A DNA stretch of 55,377 nt from Flavobacteriales bacterium (GTDB taxonomy: Bacteria > Bacteroidota > Bacteroidia > Flavobacteriales_F > PHOS-HE28): the NCBI GenBank assembly GCA_016788285.1, contig JAEUSW010000177.1, positions 1 through 55,377 of the forward strand, written 5' to 3'. Of the stretch, positions 1 through 55,377 are shown one piece after another. The notes below the pieces were generated by a model. That model was not told the origin of the DNA. It did no database searches and was given only the letters and a program-made list of their open reading frames with translations. The position numbers were made by a program, and so were the translations under genes. How positions within the stretch are numbered: position 1 is the first letter of the stretch; the number at the start of each line of letters is the position of its first letter.

Positions 1-1600
1 CTGCAATGACGGCAACGCCAACACGGGCAACGACACCTGGAGCGCCAACTGCACCTGCGTGGGTCAGCTGATCGACTGCCTGGGTGTGCCGGGTGGCTCC
101 GCTCTTCCTGGCACGGCCTGCAACGACGGCAATGCCAACACGGGCAACGACACCTGGAGCGCCAACTGCACCTGCGTGGGCCAGCTGATCGACTGCCTGG
201 GTGTGCCGGGTGGTTCCGCTCTTCCGGGCACGGCCTGCAACGACGGCAACGCCAATACGGGCAACGACACCTGGAGCGCCAACTGCACCTGCGTGGGTCA
301 GCTGATCGACTGCCTGGGTGTGCCGGGTGGCTCCGCTCTTCCGGGCACGGCCTGCAACGACGGCAACGCCAACACGGGCAACGACACCTACGATGCCAAC
401 TGTAACTGCGTCGGTCAACTGATCGACTGCCTGGGTGTGCCGGGCGGCAGCGCCCTGCCGGGCACCGCCTGCAATGACGGCAACGCCAACACGGGCAACG
501 ACACCTGGAGCGCCAACTGCACCTGCGTGGGTCAGCTGATCGACTGCCTGGGTGTGCCGGGTGGCAGCGCCCTGCCGGGCACCGCCTGCGACGATGGCAA
601 CCCCAACAGCAGCAACGACACCTGGGATGCGAACTGCAACTGCAGCGGCACCCTGCCGAACGACTGCCTGGGTGTGCCGGGTGGTACGGCTCAGCCGGGT
701 ACGGCCTGCGATGACGGTAATGCCAGCACGGGCAACGACCTCTGGGATCCGAACTGCGTGTGCGTGGGCCAGCTGATCGACTGCCTCGGCGTGCCGGGCG
801 GCTCCGCTCTTCCGGGCACCGCCTGCGACGATGGCAACGCCAACACGGGCAACGACACCTGGAGCGCGAACTGCACCTGCGCGGGTCAGCTGATCGATTG
901 CCTCGGAGTGCCGGGCGGCAGCGCCCTGCCGGGCACCGCCTGCGATGATGGCAACCCCAACAGCAGCAACGACACCTGGGATGCGAACTGCAACTGCAGC
1001 GGCACCCTGCCGAACGACTGCCTGGGTGTGCCGGGTGGTACGGCTCAGCCGGGGACGGCCTGCGATGACGGCAACGCCAATACGGGCAACGACCTGTGGG
1101 ATGCCAACTGCGTGTGCGTGGGTCAGCTGATCGACTGCCTGGGCGTGCCGGGTGGCAGCGCCCTTCCGGGCACCGCCTGCAACGACGGCAACGCGAACAC
1201 GGGCAATGACACCTGGAGCGCGAACTGCACCTGCGTGGGTCAGCTGATCGATTGCCTGGGCGTGCCGGGTGGCAGCGCCCTGCCGGGTACCGCCTGCGAC
1301 GATGGCAACCCCAACAGCAGCAACGATGCCTATGATGCCAACTGCAACTGCGTGGGCCAGCTGGCCAACGACTGCCTGGGCGTTCCGGGCGGTCCTGCTC
1401 AGCCGGGAACTGCCTGCGATGATGGCCAAGCCCAGACCGGTAACGATACCTGGGACGCCAACTGCAATTGCATCGGCCAGCTGATCGACTGCCTGGGCGT
1501 GCCGGGTGGCAGCGCTCTGCCGGGTACGGCCTGCAATGATGGCGACGCCTGCACCACCGGCGACGTGTACGATGCGAACTGCAACTGTGCCGGTCTTTTC
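1..1600 (+). repeat. 117-120 bp coding tandem repeat array (13 full units plus a partial unit)
   Basis: ctgatcgactgcctgggtgtgccgggtggc recurs at about 117 bp spacing. Confidence 0.95.
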
Positions 1601-2800
1601 GCGGATGCTGACAACGATGGCACCTGCGACGCCAACGACGTGTGCCCGAACAGCCCCGAGCCGGGCCAGAGCTGCGACGACGGTGACGCCTGCACCATCA
1701 ACGACGTGGTGGGCGCGAACTGCAACTGCGCCGGCACCTTCGCCGACGATGACAATGACGGTACCTGCGATGCCGACGACCTCTGCCCCGGCAGCCCGGA
1801 GCCTGGCCAGGCCTGCAACGATGGCAACCCGCTCACCATCAATGATGTGGTGGACGCCAACTGCACCTGCGCCGGTACGCCGATCGGCAACTGCACGGAG
1901 ATCCTGACGCTGGACATCACCCTGGACAACAATGGTTCTGAGACCACTTGGGAGGTGCGCGATCAGAGCGGTACCACGGTGATCGCCTCCGGCGGCCCGT
2001 ACCCGAACGGAGTTGGTGGCACGATCGTCTCCGAGACCATCTGCCTCAACCAGATCTGCTATCGCCTTGTCGTGAACGATGCCGGTGGTGACGGCATCAG
2101 CGGCGGTGGTTACGTGCTGCGCGATGCCAACGGCCGCCGCATCGTGGATGCGAACGGATCCTTCACGAGCACCAGCAGCGTGGCCAACGAGTTCTGCCTG
2201 CCGCTGAGCGTGGCCCGTCTGATCAACGCCAGCTGCGATCGCACGAACCTGACCTACAGCACCAGCACCCAGATCTACGCGAGCTTCTACCCGGGTGCCA
2301 GCGGCTACCAGTTCTGGATCTTCGATCCGCACGGCTCCTACACCCGTCGCGTGTTCCGCACGGCCCAGAACCTGGTGCCGGTGAACCTTGTGACCAACCC
2401 GGTGCCGGCCGACCTGGACCTGAACGTGCGCGTGCGCGCTTTGGTGAACGGCAACTACACGGCGTTCGGACCGGCCTGCCGCTTCCGCCTCAACACCCCG
2501 GGTGGTGGCGGTCGTGAGGCCATCCTGTTCGACGAGGCCAGCAACGTGACGATGAGCCTCTACCCGAACCCGAACCGCGGGGAGGTGGTGAACGTGGCCT
2601 TCGACGGCATCGCTGCCGCCGAGCGGATGGACATCGAGGTGATGGACATCTTCGGCAAGCGCGTGAGCGCTGCGCAGATCGCCGCTCCGGGTGGTGCCTT
2701 CGTGCACACGATGGACATGAGCCAGCTGGCTCCTGGTGTGTACATGGTGAGCGTCCGTGTGGGCGATCGCCTCTACACGCAACGCCTGGTGCGCCAGTAA
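2..2800 (+). CDS. Cys-rich tandem-repeat secreted protein with T9SS type A C-terminal domain (5' truncated by window edge)
   Basis: Frame is open from base 2. It has 13 full copies of a 39-40 aa unit (DCLGVPGGSALPGTACNDGNANTGNDTWSANCTCVGQLI), then TSP3-like DADNDGTCDANDVCP motifs, and ends LYPNP...PGVYMVSV...TQRLVRQ. Confidence 0.9.
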   Translation, partial: CNDGNANTGNDTWSANCTCVGQLIDCLGVPGGSALPGTACNDGNANTGNDTWSANCTCVGQLIDCLGVPGGSALPGTACNDGNANTGNDTWSANCTCVGQLIDCLGVPGGSALPGTACNDGNANTGNDTYDANCNCVGQLIDCLGVPGGSALPGTACNDGNANTGNDTWSANCTCVGQLIDCLGVPGGSALPGTACDDGNPNSSNDTWDANCNCSGTLPNDCLGVPGGTAQPGTACDDGNASTGNDLWDPNCVCVGQLIDCLGVPGGSALPGTACDDGNANTGNDTWSANCTCAGQLIDCLGVPGGSALPGTACDDGNPNSSNDTWDANCNCSGTLPNDCLGVPGGTAQPGTACDDGNANTGNDLWDANCVCVGQLIDCLGVPGGSALPGTACNDGNANTGNDTWSANCTCVGQLIDCLGVPGGSALPGTACDDGNPNSSNDAYDANCNCVGQLANDCLGVPGGPAQPGTACDDGQAQTGNDTWDANCNCIGQLIDCLGVPGGSALPGTACNDGDACTTGDVYDANCNCAGLFADADNDGTCDANDVCPNSPEPGQSCDDGDACTINDVVGANCNCAGTFADDDNDGTCDADDLCPGSPEPGQACNDGNPLTINDVVDANCTCAGTPIGNCTEILTLDITLDNNGSETTWEVRDQSGTTVIASGGPYPNGVGGTIVSETICLNQICYRLVVNDAGGDGISGGGYVLRDANGRRIVDANGSFTSTSSVANEFCLPLSVARLINASCDRTNLTYSTSTQIYASFYPGASGYQFWIFDPHGSYTRRVFRTAQNLVPVNLVTNPVPADLDLNVRVRALVNGNYTAFGPACRFRLNTPGGGGREAILFDEASNVTMSLYPNPNRGEVVNVAFDGIAAAERMDIEVMDIFGKRVSAAQIAAPGGAFVHTMDMSQLAPGVYMVSVRVGDRLYTQRLVRQ

Positions 2801-2818
2801 GCTGATCGACCTTCTAGG

Positions 2819-2856
2819 CGAAGGGCCGCTCCTCACGGGGCGGCCCTTCGTTCGTT
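2819..2856 (+). terminator. Intrinsic terminator
   Basis: Hairpin cgaagggccgctcc-tcac-ggggcggcccttcg followed by ttcgtt, just after the stop at 2800. Confidence 0.75.
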
Positions 2857-3132
2857 CATGCGCCGAGGCGATCAGGCCACGTGGCCGGTCGAACCGCCCC
2901 GGATCGAACGGAACGCGTTGTTGGAAGATGGCTGTTCGATGCCTGCGCGCATCTCTGCGTCATTGGTCCGGTACGCCCGCTCATGGGCCCTGGCGTTCGC
3001 GCCCAGGGGTGGCATGGCGGTGCCGGACCGCGTGGACCTTCAGGCCGATCGGCCGATCATGCGGCGCGCGGCGATGTCGCGAGCAGGGGCCAGGCAGGCG
3101 CCTGGATCATGCCCAGGTGGCCCGTGGGCAAC

Positions 3133-3160
3133 GAAAAGCCCCGCACAGGGCGGGGCTTTC
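3133..3160 (-). terminator. Intrinsic terminator of gap
   Basis: Hairpin aaagccccgc-acagg-gcggggcttt with an A-run on the + strand (U-tract on the - strand). Confidence 0.75.
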
Positions 3161-3178
3161 CTGGGGTCCGGTTCCGGT

Positions 3179-4636
3179 TCAGTAGTAGATCAACCGACGC
3201 ACTTTGGCCACATGCTTCGCCAAGCGGATCACCTGCTTGGTGTAGCCGAATTCATTGTCGTACCAGGCGTAGAGCACCACGCTCTTGCCATCGGGAGCGA
3301 CGATCGTGGCGTTGCTGTCGAACACGCTGCAGCAGGTGTCGCCGATGATGTCGCTGCTCACCAGCTCGGGGTCCATCTGATAGTGGATCTGGTTCACCAG
3401 TTCACCCTCCAGGGCCGCCTTGCGGATCAACGCGTTCATGGCGGGCAGGTCGGCGATGGGCTTCTTCAGCGTGAGGTTCATGATGGCCAGCGAGCCGTTC
3501 GGCGTGGGCACGCGCACCGCATTGGCCGTGAGCTTGTCCTTCAGGCTCGGGATGGCCTTGGCCACCGCCGTGCCGGCACCGGTGCTGGTGATCACCATGT
3601 TGATGGCGGCCGAACGGCCTCGGCGGGGACCCTTGTGGTAGTTGTCCAGCAGGTTCTGATCGTTCGTGTAGGCGTGCACCGTTTCGATGTGGCCCTTCTC
3701 CACGCCGAGGTTGTCCTCCACCACCTTCAGGATGGGACAGATGGCGTTCGTGGTGCAGCTGGCGGCGCTGAAGATGCGCTCGTTCTCGATGTCGAGGTCC
3801 TTGTGGTTGATGCCGTACACCACATTGGGGATCTCCTTGCCTGGGGCGGTCAGGAGAACCTTGGCCACACCCTTGGCCTTCAGGTGACGCTCCAGGTCGG
3901 CGCGCTTGGTGAAGGCCCCCGTATTGTCGATGACCAAGGCGTCCTTGATACCGTATGCCGTGTAGTCCACGTCCTCGGGGTTGGCCGCGGCGATGAGCTG
4001 GATGAGCTGGCCGTTCACCCAGATGGCCTTGTTGGCCACATCCTCGATCACCGTACCCTTGAAGGTGCCGTGCACGCTGTCGTTGCGCAGCAGCGCGGCG
4101 CGCTTCACGATCTCGGCATCGGTGAGCGTGCGGGTCACGATGGCCCGGAGGCGGAGCTGCTGGCCCTTGCCGGCCTGCTTGACGAGCTCGCGCGCCGCGA
4201 TGCGACCGATGCGGCCGAAGCCGTAGAGCACCACATCCCGCGGCTCGAACTTGTGCTTGTCCTGTCCGATGAAGCCCGACAGCGTGGTGGACAGGAAGCC
4301 CTTGAGGTCTTTCTTCCCGCCCTGGATGTAATCCCAGGTGAGCTTGCCGATGTCGATCTTGCTGGGTGCCAGGTCGAGGTCGAGAAGCCCGCGTGCCACA
4401 TCGGAGGCGGTGAAGATGTCGATCGGCTTCTGCACCACCTGGTCGGCGTAGTTGAAGAGCTTGATCACCTCGGAAATGCTGATGTCCAGCAGGTGGTTGC
4501 GGAAGAACACCAGCTCGACGCCGCGGCCGTACATCAATTGGCCGACGGAATTCTCCAGATCAACGGCCGCCTTCTCGCGGTCCACGTATTCTTTCAGGCC
4601 GGCCTCGTAACCGGACTTGGCTTCCAGGGTCTGCAT
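3179..4636 (-). CDS. gap: Glyceraldehyde-3-phosphate dehydrogenase, long form with N-terminal extension
   Basis: GFGRIGR nucleotide-binding motif, catalytic SAASCTTN, RVPTPNGS and WYDNEFGY. Start taken at MQTLEAK. Confidence 0.95.
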   Translation of the reverse strand: MQTLEAKSGYEAGLKEYVDREKAAVDLENSVGQLMYGRGVELVFFRNHLLDISISEVIKLFNYADQVVQKPIDIFTASDVARGLLDLDLAPSKIDIGKLTWDYIQGGKKDLKGFLSTTLSGFIGQDKHKFEPRDVVLYGFGRIGRIAARELVKQAGKGQQLRLRAIVTRTLTDAEIVKRAALLRNDSVHGTFKGTVIEDVANKAIWVNGQLIQLIAAANPEDVDYTAYGIKDALVIDNTGAFTKRADLERHLKAKGVAKVLLTAPGKEIPNVVYGINHKDLDIENERIFSAASCTTNAICPILKVVEDNLGVEKGHIETVHAYTNDQNLLDNYHKGPRRGRSAAINMVITSTGAGTAVAKAIPSLKDKLTANAVRVPTPNGSLAIMNLTLKKPIADLPAMNALIRKAALEGELVNQIHYQMDPELVSSDIIGDTCCSVFDSNATIVAPDGKSVVLYAWYDNEFGYTKQVIRLAKHVAKVRRLIYY

Positions 4637-4675
4637 GGATGAGTGATGGGGATTGGTCCGAAGGTGTGAAAGGAC

Positions 4676-4698
4676 GCGCCCCGCCGTAGGCGGGGCGC
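4676..4698 (-). terminator. GC-rich hairpin after the sigma factor gene
   Basis: gcgccccgcc-gta-ggcggggcgc; the U-tract is weak. Confidence 0.55.
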
Positions 4699-4704
4699 TC
4701 AGGT

Positions 4705-5568
4705 TCAACCGAGGTAGGCTTTGAGCAGCTTGCTCCGGCTCGTATGCCGCAATCGCCGGATGGCTTTCTCCTTGATCTGGCGCACGCGCTCACGGGTGAG
4801 GTCGAACTTGGCGCCGATCTCCTCCAACGTGAGGCCGTGGTTGATGCCGATCCCGAAGAACAGCTTCACCACATCGCGCTCGCGTTCCGTGAGCGTGCTC
4901 AGCGCGCGCTCGATCTCCTTGCTCAGGGATTCGTTGAGGAGGAGCCTGTCGGCCGGTGCGCTGTCGTTGTTGGGCAGCACGTCCAGCAGGCTGTTGCTCT
5001 CACCTTCCACGAACGGTGCGTCCATGCTGATGTGGCGGCCGCTCACCTTCATGGTGTCGGCCACCTTCTCCGGCGGGAGGTCCAGAAGGGCGGCCAGCTC
5101 ATCGGCGCTGGGCGGGCGCTCATACTCCTGCTCCAGCTTGGCGAAGGCCTTGTTGATCTTGTTCAGGGACCCGACCTGGTTGAGAGGGAGGCGCACGATG
5201 CGGCTCTGCTCGGCCAGCGCTTGCAGGATGCTCTGGCGGATCCACCACACGGCGTAGCTGATGAACTTGAACCCCCGTGTCTCATCGAATCGCTGCGCCG
5301 CCTTGATGAGGCCGAGGTTGCCCTCGTTGATCAGGTCCGGCAGGCTAAGGCCCTGGTTCTGGTACTGCTTGGCCACGGAGACGACGAAGCGCAGGTTGGC
5401 TTTCACCAACTTCTCCAGGGCGCGAGTGTCGCCTTCCTTGATCCGACGGGCCAGCTCCACCTCCTGGTCGGCGGTGATCAACCCTTCCTTGCCGATCTCC
5501 TGCAGGTACTTGTCCAGCGATTGGCTTTCCCGGTTGGTGATCGACTTGGTGATCTTGAGCTGACGCAT
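4705..5568 (-). CDS. rpoD: Primary RNA polymerase sigma-70 factor, Bacteroidota type (no region 1.1)
   Basis: N-terminus [14 protein letters not shown]; region 2 motifs [32 protein letters not shown]; region 4 motif TRERVRQI. Confidence 0.93.
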
Positions 5569-5750
5569 CCTGCTGGTCACGGTGCGGAGGGTGTTAGGGG
5601 TTGGTGGTCAGGGACTTCTGAAGTGGCCGGTCCACTGGACCCCACCACGGGTATGGCGCGAAGGTAAGGCCCCACCTCCCTTCGGGACAAGCTGGCTTTT
5701 CCAGGCCTGCTCCCGAGCGGTCCCCGGCACCCCCCGGTGCGACGATCGGT

Positions 5751-7211
5751 TCAGACGCCGAGCCCATAGTAGGCGCGCGTACCGTTGGGGTATACACCTT
5801 CGATCAACACACCGCCGCGTTTGTTGGTCAGCGCACGCTCGATGTCATCCGGCTTGGTGATCGGCTGGTCATCCACGCGCGTGATGATGAAGCCCTCGCG
5901 GATGCCGCTGCTCCGAAGCCGACCGGTGTCCACGGAGATCACCTTCACCCCGTTCGTCAGCTTGAGCGCGCGAAGTTCGTCGGCCGTGGCGGTGGCGAGC
6001 TGGGCACCGAGGACCTCGCTGAGCTCACGCTTGGTGGGAGCGGCCGCTACCGTGCCGGATCCATCACGACCCCGCAAGGTGAGGTCGACCACCCGCTCAC
6101 GGTCGTCACGCAGGACGGTCACGGTCACCTGATCGCCAGGCCGGAACTTGCCCACCTGTTCCTGAAGCTGCGGCACGTTGTTCACCTCGATGTTCCCCAC
6201 CTTGAGGATCACGTCGCCTTCCTTGAGGCCGGCCGACTGCGCGGCACCGCCTTCGGTGAGCCCGTTCACATAGACACCGCGGATCCGGTCCATCCGGGCC
6301 TGTTCGGCGAGCGCCTGGTCCATGTTGCGGATGCTCACGCCCAGATAGGCGCGTTGCACGCTGCCGTACTCCAACAGGTCGCTGGTGACCTTGCGCACGA
6401 TGTTCGCAGGAACGGCGAAGGAGTACCCGGCGTACTGACCGGTGGTGCTGGCGATCGCCGTGTTGATGCCGATCAGCTGGCCCTGGGTGTTCACCAGCGC
6501 GCCGCCGCTGTTCCCGGGGTTCACCGCGGCGTCGGTCTGAATGAAGCTCTCGATCGGGAAGATGTCACGGCCCGGGTCGTACTGGAGCAGGTTGATGTTC
6601 CTGGCCTTGGCGCTCACGATGCCGGCCGTCACCGTGCTGGTCAGGTTCATCGGGTTGCCCACGGCGAGCACCCATTCCCCGACCTTCACCTCATCGGAGT
6701 TGCCGAATTCCAAGGTCGGGAGCTCGGTGGCGTCCACCTTGAGCAGGGCGATATCGGTGCTCGGGTCACGGCCGATCACCCGCGCTGGAAGCGAGCGGTT
6801 ATCGTTGAGATGGATGGAGATCTTGTCCGCGCCTTCCACGACGTGGTTGTTGGTGACGATGTATCCGTCGTCGGCGATGATCACACCGCTGCCTACGCCT
6901 TCCCTCGGCTGCGGCTGGCTGGGGCGGTAGCCCCAGAAGAAATCCTGGAACGGGTCGCGGTAGCGGACCATCGTTTCGGTGGTGACGTGCACCACGGCGT
7001 TCACGGAGACCTCAGCAGCGGGGACCAGGTCCACCGGAGCCGCGCCCGGGGTCAGGGTCGGCATGCTGACCGGCACGGTCGGTGCGGTCGCCCCGAAGGG
7101 TGGTGCACCATCGGACCGGACCTGTGATGGGCGCAGGAAAAGGTCGTACCCGCCCATGGCCAGAATGCCTCCGGCAAGGGCGGCCAGGAAGTAGGAGAAC
7201 GTGCGTTTCAT
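5751..7211 (-). CDS. degP: DegP/DegQ (HtrA) serine protease with two PDZ domains
   Basis: TNNHVV, DIALLK and QTDAAVNPGNSGGAL catalytic triad motifs; N-terminal membrane anchor; two PDZ domains. Confidence 0.92.
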   Translation of the reverse strand: MKRTFSYFLAALAGGILAMGGYDLFLRPSQVRSDGAPPFGATAPTVPVSMPTLTPGAAPVDLVPAAEVSVNAVVHVTTETMVRYRDPFQDFFWGYRPSQPQPREGVGSGVIIADDGYIVTNNHVVEGADKISIHLNDNRSLPARVIGRDPSTDIALLKVDATELPTLEFGNSDEVKVGEWVLAVGNPMNLTSTVTAGIVSAKARNINLLQYDPGRDIFPIESFIQTDAAVNPGNSGGALVNTQGQLIGINTAIASTTGQYAGYSFAVPANIVRKVTSDLLEYGSVQRAYLGVSIRNMDQALAEQARMDRIRGVYVNGLTEGGAAQSAGLKEGDVILKVGNIEVNNVPQLQEQVGKFRPGDQVTVTVLRDDRERVVDLTLRGRDGSGTVAAAPTKRELSEVLGAQLATATADELRALKLTNGVKVISVDTGRLRSSGIREGFIITRVDDQPITKPDDIERALTNKRGGVLIEGVYPNGTRAYYGLGV

Positions 7212-7359
7212 GGTGTCAGGCGGCGCATCAAGCGGCATGCCGCGCTGCACGAAACAACGTTCCTGACAGGCCCTCGATACGCTCCGCGGCGTTAAAAAGT
7301 GTTGATCATGGCCGGGCATCCATGGCGCAAGGCGCTGACACGGCCCGCATCTTTGCGGC

Positions 7360-8145
7360 ATGGCCGACGGGTGGAACTTCAGCAAGTGGCAGGGCACCGG
7401 GAACGACTTCATTGTGATCGATGACCGCGGGAAGGGCTTTCCGGACCAGGACAAGGACCTGATCGCTCGCTGGTGCGACCGCCATTTCGGCATCGGCTCG
7501 GACGGGTTGATCCTGATCCGGCCGGCCACCGACGTGGGCAGGGCGTTCCACATGGAGTTCCTGAACCCCGACGGAAGCCGGAGCTTTTGTGGAAATGGCA
7601 GCCGGGCGGCGTTCGGCTTCTGGTCGGAGCTCACCGGCGACCGCTCGCCTGTGCGATTCACCGCGATCGACGGTGAGCATCAGGCCGGATGGGCCGGTGG
7701 TCTGGTGCGCGTGGCGATGCGCGATGTCGGGGAGGTGGAGCGCGTGGACGAGCGCACGGACCGGATCCATACGGGGTCACCCCATCTGGTGGTGTGGGTG
7801 GATGACCCCGAGGCGGTGGACCTTGTTCCGGCCGCGCGGGCCATCCGGTACGCCCCCGAGCATGCCCGCGCGGGCATCAACGTGAACTTCGTCCGGTGGA
7901 AGCAGGGGAGGATGGAGATGCGCACCTATGAGCGTGGGGTGGAGGCGGAGACCCTGAGCTGCGGCACCGGCGTCACGGCTGCGGCCCTCTCGGCCATGGC
8001 GCGTGGGTCGGTGAAGGGCCGCTGTGAGGTGGTCACACGGGGCGGACAGCTCGTGGTGGAGGCCACCCCGGCAGCGTCGGGGTTCGTTGATGTGCACCTC
8101 TGTGGCCCGGTCGGTCACGTCTTCTCCGGAACCGTCCAGCGATGA
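7360..8145 (+). CDS. dapF: Diaminopimelate epimerase
   Basis: KWQGTGNDF, GIGSDG, FCGNG, GSPH and ERGVEAETLSCGTG motifs. Confidence 0.95.
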   Translation: MADGWNFSKWQGTGNDFIVIDDRGKGFPDQDKDLIARWCDRHFGIGSDGLILIRPATDVGRAFHMEFLNPDGSRSFCGNGSRAAFGFWSELTGDRSPVRFTAIDGEHQAGWAGGLVRVAMRDVGEVERVDERTDRIHTGSPHLVVWVDDPEAVDLVPAARAIRYAPEHARAGINVNFVRWKQGRMEMRTYERGVEAETLSCGTGVTAAALSAMARGSVKGRCEVVTRGGQLVVEATPAASGFVDVHLCGPVGHVFSGTVQR

Positions 8146-9176
8146 AGCATTGGCGGATCGTGCTGATCGTGGCAGGTGTCCTTGCCCTGTTGGGCGCGGC
8201 GCTGGGCTATGGAACGTGGCGCAAGGTCTTCGGACCTGGCCCGGAGCTTCGAACGGCCGAGCGGGTGCTGCTCATCCCCACCGGTGCCACGTTCGATCAG
8301 GTGGTGGACAGCCTGAAGGATGCCGGCCTGGTGCGCGACGAGGCGGCCCTGCGCTGGCTCGCCAGGCGGAAGAAGTACGTGTCGCGCGTGAAGCCCGGTC
8401 GCTACGTGATCGCCAGCGGCACAAGCATGAACGCCTTGCTGAACCGGTTGCGCAGCGGTGAACAGGACCCCGTCCGGGTGACCTTCACCAACGTCCGAAC
8501 CCTGCCCCAGCTGGCCGGCCAGGTCGCCAGGTACGTAGAGGCGGATTCGATGGCGATGCTTACAGCGATGACCGACCCCGGGCTTATCGCCCGGCTGGGC
8601 CTGCGACCGGAGACCATGATCGGACTGTTCCTGCCGAACACGTATGAAGTGTGGTGGACGGAACGGCCGGAAGCGTTCATCGAACGGATGGAACGTGAGC
8701 ATGGACGGTTCTGGAACGGCGACCGGAAAGCGAAGGCCGCGGCGCTGGGCCTGAGCGTGATGGAGGTGAGCACCTTGGCCAGCATCGTCCAGGCGGAGAC
8801 GGCCAAGCGGGACGAGGCCCCGATGATCGCCGGCGTATACCTCAACCGGTTGAGGATCGGCATGCCCCTTCAGGCCGACCCCACGTTGAAGTTCGCGCTC
8901 GGCCTCGACAGCGTGAACCGTGTGCTGGACGCCGACAAACGGGTCGATTCGCCCTACAACACCTATACGCATACAGGCCTGCCACCCGGCCCCATCAACA
9001 TGCCCGAGCCAGGCTATATCGATGCGGTGCTGAACGCGACCAAGCACGACCACCTGTATTTCTGTGCACGGGAGACGCTGGACGGGTACAGCAATTTCGC
9101 CCGCACCTACGAGCAGCATCTGGTGAACGCACGTCGATACCAGCGGGCATTGAACGCACGTGGTATTTACCGGTGA
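8142..9176 (+). CDS. mltG: Endolytic transglycosylase MltG (YceG family)
   Basis: N-terminal TM segment; LASIVQAET, NRLRIGMPLQADPT and SPYNTY..GLPPGPI; ATGA overlap with dapF. Confidence 0.93.
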   Translation: MKHWRIVLIVAGVLALLGAALGYGTWRKVFGPGPELRTAERVLLIPTGATFDQVVDSLKDAGLVRDEAALRWLARRKKYVSRVKPGRYVIASGTSMNALLNRLRSGEQDPVRVTFTNVRTLPQLAGQVARYVEADSMAMLTAMTDPGLIARLGLRPETMIGLFLPNTYEVWWTERPEAFIERMEREHGRFWNGDRKAKAAALGLSVMEVSTLASIVQAETAKRDEAPMIAGVYLNRLRIGMPLQADPTLKFALGLDSVNRVLDADKRVDSPYNTYTHTGLPPGPINMPEPGYIDAVLNATKHDHLYFCARETLDGYSNFARTYEQHLVNARRYQRALNARGIYR

Positions 9177-9246
9177 GCTGTTGAAACGGGCCGGTTCGCC
9201 GGCACAGGTGGCCCGAGGAGGCCGCTACTTTCGCGGCTGAATATCC

Positions 9247-10659
9247 ATGATGATGACGAAGATCAAGTTCGGTACGGACGGCTGGCGAGCCATCATCGCC
9301 GAGGAGTTCACCGTGGACAACGTGGCCCGCGTGAGCGTGGCCACCGGCCACTGGGTGAAGCAGCACTTCCCCAAGGCCCCGTCCATCGTGGTGGGCCATG
9401 ATTGCCGGTTCGCCGGGGAGCTGTTCGCCGAAACGGCCACCAAGGTGTTCGTGTCCATGGGCATCAAGGTGCACCTGGCGCGTGGCTTCGTAAGCACGCC
9501 GATGGTGTCGCTGGGCGCATTTCAGCTCAAGGCCAGCATGGGCGTGATCCTCACCGCCAGCCACAATCCGCCGAGCTACAACGGCTACAAGCTCAAAGGA
9601 CACTATGGCGGGCCGCTGATCCCCGAGCACGTGCAGGAGATCGAGGACATCATCCCGGCCGCGCACGGCATCGACCTGGCGGGGATCGACCTGAAGAAGG
9701 CAGAGGCCGACGGCATGCTGAGCATCGTGGACCTGGAGACGATGTACGTGGACCATGTGGAGCGCAACTTCGACCTGGCCGCCATCCGCAGCAGTGGCCT
9801 GCGCCTGGGCTACGATGCCATGTACGGCGCCGGTCAGAACGTGATCCGCCGGATCCTGCCCGACACCACGCTGCTGCACTGCGAGCACAATCCCTCCTTC
9901 AAGGGCCAGGCCCCCGAGCCGATCCACAAGAACCTGATCGAGTTCAGTGAGCTCATCCAGAAGGGCGGTATCGACTGCGGTCTGGCCACCGATGGCGATG
10001 CCGACCGCATCGGGCTTTACAACAGCAAGGGCGAGTTCGTGGACAGCCACCACATCATCCTGCTGTTGATCCACTACCTGGTGAAGTACAAGCGGTTCAA
10101 GGGCAAGGTGGTGGTGGCCGTGAGCACCACCCCCAAGGTGGAGAAGATGTGCCGCCACTACGGCCTGGAATACCAGGTGGTGAAGATCGGCTTCAAGTGG
10201 ATCTGCGGCATCATGATCGAGGAGGACGTGCTGCTGGGCGGGGAGGAGAGCGGTGGCATCGCGATCAAGGGACACATCCCTGAGCGCGATGGCATCTGGA
10301 TGGGCCTCACCGTGTGGGAGTTCATGGCCAAGAGCGGCAAGAAGCTCGAGGAGCTGATCCAGGAGGTGTACGCGATCGTGGGGCCGTTCAGCTACGACCG
10401 CAACGACCTCCACATCAGCGAAGCGCTGAAGCAGGACGTGCTGAAGAAGTGCTCGAGCGGGGCCCTCACCAAGTTCGGCGACCTCGAAGTGCGCCGCCTG
10501 GAGACCATCGATGGTTGGAAGTACCACTTCGACCGCGACCAGTGGCTCATGATCCGTGCGAGCGGCACGGAGCCCGTGCTGCGCACCTATGCCGAGAGCG
10601 ATACGCTGGAGAACGCGCGGAGGATCCTGGCCGCCTGCAAGGCCGCGATCGGCGCGTGA
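9247..10659 (+). CDS. Phosphoglucomutase/phosphomannomutase family protein
   Basis: FGTDGWR, TASHNP, DGDADR, GEESGG and RASGTEP motifs. Confidence 0.93.
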   Translation: MMMTKIKFGTDGWRAIIAEEFTVDNVARVSVATGHWVKQHFPKAPSIVVGHDCRFAGELFAETATKVFVSMGIKVHLARGFVSTPMVSLGAFQLKASMGVILTASHNPPSYNGYKLKGHYGGPLIPEHVQEIEDIIPAAHGIDLAGIDLKKAEADGMLSIVDLETMYVDHVERNFDLAAIRSSGLRLGYDAMYGAGQNVIRRILPDTTLLHCEHNPSFKGQAPEPIHKNLIEFSELIQKGGIDCGLATDGDADRIGLYNSKGEFVDSHHIILLLIHYLVKYKRFKGKVVVAVSTTPKVEKMCRHYGLEYQVVKIGFKWICGIMIEEDVLLGGEESGGIAIKGHIPERDGIWMGLTVWEFMAKSGKKLEELIQEVYAIVGPFSYDRNDLHISEALKQDVLKKCSSGALTKFGDLEVRRLETIDGWKYHFDRDQWLMIRASGTEPVLRTYAESDTLENARRILAACKAAIGA

Positions 10660-10662
10660 GCC

Positions 10663-13600
10663 TTACTCCTTGACGACCGTGGTGCGGTCCAACACCGCAC
10701 CCGACCGGTCCGACAGGGTGAGCACGTAGACCCCCAGGGGCAAGGACCCGATATGGAGGTCGGTATAGCGGTCCTCGTTCGCGATGGGCCGCCGCAGATG
10801 GGGTCTGCCGGCGGCGTCCACCAGTTCGAGCATCGCGGCGGGCGCGGTCCACACCACATGCAGGTGGTCGGAGGTCGGTCTGGGGGCCACCACCAGCCCT
10901 TGAATGACGCGGTCCCGGTCGATGGTGATAAGGGGGCTCACTTGCAGACCGCCGTCCAGGTCCTCGATGACCAGGCGGTAGTAGGCCAGCCCGGCCGGAG
11001 GGTCGACATCGGTGAACACGTACTCCACCAGGCTCTGGCTTTCGCCCACGGCCGTCACGCTGCCGATCGGTGCGAGCACATCGGGGTCGATGCCGCGTTC
11101 CAACACGAAGCGCGCGGTGCCCTGCTCGGAGGCCGTGCTCCACACCAGTTCATTGCTGCGCTCTTCGGCCCATCCGGTGAACTGCACGAGCTCCACGGGA
11201 AGGACGCCGATGTCGCCCATCCCCGACGCATACCCATAGAACCAGCGGCTGAACCGCTGGCCATCGAAGAGCTTGGCCATCTCGTACTCCACGCGTACCC
11301 GCCACTTGTAACGCAGATGCCCGGCGGTCTTGTAGATCAGCTCCTTGAACTCCGTTCCGCCGACGCCCATGTCGGTCCAGGCCGCGCTCAGGCCCGTGCC
11401 GCCCAGGCTGTTGGTGATCGGGGCGCCACTGAAGGCCTGGCCCTCGAAGACGACCTCCCACCGCAGCCTTCCGTCCGATCGATGCATCGGGCTGCGGGCG
11501 CGGTGCCCGATCCCGAAGTAGTCGGGCACACCGAAATCCATGCAGTTGGTGGCGAGCGGCGACACCAGGTCGGCCATGTACTGTCGGGAATACCGGTCGA
11601 GCGAATAGCCGCGGTTCCCGCGGTGCCAGTGCCAGCGTCCCTCGTTCGCGAAGGCGGGCGAGGCGAAGGGCGCACCGGCGAGGATCTCCGAGTAGCCATC
11701 CCCATCCGCATCGCCACCGCCGCTGACCGCGCTGCCGAGCTGCTCTCCGGCCACGTTGGTCTCGATGACATCGATCAAGGCGGCGTTGATGCCCGCTGGT
11801 GTGCCTTGGTACACGTACACGGCCCCTTCATCGGCCTGGGCCACGGCGCTCTCATAGCCGGGGCTGCCCACCACGATGTCGGCGTAGCCGTTGCCGTTGA
11901 TGTCCCCGGCCTCGGCGACGCTGGCGCCCATGAAGCCGTTGACGATGTTGCGTTGGAGCGTGGTGCTCGGGGCGGCGCCGATGCCCCCTGCCGAGCCGTG
12001 GAACACGAAGGCGGCGCCCTCATCGATCTGGCCCGATTCCCAGCGGTCAGCTCCGACAACGACATCGAAGAAACCGTCCCCGTTGATGTCGCCGCCGCCG
12101 GCCACACTGACGCCGAAGCGGGCACCGGCCTGGTCCACCTCCAGGCGTCGCGCGAACGGCAGCACCACCCCGGTGGCCGATCCGTGATAGACGAAGGCGG
12201 CCCCTTCGCCGGCCTGTCCGTTGCTCAGGTCGCGGGCGCCGATGATGATGTCCGAGAAACCGTCGCCGTTGACATCGCCGGCCGTACAGACGGAATGGCC
12301 GAACCTGTTCGCGGCCGGAGGTTCGCTGAGGACGACATGCGGTACGGTCGGAATGCCCGCGGGAGCGCCCAGATAGACGTAGGTCTGTGAGGTGCCCGGT
12401 GCACCCACCAGCACGTCGGCATAACCATCCGTGTTGATGTCGCCGGCCGCACTGACGCTGGACCCGAACTCCGAACCCGCGCTACCGATGAGCGTGGTGG
12501 TGGGCGCGGCAGCGAGCCCGCCCGGACCGCCATGATGGATGTAGGCGCGACCGGCGCCTCCGGATTGTGGCGCGCCCACGATCACGTCCGCATAGCCGTC
12601 GCCGTTGACATCCCCTGCGGTGCAGACACTGGCCCCGAAGCGTGCGCCGCCGACGTTGGCCTCCAAGGTGGAACTGGGGGCCACGGGCAGGCCGGCGGGC
12701 CCGCCGAGCCGGAATTGGACCAGCCCTTCGCCGGCCTGTCCGTTGCTTCCATCGGGGATGCCGACCAGGGCATCCGCATAGCCGTCACCGTTGACATCGC
12801 CGGCGTTGCCGACCGCGGCGCCCATGAAGGCACCGGCGGCTCCGCCCGTGGTGGTGGTCGTGGAGGCGAGACGCATGGAATAAGTGCCGCCCATGTACAC
12901 CGCCGCGCCGCCGCCGAAGCCGTACTTGAACGCGCCCACCACGAAGTCGGAGAACCCGTCCCCATTGAGATCACCGGCGGTGGACACGCATTCGCCCATG
13001 AACGCGCCTGGTGTGTTGAGCTCGTAGTTGAAGATCGCCGGCGTGGTGATCCCGGCCGAGGAGCCGAAATACAAGCGGACCTGACCCTCCTGGCTTTCGG
13101 GATTGGCGAAGTAGGGGATCCCCACGAGCAGATCGCCATAGCCGTCGCCGTTCACATCCCCGGCCGTGCTCACCCATCGCCCCATCCAGGCGTTGTTCTG
13201 ATTGCTTTCAAGCGCGATGGCGGCGGTCGTGCTGAGGCCCGCTGCACCGCCATGGAACACGCGGACCACACCTTCTCCCGTCTGCACGCCGATCTGGTCC
13301 CGGTATGCCCCGATGGCCACGTCACTGTAGCCATCACCGTTCACGTCGCCGGCGCAGGTCACGCTCCACCCGAAGTTGTTGTCATTCACCGTGGGCGTGC
13401 CGAAGAGGGTCAGGACCGGGGCGGGATTAAGTCCGGCGCCCAATCCGGTCGGCCCACCGTGATAGACGAACACGGCACCCTGGTCGAACCCGGGAGCGAC
13501 GCTCCACTGGGAGGCGCCGATGACCACATCGCTGTAGCCATCGCCATTGATATCACCCGCACAGGCCAGGCTGCGGCCGAAGTGCGCCCCGCCTTGATTG

Positions 13601-14820
13601 CGCTCCAACCGGTGCGTGGGTGCGGTGTTCAGCCCGGCGGCGCTGCCGAGGAAGATGAACACGGTCCCCTCTTGGAACGAAGGGTAGGCGCTGAGGTAGG
13701 CTCCGACGCCGACATCGCTGTACCCGTCATTGTTGATGTCCCCCAGGCAGGCCACGTTCGAACCGAAATTGTCGGCGGCCTGGTTCATCTGCAAGGTGAC
13801 GTTCGGTACCGTGGACACACCGCCCGCGGATCCGTAGAACACAAAGGCGGCTCCCTCGGAGAGCTGGTTCACCACATCATCCTCCCAGGTCCGTGCGCCC
13901 ACGATGAGGTCGCTGAACCCATCTCCATTGACATCACCGGCCGTGCTGGCGGAGCAGCCGAACTGGGCTCCTTGTTGGTTCACTTCCAGCACCACGCTCG
14001 GGGCGGCCAGGATGCCGGTATTGGAGCCATAGTGCACATAGACGACGCCTTCGTTCGTCTGGCCATTGCTGGCGAACGGCGCGCCGACGACCAGGTCGCT
14101 GTAGCCATCCCCATTGAGGTCACCGGCCGTGGCCACCGCTGTGCCGAAGTCCGCGCCGGTGACCGGTGAGGACAGCACCAAGGCGGGGCTGGAGCTCACC
14201 GGGTCGATGGTGATCGGATACACGGCGCCGGCGTCGATCACAGTGATGGAGATCCGGGTCCCCCCCGCGTGATGCACGCCGAGCTTGGCCGGAAGCGGGG
14301 TGCCGTGGGCATCCCAGCAGCGCAGGTCACGGTAGCTGAGGCGGTGTGCACCCCGATGGTCCAGGAAGTGCACCTCGCCATGGTCCACGGCCACCGGGAT
14401 CAGGTCGCCGGTGGTCAACAGGTCCACCATCAACGGGCCTGCTCCTGCGGGGCGGGTATCCAGCAGGAAGTTCTGTCGAAGCCCTTCCTGCGCGGCCACG
14501 TATTGGACCGTGTTCGGGCCATGCTGCCAGCGGAGATCACCATCCCGGTCACGCACGGCGGAAGGCTTCCATGGCCGGACCCCTTGCGCTCGGCCGATGG
14601 AACGCACCTCCAGCGCTTGCCTCCAAGATCCATCCGCGGCTTCCAAGGAGAAGCCGGCCGCCTGCACCGTTCCTGACATCCCATGGTCCGCCAGTTCGCT
14701 CGTCCAGGCCGCCTTCAGGCCGTTCCGCACCAGCCCAGGCAAGGGGGTGGAGTCCGCTGCGGACCCGGAGAGGCCCACGGCCGAAAGAACGGCGGCCATG
14801 ACGATGGGGGGGAGCCTCAC
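10663..14820 (-). CDS. Large FG-GAP (integrin-alpha-like) repeat protein with T9SS C-terminal domain; start uncertain
   Basis: About 14 AGDxNGDGxxDxxVGA repeats, an LPVELVQF linker and a terminal CTD (GVYVLTL). GTG start chosen ahead of the signal peptide. Confidence 0.88.
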   Translation of the reverse strand: MRLPPIVMAAVLSAVGLSGSAADSTPLPGLVRNGLKAAWTSELADHGMSGTVQAAGFSLEAADGSWRQALEVRSIGRAQGVRPWKPSAVRDRDGDLRWQHGPNTVQYVAAQEGLRQNFLLDTRPAGAGPLMVDLLTTGDLIPVAVDHGEVHFLDHRGAHRLSYRDLRCWDAHGTPLPAKLGVHHAGGTRISITVIDAGAVYPITIDPVSSSPALVLSSPVTGADFGTAVATAGDLNGDGYSDLVVGAPFASNGQTNEGVVYVHYGSNTGILAAPSVVLEVNQQGAQFGCSASTAGDVNGDGFSDLIVGARTWEDDVVNQLSEGAAFVFYGSAGGVSTVPNVTLQMNQAADNFGSNVACLGDINNDGYSDVGVGAYLSAYPSFQEGTVFIFLGSAAGLNTAPTHRLERNQGGAHFGRSLACAGDINGDGYSDVVIGASQWSVAPGFDQGAVFVYHGGPTGLGAGLNPAPVLTLFGTPTVNDNNFGWSVTCAGDVNGDGYSDVAIGAYRDQIGVQTGEGVVRVFHGGAAGLSTTAAIALESNQNNAWMGRWVSTAGDVNGDGYGDLLVGIPYFANPESQEGQVRLYFGSSAGITTPAIFNYELNTPGAFMGECVSTAGDLNGDGFSDFVVGAFKYGFGGGAAVYMGGTYSMRLASTTTTTGGAAGAFMGAAVGNAGDVNGDGYADALVGIPDGSNGQAGEGLVQFRLGGPAGLPVAPSSTLEANVGGARFGASVCTAGDVNGDGYADVIVGAPQSGGAGRAYIHHGGPGGLAAAPTTTLIGSAGSEFGSSVSAAGDINTDGYADVLVGAPGTSQTYVYLGAPAGIPTVPHVVLSEPPAANRFGHSVCTAGDVNGDGFSDIIIGARDLSNGQAGEGAAFVYHGSATGVVLPFARRLEVDQAGARFGVSVAGGGDINGDGFFDVVVGADRWESGQIDEGAAFVFHGSAGGIGAAPSTTLQRNIVNGFMGASVAEAGDINGNGYADIVVGSPGYESAVAQADEGAVYVYQGTPAGINAALIDVIETNVAGEQLGSAVSGGGDADGDGYSEILAGAPFASPAFANEGRWHWHRGNRGYSLDRYSRQYMADLVSPLATNCMDFGVPDYFGIGHRARSPMHRSDGRLRWEVVFEGQAFSGAPITNSLGGTGLSAAWTDMGVGGTEFKELIYKTAGHLRYKWRVRVEYEMAKLFDGQRFSRWFYGYASGMGDIGVLPVELVQFTGWAEERSNELVWSTASEQGTARFVLERGIDPDVLAPIGSVTAVGESQSLVEYVFTDVDPPAGLAYYRLVIEDLDGGLQVSPLITIDRDRVIQGLVVAPRPTSDHLHVVWTAPAAMLELVDAAGRPHLRRPIANEDRYTDLHIGSLPLGVYVLTLSDRSGAVLDRTTVVKE

Positions 14821-14908
14821 GGGAGCAAGTCGGATGTAACTGGCAAATCTACTGGAAATGAGGCGCCTTGGCAAGGTGTCCCGGGTGCTCCGGATACCTT
14901 TGGCCCTG

Positions 14909-15829
14909 ATGTGCGGTGAGCGGAAAGGCAGGTTGTGGGACATGCACGCCGGCTTGCGGTCAACAGGGCTCTGGGCCGTGTTGTTCGTGAGCGGCCCGGT
15001 CGCGGCGCAGCCGATGCCGTCGGATAGCACGGTGCTGCACCGGGGGCGTCTTGCCGCCGTATCGGCGGCCGGTGTGGCCGTCATGGCCGGGAGCCTGATC
15101 GGGCTGAACGAGGCTTGGTACGCCCAGTATGACCGTGGCCGCTTCCATGGGTTCAACGATGGGTCCGAATGGCTCCAGATGGATAAGGCCGGGCACATCT
15201 TCAGCAGCTATTGGATCGGCCGGTGGGGTCAGGGTCTGATGCGCTCGGCAGGTGTCCCACAGCGACAGGCGGCGTGGGTGGGGACCGGGACGTCGTTGGT
15301 CTTCCTGACCGGCGTGGAGGTCCTCGACGGGTTCAGCACCGGATGGGGGTTCAGCGGCTGGGACATGGTGGCCAACGCGACCGGAGCAGGCCTGTTCCTC
15401 GGACAGGAGCTGGCCTGGGGGCAGCAGCGGATCAAGGTCAAGTACAGCGCTCAGCCGAGCCCCTATGCGGCGCTCCGGCCCGATGTGCTGGGCACGTCCT
15501 TCGCCGAACAGGTGCTGAAGGACTACAATGCGCAGACCATCTGGCTCACGCTCTCCTATGGGGCCTTGCGCGAGCGGAGGTCCTCCTGGGACTGGATCGG
15601 CCTGGCGCTCGGCCATGGCGGTGACGGCATGTTGACCGCGGAGCCCGGACCTGGCGATGGTCGGTACCGCCAGGTGCTGTTGTCGCTGGACGCTGACCTG
15701 GAGCGCATCCCGGTGCGCGGAAAGGGGTGGCGTACCGTGCTGTTCCTCCTGAACTGCATCAAACTGCCCTCACCGGCGATCGAATGGCGGAGCGATGGCC
15801 GGGTGATGGTGCATGGGCTCTATTTCTGA
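14909..15829 (+). CDS. YfiM/DUF2279-like protein
   Basis: MDKAGH and EVLDGFSTGWGFSGWDMVAN motifs; TACCTTTG -7 element at 14895. Alternative start at 14942. Confidence 0.75.
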   Translation: MCGERKGRLWDMHAGLRSTGLWAVLFVSGPVAAQPMPSDSTVLHRGRLAAVSAAGVAVMAGSLIGLNEAWYAQYDRGRFHGFNDGSEWLQMDKAGHIFSSYWIGRWGQGLMRSAGVPQRQAAWVGTGTSLVFLTGVEVLDGFSTGWGFSGWDMVANATGAGLFLGQELAWGQQRIKVKYSAQPSPYAALRPDVLGTSFAEQVLKDYNAQTIWLTLSYGALRERRSSWDWIGLALGHGGDGMLTAEPGPGDGRYRQVLLSLDADLERIPVRGKGWRTVLFLLNCIKLPSPAIEWRSDGRVMVHGLYF

Positions 15830-16398
15830 GCCAGGGCGTCCCGACCTCCCTGGAGCAGCAGCACCTGCACTTTCAGCACAGCGGCCACGGTAAGGCTGTC
15901 GGTCACCTCGCCGTCCATCACCATCCGCAGCAGCTCGGCGAAGGGCACCTTGCGCAGGGCGAGCTCCTCGTCATGATCCGGCTGCGGGGTGTGGAACGTG
16001 AGGTCCTGCGCGAGGTAGATGATCGCGTGTTCATCACTGGCCGAGTTGCTCAGGTCCATCCGGAGCAATTCGCTCCACTGCCGGGCCACGATGCCGGCCT
16101 CTTCCCGGAGCTCGCGCTGGGCGCTCACGAGCGCGGGGATGTCGCGCCGGCCCCCGCCCTCGGGGATCTCCCAGCTGTATGCTTGCACCGGGTAGCGGTA
16201 CTGGCCCACGATCCAGGTGTTGAGGTCCTCGTCCAGCGGCACGATCCCGATCGCCAGGTTCTTGAAGTGCACCACGCCGTAGATGCCCGGCCGGCCTCCG
16301 GGGTCGATGACGTCGTGATGGCTCACCGAGATCCACGGGGTCTCGTAGCGAAGCTCCTCGCGAAGGGTGGTCCAGGGTCCTCGTTTCTCCATGGTCAT
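15820..16398 (-). CDS. NUDIX hydrolase (ADP-ribose pyrophosphatase-like)
   Basis: QYRYP and Nudix box WEIPEGG...AQRELREEAG. Confidence 0.9.
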   Translation of the reverse strand: MTMEKRGPWTTLREELRYETPWISVSHHDVIDPGGRPGIYGVVHFKNLAIGIVPLDEDLNTWIVGQYRYPVQAYSWEIPEGGGRRDIPALVSAQRELREEAGIVARQWSELLRMDLSNSASDEHAIIYLAQDLTFHTPQPDHDEELALRKVPFAELLRMVMDGEVTDSLTVAAVLKVQVLLLQGGRDALAQK

Positions 16399-16447
16399 GG
16401 TGGTGCGGCCAAGATACCCGCCGAGGCGCTCCACCTACCTTTGCCGC

Positions 16448-17032
16448 ATGGGCGTGGTGCTTCGGGCGGGTGACAAGGTCTCCTTCCTCGACGAGGAGGG
16501 TGGGGGGACCGTGCTGCGGGTGCTGCCGCGTGAGCGCGTGGTGGTGCGCACGCACGATGGGTTCGAACTGGAGTACCCGGTGCGGGCCCTGGTGCCTCGG
16601 GTCTTCGAGGAGCTCGAACACCGGGTGACGGACCATCAGGCCGGCATGATCGCGGCGAACGACACGCTGGAGGAGCGCAGGCGCCGGAGAGGCGCGGGAC
16701 GCGACCAGCGGCCGGGCAAGACCCCGAAACGGCCGGAGGACAACAGCGTGGCCGAGGTGGACCTGCACTTGCACGAACTGGTCGAGGACGAGACCCGGTT
16801 GAGCGATGAGGAGAAGCTGAGCTATCAGCTGGCCTATTTCGAACGGGCCCTTGAGGCCGCCATTCGGGACGGGAAGCGGAAGCTCATCGTGATCCATGGC
16901 GTGGGCGAAGGGGTGCTGCGCGAGGAAGTTCGCCGGATCCTGCAGTACTATGACACGGTGCAGTTCCATGATGCCGATCCGCGGCGGTACGGGTCGGGGG
17001 CCACGGAGGTGATCATCCACCGCCGGAGGTGA
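16448..17032 (+). CDS. Smr/MutS2 domain protein with N-terminal KOW/SH3-like domain
   Basis: GDKVSFLDEEGGG, EVDLH, IHGVGEGVLR and YGSGAT motifs. Confidence 0.88.
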   Translation: MGVVLRAGDKVSFLDEEGGGTVLRVLPRERVVVRTHDGFELEYPVRALVPRVFEELEHRVTDHQAGMIAANDTLEERRRRRGAGRDQRPGKTPKRPEDNSVAEVDLHLHELVEDETRLSDEEKLSYQLAYFERALEAAIRDGKRKLIVIHGVGEGVLREEVRRILQYYDTVQFHDADPRRYGSGATEVIIHRRR

Positions 17033-17048
17033 ACGTGTTCGTTGACAT

Positions 17049-17504
17049 CCTGTGCATCGCTTCGTCGCTGTCCGCCGCAAGGCGGAGAGAGGAAAGTCCG
17101 GGCAGTACAGGGCACCGTGCTTCCTAACGGGAAGGGGGCCTGGTGGGAACACCAGGTTCACGGAAAGTGCCACAGAAAGGGAGACCGCCACAAGGCCGCA
17201 AGGCTTGAGGCCGGTGCTTGACAAGGTCCGCCTTGGCCAGGTTCCGGCGAGGCAAGGATGAAAAGGTGAGGTAAGTGCTCACCAGTGCCGGTGGCGACAT
17301 CGGCAGCTTGGTAAACCCCACGGGCTGAAAGACCAAATAGGCCGGGGCCCGTCCGGTACGCCCCGCAAGGGGCTCCGAACGGTAAGGGCGGCCCGTCCGA
17401 TCCCGGCGGGTAGGTCGATCGAGGTCCATCGCGAGGTGGACCCTGGATAAATGACGAGGGCCCCGCTCCGGCGGGGAACAGAACCCGGCTTACAGATGCA
17501 CAGG
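17049..17504 (+). ncRNA. rnpB: RNase P RNA (bacterial type A)
   Basis: GAGGAAAGTCCGGGC, GGAAAGTGCCACAGAAA, GGTAAACCCC and ACAGAACCCGGCTTA conserved blocks; terminal P1 pairing cctgtgcatc/gatgcacagg. Confidence 0.96.
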
Positions 17505-17616
17505 CCTTTTGCAGAAGGGCCTTCACGCCACACCCGTCCGGGTGTGCGCGTGGGGCCCTTCGTGCCGTCCGCCCGCGGCACGACGCTTGCCCACCACCCG
17601 GTCTACCTTTGGCCCC

Positions 17617-18351
17617 ATGCTGCGACCGCTGCGCGCCTGCACCCTGCTGATCGTCAACGCCCTGGTCCTCGCCCCGCCACAGGTCTTCGCCCAGGAGGAG
17701 GTCACTGTCCGCGGGCGGGTCGTTGCCGAGGGTCACCAAGGCGGTTACTATGACCTCATGGTGGTGAACAAGCGCAAACGGACCGGCAGTTTCGGCAATG
17801 CCGACGGCACCTTCACGGTGCGGATGCTTCGAACCGACACGCTGCTGGTGGGCCTGGGCGGCTATGTCACCAGACCCTTCACCGTTCGCGACAGCGTGCC
17901 CAGGACGTCGTACGATGCGTTGATCGTCCTGTCGCCTTGGACCATCGTGCTGCCCGAGGCCAGTGTGCTGAGCGAGCGGACGCTCAAGCAGATCCAACAG
18001 GACATCGCGAAACTGGGCTACAAGGAATCGGATTACCGTGTGAGCAGTGTGGATGCCCTACAGAGCCCGATCACCTTCCTGTACCAGGAGTTCAGCCGGC
18101 GCGAGCGCAGCAAACGGGAGGTGGCCCGGCTGCAGAACGAGGACCGCAAGCGCGACCTGCTCAAGGAGCTGCTGCACAAGTACGTGGAGTACGACATCAT
18201 CAACCTGAGCGACGACAGCTTCGACGACTTCATCGATTTCTGTGCGGTGCCGGACGCGGTGATGCAGGGGCTCAGCCAGTACGAGTTCCTGATCTACGTG
18301 AAGAAGAAGTACGAACTGTACTCGAGCCTGGGGCCCACCCGGCGGTATTGA
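17617..18351 (+). CDS. Exported protein with carboxypeptidase-regulatory-like domain
   Basis: Signal peptide; VRGRVV...ADGTF...DTLLV..LGGY pattern; SPITFLYQEFS; -7 promoter at 17604. Confidence 0.7.
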   Translation: MLRPLRACTLLIVNALVLAPPQVFAQEEVTVRGRVVAEGHQGGYYDLMVVNKRKRTGSFGNADGTFTVRMLRTDTLLVGLGGYVTRPFTVRDSVPRTSYDALIVLSPWTIVLPEASVLSERTLKQIQQDIAKLGYKESDYRVSSVDALQSPITFLYQEFSRRERSKREVARLQNEDRKRDLLKELLHKYVEYDIINLSDDSFDDFIDFCAVPDAVMQGLSQYEFLIYVKKKYELYSSLGPTRRY

Positions 18352-18360
18352 TCCCCTGCC

Positions 18361-19305
18361 ATGGCCGTGCGTTGCCTGCTTCGCCGCGCTGTGGGGAGCA
18401 TGAGCGCGTTGCTTCTGGGGGACCTGAGCGCCCCCGCCCAACCGGACAGCCTTCCCCCGGGCATCCTCCTGGATGAGGCGGTGGTGGTGGCCCAGCGGGA
18501 CGGCTTTGATGTGCCGGCGTTCATGGCCCGTGTGCGATCCGACACCACCTATCAGGATGCGTTCCTCAACCTGCGGCGACATCCGCACCGGACGGTGGGG
18601 GAGCTGCGTGTGATGGACCCGCGGGACCGTGAACGGGCCGGTTCCTTCCGTGCGGCCCATCTGGACCGAAGCGGGGACGTGACCACGCAGGTGATCGATA
18701 GTGTGCGGGAGGAGGGGCGCCTTCGCCAGCCGGACGGCGATCATCGCTACCTCACGGCGCGGATGTTCGAGAGCCTGTTCTTTCCGGACGGACCACGACG
18801 GGTGCCGGTGGCCGTGGCGGAGTTCACCGCATCACGGGGAGGCGGCCCGCGCTTCGAACGCTACCGGGAGGACCTCAAGGCGTTCATGTTCAATCCCGGC
18901 GAAGGGCTGGATGTGCCGATCGTGGGCGACAAGCTGGCGCTCTTCGAGCCGGGGATCGCGCAGCACTACGCCATGAGCATCTGGAGCGGCGAGCGCAACG
19001 GACACGATTGCTGGGTGTTCAGCGCGGATGTTCGCCCGGAGACCCCGCGCGATGCGGTGGTCATCCGGACGATGGACACGTGGTTCGACAAGATCACCGG
19101 CCAGGTGATCGCTCGCGAGTACCGCATGTCCCATGCGGGTATCCTGCTGAGCTTCGACATCACCATGGTGGTGGACCTGTCCGTGAAGGAGGGGGTGCTG
19201 GTGCCCACGCATGTGCGCTACGACGGCGATTGGGACCTGCCGCTCCAGCGGCGGGAGCGCGTGCGGTTCTTCCTGCGCACGACGGAATGGGCGGTGTGGC
19301 GGTGA
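18361..19305 (+). CDS. Hypothetical exported protein
   Basis: Long ORF directly downstream of the previous gene, with a putative signal peptide and an LDEAVVVA motif. Confidence 0.65.
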   Translation: MAVRCLLRRAVGSMSALLLGDLSAPAQPDSLPPGILLDEAVVVAQRDGFDVPAFMARVRSDTTYQDAFLNLRRHPHRTVGELRVMDPRDRERAGSFRAAHLDRSGDVTTQVIDSVREEGRLRQPDGDHRYLTARMFESLFFPDGPRRVPVAVAEFTASRGGGPRFERYREDLKAFMFNPGEGLDVPIVGDKLALFEPGIAQHYAMSIWSGERNGHDCWVFSADVRPETPRDAVVIRTMDTWFDKITGQVIAREYRMSHAGILLSFDITMVVDLSVKEGVLVPTHVRYDGDWDLPLQRRERVRFFLRTTEWAVWR

Positions 19306-19324
19306 CGGGTGCCGGTCCCGGCGC

Positions 19325-20272
19325 TCAATGCCTGCCTTGCGCAGCCAGCCAGCGTTCGGCGTCCAGTGCGGCCATGCATCCGGTGCCGGCGCTGGTGACG
19401 GCCTGCCGGTACACCTTGTCCGCGGCATCGCCGGCCACGAACACACCGGGGACCTTGGTGCTCGTGCGGTCGGGGTCGTGCTTCAGGTAGCCGGCCTCGT
19501 CCATGTCCAGCCAGTCCTTGAAGATGTCCGTCGCGGGTTTGTGCCCGATGGCCACGAAGAGCCCCGTGACGTCGAGCCGGCGTTCCTCTCCGGTCCTGTT
19601 GTTGATGGCGAGGATGCCATCCACCGCATGTTCCCCGAGCACGTCCTTCACTTCCGTGTTGAAGAGCACCTCGATGTTGGGGGTGTTCTCCACCCGGTGC
19701 ACCATGGCCTTGGAGGCGCGGAACTTGTCGCTGCGCACCAGCATGTACACCTTGGGGCAGAGCTTGGCGAGGTAGGTGGCCTCCTCCGCGGCCGTGTCGC
19801 CGGCGCCCACGAGGGCCACGGTCTGCCCGCGGTAGAAGAAGCCGTCGCATACGGCACAGGCCGTGACACCGCCCCCCATATCACGCAGGCGCAGCTCGTT
19901 GGGCAGGCCGAGCCACTTGGCACTGGCACCAGTGCTGATGATCACCGTATCGGCATGGACCTCGTCCTTGTCATCCACCCACACCTTGTGCACCGGGCCG
20001 CTGAAGTCCACCTTGGTGACCCAGCCGTTGCGGATGCGGGTCTCGAAGCGGAGGGCCTGCTGTTTGAGGTCCTCCATCATATCGGGGCCGGTGCGTCCCT
20101 TGGGATATCCGGGGTAGTTGTCCACCTCGGTGGTCTGGGTGAGCTGCCCTCCAGGGAGGGGGCCTTCGATCACCAGCGGCTTGAGGTCGGCGCGGGCGGC
20201 ATAGATGGCCGCGCTGTATCCGGCGGGGCCTGATCCGATGATCAGGCACTTGACGTGTTCGGGGGTGGGCAT
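19325..20272 (-). CDS. trxB: Thioredoxin reductase
   Basis: IIGSGPAG, CAVCDG redox motif, GAGDTAAEEA and VFVAGD..YRQAVTSAG. Confidence 0.97.
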   Translation of the reverse strand: MPTPEHVKCLIIGSGPAGYSAAIYAARADLKPLVIEGPLPGGQLTQTTEVDNYPGYPKGRTGPDMMEDLKQQALRFETRIRNGWVTKVDFSGPVHKVWVDDKDEVHADTVIISTGASAKWLGLPNELRLRDMGGGVTACAVCDGFFYRGQTVALVGAGDTAAEEATYLAKLCPKVYMLVRSDKFRASKAMVHRVENTPNIEVLFNTEVKDVLGEHAVDGILAINNRTGEERRLDVTGLFVAIGHKPATDIFKDWLDMDEAGYLKHDPDRTSTKVPGVFVAGDAADKVYRQAVTSAGTGCMAALDAERWLAAQGRH

Positions 20273-20338
20273 GACGGGTCGGAAGGCCGCAAAGCTATGC
20301 GCGCCGGTGGGCCGGCGCGGTGACGGGCATCACGAGGC

Positions 20339-21307
20339 TCACGGGATGCAGACCAGGGTGTCGAGGTAGGCGTTCAGCCCGGCCCAGACACCGAGCCCCC
20401 CCTCGATGTTGCTGCGCACGTTGGCCGGCTGGGTGAAGAGGTCGCCCTGGGTGGCCACGTTGTTCTCGTAGCTGCGGTAGAAGTCGTAGCTGGCCTTGTC
20501 CAGGGAGATCAACTTCACGGCCACGGTATCCCCGCGCTTGAAGGTGCTGCCCCGGTCCTCGGGGTCCGAGAAGCTGCTGCTGCCGCGCGAGATGATGAAC
20601 TCGATGGCCTGGCCGTTGAAGTACTGGTCGTTGCTCGTGCTGCCCAGGGGTGCGGCGAAGGTGGCGTCCAACGCGGCCCCGTCGTCGCCGGTGTTCAGCC
20701 GGCGCGTCATCACCCGGTAGAAGTTGTTCGGAGCCGGCGGGTCGATGCTTCGGGCCCACAGGAAGCCGGTGCTGTCGTCGCCGTCACTGCCGTCCTGGTC
20801 GATGAGGCGGAACCAAAGGGAGTCCAACGGGACGGCAGGCACGATCGTCGTGGAGCTGGTCAGCGTTCTGCCCTCGGCCTCGATCCTCAGGTCGTACACC
20901 CCTCCTGCTTCTCCGAAGATGTCCTGGTTGGTGGTCGAGTAGAGGCAGATGTCGACCGTGGCGAGCAGCTGCGGGTCCAGCCCCGTGGCCTCGGCGGCCA
21001 GCAGGATCTGCTCTTCGGAGAGGATGGACGAACAGACCATGTCGAGCGTGTCCGTGACCAGGCCGTTGCTGACGATGACCAGGGCGTTCTTCACGAAGAG
21101 CCCGGCGAACGAGCTCAGGTCCGTGGGAGCGAAGTAGCTCTGGGTCCTGGTGAGGATGATGACCGGAGGCTCACCGGGTTCGATGGTGCCCTCCACCACA
21201 AGACGGGGTTCGGTCTCCGGTACGTCCACCGTGATCTCCTTCTCACAGGCGCTGAGCGCCAGGACGAGGGCCATCGGGAGCAGCAGGGGGAGGGCGCGGT
21301 TCGTCAT
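20339..21307 (-). CDS. DUF4249-like lipoprotein, partner of the TonB-dependent receptor
   Basis: Lipobox LSAC; LVVEG and C-terminal SNIEGGLGVW; abuts the stop codon of the receptor gene. Confidence 0.8.
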   Translation of the reverse strand: MTNRALPLLLPMALVLALSACEKEITVDVPETEPRLVVEGTIEPGEPPVIILTRTQSYFAPTDLSSFAGLFVKNALVIVSNGLVTDTLDMVCSSILSEEQILLAAEATGLDPQLLATVDICLYSTTNQDIFGEAGGVYDLRIEAEGRTLTSSTTIVPAVPLDSLWFRLIDQDGSDGDDSTGFLWARSIDPPAPNNFYRVMTRRLNTGDDGAALDATFAAPLGSTSNDQYFNGQAIEFIISRGSSSFSDPEDRGSTFKRGDTVAVKLISLDKASYDFYRSYENNVATQGDLFTQPANVRSNIEGGLGVWAGLNAYLDTLVCIP

Positions 21308-23709
21308 CAGAACTTGAAGTTCCAGGTGATGGAGGGAAGGATGCTGAACAGGCTCACCTGCTTGGCCACCACCTGCAGGCTGCCATCGGCCACGTTGCCC
21401 TCGTTGTCGAAGTAGATGAAGTAGGGGTTCGCGCGGTTGTACACGTTGTAGACGGACAGGGTCCAACTGCTGCGCCAGCGCCGGGTGCGGTATGTGACCT
21501 CTCCGGTGGACTTGTCCTTCACCTTCCGTTGTTCCTTGTTGTTCAGGGTGACGGCCAGGTCGAGGCGGTGGTACGGGGCCATCCGGAACCCGTTGCGCTC
21601 GGTGTACTCGCTGACCAGGTTGCCTTCCACGAAGTAGCGGTTCACCGGCAATGTGGCGGCCTGGCCGGTGGCATAGACGAAGGTGCCGGCGAAGTTCCAC
21701 CGCTTGTTCAGCTCGTACACGGCCACCACGCTCAGGTCGTGCCGGCGGTCCCATCGGCTGGGGAACTCGCGCCCCTCGTTGATGTCGGGGAAGATGCGCA
21801 TGGTCTTGCTCCACGTGTATCCGATCCAGCCGTTGAGCTTGCCGGTGGCCTTCTTCACGAAGAGCTCGGCTCCATAGCTGTAGCCGTTCCCGAAGACGAG
21901 CTGGGTGTAGTAGTTGGTGTTGCCGTTGGCCTGGGGCTCGGCCCCTTCCGCGTATTCCACCAGGTTGCGCATGTCCTTGTAGTACACCTCCACGCTCGTC
22001 TCGATCATGTTGTCGAGGAAGTTGCGGAAGTAGCCCGCGGCGTACTGGGTGCCGATGAGGGGCTTCACCTCCCGGCTGGCGGGGATCCACACATCGGTGG
22101 GCAGGGCGATGCTGCTGAAGCTCGCCAGGTGCACATATTGCTGGCCCCGGTTGAAGCTGGCCTTCACGCTGCTGCGCTCGTTGAGGCGGTAGCGGGCGCT
22201 CAGGCGCGGCTCCAGCGCGAAGTAGCTGCCCACCGTTTCGCCGCCGGAGAACGAACGGGTGCCGGTGCGTTCCCCCTGCTCGTCCAGGACGAACTCATCG
22301 AAGGGGCCCACGTGCGCGAATCCGGTGAACCGGAGCCCGGCATTGATGCGGATCTCGTCCGTCAGGTCGAATTCGTCCTGCACGTACACCGCACCTTCGT
22401 GGGCGATGAGCAGGCTGGGGGCAAGGATGTCGAAGTCGGTGTTGCCGCTGCGGGCCTCCACCGTGCTGGGCGTGTAGGTGTGGTGGATGTACTGCCCTCC
22501 GTACTTGAGGGTGTGGCGCACACTGGCATAGTGGCTCAGGTCCATCTTCAGGCCCACGTCCTTGATGCCGCTGAAGAGGGAGAACGCGAAGAACTCCTGG
22601 TCGGCCTTGAACTCGAACCGGTAGTCGCTGAAGGTGGCGGTGGTGTTCAGGAAGAGCTTCGGACCGAAGACGTGGTTCCAGCGTGCGCTCACGGTGGCGT
22701 TGCCCCATGGGATGCGGAAGGTGGGCGCATCCGGATCGCTGTTGGCGAAGGTGAACACGTCGCGTCCGAAGTAGCCGCTGAGGTAGAGGCGGTCCTTGTC
22801 GCTCAGGCGGTAGTTCACCTTCGCGTTCACGTCGTAGAAGTAGTAGCCCGAACCACCGAAGGCCGAGCTGTCGGGGATGAAGGGCTTGGTGATGACGTCG
22901 ATGTACGTGCGGCGACCGCTCAGCAGGAAGCTGGCGCGCTCCTTCACGATGGGCCCTTCCACGGTGAGCCGCGAACTGATGAGGCCGATGCCGCCCTGGG
23001 CGTGGAAGGACTTGTCGTTGCCCTCCTTCATGCTGATGTCAAGGACCGAGCTGATGCGGCCGCCGTACATGGCGGGGATGCCGCCCTTGATGAGCTCGAT
23101 GTTCTTGACGGCGTCGGCGTTGAACACGCTGAAGAAGCCGAAGAGGTGGCTGGCGTTGTACACGGTGGCCTCGTCCAGGAGGATGAGGTTCTGGTCCGGC
23201 CCGCCTCCGCGCACATAGAAGCCGGCATTGCCTTCGCCATTGCTCTTCACGCCCGGCAGGTACTGAAGGGTCTTCAACAGGTCCACCTCGCCCAGGAGCG
23301 CGGGCAGCAGCTTCACCTGCTGCACGTCGAGCTCGGCGCGGCCCATATCGGTGCTCTCGGTGTTCTTCCGGGCGTCCTTTCCGGTGATGGTCACCTCCTG
23401 GGCGATGATCGCGTCCGGCTGAAGCTCGATGTTCAGCACCTGATCGGCCTTCAGCTCCACGGTGATCGACCGGTCGCCGTAGCCCAGGTAGCTGGTGTTC
23501 ACCGTGTAGGTGCCGGGTTCCAGGGTCAACGAGTAGTACCCGTACGCGTTGGTGGCCGTGCCTTTCTTGATGGAGGGGAGGTACACCCCGGCACCGATCA
23601 GCGCCTCCCCGCTGGCCGCATCCTTCACGTAGCCGCTCAGGGTGTGCCGCTCCTGGGCGATCGCCAGGGCGCAGAAGAGGAATGCGAGGACCAGTGCGGG
23701 AAAGCGCAT
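21307..23709 (-). CDS. TonB-dependent outer-membrane receptor
   Basis: N-terminal CarboxypepD-like domain, plug motif VRGGGPDQNLILLD / YGGRISSV, and terminal WNFKF. Confidence 0.93.
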   Translation of the reverse strand: MRFPALVLAFLFCALAIAQERHTLSGYVKDAASGEALIGAGVYLPSIKKGTATNAYGYYSLTLEPGTYTVNTSYLGYGDRSITVELKADQVLNIELQPDAIIAQEVTITGKDARKNTESTDMGRAELDVQQVKLLPALLGEVDLLKTLQYLPGVKSNGEGNAGFYVRGGGPDQNLILLDEATVYNASHLFGFFSVFNADAVKNIELIKGGIPAMYGGRISSVLDISMKEGNDKSFHAQGGIGLISSRLTVEGPIVKERASFLLSGRRTYIDVITKPFIPDSSAFGGSGYYFYDVNAKVNYRLSDKDRLYLSGYFGRDVFTFANSDPDAPTFRIPWGNATVSARWNHVFGPKLFLNTTATFSDYRFEFKADQEFFAFSLFSGIKDVGLKMDLSHYASVRHTLKYGGQYIHHTYTPSTVEARSGNTDFDILAPSLLIAHEGAVYVQDEFDLTDEIRINAGLRFTGFAHVGPFDEFVLDEQGERTGTRSFSGGETVGSYFALEPRLSARYRLNERSSVKASFNRGQQYVHLASFSSIALPTDVWIPASREVKPLIGTQYAAGYFRNFLDNMIETSVEVYYKDMRNLVEYAEGAEPQANGNTNYYTQLVFGNGYSYGAELFVKKATGKLNGWIGYTWSKTMRIFPDINEGREFPSRWDRRHDLSVVAVYELNKRWNFAGTFVYATGQAATLPVNRYFVEGNLVSEYTERNGFRMAPYHRLDLAVTLNNKEQRKVKDKSTGEVTYRTRRWRSSWTLSVYNVYNRANPYFIYFDNEGNVADGSLQVVAKQVSLFSILPSITWNFKF

Positions 23710-23895
23710 GCGAGGGCCGGCAAAAGTAGCCGTGCACGGGGAGGACAACGCTCAAGATCCATGAATGTTTGATTTCCCCCATGAGCGGTGAGCCCGGTTG
23801 TGGAGAACGCTGTGCATAACCTCACGGAAGCTTCACGTTCCGGGAAGGGTGGGCCGTGCGGTCGATCGGACCTTTGCCCGCAGATCAGGAGCACG

Positions 23896-23997
23896 ATGAA
23901 CACCTTCATCCGGAAGTACCACACCAGCTTGTTGACCGTTGGCATCTACCTGGCCTTGACGGCGTTCGCCCTCTTGGTGTCCCTTGGGCTTCTGTAA
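23896..23997 (+). CDS. Putative 33-aa single-pass membrane protein
   Basis: MNTFIRKYHTSLLTVGIYLALTAFALLVSLGLL; codon usage matches the genome; AGGAG upstream. Confidence 0.5.
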   Translation: MNTFIRKYHTSLLTVGIYLALTAFALLVSLGLL

Positions 23998-24032
23998 GGA
24001 ACCCCTCGACCGGCAGGTTCGCACCGGTTGTG

Positions 24033-24040
24033 TACATTTG
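24033..24040 (+). promoter_or_regulatory. Bacteroidota -7 promoter element for the tRNA-Pro locus
   Basis: TACATTTG matches the TAnnTTTG consensus. Confidence 0.7.
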
Positions 24041-24049
24041 CGCCCCCTT

Positions 24050-24113
24050 GGGTGTAGCGCAGCCTGGTAGCGCATCCCGCCGATGGCGGGTTGATCGCTT
24101 CGAAATGCGGGAC
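24050..24113 (+). pseudogene. Degenerate tRNA-Pro-like element
   Basis: 24 of 25 nt identical to the 5' part of the adjacent tRNA-Pro; anticodon arm replaced by cccgcc-gat-ggcggg; T-loop-like ttcgaaat; no 3' acceptor strand. Confidence 0.7.
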
Positions 24114-24121
24114 AAGTACAT

Positions 24122-24195
24122 CGGGGTGTAGCGCAGCCCGGTAGCGCACTTGCATGGGGTGCAAGTGGTCGCTGGTTCGAATCCAGTCACCCCGA
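24122..24195 (+). tRNA. tRNA-Pro(GGG)
   Basis: Acceptor stem cggggtg/caccccg; anticodon arm cttgc-atGGGgt-gcaag; T-loop ggttcgaatcc. Confidence 0.95.
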
Positions 24196-24200
24196 CTGGA

Positions 24201-24238
24201 CCAAGGAGGGCCGCCGAACAGGCGGCCCTCTTCCTTGG
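24201..24238 (+). terminator. Terminator hairpin after tRNA-Pro
   Basis: ccaaggagggccgcc-gaaca-ggcggccctcttccttgg. Confidence 0.7.
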
Positions 24239-24458
24239 TGGCCGATGAGCGCTACGTTCTACCTCATCCTTCCTGCATGACGCGCGACCGGAACGGTCGT
24301 GCTGCAGGTGGTCGATCGGCCCGAACGATGAACGGCTGTGCCTGCATGTGGCGCTAGCGAGGCCGGTTGATGCCGAACCGTTGGTCACAGGTCGGTCAAT
24401 GCGGGATGGCGTGGCGAGATGCAGGTGGACCGCGGTACTTTCGCGACCCCGACCCATC

Positions 24459-26369
24459 ATGTCCGATCGCCATCATCTGGTCGTCCCCGGCCTGGCCCTT
24501 CTGCTTTCCCACTGCACGCCACAGGCCAGGGAGGGCGATGTGGGCGCAGCGCAGGGGAACGACGCTCAGAGCCGCACCGTCGCCATGGACATCCACAGCT
24601 CCGCGCGGCCCCAGGAGGCCGTCATCACGCACCTGCATCTGGACATCACCGTGGACATGCAGGCGCACCGGATCGCGGGCACGGCCAGCTACGCGCTTGC
24701 GCCCGGCCACGGCGCTCGCGTGGTCTTGGACACCGACGGCCTGCAGATCGGCGTGGTCACCGATGGGAGCGGACGTTCGCTGCCCTACACACTGGGGGAA
24801 GCGGGCCCGTTGGGCGCTGCGCTCGAGGTGGAGCTGGCGGACCAGGTGGATACCATCCGCATCGCCTACACCACCGGACCGGGAGCGCGAGCGCTGCAGT
24901 GGCTGAGCCCCGGGCAGACCAAGGGCGGACGGCATCCCTTCCTCTTCACCCAGGGACAGGCGATCCTCACCCGCAGCTGGATCCCCATCCAGGACAGCCC
25001 GGGCATCCGCTTCACCTATGAGGCCGACGTGCGCGTGCCGAGCGAGCTGATGGCCGTGATGAGCGCGGCCAACCCCCAGCAGCGATCAGCGGACGGCACC
25101 TATCACTTCCGCATGGACCAGCCCATCCCGGCCTACCTGATGGCCCTGGCCGTGGGGGACATCGCCTTCAAACCCATCGGGGTCCGGACGGGCATCTATG
25201 CCGAACCGGAACTGGTGGAGAAGGCCGCCTGGGAGTTCGCCGACATGGAGGAGATGGTGGAGGCCGCCGAAGCCCTCTACGGGCCCTACCGTTGGGAGCG
25301 CTATGACGTGCTGGTGCTTCCGCCGAGCTTCCCCTTCGGCGGCATGGAGAACCCGCGGCTCACGTTCGCCACGCCCACCATCCTGTCCGGCGACCGGTCC
25401 CTTACCGCCCTCATCGCCCATGAGCTGGCGCACAGCTGGAGCGGGAACCTGGTGACCAACGCCACATGGAACGACTTCTGGCTGAACGAGGGCTTCACGG
25501 TCTACTTCGAGAAGCGGATCTGCGAGCGGCTCTACGGACCCGAGTACGCCGGTATGCTGGCCCTGCTGGGCTATCAGGACCTTCAGCATGCCGTGGCGCG
25601 CTTCACAGGCGAGGGCGCCGAACAGGACACCCGGTTGAAGCTCGATCTGGCCGGCCGTGATCCCGACGACGGGGTCTCCGACATCGCCTATGAGAAAGGG
25701 TACGCCTTCCTGCGCCGGCTCGAGGAGGAGGTGGGCCGTGAGCGCTTCGATGCCTTCCTGCGGGCCTACTTCGATCGCTTCGCCTTCAAGGCCATCACCA
25801 CCGAGGAGTTCCTGGCGCACCTGGATGAGCATCTGGTGCGTCCGCTGAACGTACAGGTGGACATCCGGGAATGGGTGTACGGCACGGGCATGCCCAAGGA
25901 CCTGGTGGTGCCGGTGAGCGACCGGTTCCTGAAGGTGGAGGTGGAGATCGAGCGGTGGCGGACCGGGACGCCGGCCAAGGAGCTGCGGACCACGGGCTGG
26001 AGCACCTTCGAGTGGATGCACTTCGTACGGCACCTGCCGGACAGCCTGAGCGGCGACCGCATGGCCGATCTGGATGCGGCCTTCGGCTTCACGGGATCGG
26101 GCAATGCGGAGGTGGTGGCGGCCTGGTTGGAGCAATGCGTCCGCAACGACTATCCACCGGCCTACGAACGACTGGATGCCTTCCTAACCGAGGTGGGGCG
26201 ACGGAAGTTCGTGCAGCCTCTCTTCGAGGCGCTGCAGACCAGCGAGAAGGGCCGGGCGATGGCGCGGAACATCTACCAGCGGGCGCGTCCCAACTACCAC
26301 TCGGTGACGGTACGCACGATCGATGAGCTGTTGGACTGGACGCCGATGAGCGATCCGGTGACCTTGTGA
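24459..26369 (+). CDS. M1 family aminopeptidase (leukotriene A4 hydrolase-like)
   Basis: GGMEN, HELAHSW...WLNEG, YEKG and a C-terminal GRRKF domain; possible lipoprotein signal. Confidence 0.93.
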   Translation: MSDRHHLVVPGLALLLSHCTPQAREGDVGAAQGNDAQSRTVAMDIHSSARPQEAVITHLHLDITVDMQAHRIAGTASYALAPGHGARVVLDTDGLQIGVVTDGSGRSLPYTLGEAGPLGAALEVELADQVDTIRIAYTTGPGARALQWLSPGQTKGGRHPFLFTQGQAILTRSWIPIQDSPGIRFTYEADVRVPSELMAVMSAANPQQRSADGTYHFRMDQPIPAYLMALAVGDIAFKPIGVRTGIYAEPELVEKAAWEFADMEEMVEAAEALYGPYRWERYDVLVLPPSFPFGGMENPRLTFATPTILSGDRSLTALIAHELAHSWSGNLVTNATWNDFWLNEGFTVYFEKRICERLYGPEYAGMLALLGYQDLQHAVARFTGEGAEQDTRLKLDLAGRDPDDGVSDIAYEKGYAFLRRLEEEVGRERFDAFLRAYFDRFAFKAITTEEFLAHLDEHLVRPLNVQVDIREWVYGTGMPKDLVVPVSDRFLKVEVEIERWRTGTPAKELRTTGWSTFEWMHFVRHLPDSLSGDRMADLDAAFGFTGSGNAEVVAAWLEQCVRNDYPPAYERLDAFLTEVGRRKFVQPLFEALQTSEKGRAMARNIYQRARPNYHSVTVRTIDELLDWTPMSDPVTL

Positions 26370-27002
26370 TCAGCCGAAGCAACGGCGCAGCACCACCGGG
26401 TCCAGGGTATGCCCCCCGGGAAAGAGGTGACGCTGCACAGGAACGCCTGCGAAGGCCAGGCGTTCGGCGTTCTGCTCGAACTGCGCCCGTGGCACCAAGG
26501 TGTCATGCTCACCATGCACGAGGTCCACGCTGCAACCGCGGAATGCCGCGGCCAGGTCTCCTTGTTGCAATTCGGGCGGCAGGCCTCCGCCCCAGAGCAC
26601 GACCTGTGCCGGACGGGCCCGACCTCGCGCAAGCCAACGGGCCACGGTGGCCACGCCTTGGGAATAGCCCAGCACATGCAGGGGACGGTGACCGGCGGTG
26701 GGCTGAAGGAGCTCGATGAGCGCATCGAGGTAACGCACATGGTCGTCGATCTCGTGCTCGCGGTCCTCGCGGGTCATCCAGGTGGCGCCCACCCGTTGAT
26801 GAGCGTCATCGAGGTAGAACCGGCTGAGCCCTTCCGGGGCCACCACGGCATCGGCGCCCGCCACGGGGGCGAAGGCGTTCAGGAAGTACCGCGCAAGCTG
26901 GCCATACCCGTGCACCACCACCCAGAGCCGGCCCGCGGTCTGCGGATCGCCCAGCTGATGGAAGCGGGCCGTGCGGCCCACGCGGATGAAGCGCTCCTCC
27001 AC
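26370..27002 (-). CDS. Alpha/beta hydrolase (phospholipase/carboxylesterase-like)
   Basis: HGYGQ, GYSQG nucleophile motif, HGEHD and GGH; GTG start 2 nt after the E1 stop. Confidence 0.85.
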   Translation of the reverse strand: MEERFIRVGRTARFHQLGDPQTAGRLWVVVHGYGQLARYFLNAFAPVAGADAVVAPEGLSRFYLDDAHQRVGATWMTREDREHEIDDHVRYLDALIELLQPTAGHRPLHVLGYSQGVATVARWLARGRARPAQVVLWGGGLPPELQQGDLAAAFRGCSVDLVHGEHDTLVPRAQFEQNAERLAFAGVPVQRHLFPGGHTLDPVVLRRCFG

Positions 27003-27004
27003 GG

Positions 27005-29110
27005 CTAGAAGCTGAGCAGGGCCTCCAGCGCCGCGGCCACCTTGTCCGCGCTCGGGATCATGGCCGCCTCCAACGTGCTGTTGAGCGGGATGGCGGGCAT
27101 GTCCACGGCGCCCAGGGTGCGCACCGGAGCATCGAGATGCTCGAAGCAGCGGTCGCCGATGCGGGCGGCAAGGGCCTGGGCGAAGCTGTTGGTGAGCTGT
27201 TCCTCGGTGACGACCAGGCAGCGGCCGTGCGCACGCACCTGCTCCATCACGGTGTCCTCGTCCAGCGGCACCAGGGTGCGGAGATCGATGAGGGTGACCC
27301 GGCCGGGGAAGGCCCTGGCGGCGGCCTGGGCCCAGTACACGCCCATGCCGTACGTGACCACCACCGCGGCCTGGCCCCGGGCCACGGCGTCCGGATCGGC
27401 CTGCAGCACCAGGCGCGCCTTGCCGAACGGGATGATGTAATCCGGCGAAGGCTCCACGCTCTTGGCGTCCTCGGTGCCCTTGATCTTGCTCCAGTAGAGG
27501 CCCTTGTGCTCGAGCATCACCACGGGATTGGGGTCGTGGTAGGCGGCCTTCATCAGGCCCTTGAGGTCGGCGCCGGTGCTCGGGTAGGCGATCTTGATGC
27601 CCTTGATGGTGCAGAGCACGCTCTCCACACTGCTGCTGTGATAGGGTCCGCCGCTGCCGTACGCACCGATGGGCACGCGGATGATGCAGGATACCGGCCA
27701 CTTGCCCACGGTGAGGTAGGCGCTGCGGGCCACTTCGGTGAAGAGCTGGTTGAGGCCCGGCCAGATGTAGTCGGCGAACTGCACCTCGACGATCGGCTTG
27801 AGGCCCGCGGCGCTCATGCCCACGGTGCTGCCGATGATGAAGGCCTCCTGGATGGGGGTGTTGAACACGCGGTGGTCACCGAAGTCGCGGGCAAGGGTGG
27901 CCGCCTCGCGGAACACACCGCCGAGCCGGGCACCCACATCCTGGCCGTAGAGCAGGCAGCGCGGGTCCTCCTGCATCAGCTCGCGGATGGCGAAGAGCGC
28001 ACAGTCCACCATCACGGTGGGCTGACGGTCCTTCGGTGCCCGTTCGCCACGTTCTTCCGTGACGGGTGTCGGGGCGAAAGCATGGGTCAGCAGGTCCTCG
28101 GGCGAGGGGTCGGCCGCGGCGCAGGCGCGGTCGAAGTCGGCCTTCACGCGGGCGTTCGCCTTCTGCTCGATCTGCTTGAGCCCCTCAAGCTGCAGGCGCT
28201 GGTCGAGGCAGTGCTGCAACAGGCGGGGGTGCGGATCGCGCTTGCGGTGCTCGGCGAGGTTCTCCTCGCTCCGGTAGAACTCCATGCGCACGCCGCTCGT
28301 GTGGTGGTTCAGCAGCGGCACCTTGGCGTGCACCAGGAAAGGGCGACGCTCCTTGCGCACCGTGGCGATCACCTCGTTCAAGGTGGCGTAGCAGGTGGGG
28401 AAGTCGCTGCCGTCGATGCTGCGGACCTCCAGGCCCTTGAAGCCCTTGGCATACTCGGGGGCATCGGCCACGCGGATCTCGTCGGCGTTGGCGCTGATGT
28501 CCCATTCATTGTCCTGCACCAGGTAGATGATGGGCAGCTTTTTGAGCACGGCCATCTGGAAGGCCTCGGCCACTTCGCCTTCGGTGATCGAGGCATCGCC
28601 CAGGGAGCAGACCACGATGGGCGCCTCCTTGTCCGCTGAACCATTGAGGTCATGGGCCACACCGGCGCGCTCCTTGTACCACAGGCCCAGGGCGATGCCG
28701 GTGGTGGGGATGGCCTGCATGCCCGTGGCGCTGCTCTGGTGCGGGATCCTCGGCATGCCTTCGCGCCGCAGGCTGGGATGCCCATAGTAGGTGCGGCCAC
28801 CGCTGAAGGGGTCATCGCGCTTGGCCAGCAGTTGAAGCATCAGTTCGTACGGCTCCATGCCGATGCCGAGCAGGATGCTGTCGTCGCGGTAATACGGGGC
28901 CACGTAGTCCTGGGGACGCAGCTGCATGCCGAGGGCCAGCTGGATGGCCTCGTGCCCGCGGCTGGTCGCATGCACGTATTTGCTGGTCAGTTTGAAATGC
29001 TCCTCGTAGAGCTCCGTCATCGCTTTCGCGGTGCAGAGGAGGTCCCAGGCGCGCAGCAGGATGTCCTTGCCGATGGCGGACGGTGCGGAGCGGGTGGTGG
29101 CGGTGGTCAT
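27005..29110 (-). CDS. 2-oxoacid dehydrogenase E1, fused alpha and beta subunits (probably branched-chain)
   Basis: TPP motif GDASITEG...QDN; GQDVG..GGVFR, EVQFADY and HSSS transketolase-type domains. Confidence 0.9.
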   Translation of the reverse strand: MTTATTRSAPSAIGKDILLRAWDLLCTAKAMTELYEEHFKLTSKYVHATSRGHEAIQLALGMQLRPQDYVAPYYRDDSILLGIGMEPYELMLQLLAKRDDPFSGGRTYYGHPSLRREGMPRIPHQSSATGMQAIPTTGIALGLWYKERAGVAHDLNGSADKEAPIVVCSLGDASITEGEVAEAFQMAVLKKLPIIYLVQDNEWDISANADEIRVADAPEYAKGFKGLEVRSIDGSDFPTCYATLNEVIATVRKERRPFLVHAKVPLLNHHTSGVRMEFYRSEENLAEHRKRDPHPRLLQHCLDQRLQLEGLKQIEQKANARVKADFDRACAAADPSPEDLLTHAFAPTPVTEERGERAPKDRQPTVMVDCALFAIRELMQEDPRCLLYGQDVGARLGGVFREAATLARDFGDHRVFNTPIQEAFIIGSTVGMSAAGLKPIVEVQFADYIWPGLNQLFTEVARSAYLTVGKWPVSCIIRVPIGAYGSGGPYHSSSVESVLCTIKGIKIAYPSTGADLKGLMKAAYHDPNPVVMLEHKGLYWSKIKGTEDAKSVEPSPDYIIPFGKARLVLQADPDAVARGQAAVVVTYGMGVYWAQAAARAFPGRVTLIDLRTLVPLDEDTVMEQVRAHGRCLVVTEEQLTNSFAQALAARIGDRCFEHLDAPVRTLGAVDMPAIPLNSTLEAAMIPSADKVAAALEALLSF

Positions 29111-29253
29111 CCGGGAGGGGGAGGATCCGGCCAAGGTACGGCCCACCTGGTGGAGGTCATCTGGGCGCCGTTCGCCGCCTGGGCGCACCGCCGGTGTGAT
29201 CGCCGCCCCTGCACCGGACGGCCGGTCTACTTTTGGCCATCATTCAACACCCC

Positions 29254-30054
29254 ATGGACCGCAGAGCCCACGAGATCGACCACCGCATCGTCGGTGACGA
29301 CATGCAATGCGTGGAGATCACGCTTGACCCGCAGGAGACCGTCATCGCCGAGGCGGGCAGCCTGATGATGATGGACGACGGCGTGCAGATGCAGACCATC
29401 TTCGGCGATGGCAACGGCCAGGAGCAGAGCTTCATGAGCAAGTTGTGGGGTGCCGGCAAGCGCGTGCTCACGGGTGAAAGCCTGTTCATGACCGCCTACA
29501 CCAACCACGCCACCGGTCGCAAGACCGTATGGTTCGCCGCACCCTATCCGGGCAAGATCCTGCCCATGGACCTGCGCGATCACGGCCAGCGGCTGATCTG
29601 CCAGAAGGACTCCTTCCTCTGCGCGGCCAAGGGCGTTTCGGTGGGCATCGAGTTCCAGCGGAAGCTTGGCACCGGCCTGTTCGGGGGCGAAGGCTTCATC
29701 ATGCAGAAGCTGGAGGGCGACGGCCAGGTGTACATCCATGCCGGCGGTACGGTGGTGGAGCGTCAGCTGGCGCCCGGTGAACTGCTCCGCGTGGACACCG
29801 GCTGCCTGGTGGCCATGACCTACGGCATCGATTACGACATCCAGTTCGTGGGCGGCATCAAGAACACGCTGTTCGGAGGGGAGGGCCTCTTCTTCGTCAC
29901 CCTGCGCGGTCCGGGCCACGTCTGGCTGCAAAGCCTGCCCTTCAGCCGCCTGGCGGACAACATCGTGGCCGCTGCGCCGCGCGCGGGTGGCAGCCGTCGC
30001 GAGGAGGGGTCCATCCTGGGCGGGCTGGGCGGCCTGCTGGACGGGGACAACTGA
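29254..30054 (+). CDS. AIM24 / TIGR00266 family protein
   Basis: TGESLF, FGGEGFIMQKLEGDG and GPGHVWLQSLP motifs. Confidence 0.88.
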   Translation: MDRRAHEIDHRIVGDDMQCVEITLDPQETVIAEAGSLMMMDDGVQMQTIFGDGNGQEQSFMSKLWGAGKRVLTGESLFMTAYTNHATGRKTVWFAAPYPGKILPMDLRDHGQRLICQKDSFLCAAKGVSVGIEFQRKLGTGLFGGEGFIMQKLEGDGQVYIHAGGTVVERQLAPGELLRVDTGCLVAMTYGIDYDIQFVGGIKNTLFGGEGLFFVTLRGPGHVWLQSLPFSRLADNIVAAAPRAGGSRREEGSILGGLGGLLDGDN

Positions 30055-30124
30055 GCGCTCGATCGCGCGTCGGAACGAGGGCCGGTGCCGATGGTGCCGG
30101 CCCTGCCTCGTTGTGCAGGGGCGA

Positions 30125-30502
30125 TCACTCCACCTGCTCCCGACGGGGCCCCCGGTCCAGGGCGTTGAGGAAGCTCTCCACCACCGAGAGCAGCAGGCTG
30201 AACCCCAGCGCCCACCAGAAGTTCCGCACCACGAAGCCCGGCACCAGCTCGGCGGCGAGCAGCACCACCGCCGCGTTGATCACCAGCAGGAAGAGCCCGA
30301 GCGTGATCACCGTGGCGGGCAGCGTGAGCAGGATGAGCAGCGGCCGAACGAAGGCGTTCAGCAGGCCCAGCACGGCGGCGGTCAGCAACGCGGTGAGCAC
30401 GCCGTGGGTCTCCCCCAGGTCGCCCAGCGTGACCCCGTCGAGCAACAGGTCGCAGATGAGCACCGCGATGGTGGTGATGATCAGCCGGATGAGCGCCTTC
30501 AT
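30125..30502 (-). CDS. YvlD/DUF360 four-TM membrane protein (phage holin 4 family)
   Basis: LGLLNAFVRPLLILLTLPATVITLGLFLLVINA signature. Confidence 0.88.
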   Translation of the reverse strand: MKALIRLIITTIAVLICDLLLDGVTLGDLGETHGVLTALLTAAVLGLLNAFVRPLLILLTLPATVITLGLFLLVINAAVVLLAAELVPGFVVRNFWWALGFSLLLSVVESFLNALDRGPRREQVE

Positions 30503-30507
30503 GGGCA

Positions 30508-30539
30508 CAAAATAGACAGGGGCCCCGTGAGGCCCCTGT
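30508..30539 (-). terminator. Intrinsic terminator of the PDZ protein gene
   Basis: acaggggcc-ccgtga-ggcccctgt, followed on the - strand by ctattttg. Confidence 0.65.
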
Positions 30540-30556
30540 TCGGCGGTCGATGCGGG

Positions 30557-32053
30557 TCAGTGCTTCACCAGCTTCCGCGGCGTGGCCTTGCCGTTCAGGG
30601 CCACCACGAGAAAGTAGGTGCCGTCGGCCTGGTCGCTGAGGTCCAGCGTGCGCTCATAGCGGCCCTTGAAGCCCGTGATGGTCTCGTGGTAGATGCGGTC
30701 GCCCTGGGCGTTGTGCACGTCCACCACAAGGTCTCCGCGTTCGGCCACGTCGAATTGGACGCGGTAGAAGCCGTCGCTGGGGTTGGGCGCGCAGCGCAGG
30801 TCGCCCAGGTCGGGCGCACGGTCCAGCCCCGCCACGCCCTTGCGTTCCAAGAGGGCCCGTTCCTCGGGCGATACCTCCACGGCGCCCACTTCCACGTGCA
30901 TCTCACGCAGGATGTCGCTGCGCATGGTGCGCCGGAGCTGCTCCATTTCGCGGCGCAGCTCGTCCATCTCGCGGCGTATGGTGGCGCGGTCCTCATCGGG
31001 CAGGGGTGGCAGGGGGGCCAACGGGGCCAGGGGCGGCATCACCCACGAGCGCATGCGACGCTCGCCCAGGGTGCCGGTGAGCGTGCGGCGATCGCCGTCG
31101 CGCAGCACCTCCACGCGAACGGTCCCGCCCGGCTCCATGGCCGCGATCCGCTCGGCCAGGTCGGCGAAACCGCTGATCGGTGCGTCGTTGATGGCCACGA
31201 TGCGATCACCGGCCCGAAGGCCCATGCGCTGGGCCGCGGAGCTGTCCACCACGGAACCCACGCGGGCCCCTTCGCCTTCGGCCTCCGGTCCTTCATCACC
31301 GTTCACACCGAGGAAGGCGCGCGGCCCCATCGGAACGACCGTGGACGGAGCGTCGGGCTCGTCCCAGGGGTCGAGCTCGAAGGTGAAGGCATCCGGTTCA
31401 TCGGGCGCTTCGCCGAGCGTCACCCGGCGGTCCGACCGGTCGCCGTTCCGGAGCACCGTGAGCGTGACGCTGTCGCCGGGCTTGTGCGCACGGATGCGTT
31501 CCGTGAAGGCGCCGAGGCTGCCGACAGGCTCGCCGTCCATCGCCACCACCACATCACCGTCCTTCAGCCCGGCTTTGTCGGCAGGTCCGTCCGCGATCAC
31601 CTGGGTGAGGGCGATGCCCTGCACATCGGGTTCTTTGCGGCCCTTGCCGCTCTTCGGGGTGTTGTACATGCCGAGATAGGCGCCGAGGTAGCCGCGCGGA
31701 CCTTGGGCCCGGGCGAGCGCTTCATCGCGCAGGGCGAAGGCCAGGCTCATGTCCTTCAAGGTGCCTCCATCGCGCAGGCGGCGCAGGTCGATGATGAGGT
31801 TCTCGTCGGCGCCGAGGGTGCCCAGTTCGTCCATCACGCCCAGTTCGCGGAGGGCGTCCTGCAACGACCGGTCATCGCCGAGGTCGAACTCGCGTTCGAT
31901 CCGGGAGGTATGGCCATCCTCGGTGGTGGTGATCTCGATCCGCACCTTCCGGTCGATGGGATCCGCGCCGGTCCCCTGTCCATCGGACTGGGCGAGCAGA
32001 GCGGACGGGAAGGCGGCGAGGACGATGGTCGACAGGCGGAGCGCGGCGTTCAT
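30557..32053 (-). CDS. Secreted tandem-PDZ protein with coiled coil and T9SS C-terminal domain
   Basis: Signal peptide; GYLG..GPADKAGLKDGD and AFLGV..GLRAGD PDZ domains; PNPSDG...GTYFL CTD. Confidence 0.82.
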   Translation of the reverse strand: MNAALRLSTIVLAAFPSALLAQSDGQGTGADPIDRKVRIEITTTEDGHTSRIEREFDLGDDRSLQDALRELGVMDELGTLGADENLIIDLRRLRDGGTLKDMSLAFALRDEALARAQGPRGYLGAYLGMYNTPKSGKGRKEPDVQGIALTQVIADGPADKAGLKDGDVVVAMDGEPVGSLGAFTERIRAHKPGDSVTLTVLRNGDRSDRRVTLGEAPDEPDAFTFELDPWDEPDAPSTVVPMGPRAFLGVNGDEGPEAEGEGARVGSVVDSSAAQRMGLRAGDRIVAINDAPISGFADLAERIAAMEPGGTVRVEVLRDGDRRTLTGTLGERRMRSWVMPPLAPLAPLPPLPDEDRATIRREMDELRREMEQLRRTMRSDILREMHVEVGAVEVSPEERALLERKGVAGLDRAPDLGDLRCAPNPSDGFYRVQFDVAERGDLVVDVHNAQGDRIYHETITGFKGRYERTLDLSDQADGTYFLVVALNGKATPRKLVKH

Positions 32054-32104
32054 GGAGGGTGGGACTTGCACCCAAAAGTAGCCGGGGCCCCGCTGGGGGT
32101 CGGT

Positions 32105-32129
32105 GTTAAGGAACGTTAGATCGTGTTAA
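32105..32129 (-). promoter_or_regulatory. Phased GTTAA direct repeats upstream of the PDZ protein gene
   Basis: gttaa (32105), gttag (32115) and gttaa (32125) at exact 10-bp spacing. Confidence 0.55.
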
Positions 32130-32143
32130 GCCTTCCGCCGGTC

Positions 32144-35100
32144 TCACGGACGGACGAGCAGGCCTTGGCGGACGACGCCATCCCCCTCCAGCCGCACGAT
32201 GTACGCGCCCGATGCGGCCATGGTGAGGTCGATGGGGACCTGGGTGCGTTGGCCGGCAGCCAGCGTGCGCACCGATCGCCCGGCCGGATCGAACACACGC
32301 AGTTCGCTGCCCGCTCCGGCCGGCCGGTCGAGCACGAGCACATAGGAGCCATCCTCTGCTGTGGGGCGCAGGTCGAGAGGCTCGGTTCCCGCCGGTTCGT
32401 CGATCGCGGTGGCCGGTTCCACGCCGATGTCGTCCAAGGCCATATCGCTGTATGGGGAGTTGCCGGTGATCCCCCGGAAGCGGACCGACACGATGCTGCC
32501 CGTGTAGCCCGACAGATCCACGGTGCCCTGCCGCCACTGGTCGCCTTGGTCGCCGCTGATCATCGGAACGATGTCGGGCAGCAGCGCCCCGTCCACGAAG
32601 AGGTCCACGTGCAGTTCACCCTGGGTGGCACCGTACAGGTGGTACCAGAAAGCGAGCGCGTAGGCGCCCTGTGCGGGCAGCGTGAGGCACGGGGTGTGCA
32701 GGTCGGCGCGGCGCGCATTGCAATAGCCTGAGGACTCGAGGTAGAAGTAGCGTCCGCTCTCGGTGCCGAGCGTATGGTCCGTTGCCGGGCCGGTGGACGC
32801 GGTGGGCGTGCCCGCAGCGTCCACGCGCCAGTCGATGTCGTCGTCGATGCCGTTCCGCCCGTTGAACAAGGTGCCCACATCTGCGCAGGCGAGGTCGCAG
32901 AGGGCCGAGGAGGAGCACAGGTCGAGCCCTTCGCCATGCTCCAAGAAGGGGAGGCTTGTGGCGTCCATGGTGCTGTACACGTCGGTGGTCAGCGTGTCAT
33001 TCGGGGGGAAGGACTCGTTCAGTGCGGTGGCCCACACGCGCACGATGCTGCTGTCATCGTCCGTCAGGCCGTTCATTGGGGTGGTGAGATCCACAAGCAC
33101 GCTGTCCCCCGGTGCGATGAGCTGGCTCAAGGACTGCGTGGTGACCGGGCCGTTGTTCACCTGGTGGCCCACGGTGAAGTCCTGAACGGGCAGCAGACCC
33201 TCGTTGCGCACCATGATGGAGATCGGCGGTGCGGGATGGCATTGGAGCACGAGCGCTCCCGGCTCCACCAGGGCCACCGCCGCAAGGTCGCGTTCGGCCT
33301 GGCAGTTCACGAGCTGTTGAGGCCGCGGCAGCGCCAGCGAGCGCCGTGCACGCGCGCCGTTCGGCGCGATGGCCGTGACGGCGAACCAATCGTCGTGCGA
33401 GGCCTGGAGGCCGGTGAAGGTGTAGGTGGTGCCGACGGTCAAGCCCACACTGTCCATGTACTGGGCGCCGAGCTTGTGCAGGATGTAGCCGCTGGCCTGC
33501 GGCACCGCCGACCAGGAGATCCCCGCGCTGTCGATGCAGTTGAAGGTGACCTGCAGACCGTCGGCCACGGGCATGATGGTGAACGGTCCGCTGATGTCGG
33601 TGGTGCCATTGCGCTCCACACGGAACAGGGCGTTCTCCACCACCACGTTGCCCAGGCCCAGGTCGAAGTGGCGACGCACCGCAGGGACCTGCGGATAACT
33701 GCTCCAGGTGATGCCGCTATCGAGGCTGAGCGACACCTCGAAGGATGCCGTCCCTTCGAGCGCATCCCAACGGAAGCGATGGCTCTCATCGGCGGCCACC
33801 ACATCGCCGGCCAGTGGATAGGTGATGCGCGGTCCTTCGGGCAGGAACTCATGCACGAGGTAGTAAGGCTGCGGACCCGCAGGTACGTTGCCGCCGGTGA
33901 CCGTGAAGCTCCATGTGCCTGGCACGGGCGAGGGCACGGCCACCTGTTCCACGTTGTTCACATGGTCGGCGCCACGCTGCGCGGGAGCGGCGAGGATGCC
34001 GGCCACGGGCGTGTTGTCGAGCTCCCAGGGTTGGTGGGTGACGGTTTGCGGATCGGTGCCCAGCAGGTCAAGGTCGTTCACGAGCGCTTCGGGGGCCTGC
34101 AGCGAGGCTGCGGGGTCCATCCAGTACAGCATCACGCGCAGCTCGCCCACGCCGGCAGGCACCTCGATGGTGTGGACCTGCTGCTGGCCCTGGTCCACCG
34201 CGCCGGTGATGAAACGCTCCTCCACGATGGCCTGCCAGGCGCGTGACGTGTTCAGGCGCCCCCAGCCGTACGTGTAGTCCGGCCCGTCGTTGCCCAGGTC
34301 ATCGGCCGTGTTCAGCACCAGGGCCTTGAGGAGCCCGCTGCTGGGATCGTTGCCGAACCGTTCGCGCCAGCCTTGGTAGAGCACCGCGAGCGAGCCGGCC
34401 ACGCCGGGCGAGGCGGCCGAAGTGCCGCTGCCTGTCATGTAGGTGTTGTCAGGGGCGTTGCTGATCTGGCCATTGCCGTAAGCGCTGATATCGGGCTTCA
34501 GGCGTCCGTCGGCGCTGGGACCGCGGCTGCTGCTGTTCACCACCTGGTCGTTGTCCGTGAGGTTGGCGGTGGCGATGCAGTTCTTGGCGATCTTGTGTCC
34601 ACCGGTGATGTTGCCCCAGTCGCTGCCGGCGCCGTAGCCGCAGTCCTGTCCGCCGCTGTTGCCGGCGGAGAACACCTGGATGAGCGCGGGGTTGGCCACG
34701 GTCTCCTGGTCCACCTGGCGCGTCACCGTGGTGTAGCCATCGTTGCATCCGTCGCTGTATGAACTGTTGAAGATCACGGCGCCATTGTTCTGGTGCAGCG
34801 TCACCGTATTGGGCAGCGATCCCTGGTACTGCCGTACGATGATCTCAGCGCCGGGCGCCATGCCCACGTTGCGCGGGTCAAGGTTGCCCGCAGCGCCCAC
34901 GATGCCGGCCACCATATCGCCATGGTCGCCCACAAGGTCCTGGGCCACCGAGCTCTGCGACGTGCGCCCCTTGAAGTCGATGTGCGGCCCCGCGAATCCG
35001 TCGTCGTTCACCACCACGGTGACACCACTGCCGTCGAGGCCGCCGGGTGCGCCGGGTGCCGGGGCGATGGGGTTCACCCGGTGGAAGGTCCGGCCGCGGA

Positions 35101-35707
35101 TGTCCTCGGGCTCGCCGGTCACCGGCGCCGGAGCCACCCACTGCACGGCAGGGCTGTCCAGGAGCTTTCGCAGGGCGCGGCCGGTGAGCTGCACGATGCG
35201 CGAACCTTCGGAACCCTGCTCCTCATGGGGAAGGTGTTCCAGCACAGGCGATCGGTCCAATGAACGGCCTCCCAGGTCGGGCCAGGGCACCACGGTGACG
35301 GCCACCGAACGGCCGCGCCAGCCCTTGCCGGTGAGCGCGGTGCGCAGGGCGGGGTCCAGCTTGTCCGCTGGTGTGGGTGCGTGCCAGGCCATGAGCCCGG
35401 CGGTGCGCAACAGGTCGCGATCGATCTCGGCGGGCATGGAAACGGTCCACGCCTGCGGGGTCAGCGGGTCGAGGAAGCGCACGCCGGAGGTCTCCAACCG
35501 CACACGTTCGGCGGCGTTCAGCGTGTGGTCGAAGACCACGTAGCGGTGGATGCGGCCCGCGCGCTGCTCACTCCGTTCCGATGGCAGCGGACCTGTCCCT
35601 GGTCGCAGGGCCTCGAGGATGACCGGGCCGGAGCGCAGTTCCAGGGTCACGGACTGGCCGAAGAGGGGAACGGCAAGCAACAGGAAGGGGATCGCGGAAA
35701 AGCGCAT
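32144..35707 (-). CDS. S8 subtilase with MAM domain and T9SS C-terminal domain
   Basis: Catalytic VNDDG, HGDMVAG and GTSAASP; KPDI; MAM motif TGPATDHT..GRYFYLE...MALDDI; terminal CTD. Confidence 0.9.
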   Translation of the reverse strand: MRFSAIPFLLLAVPLFGQSVTLELRSGPVILEALRPGTGPLPSERSEQRAGRIHRYVVFDHTLNAAERVRLETSGVRFLDPLTPQAWTVSMPAEIDRDLLRTAGLMAWHAPTPADKLDPALRTALTGKGWRGRSVAVTVVPWPDLGGRSLDRSPVLEHLPHEEQGSEGSRIVQLTGRALRKLLDSPAVQWVAPAPVTGEPEDIRGRTFHRVNPIAPAPGAPGGLDGSGVTVVVNDDGFAGPHIDFKGRTSQSSVAQDLVGDHGDMVAGIVGAAGNLDPRNVGMAPGAEIIVRQYQGSLPNTVTLHQNNGAVIFNSSYSDGCNDGYTTVTRQVDQETVANPALIQVFSAGNSGGQDCGYGAGSDWGNITGGHKIAKNCIATANLTDNDQVVNSSSRGPSADGRLKPDISAYGNGQISNAPDNTYMTGSGTSAASPGVAGSLAVLYQGWRERFGNDPSSGLLKALVLNTADDLGNDGPDYTYGWGRLNTSRAWQAIVEERFITGAVDQGQQQVHTIEVPAGVGELRVMLYWMDPAASLQAPEALVNDLDLLGTDPQTVTHQPWELDNTPVAGILAAPAQRGADHVNNVEQVAVPSPVPGTWSFTVTGGNVPAGPQPYYLVHEFLPEGPRITYPLAGDVVAADESHRFRWDALEGTASFEVSLSLDSGITWSSYPQVPAVRRHFDLGLGNVVVENALFRVERNGTTDISGPFTIMPVADGLQVTFNCIDSAGISWSAVPQASGYILHKLGAQYMDSVGLTVGTTYTFTGLQASHDDWFAVTAIAPNGARARRSLALPRPQQLVNCQAERDLAAVALVEPGALVLQCHPAPPISIMVRNEGLLPVQDFTVGHQVNNGPVTTQSLSQLIAPGDSVLVDLTTPMNGLTDDDSSIVRVWATALNESFPPNDTLTTDVYSTMDATSLPFLEHGEGLDLCSSSALCDLACADVGTLFNGRNGIDDDIDWRVDAAGTPTASTGPATDHTLGTESGRYFYLESSGYCNARRADLHTPCLTLPAQGAYALAFWYHLYGATQGELHVDLFVDGALLPDIVPMISGDQGDQWRQGTVDLSGYTGSIVSVRFRGITGNSPYSDMALDDIGVEPATAIDEPAGTEPLDLRPTAEDGSYVLVLDRPAGAGSELRVFDPAGRSVRTLAAGQRTQVPIDLTMAASGAYIVRLEGDGVVRQGLLVRP

Positions 35708-35797
35708 GGGCCGAAGATCGGTTGACAGGGTGCACGTCGGGCTCCCGCCTGAACATGGAAGGCCTTCACCCTTGTAAACCCGCAGGGCGGGGATGGT

Positions 35798-36166
35798 TCA
35801 CGCCGGGTCCTGGAACCGGTCGAGGTCGCGCCGGTCGCGCTTGGTGGGGCGGCCTTCGCCCGCGGCGCGCTCGCCGGCCTGAAGGGTCCGGGCCATCACC
35901 TGCTTCTGCAGGTCCTCCCAGGGCGTCTCGTCCACCAGGTGCTCGGGCACGAGCTTGGCGGCCATGCGCGTGCGGGGCAGGGCGATGATGCGGAACACCC
36001 GCCAGATGGGCGGTTGGCGCACGGCGATGCGGTCGTCGATGCGCACCTCGGCGGCGGGTTTGGCCTCGCGGTCGTTCAGCCGGACACGACCGCGCTGGCA
36101 GGCCTCCGTGGCCAGGCTGCGGCTCTTGTGCAGCCGCACGCACCACAGGAACTTGTCGATGCGCAT
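35798..36166 (-). CDS. hslR: Ribosome-associated heat shock protein Hsp15 (S4 domain)
   Basis: MRIDKFLWCVRLHKSRSLA and GRPTKRDRR motifs. Confidence 0.92.
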   Translation of the reverse strand: MRIDKFLWCVRLHKSRSLATEACQRGRVRLNDREAKPAAEVRIDDRIAVRQPPIWRVFRIIALPRTRMAAKLVPEHLVDETPWEDLQKQVMARTLQAGERAAGEGRPTKRDRRDLDRFQDPA

Positions 36167-36199
36167 CCGGGCAAAGGAAGCGGATCGGCGCACAAGAAG

Positions 36200-36224
36200 A
36201 AGGCGGCGCTCATCGCGCCGCCTT
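36200..36224 (-). terminator. Terminator after tRNA-Arg
   Basis: aaggcggcgc-tcatc-gcgccgcctt, followed on the - strand by cttctt. Confidence 0.65.
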
Positions 36225-36225
36225 G

Positions 36226-36299
36226 TGACCCCGGCAGGACTCGAACCTGCAACCAACAGAACCGGAATCTGTCATTCTATCCAATTGAACTACGGGGCC
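36226..36299 (-). tRNA. tRNA-Arg(CCG)
   Basis: Reverse complement GGCCCCGTAGTTCAATTGGATAGAATGACAGATTCCGGTTCTGTTGGTTGCAGGTTCGAGTCCTGCCGGGGTCA. Confidence 0.95.
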
Positions 36300-36437
36300 G
36301 GTCCGTTCACGGAACGGGCAGGCCCGGCCGTGAAGCGCGGCAAAGATAGCGATCCGATGCGCCACCCGTCAGGAAGCCCTACCTTTGCCGGCCTTTTGCA
36401 CGGCCTTCCAACCCCGCCGCCCGCTGCGGTGCCTCCC

Positions 36438-38255
36438 ATGACCGACCTGCGCAACATCGCCATCATCGCCCACGTGGACCACGGCAAGACCACGCTGGTG
36501 GACAAGATCCTCCACCAATGCCAGCTCTTCCGTGTGAACGAGGAGGTGAAGGACCTGCTGCTGGACAACAACGACCTGGAGCGGGAGCGCGGCATCACGA
36601 TCCTCAGCAAGAACGTGAGCGTGCGCTACAAGGGCACCAAGATCAACATCATCGACACCCCGGGCCACAGCGACTTCGGTGGCGAGGTGGAGCGGGTGCT
36701 GAACATGGCCGACGGCGTGATCCTGCTGGTGGACGCGTTCGAGGGCCCCATGCCGCAGACCCGGTTCGTGCTGGGCAAGGCCATCGAGCTGGGGCTGAAG
36801 CCCGTGGTGGTGATCAACAAGGTGGACAAGCCGAACTGCACGCCCGAGGAGGTGTACGAGGCGGTGTTCGAGCTGATGTTCGCCCTGGACGCCAGTGAGG
36901 ACCAGCTCGACTTCCCGGTGGTGTACGGCAGCAGCAAGCAGGGCTGGATGGGGTCGGACTGGAAGACCCCGACGGAGGACGTGAGCCATCTGCTGGACGT
37001 GATCGTGCAGCATGTGCCGTCACCGCGGCAGGCGGACGGCACCCTGCAGATGCGCATCACCAGCCTTGATTACAGCAGCTTTCAGGGCCGCATCGCCGTG
37101 GGACGCGTGTCGCGCGGTACGGTGAAGGCCGGCCAGCAGGTGACCCTGGTGAAGAACGACGGCACCCAGCAGAAGGGTCAGGTGAAGGAGCTCATGGTGT
37201 TCGAGGGCCTGGGCAAGGAGAAGGTGAAGCACGAGGTGGGCTGCGGCGAGATCGTGGCGGTGATGGGGCTGGAAGGATTCGACATCGGCGACACCATCGC
37301 GGACGCCGAGAATCCGGAGGGGCTGCCGCGCTTCTCGGTGGACGAGCCCACCATGAGCATGCTCTTCACCATCAACAACTCGCCCTTCTTCGGGCGCGAG
37401 GGGCAGTTCGTCACCAGCCGTCACGTGCGCGACCGCCTGTTCAAGGAGATCGAGAAGAACCTGGCCATGCGCATCCAGGAGACCGACAGCCCCGACCGGC
37501 TGCTGGTGTTCGGCCGCGGCATCCTGCACCTCAGCATCCTGGTGGAGACCATGCGCCGCGAAGGCTACGAGTTCCAGTTGGGCCAGCCGCAGGTGCTGTA
37601 CAAGGAGATCGACGGCCAGCGCCACGAGCCGATCGAGCTGCTCACCGTGCAGGTGCCCGAGCCCTTCAGCAGCCGCGTGATCGACCACGTGACGCGCCGC
37701 AAGGGCGAGATCCTGAACATCGAGCAGAAGAGCGACCGCACGGTGCTGGAGTTCAGCATTCCCGCCCGGGGCATCATCGGCCTGCGGAACGTGCTGCTCA
37801 CCGCCACCGAGGGCGAGGCCATCATCGCGCACCGGTTCAAGGGCTACGAGCCGTTCAAAGGCCAGATCGCCACGCCGCGACCCGGCTGCATCGTGAGCGC
37901 GGAGACCGGCACCGCCATCGCCTACGCCATTGACAAGCTGCAGGACCGCGGCAAGTTCTTCATCGAGCCGGGCGAGGAGGTGTACGCCGGCCAGGTGATC
38001 GGCGAGAGCCCCAAGCCCGGGGAGGAGCTCGGCGTGAACGTGATCCGTGTGAAGAAGCTCACCAACATGCGCGCCAGCGGCAGCGACGACAAGGTGAACA
38101 TCGCGCCCGCCGTGAAGTTCAGCCTGGAGGAGTGCATGGAGTACATCGCCGAGGACGAGTACCTGGAGGTGACGCCCAAGAGCCTTCGGATCCGCAAGAT
38201 CCTCCTGGACGAGAACGAGCGGAAGCGCGCGGCGAAGAAGTTGCAGGAGGCGTAA
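36438..38255 (+). CDS. typA: Translational GTPase TypA/BipA
   Basis: [34 protein letters not shown] and [10 protein letters not shown] motifs. Confidence 0.97.
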
Positions 38256-38332
38256 GCCGTTCGGCCGGAACACGGGCTCGAACGGTCTCGGCCGGGGGCA
38301 ACCGTTGATGGTCCATGCGTCTATCCTGCACC

Positions 38333-39766
38333 ATGCGTTCCATCCTCCCGTTTCTTCTATCCCTTGTTCTGGCGACCGCTTGCGGCAGGGCCGCGGGGCA
38401 GAGCGACTTCGTGTACAGCACCCCCGGTCTCTCCAGGGCCACCATCGGTGCGGACAATGGTGACATCCTGGCGGCCGATGGCAACACGCTCTACCGGCTC
38501 GATGCCAACGGCGGCCTGATCTGGGCCGGCTCCTACACGGCGTTCGAGCGCATCCGCGGGGTCCTTGAGCTATCCGGCGGCGACCTGATCGTGGCCGGCT
38601 CGATGACCGATGCCAACGGGACCGTGGTGGGCCTCATGCGCACCACGTCCGGCGGCACGCCGGTCTGGTGCAGCGCGATCACCACCGACGTGGTCCCCGA
38701 TGCCTTCGGCCTCGACTTCTCCACGACGCTGCGCCGGGCCGGAGCGAACGGGTTCGTGCTGTACGACACGTATGGCAGTGATCGCCGCCTCAGCCTGTTC
38801 ACGGGAAGCGGCGGGGTCGTGTGGAGCCGGCTGTACATCAATGGCAACTTCCTCAAGGGCATCGCCGTGGACGAGGCCCATGGAAAGTTGTTCGCCACCG
38901 ATGGCTCTGACCTCTACCGGTACGACCTGTCCGACGGCCACGAGATCTGGCAGCGTGGCTTGGGTGTGACCGGCACGGCCGTGACCATCGCCTGCAACGG
39001 CGACCGGCTCGGTGTGGGGTACACCGGTCCCGGCGCGGACGCCGCCATCGCCGTGCTCGACACGGCCGGCAACCTGCTGGGCGCGCGCGAATGGGATGAC
39101 CCGTGGACCACCCAGGGCAACAACCGCATCGTGGCTCGGGGCAATGGCTTCACGCTCGCCTCCGGCACGTTCGCGCCGGGCGGCTTCTTCACGATCCTGT
39201 GCTCCGTGGATGCCGCGCTGACCACATCGCACGTGGTCCGCTTGCCCGATGAGACCTTGCATCTGGAGATGGGCATCACGGCGGCGGATGGCGTGCTGTT
39301 GAGCGGAGAGTTCCTGCTCGCCCGGGTGGACCCCCTCGGTCAGGGGGGCTGCATCGATACCTTGGCGTGGACGCCGTTCGATCCCGGTCTGTCCGGGGCG
39401 AGCACCAGCGCGTGCGTCTACTCGCCGTCCGCTCCGGTCCTGGACCAACGCGCACCCGGTCCGCAGGCGGGCTCGGTGCTGCTCACGCCCGTATGTCAGG
39501 CCACGGCGGTGCAGGCAACGGGACGGACGGAGCTGCGGCTCCTGGTCGACCCCGGCGCTGATGGACTGCGTGTGCTGCATCCCCCCGGTACCGCCTCATT
39601 GCGCCTGTTCGACGCGCGAGGTGCGCTGGTCCTGTCCGTTCCGGCGGATCGCAGCGGCAGCAGCCTGCTGGGCACACGTGGACTGGTCAACGGGGTCTAT
39701 GGCATCGCCGCCGAGGATGGTGCCGGCCGGCTCATCGGCACCGTGCGGTGCGCGGTGGCGCGCTAG
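38333..39766 (+). CDS. Secreted beta-rich hypothetical protein with degenerate T9SS CTD
   Basis: Signal peptide; repeated D/T-xxG-xxxW propeller-like motifs; terminal LFDARGALV...GVY. Alternative start at 38315. Confidence 0.65.
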   Translation: MRSILPFLLSLVLATACGRAAGQSDFVYSTPGLSRATIGADNGDILAADGNTLYRLDANGGLIWAGSYTAFERIRGVLELSGGDLIVAGSMTDANGTVVGLMRTTSGGTPVWCSAITTDVVPDAFGLDFSTTLRRAGANGFVLYDTYGSDRRLSLFTGSGGVVWSRLYINGNFLKGIAVDEAHGKLFATDGSDLYRYDLSDGHEIWQRGLGVTGTAVTIACNGDRLGVGYTGPGADAAIAVLDTAGNLLGAREWDDPWTTQGNNRIVARGNGFTLASGTFAPGGFFTILCSVDAALTTSHVVRLPDETLHLEMGITAADGVLLSGEFLLARVDPLGQGGCIDTLAWTPFDPGLSGASTSACVYSPSAPVLDQRAPGPQAGSVLLTPVCQATAVQATGRTELRLLVDPGADGLRVLHPPGTASLRLFDARGALVLSVPADRSGSSLLGTRGLVNGVYGIAAEDGAGRLIGTVRCAVAR

Positions 39767-39878
39767 ACATCAACACCTGGGCCGGGCCATCGATCGGGCC
39801 GCCCCGGTGAGGTCGGTCCCCGTCCGTGGATCCGCGGAGGTGGCTTGAGATGCCGACAGCCGGGCCGACGACGCCTCT

Positions 39879-40901
39879 TCACCGCACGATCCGGACGATC
39901 GACACAGCTTCGTTCGACCGAATGGAGTAGGAGCCTGCGACCAACCGATGCACGGGCAGGACGGTGCGCTCACCCGTGATCCTGGCCTCCATCACCAAGC
40001 GACCGGTGGCATCCCGGATCCGCAGGGGCGTCCCTGCCCAGGATGCATCGGTCACGAGCGTCAGCTCCTCCGCTGCAGGGTTCGGGAATACCGTGAGCCC
40101 GATCACACCGGACGTACGCTCCATGCCCATGCTGCCTTCCAACAGCCAGGCCAGCGCATCCGCGATGTGCGTGCGAAAGAGCGTGTCGCTCGTGTAGTTA
40201 TCGGCCGCATGTCCGAGGGCGGTGTAGAACACCCGCGAGCCGCCCGGAAGCACGCGGTACCAGCTCATGGGGCGGGGTGCATCGTAGCTGTTCACCAGGC
40301 CGTTCGGACCGATGGTCTCCTCCACGCGCAGCACCTCCACGTTGTCCGGGCCGTAGTAGCCGTCCTCCCAGTAGTAGTACTCTTCGTTCTTCGCCCACGG
40401 GTCGGGCAGGTCGGCGGTGCTGGCGTGGGCCCCGATGTGCTGCATGGCGTACAGCGGCGTGCCGCTCACGTGGTTCGGGTTCTGCTGCACGCTGCCGCCG
40501 ATCAGCTCGGCGTAGAAGTCCCAGGTGCCGGTATTGCTGCCGTTGGCCGTGCTGTGGCGGTAGGTGTCGCTGGCGGAATGGATGCCGAGCACATGGCCGC
40601 CGCCGGCCACCCAGGCCTCGAAGTGAGCGCGTTGCTGCGGGTCGAGGATGGCGTCGCCGCTGGTGTTGGCGAAGACGATGGCATCATAGGTGCCGAGCAC
40701 CTGCGGGTCGCTGAAGGGCGCACCGCTGGCATCGTCGTCCACCAGCACGCCCTGGTCCTGCGCGATGCCCTGGAACAGGGAGAAGGACACGGCACGCGTG
40801 CCGTGGTCGAAACCGCTGGTGCGCGTGAAGTGAAGCACGCGGGGTTGGGCCTGCAGCAGCAGCGGCAACGTGAGCAGGGTGGAAGGGAGGAGCGGCTTCA
40901 T
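39879..40901 (-). CDS. ThuA-like domain protein with T9SS CTD
   Basis: FTRTSGFDH, GIHSASD, EEYY and RVFYTALGH; terminal VFPNPA...GSY. Confidence 0.85.
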   Translation of the reverse strand: MKPLLPSTLLTLPLLLQAQPRVLHFTRTSGFDHGTRAVSFSLFQGIAQDQGVLVDDDASGAPFSDPQVLGTYDAIVFANTSGDAILDPQQRAHFEAWVAGGGHVLGIHSASDTYRHSTANGSNTGTWDFYAELIGGSVQQNPNHVSGTPLYAMQHIGAHASTADLPDPWAKNEEYYYWEDGYYGPDNVEVLRVEETIGPNGLVNSYDAPRPMSWYRVLPGGSRVFYTALGHAADNYTSDTLFRTHIADALAWLLEGSMGMERTSGVIGLTVFPNPAAEELTLVTDASWAGTPLRIRDATGRLVMEARITGERTVLPVHRLVAGSYSIRSNEAVSIVRIVR

Positions 40902-40994
40902 CGGTGCATCGAAGCTAGGTGATCGAACCTGCGGGCGGTGTGCGTGTACGGGTGCGCAGAACGGATGCCCACGGGCATCGAAACCCCCACGATC

Positions 40995-42350
40995 ATGCAA
41001 CGCAACACCTTCCTTTTCCTGGCCCTGTCGGCCACCGCCGGCATCGTCGTCCTGCTGGCCTCCTTCACCCCACCGCACACGACCTCCCGGAACGCGGACG
41101 CCCATTGTCCGGTGCCAACGCCACCGGCGGAGGAGGCCCCGAAGTGCGTGTTCATGACGGTCTACGAAGGCGCCGGCCTGGACAGCACCTTCGTGCTGCG
41201 CACACCGGAGAAGGTCGTACAGGCCGAGCAGCGCGGTCTGCAATGGCTGGTGAAGGCCCAGGGTGCGGATGGTGGCTATGGCGCGGGCAGCCACGCGCGG
41301 CAGGATGTGATGGACCCGCATGCGGTGAACAGCGACCCGGCCACGACGGCGATGGTCGCCATGGCCATCATGCGCATGGGCAGCACGTTGGACCAGGGTG
41401 CCTACGCCCAGCAGCTCGGGCGCGCGACGGAGTACCTGTTGAAGCAGGTGGAGGGTGCGCCGCGTGATGCGGTGAACATCACACCGCTGCAGGGCACGCA
41501 GATCCAGGCGAAACTGGGCGCGAACATCGATGTGGCCCTGGCGGCGCAGTATCTGAGCAACCTGGTGGCGAGGCTGAACGACCAGCATCCGAAGTGGCTG
41601 CGCTGTATGCGCGCGCTGAACACCTGCGTGGGCATGATCCAGCGCGGGCAGAACGCCGACGGCAGCATGCGCGGCGACGGCTGGGCCGGAGTGCTCCAGA
41701 GCAGTTTCGCCGCCAGCGCGCTGGAGAGCGCCAAGGCCCAGGGTGCGGAGGTGGACGATGAGTCGCTCCGGCTGGCGCGTGACTACCAGAAGAGCAACTT
41801 CGATGCGGGCAAGGGCACCGTGGCCACGGACCGTGCGGCGGGGGTCACCCTCTACGCGGTGAGCGGCAGCACGCGCAACAGCGCGGCCGAGGCCCGCGAG
41901 GTGAACGAGCGGATGGAGCGCGCCAAGCGGGAGGGCAAGGTGGCGGCGGCCGCTCCGGTGAGCGTGGAGACGCTGGAGGATGCGGGCTACAGCCGTACCG
42001 AGGCCGAGCGGATGAACGCGGCCTGGCAGGTGTACGATGCGGCCAAGCAGCAGGCGCAGCGTGAGGACGTCATCAGCGGCTTCGGCAACAACGGGGGCGA
42101 GGAGTTCCTCAGCTTCCTGCAGACCGGTGAGTCGCTGGTGATCGCCAAGGACCAGGGCTGGCGCACCTGGTATCAGCAGACCACGGGCCGCTTGGTGGGC
42201 ATCCAGAACCAGGACGGCAGCTGGAACGGCCACCACTGCATCACCAGCCCGGTGTTCTGCACGGCCACCTCGCTCTTGATCCTCAGCATCAACAACGACA
42301 TCGAGCACCTTCTGGCGCAGGGCGCGGTGAAGTACCGCGGCGGCAACTGA
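40995..42350 (+). CDS. Exported prenyltransferase/squalene-cyclase-repeat (alpha/alpha barrel) protein
   Basis: Signal peptide; QW-type repeats WLVKAQGADGGY, QNADGSM and QNQDGSW. Confidence 0.7.
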   Translation: MQRNTFLFLALSATAGIVVLLASFTPPHTTSRNADAHCPVPTPPAEEAPKCVFMTVYEGAGLDSTFVLRTPEKVVQAEQRGLQWLVKAQGADGGYGAGSHARQDVMDPHAVNSDPATTAMVAMAIMRMGSTLDQGAYAQQLGRATEYLLKQVEGAPRDAVNITPLQGTQIQAKLGANIDVALAAQYLSNLVARLNDQHPKWLRCMRALNTCVGMIQRGQNADGSMRGDGWAGVLQSSFAASALESAKAQGAEVDDESLRLARDYQKSNFDAGKGTVATDRAAGVTLYAVSGSTRNSAAEAREVNERMERAKREGKVAAAAPVSVETLEDAGYSRTEAERMNAAWQVYDAAKQQAQREDVISGFGNNGGEEFLSFLQTGESLVIAKDQGWRTWYQQTTGRLVGIQNQDGSWNGHHCITSPVFCTATSLLILSINNDIEHLLAQGAVKYRGGN

Positions 42351-42358
42351 ACGCCTGG

Positions 42359-44929
42359 CTAAGGCACCTGCTGGTTCCTCACCGCTGTGGGAAGGGTGCC
42401 GCCGATGTTCTGCAGGATCGGGTCCCGGTCGTTGTGGGCACCGACGTAGCGCACCGAACCGTCCAGGTTGTGGTCCTCGGGGAGATACCCGGGGACCACC
42501 TGCGTGGGGATGAGCCCGCCGATGCGGACCAGCACGGCATCACGGTCGTTCTGGGCGCCCACGTAGCGGAGCGCACCATCCTTGCGTCCATCGCCCGACC
42601 ACATGGTGCGCACCGCGCCACGGTCCTTTCGGGCACCGGACCCCCAAACGGCGGTGGCCGGCAGGCTGAGGTCGATGGCCTTTGCACCGTGGTCGAGCAG
42701 GAGCGGTGCCGCGGTCATGATGCCGAGGTGGTTCCGATGGAGCACGGCGATGTGGTAGCGGCCCATCGGAGCGGTGAACGCCACGGGCGAGATGCCGTCC
42801 ACATCGACGAGGTCCCCGTCCCGCTGGATCAGCACGGAACGTGCCGCCACCACGGTCGTCGGATCGCCCGCGGCACGCAGCTGCATGAAGGCCCAATCCA
42901 CGATGGCGTCAGGGCCGGAGAGGGCAAGCACCGACGGAAGGATGAACGATGGGCTCGGGCCCACCGCCGTGAACAGACCGGCATGCGGCTGGGTGACCGG
43001 GATGAGGCCGGCGGAACGGAGTTGATCGCCCATGAGGCCCGTGCCCGCGTCGTAGGGGCCGTCCAGCAAGGCGCGCACCTGGACCCTCACGGTCCCGGTC
43101 GTTTTCCGGATGTTCATCTGGTCGACCACGGCGCCCGCTGAGCTCAGGAACCGGAGCTGAAGCGAGTCGCCGTGGATGTCCAGGATGAGCGAGCCCCAGT
43201 GGCCCTGCGTGCTCATGTACATCGCGGGGTGGTTGAGGGAGGCACCGCTGGTGCGCTTTCCGCTGACCCCGCACACCGCGTACACCGTTCCGGCATGGGG
43301 CTCGAGGTCCCCTGGTTTCTGATAGGCGCCCGTGAGGTTCGCGTTCCCCGTGGTCCCGTCCTTGAGCATCGTCGATGCGTTCCAGGTCGAGGAGGTGCCG
43401 TAGTGGCCATCGATCAGGAACGAGCGTTCGTACACGTGGCTGTGCCCGCACAGCACCAGGTCGACGCCATGGGCCTCAAGCAGCGGGAGGAAGGTCTGCC
43501 GCATGTCGAACATGATGCCGCCGCTGTCGGAGATGTTGTCACTGTCATGCGAGCCCTTGGTGTACGGTGGATGATGGAAGGCCACGATGATCCAGTCGCT
43601 CCGGAGCTCCGCCTGGACCAGGTCCTGCTGCAGCCACAGCGCCATGGCGCCGGCGGCCGAACGGGACACGCCGTAACTGTCCAGGCAGATGATGTGCACG
43701 TTGCCGATGTCGAAGCTGTAATAGGATTCGGTCCCGGAGGGTACGCCACCGCATTGTCCGCTCGTGGGCGGGGCGAAGAGCGTGTAGTAGGTCCCGGTCT
43801 GCGTGGCCGCGCTCGCCCCGGAGTAATAGTCATGGTTCCCGGGCACGGGCCACAGACAGGTGTTGCGGAGAATGGCGCCGTAGACGCCATTGAAGATGTT
43901 GACCTGGAACTCGGCCTCACGGCCTTGGAGGTACGCGTTGTCGCCCAGCGTCAACCACGCATCGGCCGCACCGTTCGCCCCGGCATAGCCGAGGTAGGCG
44001 TCCCGCACGGCCAGCTGTTCGGCATATCCGGTTCCCTGATCGCCGGTGACCCAGAGGCGGACCGGAGCGGCGACGGTGGGTTCGGCCAATGTGCGGAACC
44101 GGTACGAGGGGTCGCCGGCCGGGGTCAGGTCGGTCGAAGGGGTTCCCACGGCATAGTAATAGGTGGTCGCCTGGGCCAGACCGGTGATCAGGACCTCGTG
44201 GTCAAGCGCGGAGGCCGCCACCACGACCTCCTGGTCCAGCAGGTTGGGTTGAAGCCCGTATCGGACCCTGGATGAACATGGCGAATCGGTCTTCCAAAGC
44301 ACCTTGATGCTCGTGGGTGACGCCTGTTGCAGGTAGGGTTGTCTGTACAGTCCGGGTGTGCCGTCCATGGCGGTGAGCTCCAGGTCGAAGCTGACATCCG
44401 AGGAGGCGGGATCGTCCTGGTGCAGTTCCACGGCGATCGTGTTCGCGCCATTGACGAACGGGCCTGCGGGGATCAGGTGTTCATAGATCCTGGTCTCGTC
44501 GGAGCCCGTGATCCCCGAATAGGAGAACGCGTTGTAGGACTGTGCACCCTGGTTCATGTTGCTGCGCAGCACCTCGGTGCCGTTCACGTACATGATCAGA
44601 CCGTCGTCGCGGATGAACCGCACCCGGAACGCACCGTAGCTCGAACCGTTCGGCACGGAGATCGTCTTGCGGAAGTAGCTCGTCCGGTATTTGGCGCCGG
44701 GATCGGGCCCGTAGGCGATCACGGTGGCCTCATCGCCTTCACCGTATCCCAGTTGGGCGGGTCCGCTGGCCCACGCGGCATCGTTGTATGCGGTCGAGGC
44801 CCACGCGGTTCCCTGGTCCGAACCGTTGTCCAGGTATTTCCATGTCGCACCGAACGGCACGATCACCTGGTCCTGTGCGGCACAGGCGAGCGTGAACAGC
44901 ACGAGGGCGGCGAAGGGGATGGTGCGCAT
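42359..44929 (-). CDS. Secreted purple-acid-phosphatase-type metallophosphoesterase with C-terminal dockerin-like domain
   Basis: GDQG, GDNAY, GNHD, HHPPY and GHSH metal ligands; FN3-like N-domain; duplicated DGxxRYVGAxNDRD at the C-terminus. Confidence 0.88.
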   Translation of the reverse strand: MRTIPFAALVLFTLACAAQDQVIVPFGATWKYLDNGSDQGTAWASTAYNDAAWASGPAQLGYGEGDEATVIAYGPDPGAKYRTSYFRKTISVPNGSSYGAFRVRFIRDDGLIMYVNGTEVLRSNMNQGAQSYNAFSYSGITGSDETRIYEHLIPAGPFVNGANTIAVELHQDDPASSDVSFDLELTAMDGTPGLYRQPYLQQASPTSIKVLWKTDSPCSSRVRYGLQPNLLDQEVVVAASALDHEVLITGLAQATTYYYAVGTPSTDLTPAGDPSYRFRTLAEPTVAAPVRLWVTGDQGTGYAEQLAVRDAYLGYAGANGAADAWLTLGDNAYLQGREAEFQVNIFNGVYGAILRNTCLWPVPGNHDYYSGASAATQTGTYYTLFAPPTSGQCGGVPSGTESYYSFDIGNVHIICLDSYGVSRSAAGAMALWLQQDLVQAELRSDWIIVAFHHPPYTKGSHDSDNISDSGGIMFDMRQTFLPLLEAHGVDLVLCGHSHVYERSFLIDGHYGTSSTWNASTMLKDGTTGNANLTGAYQKPGDLEPHAGTVYAVCGVSGKRTSGASLNHPAMYMSTQGHWGSLILDIHGDSLQLRFLSSAGAVVDQMNIRKTTGTVRVQVRALLDGPYDAGTGLMGDQLRSAGLIPVTQPHAGLFTAVGPSPSFILPSVLALSGPDAIVDWAFMQLRAAGDPTTVVAARSVLIQRDGDLVDVDGISPVAFTAPMGRYHIAVLHRNHLGIMTAAPLLLDHGAKAIDLSLPATAVWGSGARKDRGAVRTMWSGDGRKDGALRYVGAQNDRDAVLVRIGGLIPTQVVPGYLPEDHNLDGSVRYVGAHNDRDPILQNIGGTLPTAVRNQQVP

Positions 44930-45050
44930 GGGTGTGGTCGTGGACCAGGAAGGTATGGAACACCCATGACAGGCCTTGGCGATGGCGGCCGGACCGATGC
45001 CGGTCAAGGTGCTGACCGCTGATCGCGGTTCAGCGGCTCCGCCATGTACA

Positions 45051-45866
45051 TCATGCAGGTCCAGGGTCCACGGAGCTGGCCGGCGGCACCGTGTCGAAGA
45101 GCACCACATGATGGAACGGATCGCGAATGCCGTTGATGCGGTCCATCAGGGCCTTCCAGACACCGGGCCGTCGCAGGTGGTGGTGAGGACCGGCCGCCTG
45201 CACGTCGCAGAGGGCATGGGCGTGGTAGTTCGCCGCAAGCTGAGGGACACCAAGGGCCGCGTAGTAGGCGGCGGAGCGCGCCGATGCGGCCGCGGCCGCA
45301 TCGGCGTCGGGATAGAGCATCGTGTCCATCACGTGCACTTCGCCGGACGGCGCAAGCGCACGTGCCCGGCGCAGCGTGGCACGGGCGTCGGCGAAGTACT
45401 GGAAGCTGGCTGCGAAGAGCACGACATCGAACCGGAGACCATCGAGCGCGGGATGGAAGAGGTCGGCCAAGGCGAAGCGCGGCCCGTCGCCGAACACCCT
45501 TGCCGCTTGTTGCAGCTCCGGCAGGTGGCGGTCGATGCCGAGCACCGCGTGGCCCTGGCGTGCGAGCAGCGCGGACAGCCAGCCGTTCCCGCAGCCGACA
45601 TCGAGCACCCGGAGCGACCTGCCGGAACGCCCCGGGTGCTCCACCAACCGCTGCGCACTGCGGGCCCGCACTTGCCACTCCGCCCGGTGCGGACGTTCGG
45701 GGGCCTGTGGCAGGCGGCTGACCTGTCGATCGTCCAGGATCCGGCCTTCGCGTGCACGCGCCTCGTTGTAAAGACCTCCGAAGGGGCCGGGCGCTTCCAG
45801 CAGCGCGACCCCACCGGCCATCGGACCGAAGGAAGGGTCGATGTCCATCCGTCGTATGGCGTTCAT
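45051..45866 (-). CDS. Class I SAM-dependent methyltransferase
   Basis: VLDVGCGNGW and FDVVLF motifs; ATGA overlap with the upstream radical SAM gene. Confidence 0.88.
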   Translation of the reverse strand: MNAIRRMDIDPSFGPMAGGVALLEAPGPFGGLYNEARAREGRILDDRQVSRLPQAPERPHRAEWQVRARSAQRLVEHPGRSGRSLRVLDVGCGNGWLSALLARQGHAVLGIDRHLPELQQAARVFGDGPRFALADLFHPALDGLRFDVVLFAASFQYFADARATLRRARALAPSGEVHVMDTMLYPDADAAAAASARSAAYYAALGVPQLAANYHAHALCDVQAAGPHHHLRRPGVWKALMDRINGIRDPFHHVVLFDTVPPASSVDPGPA

Positions 45867-47263
45867 GAGGAGAGGGATCGCCAAAGGAGCATCCCCGCAC
45901 GCCCGCTCAGCGCGCGCAGCCGATGACGGAGGGCACGCACGGACGTTCGCCGTCCGGTCCTCGCGGCCTTGTGCCATTCCACCTCGTTCACCACGAAGCG
46001 CACCGCATGGCCGTAGTAGGGCTTTCGATAGGCCCGCGGAAAGTCGAGCTCCCGATCGCTGCCCAGCTCCCAGGGAAGGGGACGTTCCAGGTCGGCCTCC
46101 ACCTGGGCGTGGAGCTCGGTGCCCGCGATGGGATACGCCACGGTGATGGTGAACACGTCCGGAGCGCTTTCCTTCAAGTGCTCCACCGTGCGCAGGATGT
46201 CCGCTTCGCGTTCACCGGGATAGCCGAGCATGATGAAGGTGCCCGTTCCGATGCCTGCGGCCCGCGCGGCCTTGATCATGTCGCGCACGCGTTGCACATC
46301 GACGCGGCGGTCCATGGCGTCGATCACCGCCTGGCTGCCGCTCTCGGCGCCCACCCACACCTGCACGCATCCGCTCCGCTTCAACAGGTCGATCACCGCA
46401 TCGTTCATCCGGTCCGCGCGGGTGATGCACTCATAGTTGATCCGCAGACCACGTTCCTCGAGCCCGTCCGCGAATTCCTGGAGCCAGCGATGGTTCACGG
46501 TGAACACATCGTCCACGAACCAGATCCGGTCCGGGGCATAGCGCTGCTGGATGTCCGCCAGTTCGTCGAGCACCTGCTCGACGGGGCGGCGGCGGTAACT
46601 GAGGCCGTAGACGCCCCGGCTGCACCAGCGGCAGGTGTACGGGCACCCCCGCATGGTGCTGACGTTGATGGCACTGTAGCCGTGCCGACCCCGCCAGGCC
46701 TCAAGGTAGGCGCGCATGTCGATCAGGTCGCGCGCGGGCAACGACAGTCCGGTGAGGTCCTTGAGCTTCTCGCGCTCGGCATTGTGGTGCACGGTGCCCT
46801 GTGCGTCGCGCCACACCGCTCCGTCGATGCCTTCCAGAGCGGTGCGCCCGGCCTCGAACGCGTGGACCAGTTCCGCCATGGTGCGTTCGCCCTCACCCAC
46901 CACGCAGGCGTCCGCACCGTGCCGCAGGAAGCGTTCGGCATGGGCCCGCGTCTCCGGTCCGCCCAGCACGATGGGCAGCGATCGCAGAACAGGGTCCTGG
47001 CGTACGCGCTTCAGGATCCGCACGATGTTCGCCCGGGTCATCAGGTTCACGTAGAGACCCAGGCAGCCGGGACGTTCGGCGCGGAGCTGCTGGAACAGGC
47101 CTTCGAGGGTGCCGAAGGTGCTGTCGTGCACGAGCACCTCATGGCCCGCGTCCCGCAGATGGCCGGCGATGTACAGGAGGCCGAGGGGCGGGTAGGGACG
47201 CATCAAGGCGCGCTCCTTCGCGTCCTCATGGAGGAAGTACCCGTGGGCGAGGAGCACCTTCAT
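45863..47263 (-). CDS. Cobalamin-binding radical SAM protein
   Basis: PYPPLGL, GGP and GEGE B12 domain; RGCPYTCRWC cluster motif; DDVF; GAESGS. Confidence 0.92.
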   Translation of the reverse strand: MKVLLAHGYFLHEDAKERALMRPYPPLGLLYIAGHLRDAGHEVLVHDSTFGTLEGLFQQLRAERPGCLGLYVNLMTRANIVRILKRVRQDPVLRSLPIVLGGPETRAHAERFLRHGADACVVGEGERTMAELVHAFEAGRTALEGIDGAVWRDAQGTVHHNAEREKLKDLTGLSLPARDLIDMRAYLEAWRGRHGYSAINVSTMRGCPYTCRWCSRGVYGLSYRRRPVEQVLDELADIQQRYAPDRIWFVDDVFTVNHRWLQEFADGLEERGLRINYECITRADRMNDAVIDLLKRSGCVQVWVGAESGSQAVIDAMDRRVDVQRVRDMIKAARAAGIGTGTFIMLGYPGEREADILRTVEHLKESAPDVFTITVAYPIAGTELHAQVEADLERPLPWELGSDRELDFPRAYRKPYYGHAVRFVVNEVEWHKAARTGRRTSVRALRHRLRALSGRAGMLLWRSLSS

Positions 47264-48060
47264 GCGCTGCGGCGGAACTGGATGAGGACGTGGTCGCCCA
47301 GACGTGCCAGGCCGGAGGCCTGTGCAAAGAACCGATCCATGCGGCCCAGCAGGTGAAGCAGGCGTGGCCGATGACGCACGCGGGGGCCAAGGTATCCCGG
47401 AGGCACGAACAGGCCGATGGGGCGCAGGTCCTCCAGGATGAACGACGGACCGAACGCATGCCGGAGGGTGGACGGGGGATGATACCAGGTGGGCACGGTG
47501 CAATCGCCCACCGGTACGTCGACCGCTTCCCGGGTCCATCGCCGAAAGGCCGAGGAAGGCTGAGCACGAAGCAGGTAGTAGATCGTTTCGAGCAGGCAGC
47601 GGTCGGCCATCAGCACCGCCACGAACCGGCCACCGGGACCGAGCACGGAGGCGACGAAGCGACCCACACGGGCGAGGCCGTCGACGTCGATGCAGTTGAG
47701 TCCGCCGAGGTCGGAGAGCACGAGGTCGAAGGGACCTTCGCCGGCGGGCAGCGCCGGCGCCATCAGGTCGAGCGGGGCGGTGCGCACCCGCTGGGCGAGC
47801 CCGGCGCGCTGGACCATGGCCCGGGTGGCGGCGATCATGGCCGGGCTGCGGTCGGTGGCCAGGACGGTATGGCCGGCCTGCGCCATGTGGACGGCATCGG
47901 CACCGGTGCCGCAGTTGAGCTCGAGCACCCGCTGGGGCGGGCCCGCCAGCAAGGGGGCCAGGGCGCGCCACACCTGCTCACGCTGGGCCCGGCCGACCGC
48001 ACTGTCGGTGAAGTCGACATCGTAGGTGGCCGCGGCGGCATCGAACGCGTCCAGGGTCAT
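47260..48060 (-). CDS. Class I SAM-dependent methyltransferase
   Basis: FDAAAATYD, VLELNCGTGAD and FDLVLS motifs. Confidence 0.9.
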   Translation of the reverse strand: MTLDAFDAAAATYDVDFTDSAVGRAQREQVWRALAPLLAGPPQRVLELNCGTGADAVHMAQAGHTVLATDRSPAMIAATRAMVQRAGLAQRVRTAPLDLMAPALPAGEGPFDLVLSDLGGLNCIDVDGLARVGRFVASVLGPGGRFVAVLMADRCLLETIYYLLRAQPSSAFRRWTREAVDVPVGDCTVPTWYHPPSTLRHAFGPSFILEDLRPIGLFVPPGYLGPRVRHRPRLLHLLGRMDRFFAQASGLARLGDHVLIQFRRSA

Positions 48061-49496
48061 GCGACGGAGAGGCGGATGCGGTTGGCCAGTACGGCGGGCT
48101 GGTAGTAGAGCAGGGAGAAGCCGCGGCGGAGATCGGTCGGTCCTCCGCGGAGCGCCTGGGCGAGCGCGACCACGGCCTGACGGCGGCGGTAGCGGGCATG
48201 CACGTAGCGGTGGAGCCGCTTGTAGTAGGCCGGTGAGCGGGAGCCGCGGAACATCATCGCCAGGTCGTCGCTGTCGCTCCAGTTCGCCTTGTCGCCGAGC
48301 TCCGACCGCACGCGCTCGAAGAAGGGCGTTCCGGGGAGCGGATAGCTGATGGAAACACCGATGTCATGCGGCATCAGGTCCTCCACCATGCGGATGGTGC
48401 GCTCCACATCGGCGTCGCTCTCGCCGGGATACCCGAACTGCAGGAAGAAGCCGACACGCACGCCCTTGGCCTTCAGCAGCCGGGTGGCCTCGGCGATCTG
48501 CTCCACGCGCGTGCCCTTGTCCATGGCATCCAGGATGTGCTGGCTGCCGCTCTCGGCACCCACCCACACCTCCTCCAGCCCGGAGCGCACCAGCGCATCG
48601 ATGGTGTCGCTCTCCAGCAGCAGGTCCACCCGGCTCTGGATCTTGTACGGGATGCGGACACCGCGTTCCTCCACCAGGTCGGCGAAACGCTGCACCCAGC
48701 CGGGCTTCAGGCCGAAGATGTCGTCGCACATCCACAGGTGGTCCGGGGCCGCCCGGTCCCGCAGCAGTTCCATCTCGAGCACCACATGTTCGGGTGAGCG
48801 GCTGTTGTACCGGTTGCCGTAGATGGGCTTCGCGCACCAGTTGCACTTGAACGGGCAGCCGCGGGTGGTGGCCACGTTCAGGCTGAAACGGCCCTGCGAG
48901 CGCATCCAGATGCGCCGGTAGGGGGTCAGGTCGATGAGGTCCCAGGCGGGCAAGGGGAGCGCATCGAGGTCGCGCATCACGGGGCGCTTGGGTGTGCGTT
49001 GGACCTCCCCATCGGGACCCCGGTGGACCAGGTTGGCCACCGACCGCCATGGCGTGCCGGCGGACCAGTGCTCCACCAGTTCGCGCAGGGCCTCCTCGCT
49101 CTCGCCGAGCACCACGGCATCCGCACCGGCCTTCAGGTAGAGCTCGGGATGGTCGGAGGCATCGGAACTGTTCACCACCACCAGGCAGCCCTGTTGCTTG
49201 CCCAGGGCGATCATGCGGAGGCAGGCCTCGCGCATCACCGTGAGGCACATCTTGGTGAGGTAGTTGAACCCGTCGTCCTGGATCACCAGCACCTTGGGGG
49301 CATGGGCGTGCAGGGCGGAGAGCAGGTCCTGCGGGCCTCGGGCGAGGCCACTGTCGTGCACATGCACGGCATGTCCGGCCTCACGCAGCACGGCCGCGGC
49401 CAGCAGGGTGCCGAGGGGGGGGTAGGGGCGCCCGTCCCGCCACTGCTTGCGGTCGAGGCGATGGAAATAGGCGTTGGTGAGCAGCACCCGGGCCAT
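48057..49496 (-). CDS. Cobalamin-binding radical SAM protein
   Basis: PYPPLG, GESE, RGCPFKCNWC, DDIF and GAESGS motifs. Confidence 0.92.
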   Translation of the reverse strand: MARVLLTNAYFHRLDRKQWRDGRPYPPLGTLLAAAVLREAGHAVHVHDSGLARGPQDLLSALHAHAPKVLVIQDDGFNYLTKMCLTVMREACLRMIALGKQQGCLVVVNSSDASDHPELYLKAGADAVVLGESEEALRELVEHWSAGTPWRSVANLVHRGPDGEVQRTPKRPVMRDLDALPLPAWDLIDLTPYRRIWMRSQGRFSLNVATTRGCPFKCNWCAKPIYGNRYNSRSPEHVVLEMELLRDRAAPDHLWMCDDIFGLKPGWVQRFADLVEERGVRIPYKIQSRVDLLLESDTIDALVRSGLEEVWVGAESGSQHILDAMDKGTRVEQIAEATRLLKAKGVRVGFFLQFGYPGESDADVERTIRMVEDLMPHDIGVSISYPLPGTPFFERVRSELGDKANWSDSDDLAMMFRGSRSPAYYKRLHRYVHARYRRRQAVVALAQALRGGPTDLRRGFSLLYYQPAVLANRIRLSVA

Positions 49497-49497
49497 G

Positions 49498-50478
49498 TCA
49501 GCTCAGGGATCGTCCGGTGCGCAGCTCCAGGTCGCGGAGCCGTTCGTGGTAGGCGTCGAGCACACGGCGCTGGAAGTTGCGCGGATGATGCTTGCTCACA
49601 TAGGTGCGCGTGCGCAGGGCCAGGTCGAAGGTGCGGGGGTCCATGTCGTTGAACTTCCAACGCCAATAGCGCCAGGTGAGGGCCATGGACCAGTTGTCGA
49701 GCATCTCCCCGAAGGCGCCACCGAGCGCTCGCTCCCAGAAGACCTTGCGGCCCTGGCCGCCGGCGTCCACCTCCGGGACGTGCGGCACGCGGGCCGCGGG
49801 CAGCAGCTCGAAGGCCCATTGGTTCGCGCGGAAGAAGGCGTCGCGTGTGCCGTTGCCGTGAAGCCCCATCAGGGTGATCACCTCGGTGGCGGTGAAGCGG
49901 TTGCGGTCCTCCACGGCAAGGTGCTCCGTGTCCAGGAAGTAGTTGATGCAGAAGTCGCGACGGCTGTTGAACAGGAAGAGCTTCTTGTAGGCGATGAGCA
50001 GGGTGCGCGCCAGCCAGAGGCGGCCCGGAGCGGTGATGATGAAGAAGTCGATGTCCCCATCGGTCGCCAGGCGGCCCTTGCTGAGGCTTCCACTGACGAA
50101 CACCGCGCGCACGAAGGGGGTGCGGGCGATGCGGCGGGCCATGCGCCGTGCCTTGGGCATGCGGGCCTCGGCGCGCTGCGCATCCTCGTGCCGCGCCCGC
50201 ACGTCGGCCTCGGTGATGCGAAGGCCCCAGTACGCCCCCACGTTCGCGATCACCTGCTGGCGATGCAGCTCGTGCAGCAGGTCCTCCACCTCGGACCGTG
50301 CCGGGCGGCGGGCGCAGGAGAAGGCCAGCACCTCGTCGCTCGTGAGCGGATGGCGGAACACATCGAAGTAGGCCAGGGTGCGCAGCAGGGAGCCCTGTGC
50401 ATCGGCCCGCCGGGCGGGATCGGCGCCATCGGACGGGGCCGCGATGGGATCGGGGGAGGCGGTGAGGATCGTCGGCAC
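49498..50478 (-). CDS. Pol-beta-type nucleotidyltransferase-like protein with N-terminal helical/wHTH-like region
   Basis: VFVSGSLS.....DGDIDFFII (GS...DxD) motif; TATCTTCG -7 element at 50499-50506; GTG start. Confidence 0.7.
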   Translation of the reverse strand: MPTILTASPDPIAAPSDGADPARRADAQGSLLRTLAYFDVFRHPLTSDEVLAFSCARRPARSEVEDLLHELHRQQVIANVGAYWGLRITEADVRARHEDAQRAEARMPKARRMARRIARTPFVRAVFVSGSLSKGRLATDGDIDFFIITAPGRLWLARTLLIAYKKLFLFNSRRDFCINYFLDTEHLAVEDRNRFTATEVITLMGLHGNGTRDAFFRANQWAFELLPAARVPHVPEVDAGGQGRKVFWERALGGAFGEMLDNWSMALTWRYWRWKFNDMDPRTFDLALRTRTYVSKHHPRNFQRRVLDAYHERLRDLELRTGRSLS

Positions 50479-50595
50479 GTGGGCAGGGCGGGGGTCGTCG
50501 AAGATAGACTACGACCCAAGACAGCGCGCCCGGTGCGAACGTTGCCCGACCGACGGGGAGCGGCGGATGGGGGGGATGCTACTTTGGGCGCCGCG

Positions 50596-52017
50596 ATGCG
50601 GGAGCAGGTTCGGGCGTGGGCACCGGCGCTGGTGCTGATCACCATCTGGGCCGCGCTGGCCATCCTCCTCGGCGGGGCCGGGTTCGAGGGGCTGCTCGGG
50701 GCCGATGCGCACGACTACCTGCGGCTCGCGCGTCAGTGGACGGCCTGGGCGCAGGGCGGGCCGCGCCCGGTGATGGTGGAGCACCCGATGGGGTATCCCG
50801 TGCTGGGTGCGTTGCTGGGCGGCGCTTTCGGTGCGGAGCATCCGGCGCTGAGGCTGGTGACGGGCCTGTCCTGGGTGGTGCTGGTGCTCGCCGTGCGGAG
50901 CATCCTTCATCGCCAGGCCGGGCCGGGGCACCGAGCAGGCCGGTACGCGCTGCTGATCGTCGGTGGCGCACCCTTCGTGCTGCGCTACGCCCACACGGTG
51001 ATGAGCGACGTGCCCGCGATGGCGGCGGTGCTGGTCGCCACAGCGGCCACGCTCCGCTGGAACGACGGACGGCGGTGGCCGGACCTTGCGACGGCCGCGG
51101 CGGCGGGCGCCATGGCGGTGGGCCTACGCACGGCCTGCGCCCCGCTGGTGCTGGTCTTGGCGTTGACCTGGCCGTGGGGGCTTCCGTCGGGCCGGCGCGG
51201 GTGGCTGTGGGCGCTGGCCGCCATCGTGGCGTTGGCCGGGGCCCTCCTCATCGCGGCGAACGCCGGCCTGCCGGCCCTGCGCACCCCGTTGCAGGAGTGG
51301 TCCGTGCCGCACATGCTGGCGCGGACGCACACCTCGGACGACGGCGTGCTGCGCTACACCCTGCCCAACGTGCTCTACGTGCTCGGGGTGTTCGTGCATC
51401 CCGGGCTGTTGCCCGCAGGGCTGTTGGTGCTGCCGTTCGTGCGGCGGGTCGATGCGCGCGTGCCGGCGGTGCGGTTGGCGCTCGTGCTTCTGGCGGCGTA
51501 CCTGCTGCTGCTGGCGGGCCTGCCCTTCCAGAACGACCGGGTGCTGGCCCTGGGACAGCCGTTCGCGGCGATCGCGCTGTTCCCGGCCTTCGGCCGTGCG
51601 CTGGCCTGGGTGGAGGAGCGCGGTGCGGCGCGCGTGCCGGTGATGCGGGCCCTTGCGCTCGTGCAGCTGCTGTTGTTCGTGCGGGCGATGGCGCCCTTCG
51701 TGCGGCAGGCGGGCGAGGAGCGGGAACTGGCGCGGATGGTGCGCGCGCTGCGGCCGCAGGTGGTGTACACGCACGGAATGGGCGGCCCGCTGATGGAGCA
51801 GGTGCCCGGGGTGGCCGTGCATGAGCTGTGGTACGGCCGCATCGCGCGGTTCGAGCCCGGTGCGCTGGTGGTGGTGCGCCCCGCCGCCCTGGCCGGGCAA
51901 TGGGCGGGCCTGCCGCCGGCGACCAACTGGGAAGCGGCCATCGCGCAGGGCGCCCGGGTGCTGTGGCACGGGCCGGACGGGTGGGTGGTGGCGCAACTGC
52001 CCCGGGAGCGCCGCTGA
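50596..52017 (+). CDS. Multi-TM GT-C-like (ArnT/PMT-type) glycosyltransferase candidate
   Basis: About 10 hydrophobic segments; DAHDY after TM1, HPMGYP, MSDVP and a late QNDR motif; TACTTTGG promoter at 50580. Confidence 0.6.
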   Translation: MREQVRAWAPALVLITIWAALAILLGGAGFEGLLGADAHDYLRLARQWTAWAQGGPRPVMVEHPMGYPVLGALLGGAFGAEHPALRLVTGLSWVVLVLAVRSILHRQAGPGHRAGRYALLIVGGAPFVLRYAHTVMSDVPAMAAVLVATAATLRWNDGRRWPDLATAAAAGAMAVGLRTACAPLVLVLALTWPWGLPSGRRGWLWALAAIVALAGALLIAANAGLPALRTPLQEWSVPHMLARTHTSDDGVLRYTLPNVLYVLGVFVHPGLLPAGLLVLPFVRRVDARVPAVRLALVLLAAYLLLLAGLPFQNDRVLALGQPFAAIALFPAFGRALAWVEERGAARVPVMRALALVQLLLFVRAMAPFVRQAGEERELARMVRALRPQVVYTHGMGGPLMEQVPGVAVHELWYGRIARFEPGALVVVRPAALAGQWAGLPPATNWEAAIAQGARVLWHGPDGWVVAQLPRERR

Positions 52018-52042
52018 TGACCCCAAGCTCCGCTATCTTATC

Positions 52043-52058
52043 CGTCAAGACATTGACG
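52043..52058. promoter_or_regulatory. Palindromic operator candidate upstream of the dnaE2-like gene
   Basis: CGTCAA-gaca-TTGACG in an AT-rich patch just after a -7-like TATCTTAT. Confidence 0.5.
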
Positions 52059-52078
52059 CAAAATACGTCGTGTCCGCC

Positions 52079-52209
52079 AGGGATGGAAGCGGCGGACCGG
52101 TGAAGCGAAGCGCGAGCGGCGCACGGAGCGAGGAGGCTGCGAGGAACGAGCAGACCCCGGAGCCCGATGCGATGCCGCGTGCCGCAAGCCGGCCCGAGCG
52201 GACAGCCCG
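52079..52209 (+). ncRNA. Long imperfect rod-like RNA or repeat element in the dnaE2 leader (possibly Flavo-1-like)
   Basis: Nested pairings cggaccggt/gccggcccg, gcggc/gccgc and ctgc-gaggaacga-gcag; ends gggatggaagcggc and gagcggacagccc. Confidence 0.45.
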
Positions 52210-52236
52210 CAGGCGGCCACCCGATCGGACATCCCC

Positions 52237-55200
52237 ATGTACCTCAACTGCCACAGCTGGTTCAGCTTCAAGCACGGCGTACTGAAGCCCGATGCGCTCC
52301 TGGAGGAAGCGGCACGGCAGGGCGTGCGCACCTTCGCCCTCACCGACATCCACTGCTCGGCCGGCATCCCCGACCTGGTGCGCGACGCCCCGCGCTACGG
52401 CGTGCGCCCGGTGGCGGGCATCGAGTTCCGGCAGGGCCCGAAGCTGCTCTACATCGGGATCGCGAAGAACAACGCCGGCTTCCAGCAACTGAACGAACTG
52501 CTGAGCCCGCACCTGCTGGATGACGAGGCCCTGCCGGAGCGCCCCCCCGAACTGGCGGATGTGTTCTTCATCCACCCCTTCGCCCACGCGCCGCACCCAC
52601 TGCGGCCGAACGAGCGCGTGGGCATCAGACCCACCGATCTCACGCGGCTGCCCTTCTCGCCGTGGAGGAACAGGATGGACGACCTCGTCGCGCTGATGCC
52701 CGTGACCTTCCGCACGAAGAAGGACCACAACATCCACCGCCTGCTGCGCACGGTGGCGCTCAACACCGTGGTGAGCATGCTGCCGCAGGAGGAGCTCGCC
52801 GGGCCGGACGAGTGCTTCCGCAGTGAGGAGGAGGCGCGCAGGACCTACCGTGACGTCCCGCAGCTGCTCACGAACGCGGAGCGCCTGCTGGAACAATGCC
52901 ACATCGCCTTCGACGGCAGCGACAAGACGCGGGTGGCCTTCACCAACGACCTGCGGGCCGACCGCGAGAAGCTGCACCGCGACACGCGTGAAGGCCTGCG
53001 CTACCGGTATGCGGAGGTGACGCCGAGGATCCTGGCGCGCATGCACCACGAGCTGGACGTGATCGAGCGCATGGGCTTCATCAGCTATTTCCTCATCAAC
53101 CAGGACATCGTCAACCACGCCCGCGGCCGGGGCTTCTTCCACGTGGGGCGCGGCAGCGGTGCCAACAGCCTCGTGGCCTATTGCCTGCGCATCACGGACG
53201 TGGACCCGATGGAGCTCGACCTGTACTTCGAGCGCTTCATCAACCCCGCGCGCAAGAAGCCGCCCGACTTCGACATCGACTTCAGCTGGAAGGACCGCGA
53301 TGAGGTGTACCGCTACGTGTTCGACAAGTACAACACGCCGGACGGCCGTGCGGGCGGGATCCACGCCGCGCAGATCGCCACCTACACCACCTTCCAATGG
53401 CGCGGTGCGATCCGTGAACTGGGCAAGGCGGTGGGCCTTCCGCCGGCGGAGATCGATGCGTTGAGCGAGGGCGACCACGGCTACTACGCCCGCGGCCGGC
53501 CCAGCGCGTATTCGAAGAGCGGCGACCTGGACAAGGTGGCGCGGGCGGTGGTGCGCTATGCGAAGGAGCTGATCGGCATGCCGCACCACCTGGGCATCCA
53601 CGCGGGCGGCATCGTGATCACGGAGAAGCCGGTGACGCACTTCGCCGCGCTGTTCCGTCCGCCGAAGGGTTTTCCGGTGACGCAGATCAGCATGCTGGAG
53701 TGCGAGGACATGGGCCTGCACAAGTTCGATCTGCTGAGCCAGCGCGGGCTGGGGCACATACGCGATGCGGTGGAGCTGGTGAACAAGGCTCAAGTGACAA
53801 GTCACAAGTCGCAAGTCCCCAAGACGAACGCCCTTCAAGCTTGTGACTTGAGCCTTGGGACTTGTGACTTCCGCGAAGCGGTCGACATCCACGACATCGC
53901 GCGCTTCAAGCAGGATCCCGCGATCAAGGAACTGTTGCGCAAGGGCGACACCATCGGCTGCTTCTATGTGGAGAGCCCGGCCATGCGCATGCTGTTGAAG
54001 AAGCTGAAGGTGGACGACTACCTGGGGCTGGTGGCGGCGAGCAGCATCATCCGTCCGGGCGTGGCGGAGAGCGGCATGATGCGCGAGTACCTGCTGCGGC
54101 ACAACGATCCCGAGCGCGTGAAGCAGGCGCCCAAGCGGTTGCTGGAGATCATGCCCGAGACCTACGGCGTGATGGTGTACCAGGAGGATGTGATCAAGGT
54201 GGTGCACCTCTACGGCGGGCTGGACCTGGAGGAGTCCGATCAGGTGCGGCGCGGCATGAACATCCGCTACCGCGACCGGCCCGAGTTCAAGCTGGTGGAG
54301 CGGAAGTTCTTCGACAACTGCACCGCCTTCGGCTATCCGCCCGGCGAGGCCGAGGAGGTGTGGCGGCAGATCCAGAGCTTCGCCAGCTTCAGCTTTGCGA
54401 AGGGCCACAGCGCCAGCTACGCGGTGGAGAGCTACCAGAGCCTCTACCTGAAGGCGCACCACCCGCTGGAGTTCCTGGTGGGCGTGGCCAACAACTTCGG
54501 CGGCTTCTACCGCACGGAGTTCTACCTGCACGAGGCGAAGCGCGCCGGGGCCGCGATCGAGGCGCCGTGCATCAACACGAGCGAGGAGTTGTGTTCGTTG
54601 GTGAATGGTGAATGGCCAACGGCGAATGGGGATTGGCGCCAGTCGCCATTCGCCAACTCCCATTCACGGGCGAAGACGCGCATCTTCCTCGGCCTCGGCA
54701 ACATCAAGAGCTTGGAGAACGGAACCGTGCAGCTCATCCTGCACGAGCGCCGGCGCAACGGCCCCTTCACGGACCTGCAGGACCTGCTGAAGCGCGTGCC
54801 CCTGGCCGTGGAACAGGCGCGCATCCTCATCCGTGCCGGCGCGCTCCGCTTCACCGGCAAGAGCAAGCCGCAACTGCTGTGGGACCTGACACTGCTGCAC
54901 AGACCCGCGAGCGTCACCGCCGATGGCGACCTCTTCACCACGCGCGTGGAGGAACCGCGGCTGCCCGACCTGGAGCACTACCCCTTGGCCGACGCCTACG
55001 ATGAGCTGGAACTGCTCGGGTTCCCGCTGTGCGATCCGTTCACGCTGGTCGAGGAGCAGTGCCCGCGCACGGAGCGGACGCGCGACAGTGCCGGCACGCA
55101 AGGCCAGCGCACGACAGTGCCCGCGCACCGGCCAGCACGCGACAGTGCCCACGCGCAAACGCCCGGTGCGGCAGCACTGTCCACTGCGCGCGAAGGAATG

Positions 55201-55377
55201 AGCGGAGGCCCTGTTGCGCGAGAGCCCCGCGCGGTGGCACTGTCCACTGCGTGCGAGGAAGTGAGCGAGGGCACTGTCCGCATTCCAGCGCGAGGGATGA
55301 GCGCGTACGTGGGCAGAACGGTGGAGATGCTCGGCTACATGATCCACGTGAAGGCCACCACCACACAGACGGGCAAC
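52237..55377 (+). CDS. dnaE2: DNA polymerase III alpha subunit, DnaE2-like (3' truncated; absent from the ORF track)
   Basis: Manual translation: PHP start MYLNCHSWFSF..ALTD, GRGSGANSLVAY, catalytic FERF..PPDFDIDF, YQED and FAKGHSASYA; OB fold begins at the window end. Confidence 0.9.
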   Translation, partial: MYLNCHSWFSFKHGVLKPDALLEEAARQGVRTFALTDIHCSAGIPDLVRDAPRYGVRPVAGIEFRQGPKLLYIGIAKNNAGFQQLNELLSPHLLDDEALPERPPELADVFFIHPFAHAPHPLRPNERVGIRPTDLTRLPFSPWRNRMDDLVALMPVTFRTKKDHNIHRLLRTVALNTVVSMLPQEELAGPDECFRSEEEARRTYRDVPQLLTNAERLLEQCHIAFDGSDKTRVAFTNDLRADREKLHRDTREGLRYRYAEVTPRILARMHHELDVIERMGFISYFLINQDIVNHARGRGFFHVGRGSGANSLVAYCLRITDVDPMELDLYFERFINPARKKPPDFDIDFSWKDRDEVYRYVFDKYNTPDGRAGGIHAAQIATYTTFQWRGAIRELGKAVGLPPAEIDALSEGDHGYYARGRPSAYSKSGDLDKVARAVVRYAKELIGMPHHLGIHAGGIVITEKPVTHFAALFRPPKGFPVTQISMLECEDMGLHKFDLLSQRGLGHIRDAVELVNKAQVTSHKSQVPKTNALQACDLSLGTCDFREAVDIHDIARFKQDPAIKELLRKGDTIGCFYVESPAMRMLLKKLKVDDYLGLVAASSIIRPGVAESGMMREYLLRHNDPERVKQAPKRLLEIMPETYGVMVYQEDVIKVVHLYGGLDLEESDQVRRGMNIRYRDRPEFKLVERKFFDNCTAFGYPPGEAEEVWRQIQSFASFSFAKGHSASYAVESYQSLYLKAHHPLEFLVGVANNFGGFYRTEFYLHEAKRAGAAIEAPCINTSEELCSLVNGEWPTANGDWRQSPFANSHSRAKTRIFLGLGNIKSLENGTVQLILHERRRNGPFTDLQDLLKRVPLAVEQARILIRAGALRFTGKSKPQLLWDLTLLHRPASVTADGDLFTTRVEEPRLPDLEHYPLADAYDELELLGFPLCDPFTLVEEQCPRTERTRDSAGTQGQRTTVPAHRPARDSAHAQTPGAAALSTAREGMSGGPVAREPRAVALSTACEEVSEGTVRIPARGMSAYVGRTVEMLGYMIHVKATTTQTGN
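53784..53871. repeat. In-frame inverted heptamer array (CAAGTCA-type)
   Basis: caaggct caagtga caagtca caagtcg caagtcc ... aagcttg tgacttg agccttg ggacttg tgacttc. Confidence 0.88.
54595..54667. repeat. In-frame inverted heptamer array (YGAATGG-type)
   Basis: tgaatgg tgaatgg ccaacgg cgaatgg ggattgg cg ccagtcg ccattcg ccaactc ccattca. Confidence 0.88.
55054..55280. repeat. In-frame GACAGTGCC / GGCACTGTC inverted repeat cluster
   Basis: Four cagtgcc copies at 55057, 55086, 55115 and 55143, then inverted copies near 55174, 55208 (degenerate), 55237 and 55271. Confidence 0.85.

Follow-up and report, generated by a model that had tools for sequence, protein, structure and literature searches.

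We found that a DnaE-family DNA polymerase gene in the 55,377-nt window (the whole stretch of DNA analyzed here) carries three palindromic inserts, which are read through in frame and add 23 to 69 disordered loop residues at three inter-domain linkers. They probably represent lineage-specific small palindromic repeats of an STRR/REP-like kind, which a weakly constrained gene accommodates as disordered linkers and which turn over fast at three hot spots. The initial annotation called the three repeats unrelated: their unit sequences do differ, but the architecture is common to all three, with 7-nt (or 14/28-nt) units in tandem arranged as inverted arrays.

The polymerase gene and its three inserts

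The polymerase frame (52237 to 55377, + strand) is open for 1,047 aa and runs past the contig end; the contig stops short of the 3′ end of the gene, and a search of the rest of the assembly did not recover that end. Pfam matches are PHP (PF02811), DNA_pol3_alpha (PF07733), DNA_pol3_finger (PF17657), and HHH_6 (PF14579), and the domain set of a C-family polymerase (PHP, palm/NTPase, fingers, HhH) is complete in the protein. Its top relative of solved structure is Escherichia coli Pol III alpha (5FKU; E = 3.9e-88). Residues D344, D346, and D498, which by the 5FKU alignment and the E. coli residue numbers we take to be the catalytic aspartates, are unchanged across the alignment (n = 51 sequences). 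A longer DnaE copy, with a 1,241-aa open frame and ∼33% identity, lies on contig C290 of G000.

The earlier label for this gene, DnaE2-like, is reasonable but unproven. The gene is a second, shorter copy with C-family domains, but the protein scores below the NCBIfam cutoffs for both the error-prone polymerase (NF004225; 474.7 versus 939 bits) and the DnaE equivalog (NF004226; 509.8 versus 1002 bits), and no imuB adjoins it upstream within the window, where its neighbors are radical-SAM genes and a gene for an unknown membrane protein. L033 and L050 have a divergent LexA-like gene (HTH_3 plus Peptidase_S24) immediately upstream of the polymerase gene; the G000 homolog of that gene is at a contig edge (C103). 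The gene downstream of the polymerase in L033 is convergent.

Insert 1 (53782 to 53880, + strand; aa 516 to 548) consists of CAAGTCA-type heptamers in an inverted array, its palindrome core lying at 53783 to 53870; its arms (53783 to 53817 and 53840 to 53870) are 81 to 94% complementary, and it adds ∼26 aa to a native 6- to 7-aa linker between the palm and finger domains. Insert 2 (54598 to 54681, + strand; aa 788 to 815) is built of GGTGAAT/GGCGAAT-type heptamers, again as an inverted array; its core is at 54608 to 54667, and its arms (54608 to 54637 and 54638 to 54667; 77% complementary) abut without a spacer; it adds ∼23 aa to a turn directly ahead of the helix-hairpin-helix motif, where the native linker in outgroups is 5 aa long (LHGK-type). 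Insert 3 (55051 to 55296, + strand; aa 939 to 1020), in the linker ahead of the C-terminal OB-fold region, adds ∼69 aa; it combines 14/28-nt units (CAGTGCC-CGCGCAC type) into a composite palindrome, which has its arms within 55057 to 55278 and contains direct repeats at 28- to 29-nt and 63-nt spacing. TRF assigned a period of 7 to inserts 1 and 2 and periods of 14/28/29 to insert 3, and detected no further period-7 arrays in the window contig. The frame stays open through all three palindromes and contains the peptides quoted in the initial annotation, which had likened the heptameric build to STRR elements and the in-frame habit to Rickettsia palindromic elements; the period-7 arrays and the open frame agree with both comparisons.

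All three inserts fold better than shuffled sequence: z was −3.64 for insert 1 and −4.35 for insert 2 (0 of 200 dinucleotide shuffles folded as well in either case) and −2.95 for insert 3 (1 of 200), versus +0.36 and −0.74 for two control stretches of the same gene. They also break the codon pattern of the gene, as originally observed, with GC3 values of 17/30 (0.57), 14/23 (0.61), and 54/75 (0.72) for inserts 1 to 3 versus 855/919 (0.93) outside them, where the minimum of 80 ninety-base windows was 0.80. Six insert motif strings searched through the window had no further occurrence, in line with the original observation, and the insert 12-mers are mostly single-copy across the 3.6-Mb assembly; with units so close to single-copy, the inserts do not come from a family currently active in this genome. 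GTAG/CTAC and CGTC are absent from the inserts, each of which has one GACG, though not at symmetric ends, and no target-site duplication of ≥6 nt was found flanking them. An AlphaFold2 model (51 sequences) gave a pLDDT of <50 at aa 525 to 546, 794 to 810, and 942 to 1013, with confident flanks; the inserts are thus predicted to be disordered surface loops or inter-domain linkers, as had been suggested.

Three orthologous sites with variable content

The ten orthologs from other families (outgroups) have no insert at the readable sites (6, 7, and 5 rows for sites 1, 2, and 3), as the initial annotation had expected; forty-five further-family orthologs are 980 to 1,027 aa long and one is 912 aa. 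Within the genus clade (32 rows), site 1 is occupied in 23 of 29 readable rows, site 2 in 28 of 31, and site 3 (scored as occupied at +10 aa or more) in 23 of 31, counts that overstate the number of events because kin are not independent. All inserts examined, at each site, are hairpins of 7- to 8-nt repeats, with differing units.

Close relatives have variable inserts at the same three sites, again as anticipated, and the unit families differ even between sisters: L026 and L033 (dS 0.23) have different families at sites 1 and 2. At site 3, both have a homolog of insert 3 of the window, longer or shorter than it. Site 1 of L026 holds the family found at its own site 3, and L003 and L026, which are not sisters, both have GAGTGGC-type elements at site 2. 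An out-of-frame insert is present at site 1 of one genus member. The three loops are thus orthologous hot spots over a genus-level clade, with content that is turning over fast. The genus amounts to a natural time series, in which three orthologous sites have different fills in dozens of species; such a series could show how fast, from where, and by what mechanism inserts are gained, lost, and replaced, which would be relevant to REP elements, Rickettsia palindromic elements (RPEs), and STRR elements.

Related elements elsewhere in the genome

Genome-wide, TRF reported 191 period-7 arrays, with 117 canonical units and 21 inverted pairs. A strict hairpin scan (ungapped, score of 18 or more) found 42 loci versus 1 in a triplet-shuffled control but did not pick up the polymerase inserts, which are imperfect palindromes. 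A gapped scan (score of ≥30; threshold noise, 25 control windows versus 148 real) found 81 palindrome loci, 18 of them in frame within long ORFs. Of these 18, six have a clear heptameric build, and the polymerase gene holds two of those six; insert 3 is missing from the count solely owing to its position close to the contig end. The polymerase gene therefore holds a disproportionate share of the in-frame heptamer palindromes of this genome, an enrichment estimated post hoc from an assembly of 360 contigs, where some repeats may not have been fully assembled. Eleven non-heptameric in-frame palindromes, several of which may be due to chance, are in genes for an NRPS, a T9SS protein, TrkH, a histidine kinase, and others; no repair gene is among them.

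GAGTGGC palindromes were found in frame in the genes for RadA, RsgA, and PyrD, an LD-carboxypeptidase-like gene, and others, as well as in intergenic DNA. The initial annotation had several palindromic families converging on one gene: the disproportionate share bears this out in part, but elements of the same kind in these other genes and in intergenic DNA argue against convergence on the polymerase alone. The 14-mer GAGTGGCGAGTGGC (GAGTGGC type) occurs 9 times in G000, 26 times in G020, and 14 times in G003, and it is absent from 15 of 24 other genus genomes and from 15 of 16 other-family genomes.

Copies within one family have common arms but differing centers and unit numbers, which fits poorly with simple cut-or-copy transposition of a fixed element. 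Two weak matches to Y1 transposase (PF01797), on C251 (30.7 bits) and C8 (27.8 bits), are the only candidates in the genome for a mobilizing enzyme, and nothing ties them to the elements. The 5′ arms lean G- or purine-rich (24 versus 10 unit families and 54 versus 22 elements, the families not being independent); this trend is weak and, judged by eye, would not survive collapsing of related units.

Selection on the gene and on the hairpins

In the same species pair, with a dS of 0.358 for both genes, dN/dS was 0.234 for the polymerase (973 codons) and 0.037 for RadA (471 codons). The polymerase is thus under purifying but relaxed selection. This weaker constraint relative to RadA favors the earlier idea that the gene is an insertion sink, but the hot spots extend across the genus and are not peculiar to this genome.

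We think it unlikely that the inserts are kept by selection, with mRNA or single-stranded DNA hairpins, or the extra disordered linkers, tuning expression or activity of a mutagenic polymerase and so keeping the sites occupied. Several features are what such selection would give: occupancy in the clade is high, above all at site 2; palindromy is found in each family at each site despite sequence turnover; and in eight aligned site 1 inserts a 4-nt heptamer core, CAAG/CTTG, is kept across all three codon phases, with double changes in 4 of 27 predicted pairs. REP inserts, moreover, have been speculated to modify the repair proteins that contain them, according to the portions of Di Nocera et al. 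considered here (PMC3733652). The near-universal occupancy of site 2 and the strong CAAG/CTTG conservation across units and species might be due to selection or to concerted evolution, as opposed to neutral tolerance.

However, the arms do not have the mismatches expected of a selected RNA. Among arm pairs, 1,762 are Watson-Crick, and the mismatches are 101 G/T, 173 A/C, and 415 other; there is accordingly no excess of G-U-compatible mismatches on the sense strand, and the earlier proposal that the hairpins tune expression is not supported on this point. The covariation term of the consensus fold was positive and hence unfavorable (+3.06), and these analyses gave no sign of selection on an mRNA hairpin. 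Also against selection, L030/L046, L040, L028, L029, and L047 do without inserts at one to three sites and have an intact gene, insert length at site 3 varies between +3 and >+120 aa, and these elements are found in intergenic DNA and unrelated genes as well.

Origin of the inserts

In the explanation that we favor, dispersed repeats with rapid replacement, each element would consist of two tandem heptamer arrays in inverted orientation with a variable center between them. Such elements would be noncoding in origin and would have spread or expanded as DNA in the genomes of this genus, which is an uncultured, high-GC member of the Flavobacteriales. Their persistence would be due to the tolerance of the linkers for additional disordered residues and to the weak constraint on the gene. 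A resident palindrome would keep its site hot in two ways, by being unstable (prone to deletion or breakage) and by serving as a favored target or seed when another element arrives; the family proliferating in a given species at the time would thereby replace the content in situ. In this view, the hairpin would belong to the DNA element and would not be a selected mRNA structure.

Alternatively, the inserts could arise locally and without movement between loci, slippage expanding a heptamer seed and template switching inverting the copy, independently at each fragile loop; we regard this as quite improbable. Family copies that are alike in their arms and unlike in center and unit number would fit such an origin, as would three individual cases: in L003, an array begins beside a native stretch that resembles its unit; in G006 (L032), insert 1 is present in four tandem copies that include flanking codons, a case of local amplification; and L017 has a purely tandem 21-nt array at another site. 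On the other side, GAGTGGC units are found at many unlinked loci in several species and almost nowhere in the other genomes searched, one family occupies different sites of the polymerase gene in non-sister species, and the RadA insert is a ready-made GAGTGGC palindrome common to the two closest species only.

There is also a slim chance that the palindromes are repair scars, formed when a hairpin-prone site breaks, the same 7-nt repeat is added to both 3′ ends by templated or slippage-prone synthesis, and the ends are joined. The direct product of this route would be two tandem arrays in inverted orientation that meet at a variable junction. If true, it would explain the species-specific units, unequal unit numbers, missing target-site duplications, and in situ replacement, and gain or loss of one 7-nt unit could toggle the polymerase frame off or on. 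The variable centers and unit counts, the lack of a flanking duplication, the clean replacement between sisters, and the single out-of-frame insert at site 1 may all be compatible with it, as may the weak G- or purine-rich lean of the 5′ arms.

Finally, assembly or binning artefacts, in which repeats would have caused chimeric joins within a metagenome-assembled genome that is fragmented, have virtually no chance of accounting for the inserts: the genome is in 360 contigs, this contig stops ∼100 nt past insert 3, and the 3′ end of the gene was not found, but contigs from two studies cross the inserts with 0 to 2 differences, and orthologs in many independent assemblies hold in-frame inserts at the same sites. 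Specifically, a 27-kb DNA contig from run X2 covers the whole stretch with 2 differences, and contigs from X7, a run of another study, cover 53700 to 53902 and 54516 to 55377 with 0 differences. No joints that skip the inserts were seen across 4 runs, and 86 to 94% of sampled words were present in fourteen DNA runs from at least seven studies. In RNA libraries, contigs read across each end of insert 3 but cover inserts 1 and 2 incompletely; gaps in contig coverage prove nothing. Because the inserts are contained in independent metagenome assemblies, the artefact reading is refuted as far as contigs can show, and the original claim of genuine insertions stands.

Other classes of interruption were also considered. 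An intein, an intron, translational bypass, and CRISPR were all rejected, given the size of the inserts, the open frame, and the lack of a spacer-repeat structure. For an intein or intron in particular, the inserts are 23 to 69 aa long, the protein has no further Pfam domain, RNA contigs continue over the insert 3 junctions, and no joints that skip the inserts were seen. A MITE does not fit, since the whole element is the inverted repeat, there is no flanking direct repeat of ≥6 nt, and centers and unit numbers vary; nor does a tagged REP element, since no insert has a GTAG or CGTC tag.

Relation to known repeat systems

RPEs are in-frame palindromes that lie in functional protein genes, are read through, and map to the protein surface. 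Like them, the present inserts are in frame within a functional gene and at surface positions. RPEs are fixed consensus elements of ∼100 to 150 bp from an obligate intracellular alphaproteobacterium, and we know of no heptamer periodicity or same-site replacement among them; we set them apart by description and not by sequence. They are cited, as the work of Ogata, Claverie, and coworkers, in a study of REP elements (PMC3733652), which in the portions considered here reports intragenic REPs in replication and repair genes, including that for error-prone DnaE2 (Di Nocera et al. 2013, BMC Genomics 14:522). The likeness to those intragenic REPs is close: they are short palindromes within ORFs, often in dimers or clusters, that add 20 to 80 residues and occur in repair genes, and the same portions of the paper propose a flexible-linker location. 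In-frame palindromes in repair genes, DnaE2 included, are thus already published. REPs are described there as 20- to 40-bp stem-loops with a GTAG/CGTC tag, often RAYT linked and mostly proteobacterial; the present inserts differ in having arms made of tandem heptamer arrays and no GTAG tag, in their Flavobacteriales host, and in turning over at three orthologous sites. They extend the pattern of palindromes in replication and repair genes, error-prone DnaE2 above all, to a further phylum, the Bacteroidota, and to a new architecture made of inverted heptamer arrays.

Cyanobacterial STRR units differ from those found here. The small dispersed repeats of Nostoc, also cyanobacterial and 21 to 27 nt long, reportedly form hairpins, nest, and associate with heptamer repeats. 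These repeats (Elhai et al. 2008, Genome Res 18:1484) are described, in a paper that cites that work (PMC2884548), as very small and possibly mobile. The heptameric repeats of cyanobacterial STRR elements, Xanthomonas, and Nostoc are similar to ours in being dispersed tandem 7-nt units, some of them in inverted stem-loop pairs, and the Xanthomonas and Nostoc units are GGGAATC and GGGGA(T/C)T (Rehm et al. 2015, PMC4692102); the unit of insert 2 (GGCGAAT/GGGGATT) resembles that of Nostoc. In the sections of that paper considered, those heptamers are mainly intergenic, underrepresented in coding regions, and discussed as G-quadruplex formers, whereas the present ones are in frame in genes, palindromic, and from Bacteroidota. 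Long inverted repeats inside translated genes are also known from the coding palindromes of Nematomorpha mitochondria (PMC6649704), but there both arms encode conserved protein, whereas the present arms encode disordered, nonconserved loops. No description of in-frame heptamer palindromes in Bacteroidota was found among the article texts searched. The present case illustrates how palindromic DNA, selfish or repair-generated, can turn into protein, here as disordered linkers of a large enzyme.

The host is an uncultured sludge Flavobacteriales bacterium. Inserts of this kind split alignments, inflate gene lengths, and break assemblies, and they matter for annotating the genomes of activated-sludge Flavobacteriales.

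The DnaE2-like gene and its palindromes

The gene under study (52237-55377, forward strand) has 1,047 open codons and is truncated by the end of its contig (C197), in an assembly of 360 contigs, 3.62 Mb, and 67% GC. Its product contains the Pfam PHP, Pol III alpha NTPase, fingers, and HHH_6 domains; its top match among solved structures is E. coli Pol III alpha (5FKU; E = 3.9e-88), and D344, D346, and D498 are invariant in the aligned sequences. Because another contig (C290) carries a longer DnaE, the window polymerase is the second, shorter copy. Against NCBIfam models it reaches 510 bits with the replicative DnaE equivalog and 475 bits with the error-prone subfamily, far under the cut-off in each case; given these scores and the gene neighborhood, "DnaE2-like" seems a fair label rather than a demonstrated membership. 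Upstream in the window are radical-SAM genes, including two adjoining B12-binding members (45863-49496, reverse strand), and a membrane protein without assigned function. In two relatives, L033 (90% identical to the window polymerase across the first 514 residues) and L050 (from a Flavobacteriaceae genome), a divergent HTH_3 plus Peptidase_S24 (LexA-like) gene lies directly upstream on the reverse strand (L033:3077-3907 and L050:3155-3937); the homologue in the window genome (G000:C103:2-496) sits at a contig edge, away from the polymerase.

Inverted arms were found at each of the three positions where the initial annotation placed palindromes: 53783-53870 (insert 1), 54608-54667 (insert 2), and spread over 55057-55278 (insert 3), with TRF periods of 7, 7, and 14/28/29, respectively. 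The reading frame stays open through all of them. Fold z scores against 200 dinucleotide shuffles were −3.64, −4.35, and −2.95, with 0, 0, and 1 shuffles folding equally well, versus +0.36 and −0.74 for two control stretches of the gene. As had also been claimed, the inserts break the GC3 pattern (0.57, 0.61, and 0.72 versus 0.93 in the remainder of the gene), and their motifs have no further occurrence in the window. The description of the repeats as unrelated holds for the unit sequences, which differ, but not for their build: all three consist of tandem 7-nt units, a short center, and then reverse complements of the units. Apart from the palindromes, a clade-conserved extension of ~14 aa (GDHGYYARGRPSAYSKSG; window 53470-53520, aa 412-428), modeled with low confidence and lacking in outgroups, may be an old, fixed insertion.

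Location and selection

An AlphaFold2 model based on a 51-sequence alignment (mean pLDDT, 79; pTM, 0.75) places all three inserts in predicted low-confidence loops or linkers (pLDDT < 50 at residues 525-546, 794-810, and 942-1013) flanked by confident elements, in agreement with the surface-loop location expected for them. When sites were placed on E. coli alpha through sequence alignment, with domains named as in that structure, site 1 fell at the palm-fingers junction, site 2 in a turn ahead of the HhH motif, and site 3 in the linker past the internal clamp-binding region. Outside the inserts, polymerase dN/dS ranged from 0.12 to 0.24 across seven species pairs, with one more pair at 0.07, versus 0.037 for RadA in the pair formed by the window genome (G000) and its closest relative, G020; judged by these substitution ratios, selection on the polymerase is purifying but relaxed, a possibility raised originally.

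Occupancy and turnover of the sites

All 41 genomes searched contain the polymerase gene, and genus-member matches were interrupted at query residues ~517-547, 789-811, and 940-1010. We aligned 27 and later 42 full-length orthologues, omitting partial or duplicate fetches (L016, L018, L019, L020, L027, and L031), L043 (identical to L010), and 18 of 80 loci in which the search pattern gave no full frame. The 10 outgroup rows have no insert at any readable site (6, 7, and 5 readable rows for sites 1, 2, and 3), consistent with the gaps predicted for orthologues; those from further families are 980-1027 aa long in 45 cases and 912 aa in one. Among the 32 clade rows (two of which, L030 and L046, are identical), inserts fill site 1 in 23 of the 29 that are readable there and site 2 in 28 of 31; at site 3 (31 readable rows), 23 have at least 10 additional aa, six have 3 to 5, and two have none. 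All inserts examined form hairpins of 7-8-nt repeats (approximately −20 to −220 kcal/mol), versus 0 to −10 kcal/mol for native linkers. Unit types across orthologues include CAAGTCA, GAGTGGC, GGTGAAT, GTTGTCA, GGGTGCGA, GGCCACGG, GATCAGA, AATGTAGA, and a 14/28-mer, and one type can recur at more than one site and in species that are not sisters. L034 has a fourth palindrome, of the GGGTGCGA type, after aa 159. Palindromic inserts in this gene are not limited to one genus, because the outgroup orthologue L024 (G037:C18), which belongs to a different family of the class, carries a 40-aa hairpin insert (−65 kcal/mol) after the position matching aa 117.

Close relatives differ in the content of individual sites, as anticipated. 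The dS between G000 and G020 is 0.358 in polymerase and RadA alike, so the polymerase has been inherited vertically in this pair; yet site 3 is the only homologous one of the three insert sites. The sisters L026 (the G020 orthologue) and L033, at a dS of 0.23, have different inserts at the first two sites: L026 site 1 is now filled by the family also present at site 3 of the same gene, and at site 2 of L026 a GAGTGGC element has taken over, leaving no trace of older arms. Insert boundaries shift by a few nucleotides from family to family, and we found no target-site duplication of ≥6 nt flanking the three window inserts. One orthologue (L031, G001:C8:138400-138480) has an out-of-frame site-1 insert with a TAA stop that splits the gene; the cause is either pseudogene formation or an indel introduced by sequencing. 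Another (L032, G006:C218) has four tandem insert copies at site 1 together with ~7 flanking native codons (AVELVNK...REA); element and flank have been amplified locally here, unless the assembly produced the copies. In a further genome, G017, RadA (L117) is 97% identical to that of the window genome and the polymerase (L014) only 61%, branching near the clade base; exchange of the polymerase gene between genus members, or a mixed bin, may account for this.

Palindromes elsewhere in the genome

TRF identified 191 period-7 arrays and 21 inverted heptamer pairs in the genome. A strict hairpin scan yielded 42 loci versus 1 in a triplet-shuffled control, and a gapped scan (score ≥30) yielded 148 windows versus 25, merging to 81 loci. 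Eighteen of the 81 loci are in-frame within long high-GC3 ORFs, and six of these are clearly heptameric: one on C9, RsgA (C47), RadA (C66), an LD-carboxypeptidase-like gene (C78), and two in the polymerase; a palindrome in PyrD (C258) is borderline, and insert 3 was dropped solely by the distance-to-contig-end filter. Since the polymerase gene makes up 0.09% of the assembly and holds two of the six, it is strongly over-represented by this post hoc estimate. The palindrome in RadA (gene at G000:C66:43141-44610), in-frame and of the GAGTGGC type, follows the Walker A region and is common to G000 and G020 only, with a short variable loop in 28 other RadA genes of the genus; lasting genus-wide occupancy is thus special to the polymerase. 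A separate repeat family is represented by an 18-nt perfect palindrome, TATGTATGGCCATACATA (≤2 mismatches; 35 occurrences on 12 contigs), whose arrays, at ~115-220-nt spacing, lie outside the window (G000:C116:50145-50766, C292:4675-5340, C41, C154, and 8 more contigs).

Origin of the inserts

We consider it probable that the inserts are small palindromic heptamer-array repeats that spread at the DNA level within this lineage. Their translations would form disordered linkers that a weakly constrained SOS-type polymerase tolerates, and three fragile, permissive loops would exchange their content quickly. The data show that the palindromes are present, that the frame runs through them at the DNA level, that they lie in loops and are restricted to the lineage, that their families are dispersed and replace one another, and that selection is relaxed; the mobility of the elements and how it works, the neutrality of the inserts, and the reason for the sites staying hot are inferred. 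A study on intragenic REPs (PMC3733652) describes REPs within genes of several species, many of them replication and repair genes, which can be the sole REP-tagged coding sequences in a species; error-prone DnaE2 is named among them, and Rickettsia elements are cited as in-frame palindromes. Heptameric repeats scattered in Xanthomonas and Nostoc, most of them in intergenic DNA and some inverted, are described in another report (PMC4692102). With these precedents, the phenomenon is of a known kind. What is new is the build as inverted heptamer arrays, a host from the Bacteroidota, and the presence of three orthologous hot spots whose content is replaced between sister species; we found no published account of this in the article texts searched.

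Selection of the inserts for a regulatory or linker function is unlikely. The earlier proposal that hairpins tune expression was not borne out by arm mismatches in 59 inserts with ≥14 paired positions (from 71 collected in orthologues; related inserts are not independent): we counted 101 G/T, 173 A/C, and 415 transversion-type mismatches beside 1762 Watson-Crick pairs. These 59 show no sense-strand excess of wobble-compatible pairs and hence give no indication that an mRNA hairpin is under selection. For eight homologous site-1 inserts the covariation term was unfavorable; the 4-nt core CAAG/CTTG of the unit is nearly invariant, and the other three positions vary and are often mismatched. Because the core occurs in every codon phase, it must be conserved as nucleotide sequence, which could come from slippage or gene-conversion homogenization, or from protein recognition.

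Somewhat less likely again is that the inserts arose purely locally, by slippage and template switching. GAGTGGC is the family that has multiplied in three genomes: its exact 14-mers number 26 in G020, 14 in G003, and 9 in G000, and are absent from 15 of 24 other genus genomes and 15 of 16 other-family genomes searched. It is improbable that the palindromes are break-repair scars, formed when both 3′ ends of a break are extended by the same repeat and then joined; G-rich 5′ arms are commoner (24 versus 10 unit families), a weak trend since unit families are not independent.

Recovery in independent assemblies

An assembly artefact, raised at the outset as a possible refutation, can practically be dismissed, because contigs of two studies cross the inserts with zero to two differences: a 27-kb contig from run X2, possibly the source sample, covers the entire stretch with two differences, and contigs from X7 (another study) cover 53700-53902 and 54516-55377 with none. 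Between 86 and 94% of sampled words are present in 14 DNA runs from at least 7 studies, and RNA-library contigs (X15 and X16) cross both junctions of insert 3 from the adjacent coding sequence. No joints skipping inserts were seen in the run contigs, which cannot reveal rare variants or prove transcription. X7, a sludge metagenome, also has loose ends at window positions 53882 and 54638; at the former, sequence matching the flank to the right of site 1 runs on into a different repeat, of the CATTCGCC type, suggestive of a co-occurring relative whose site 1 holds another element.
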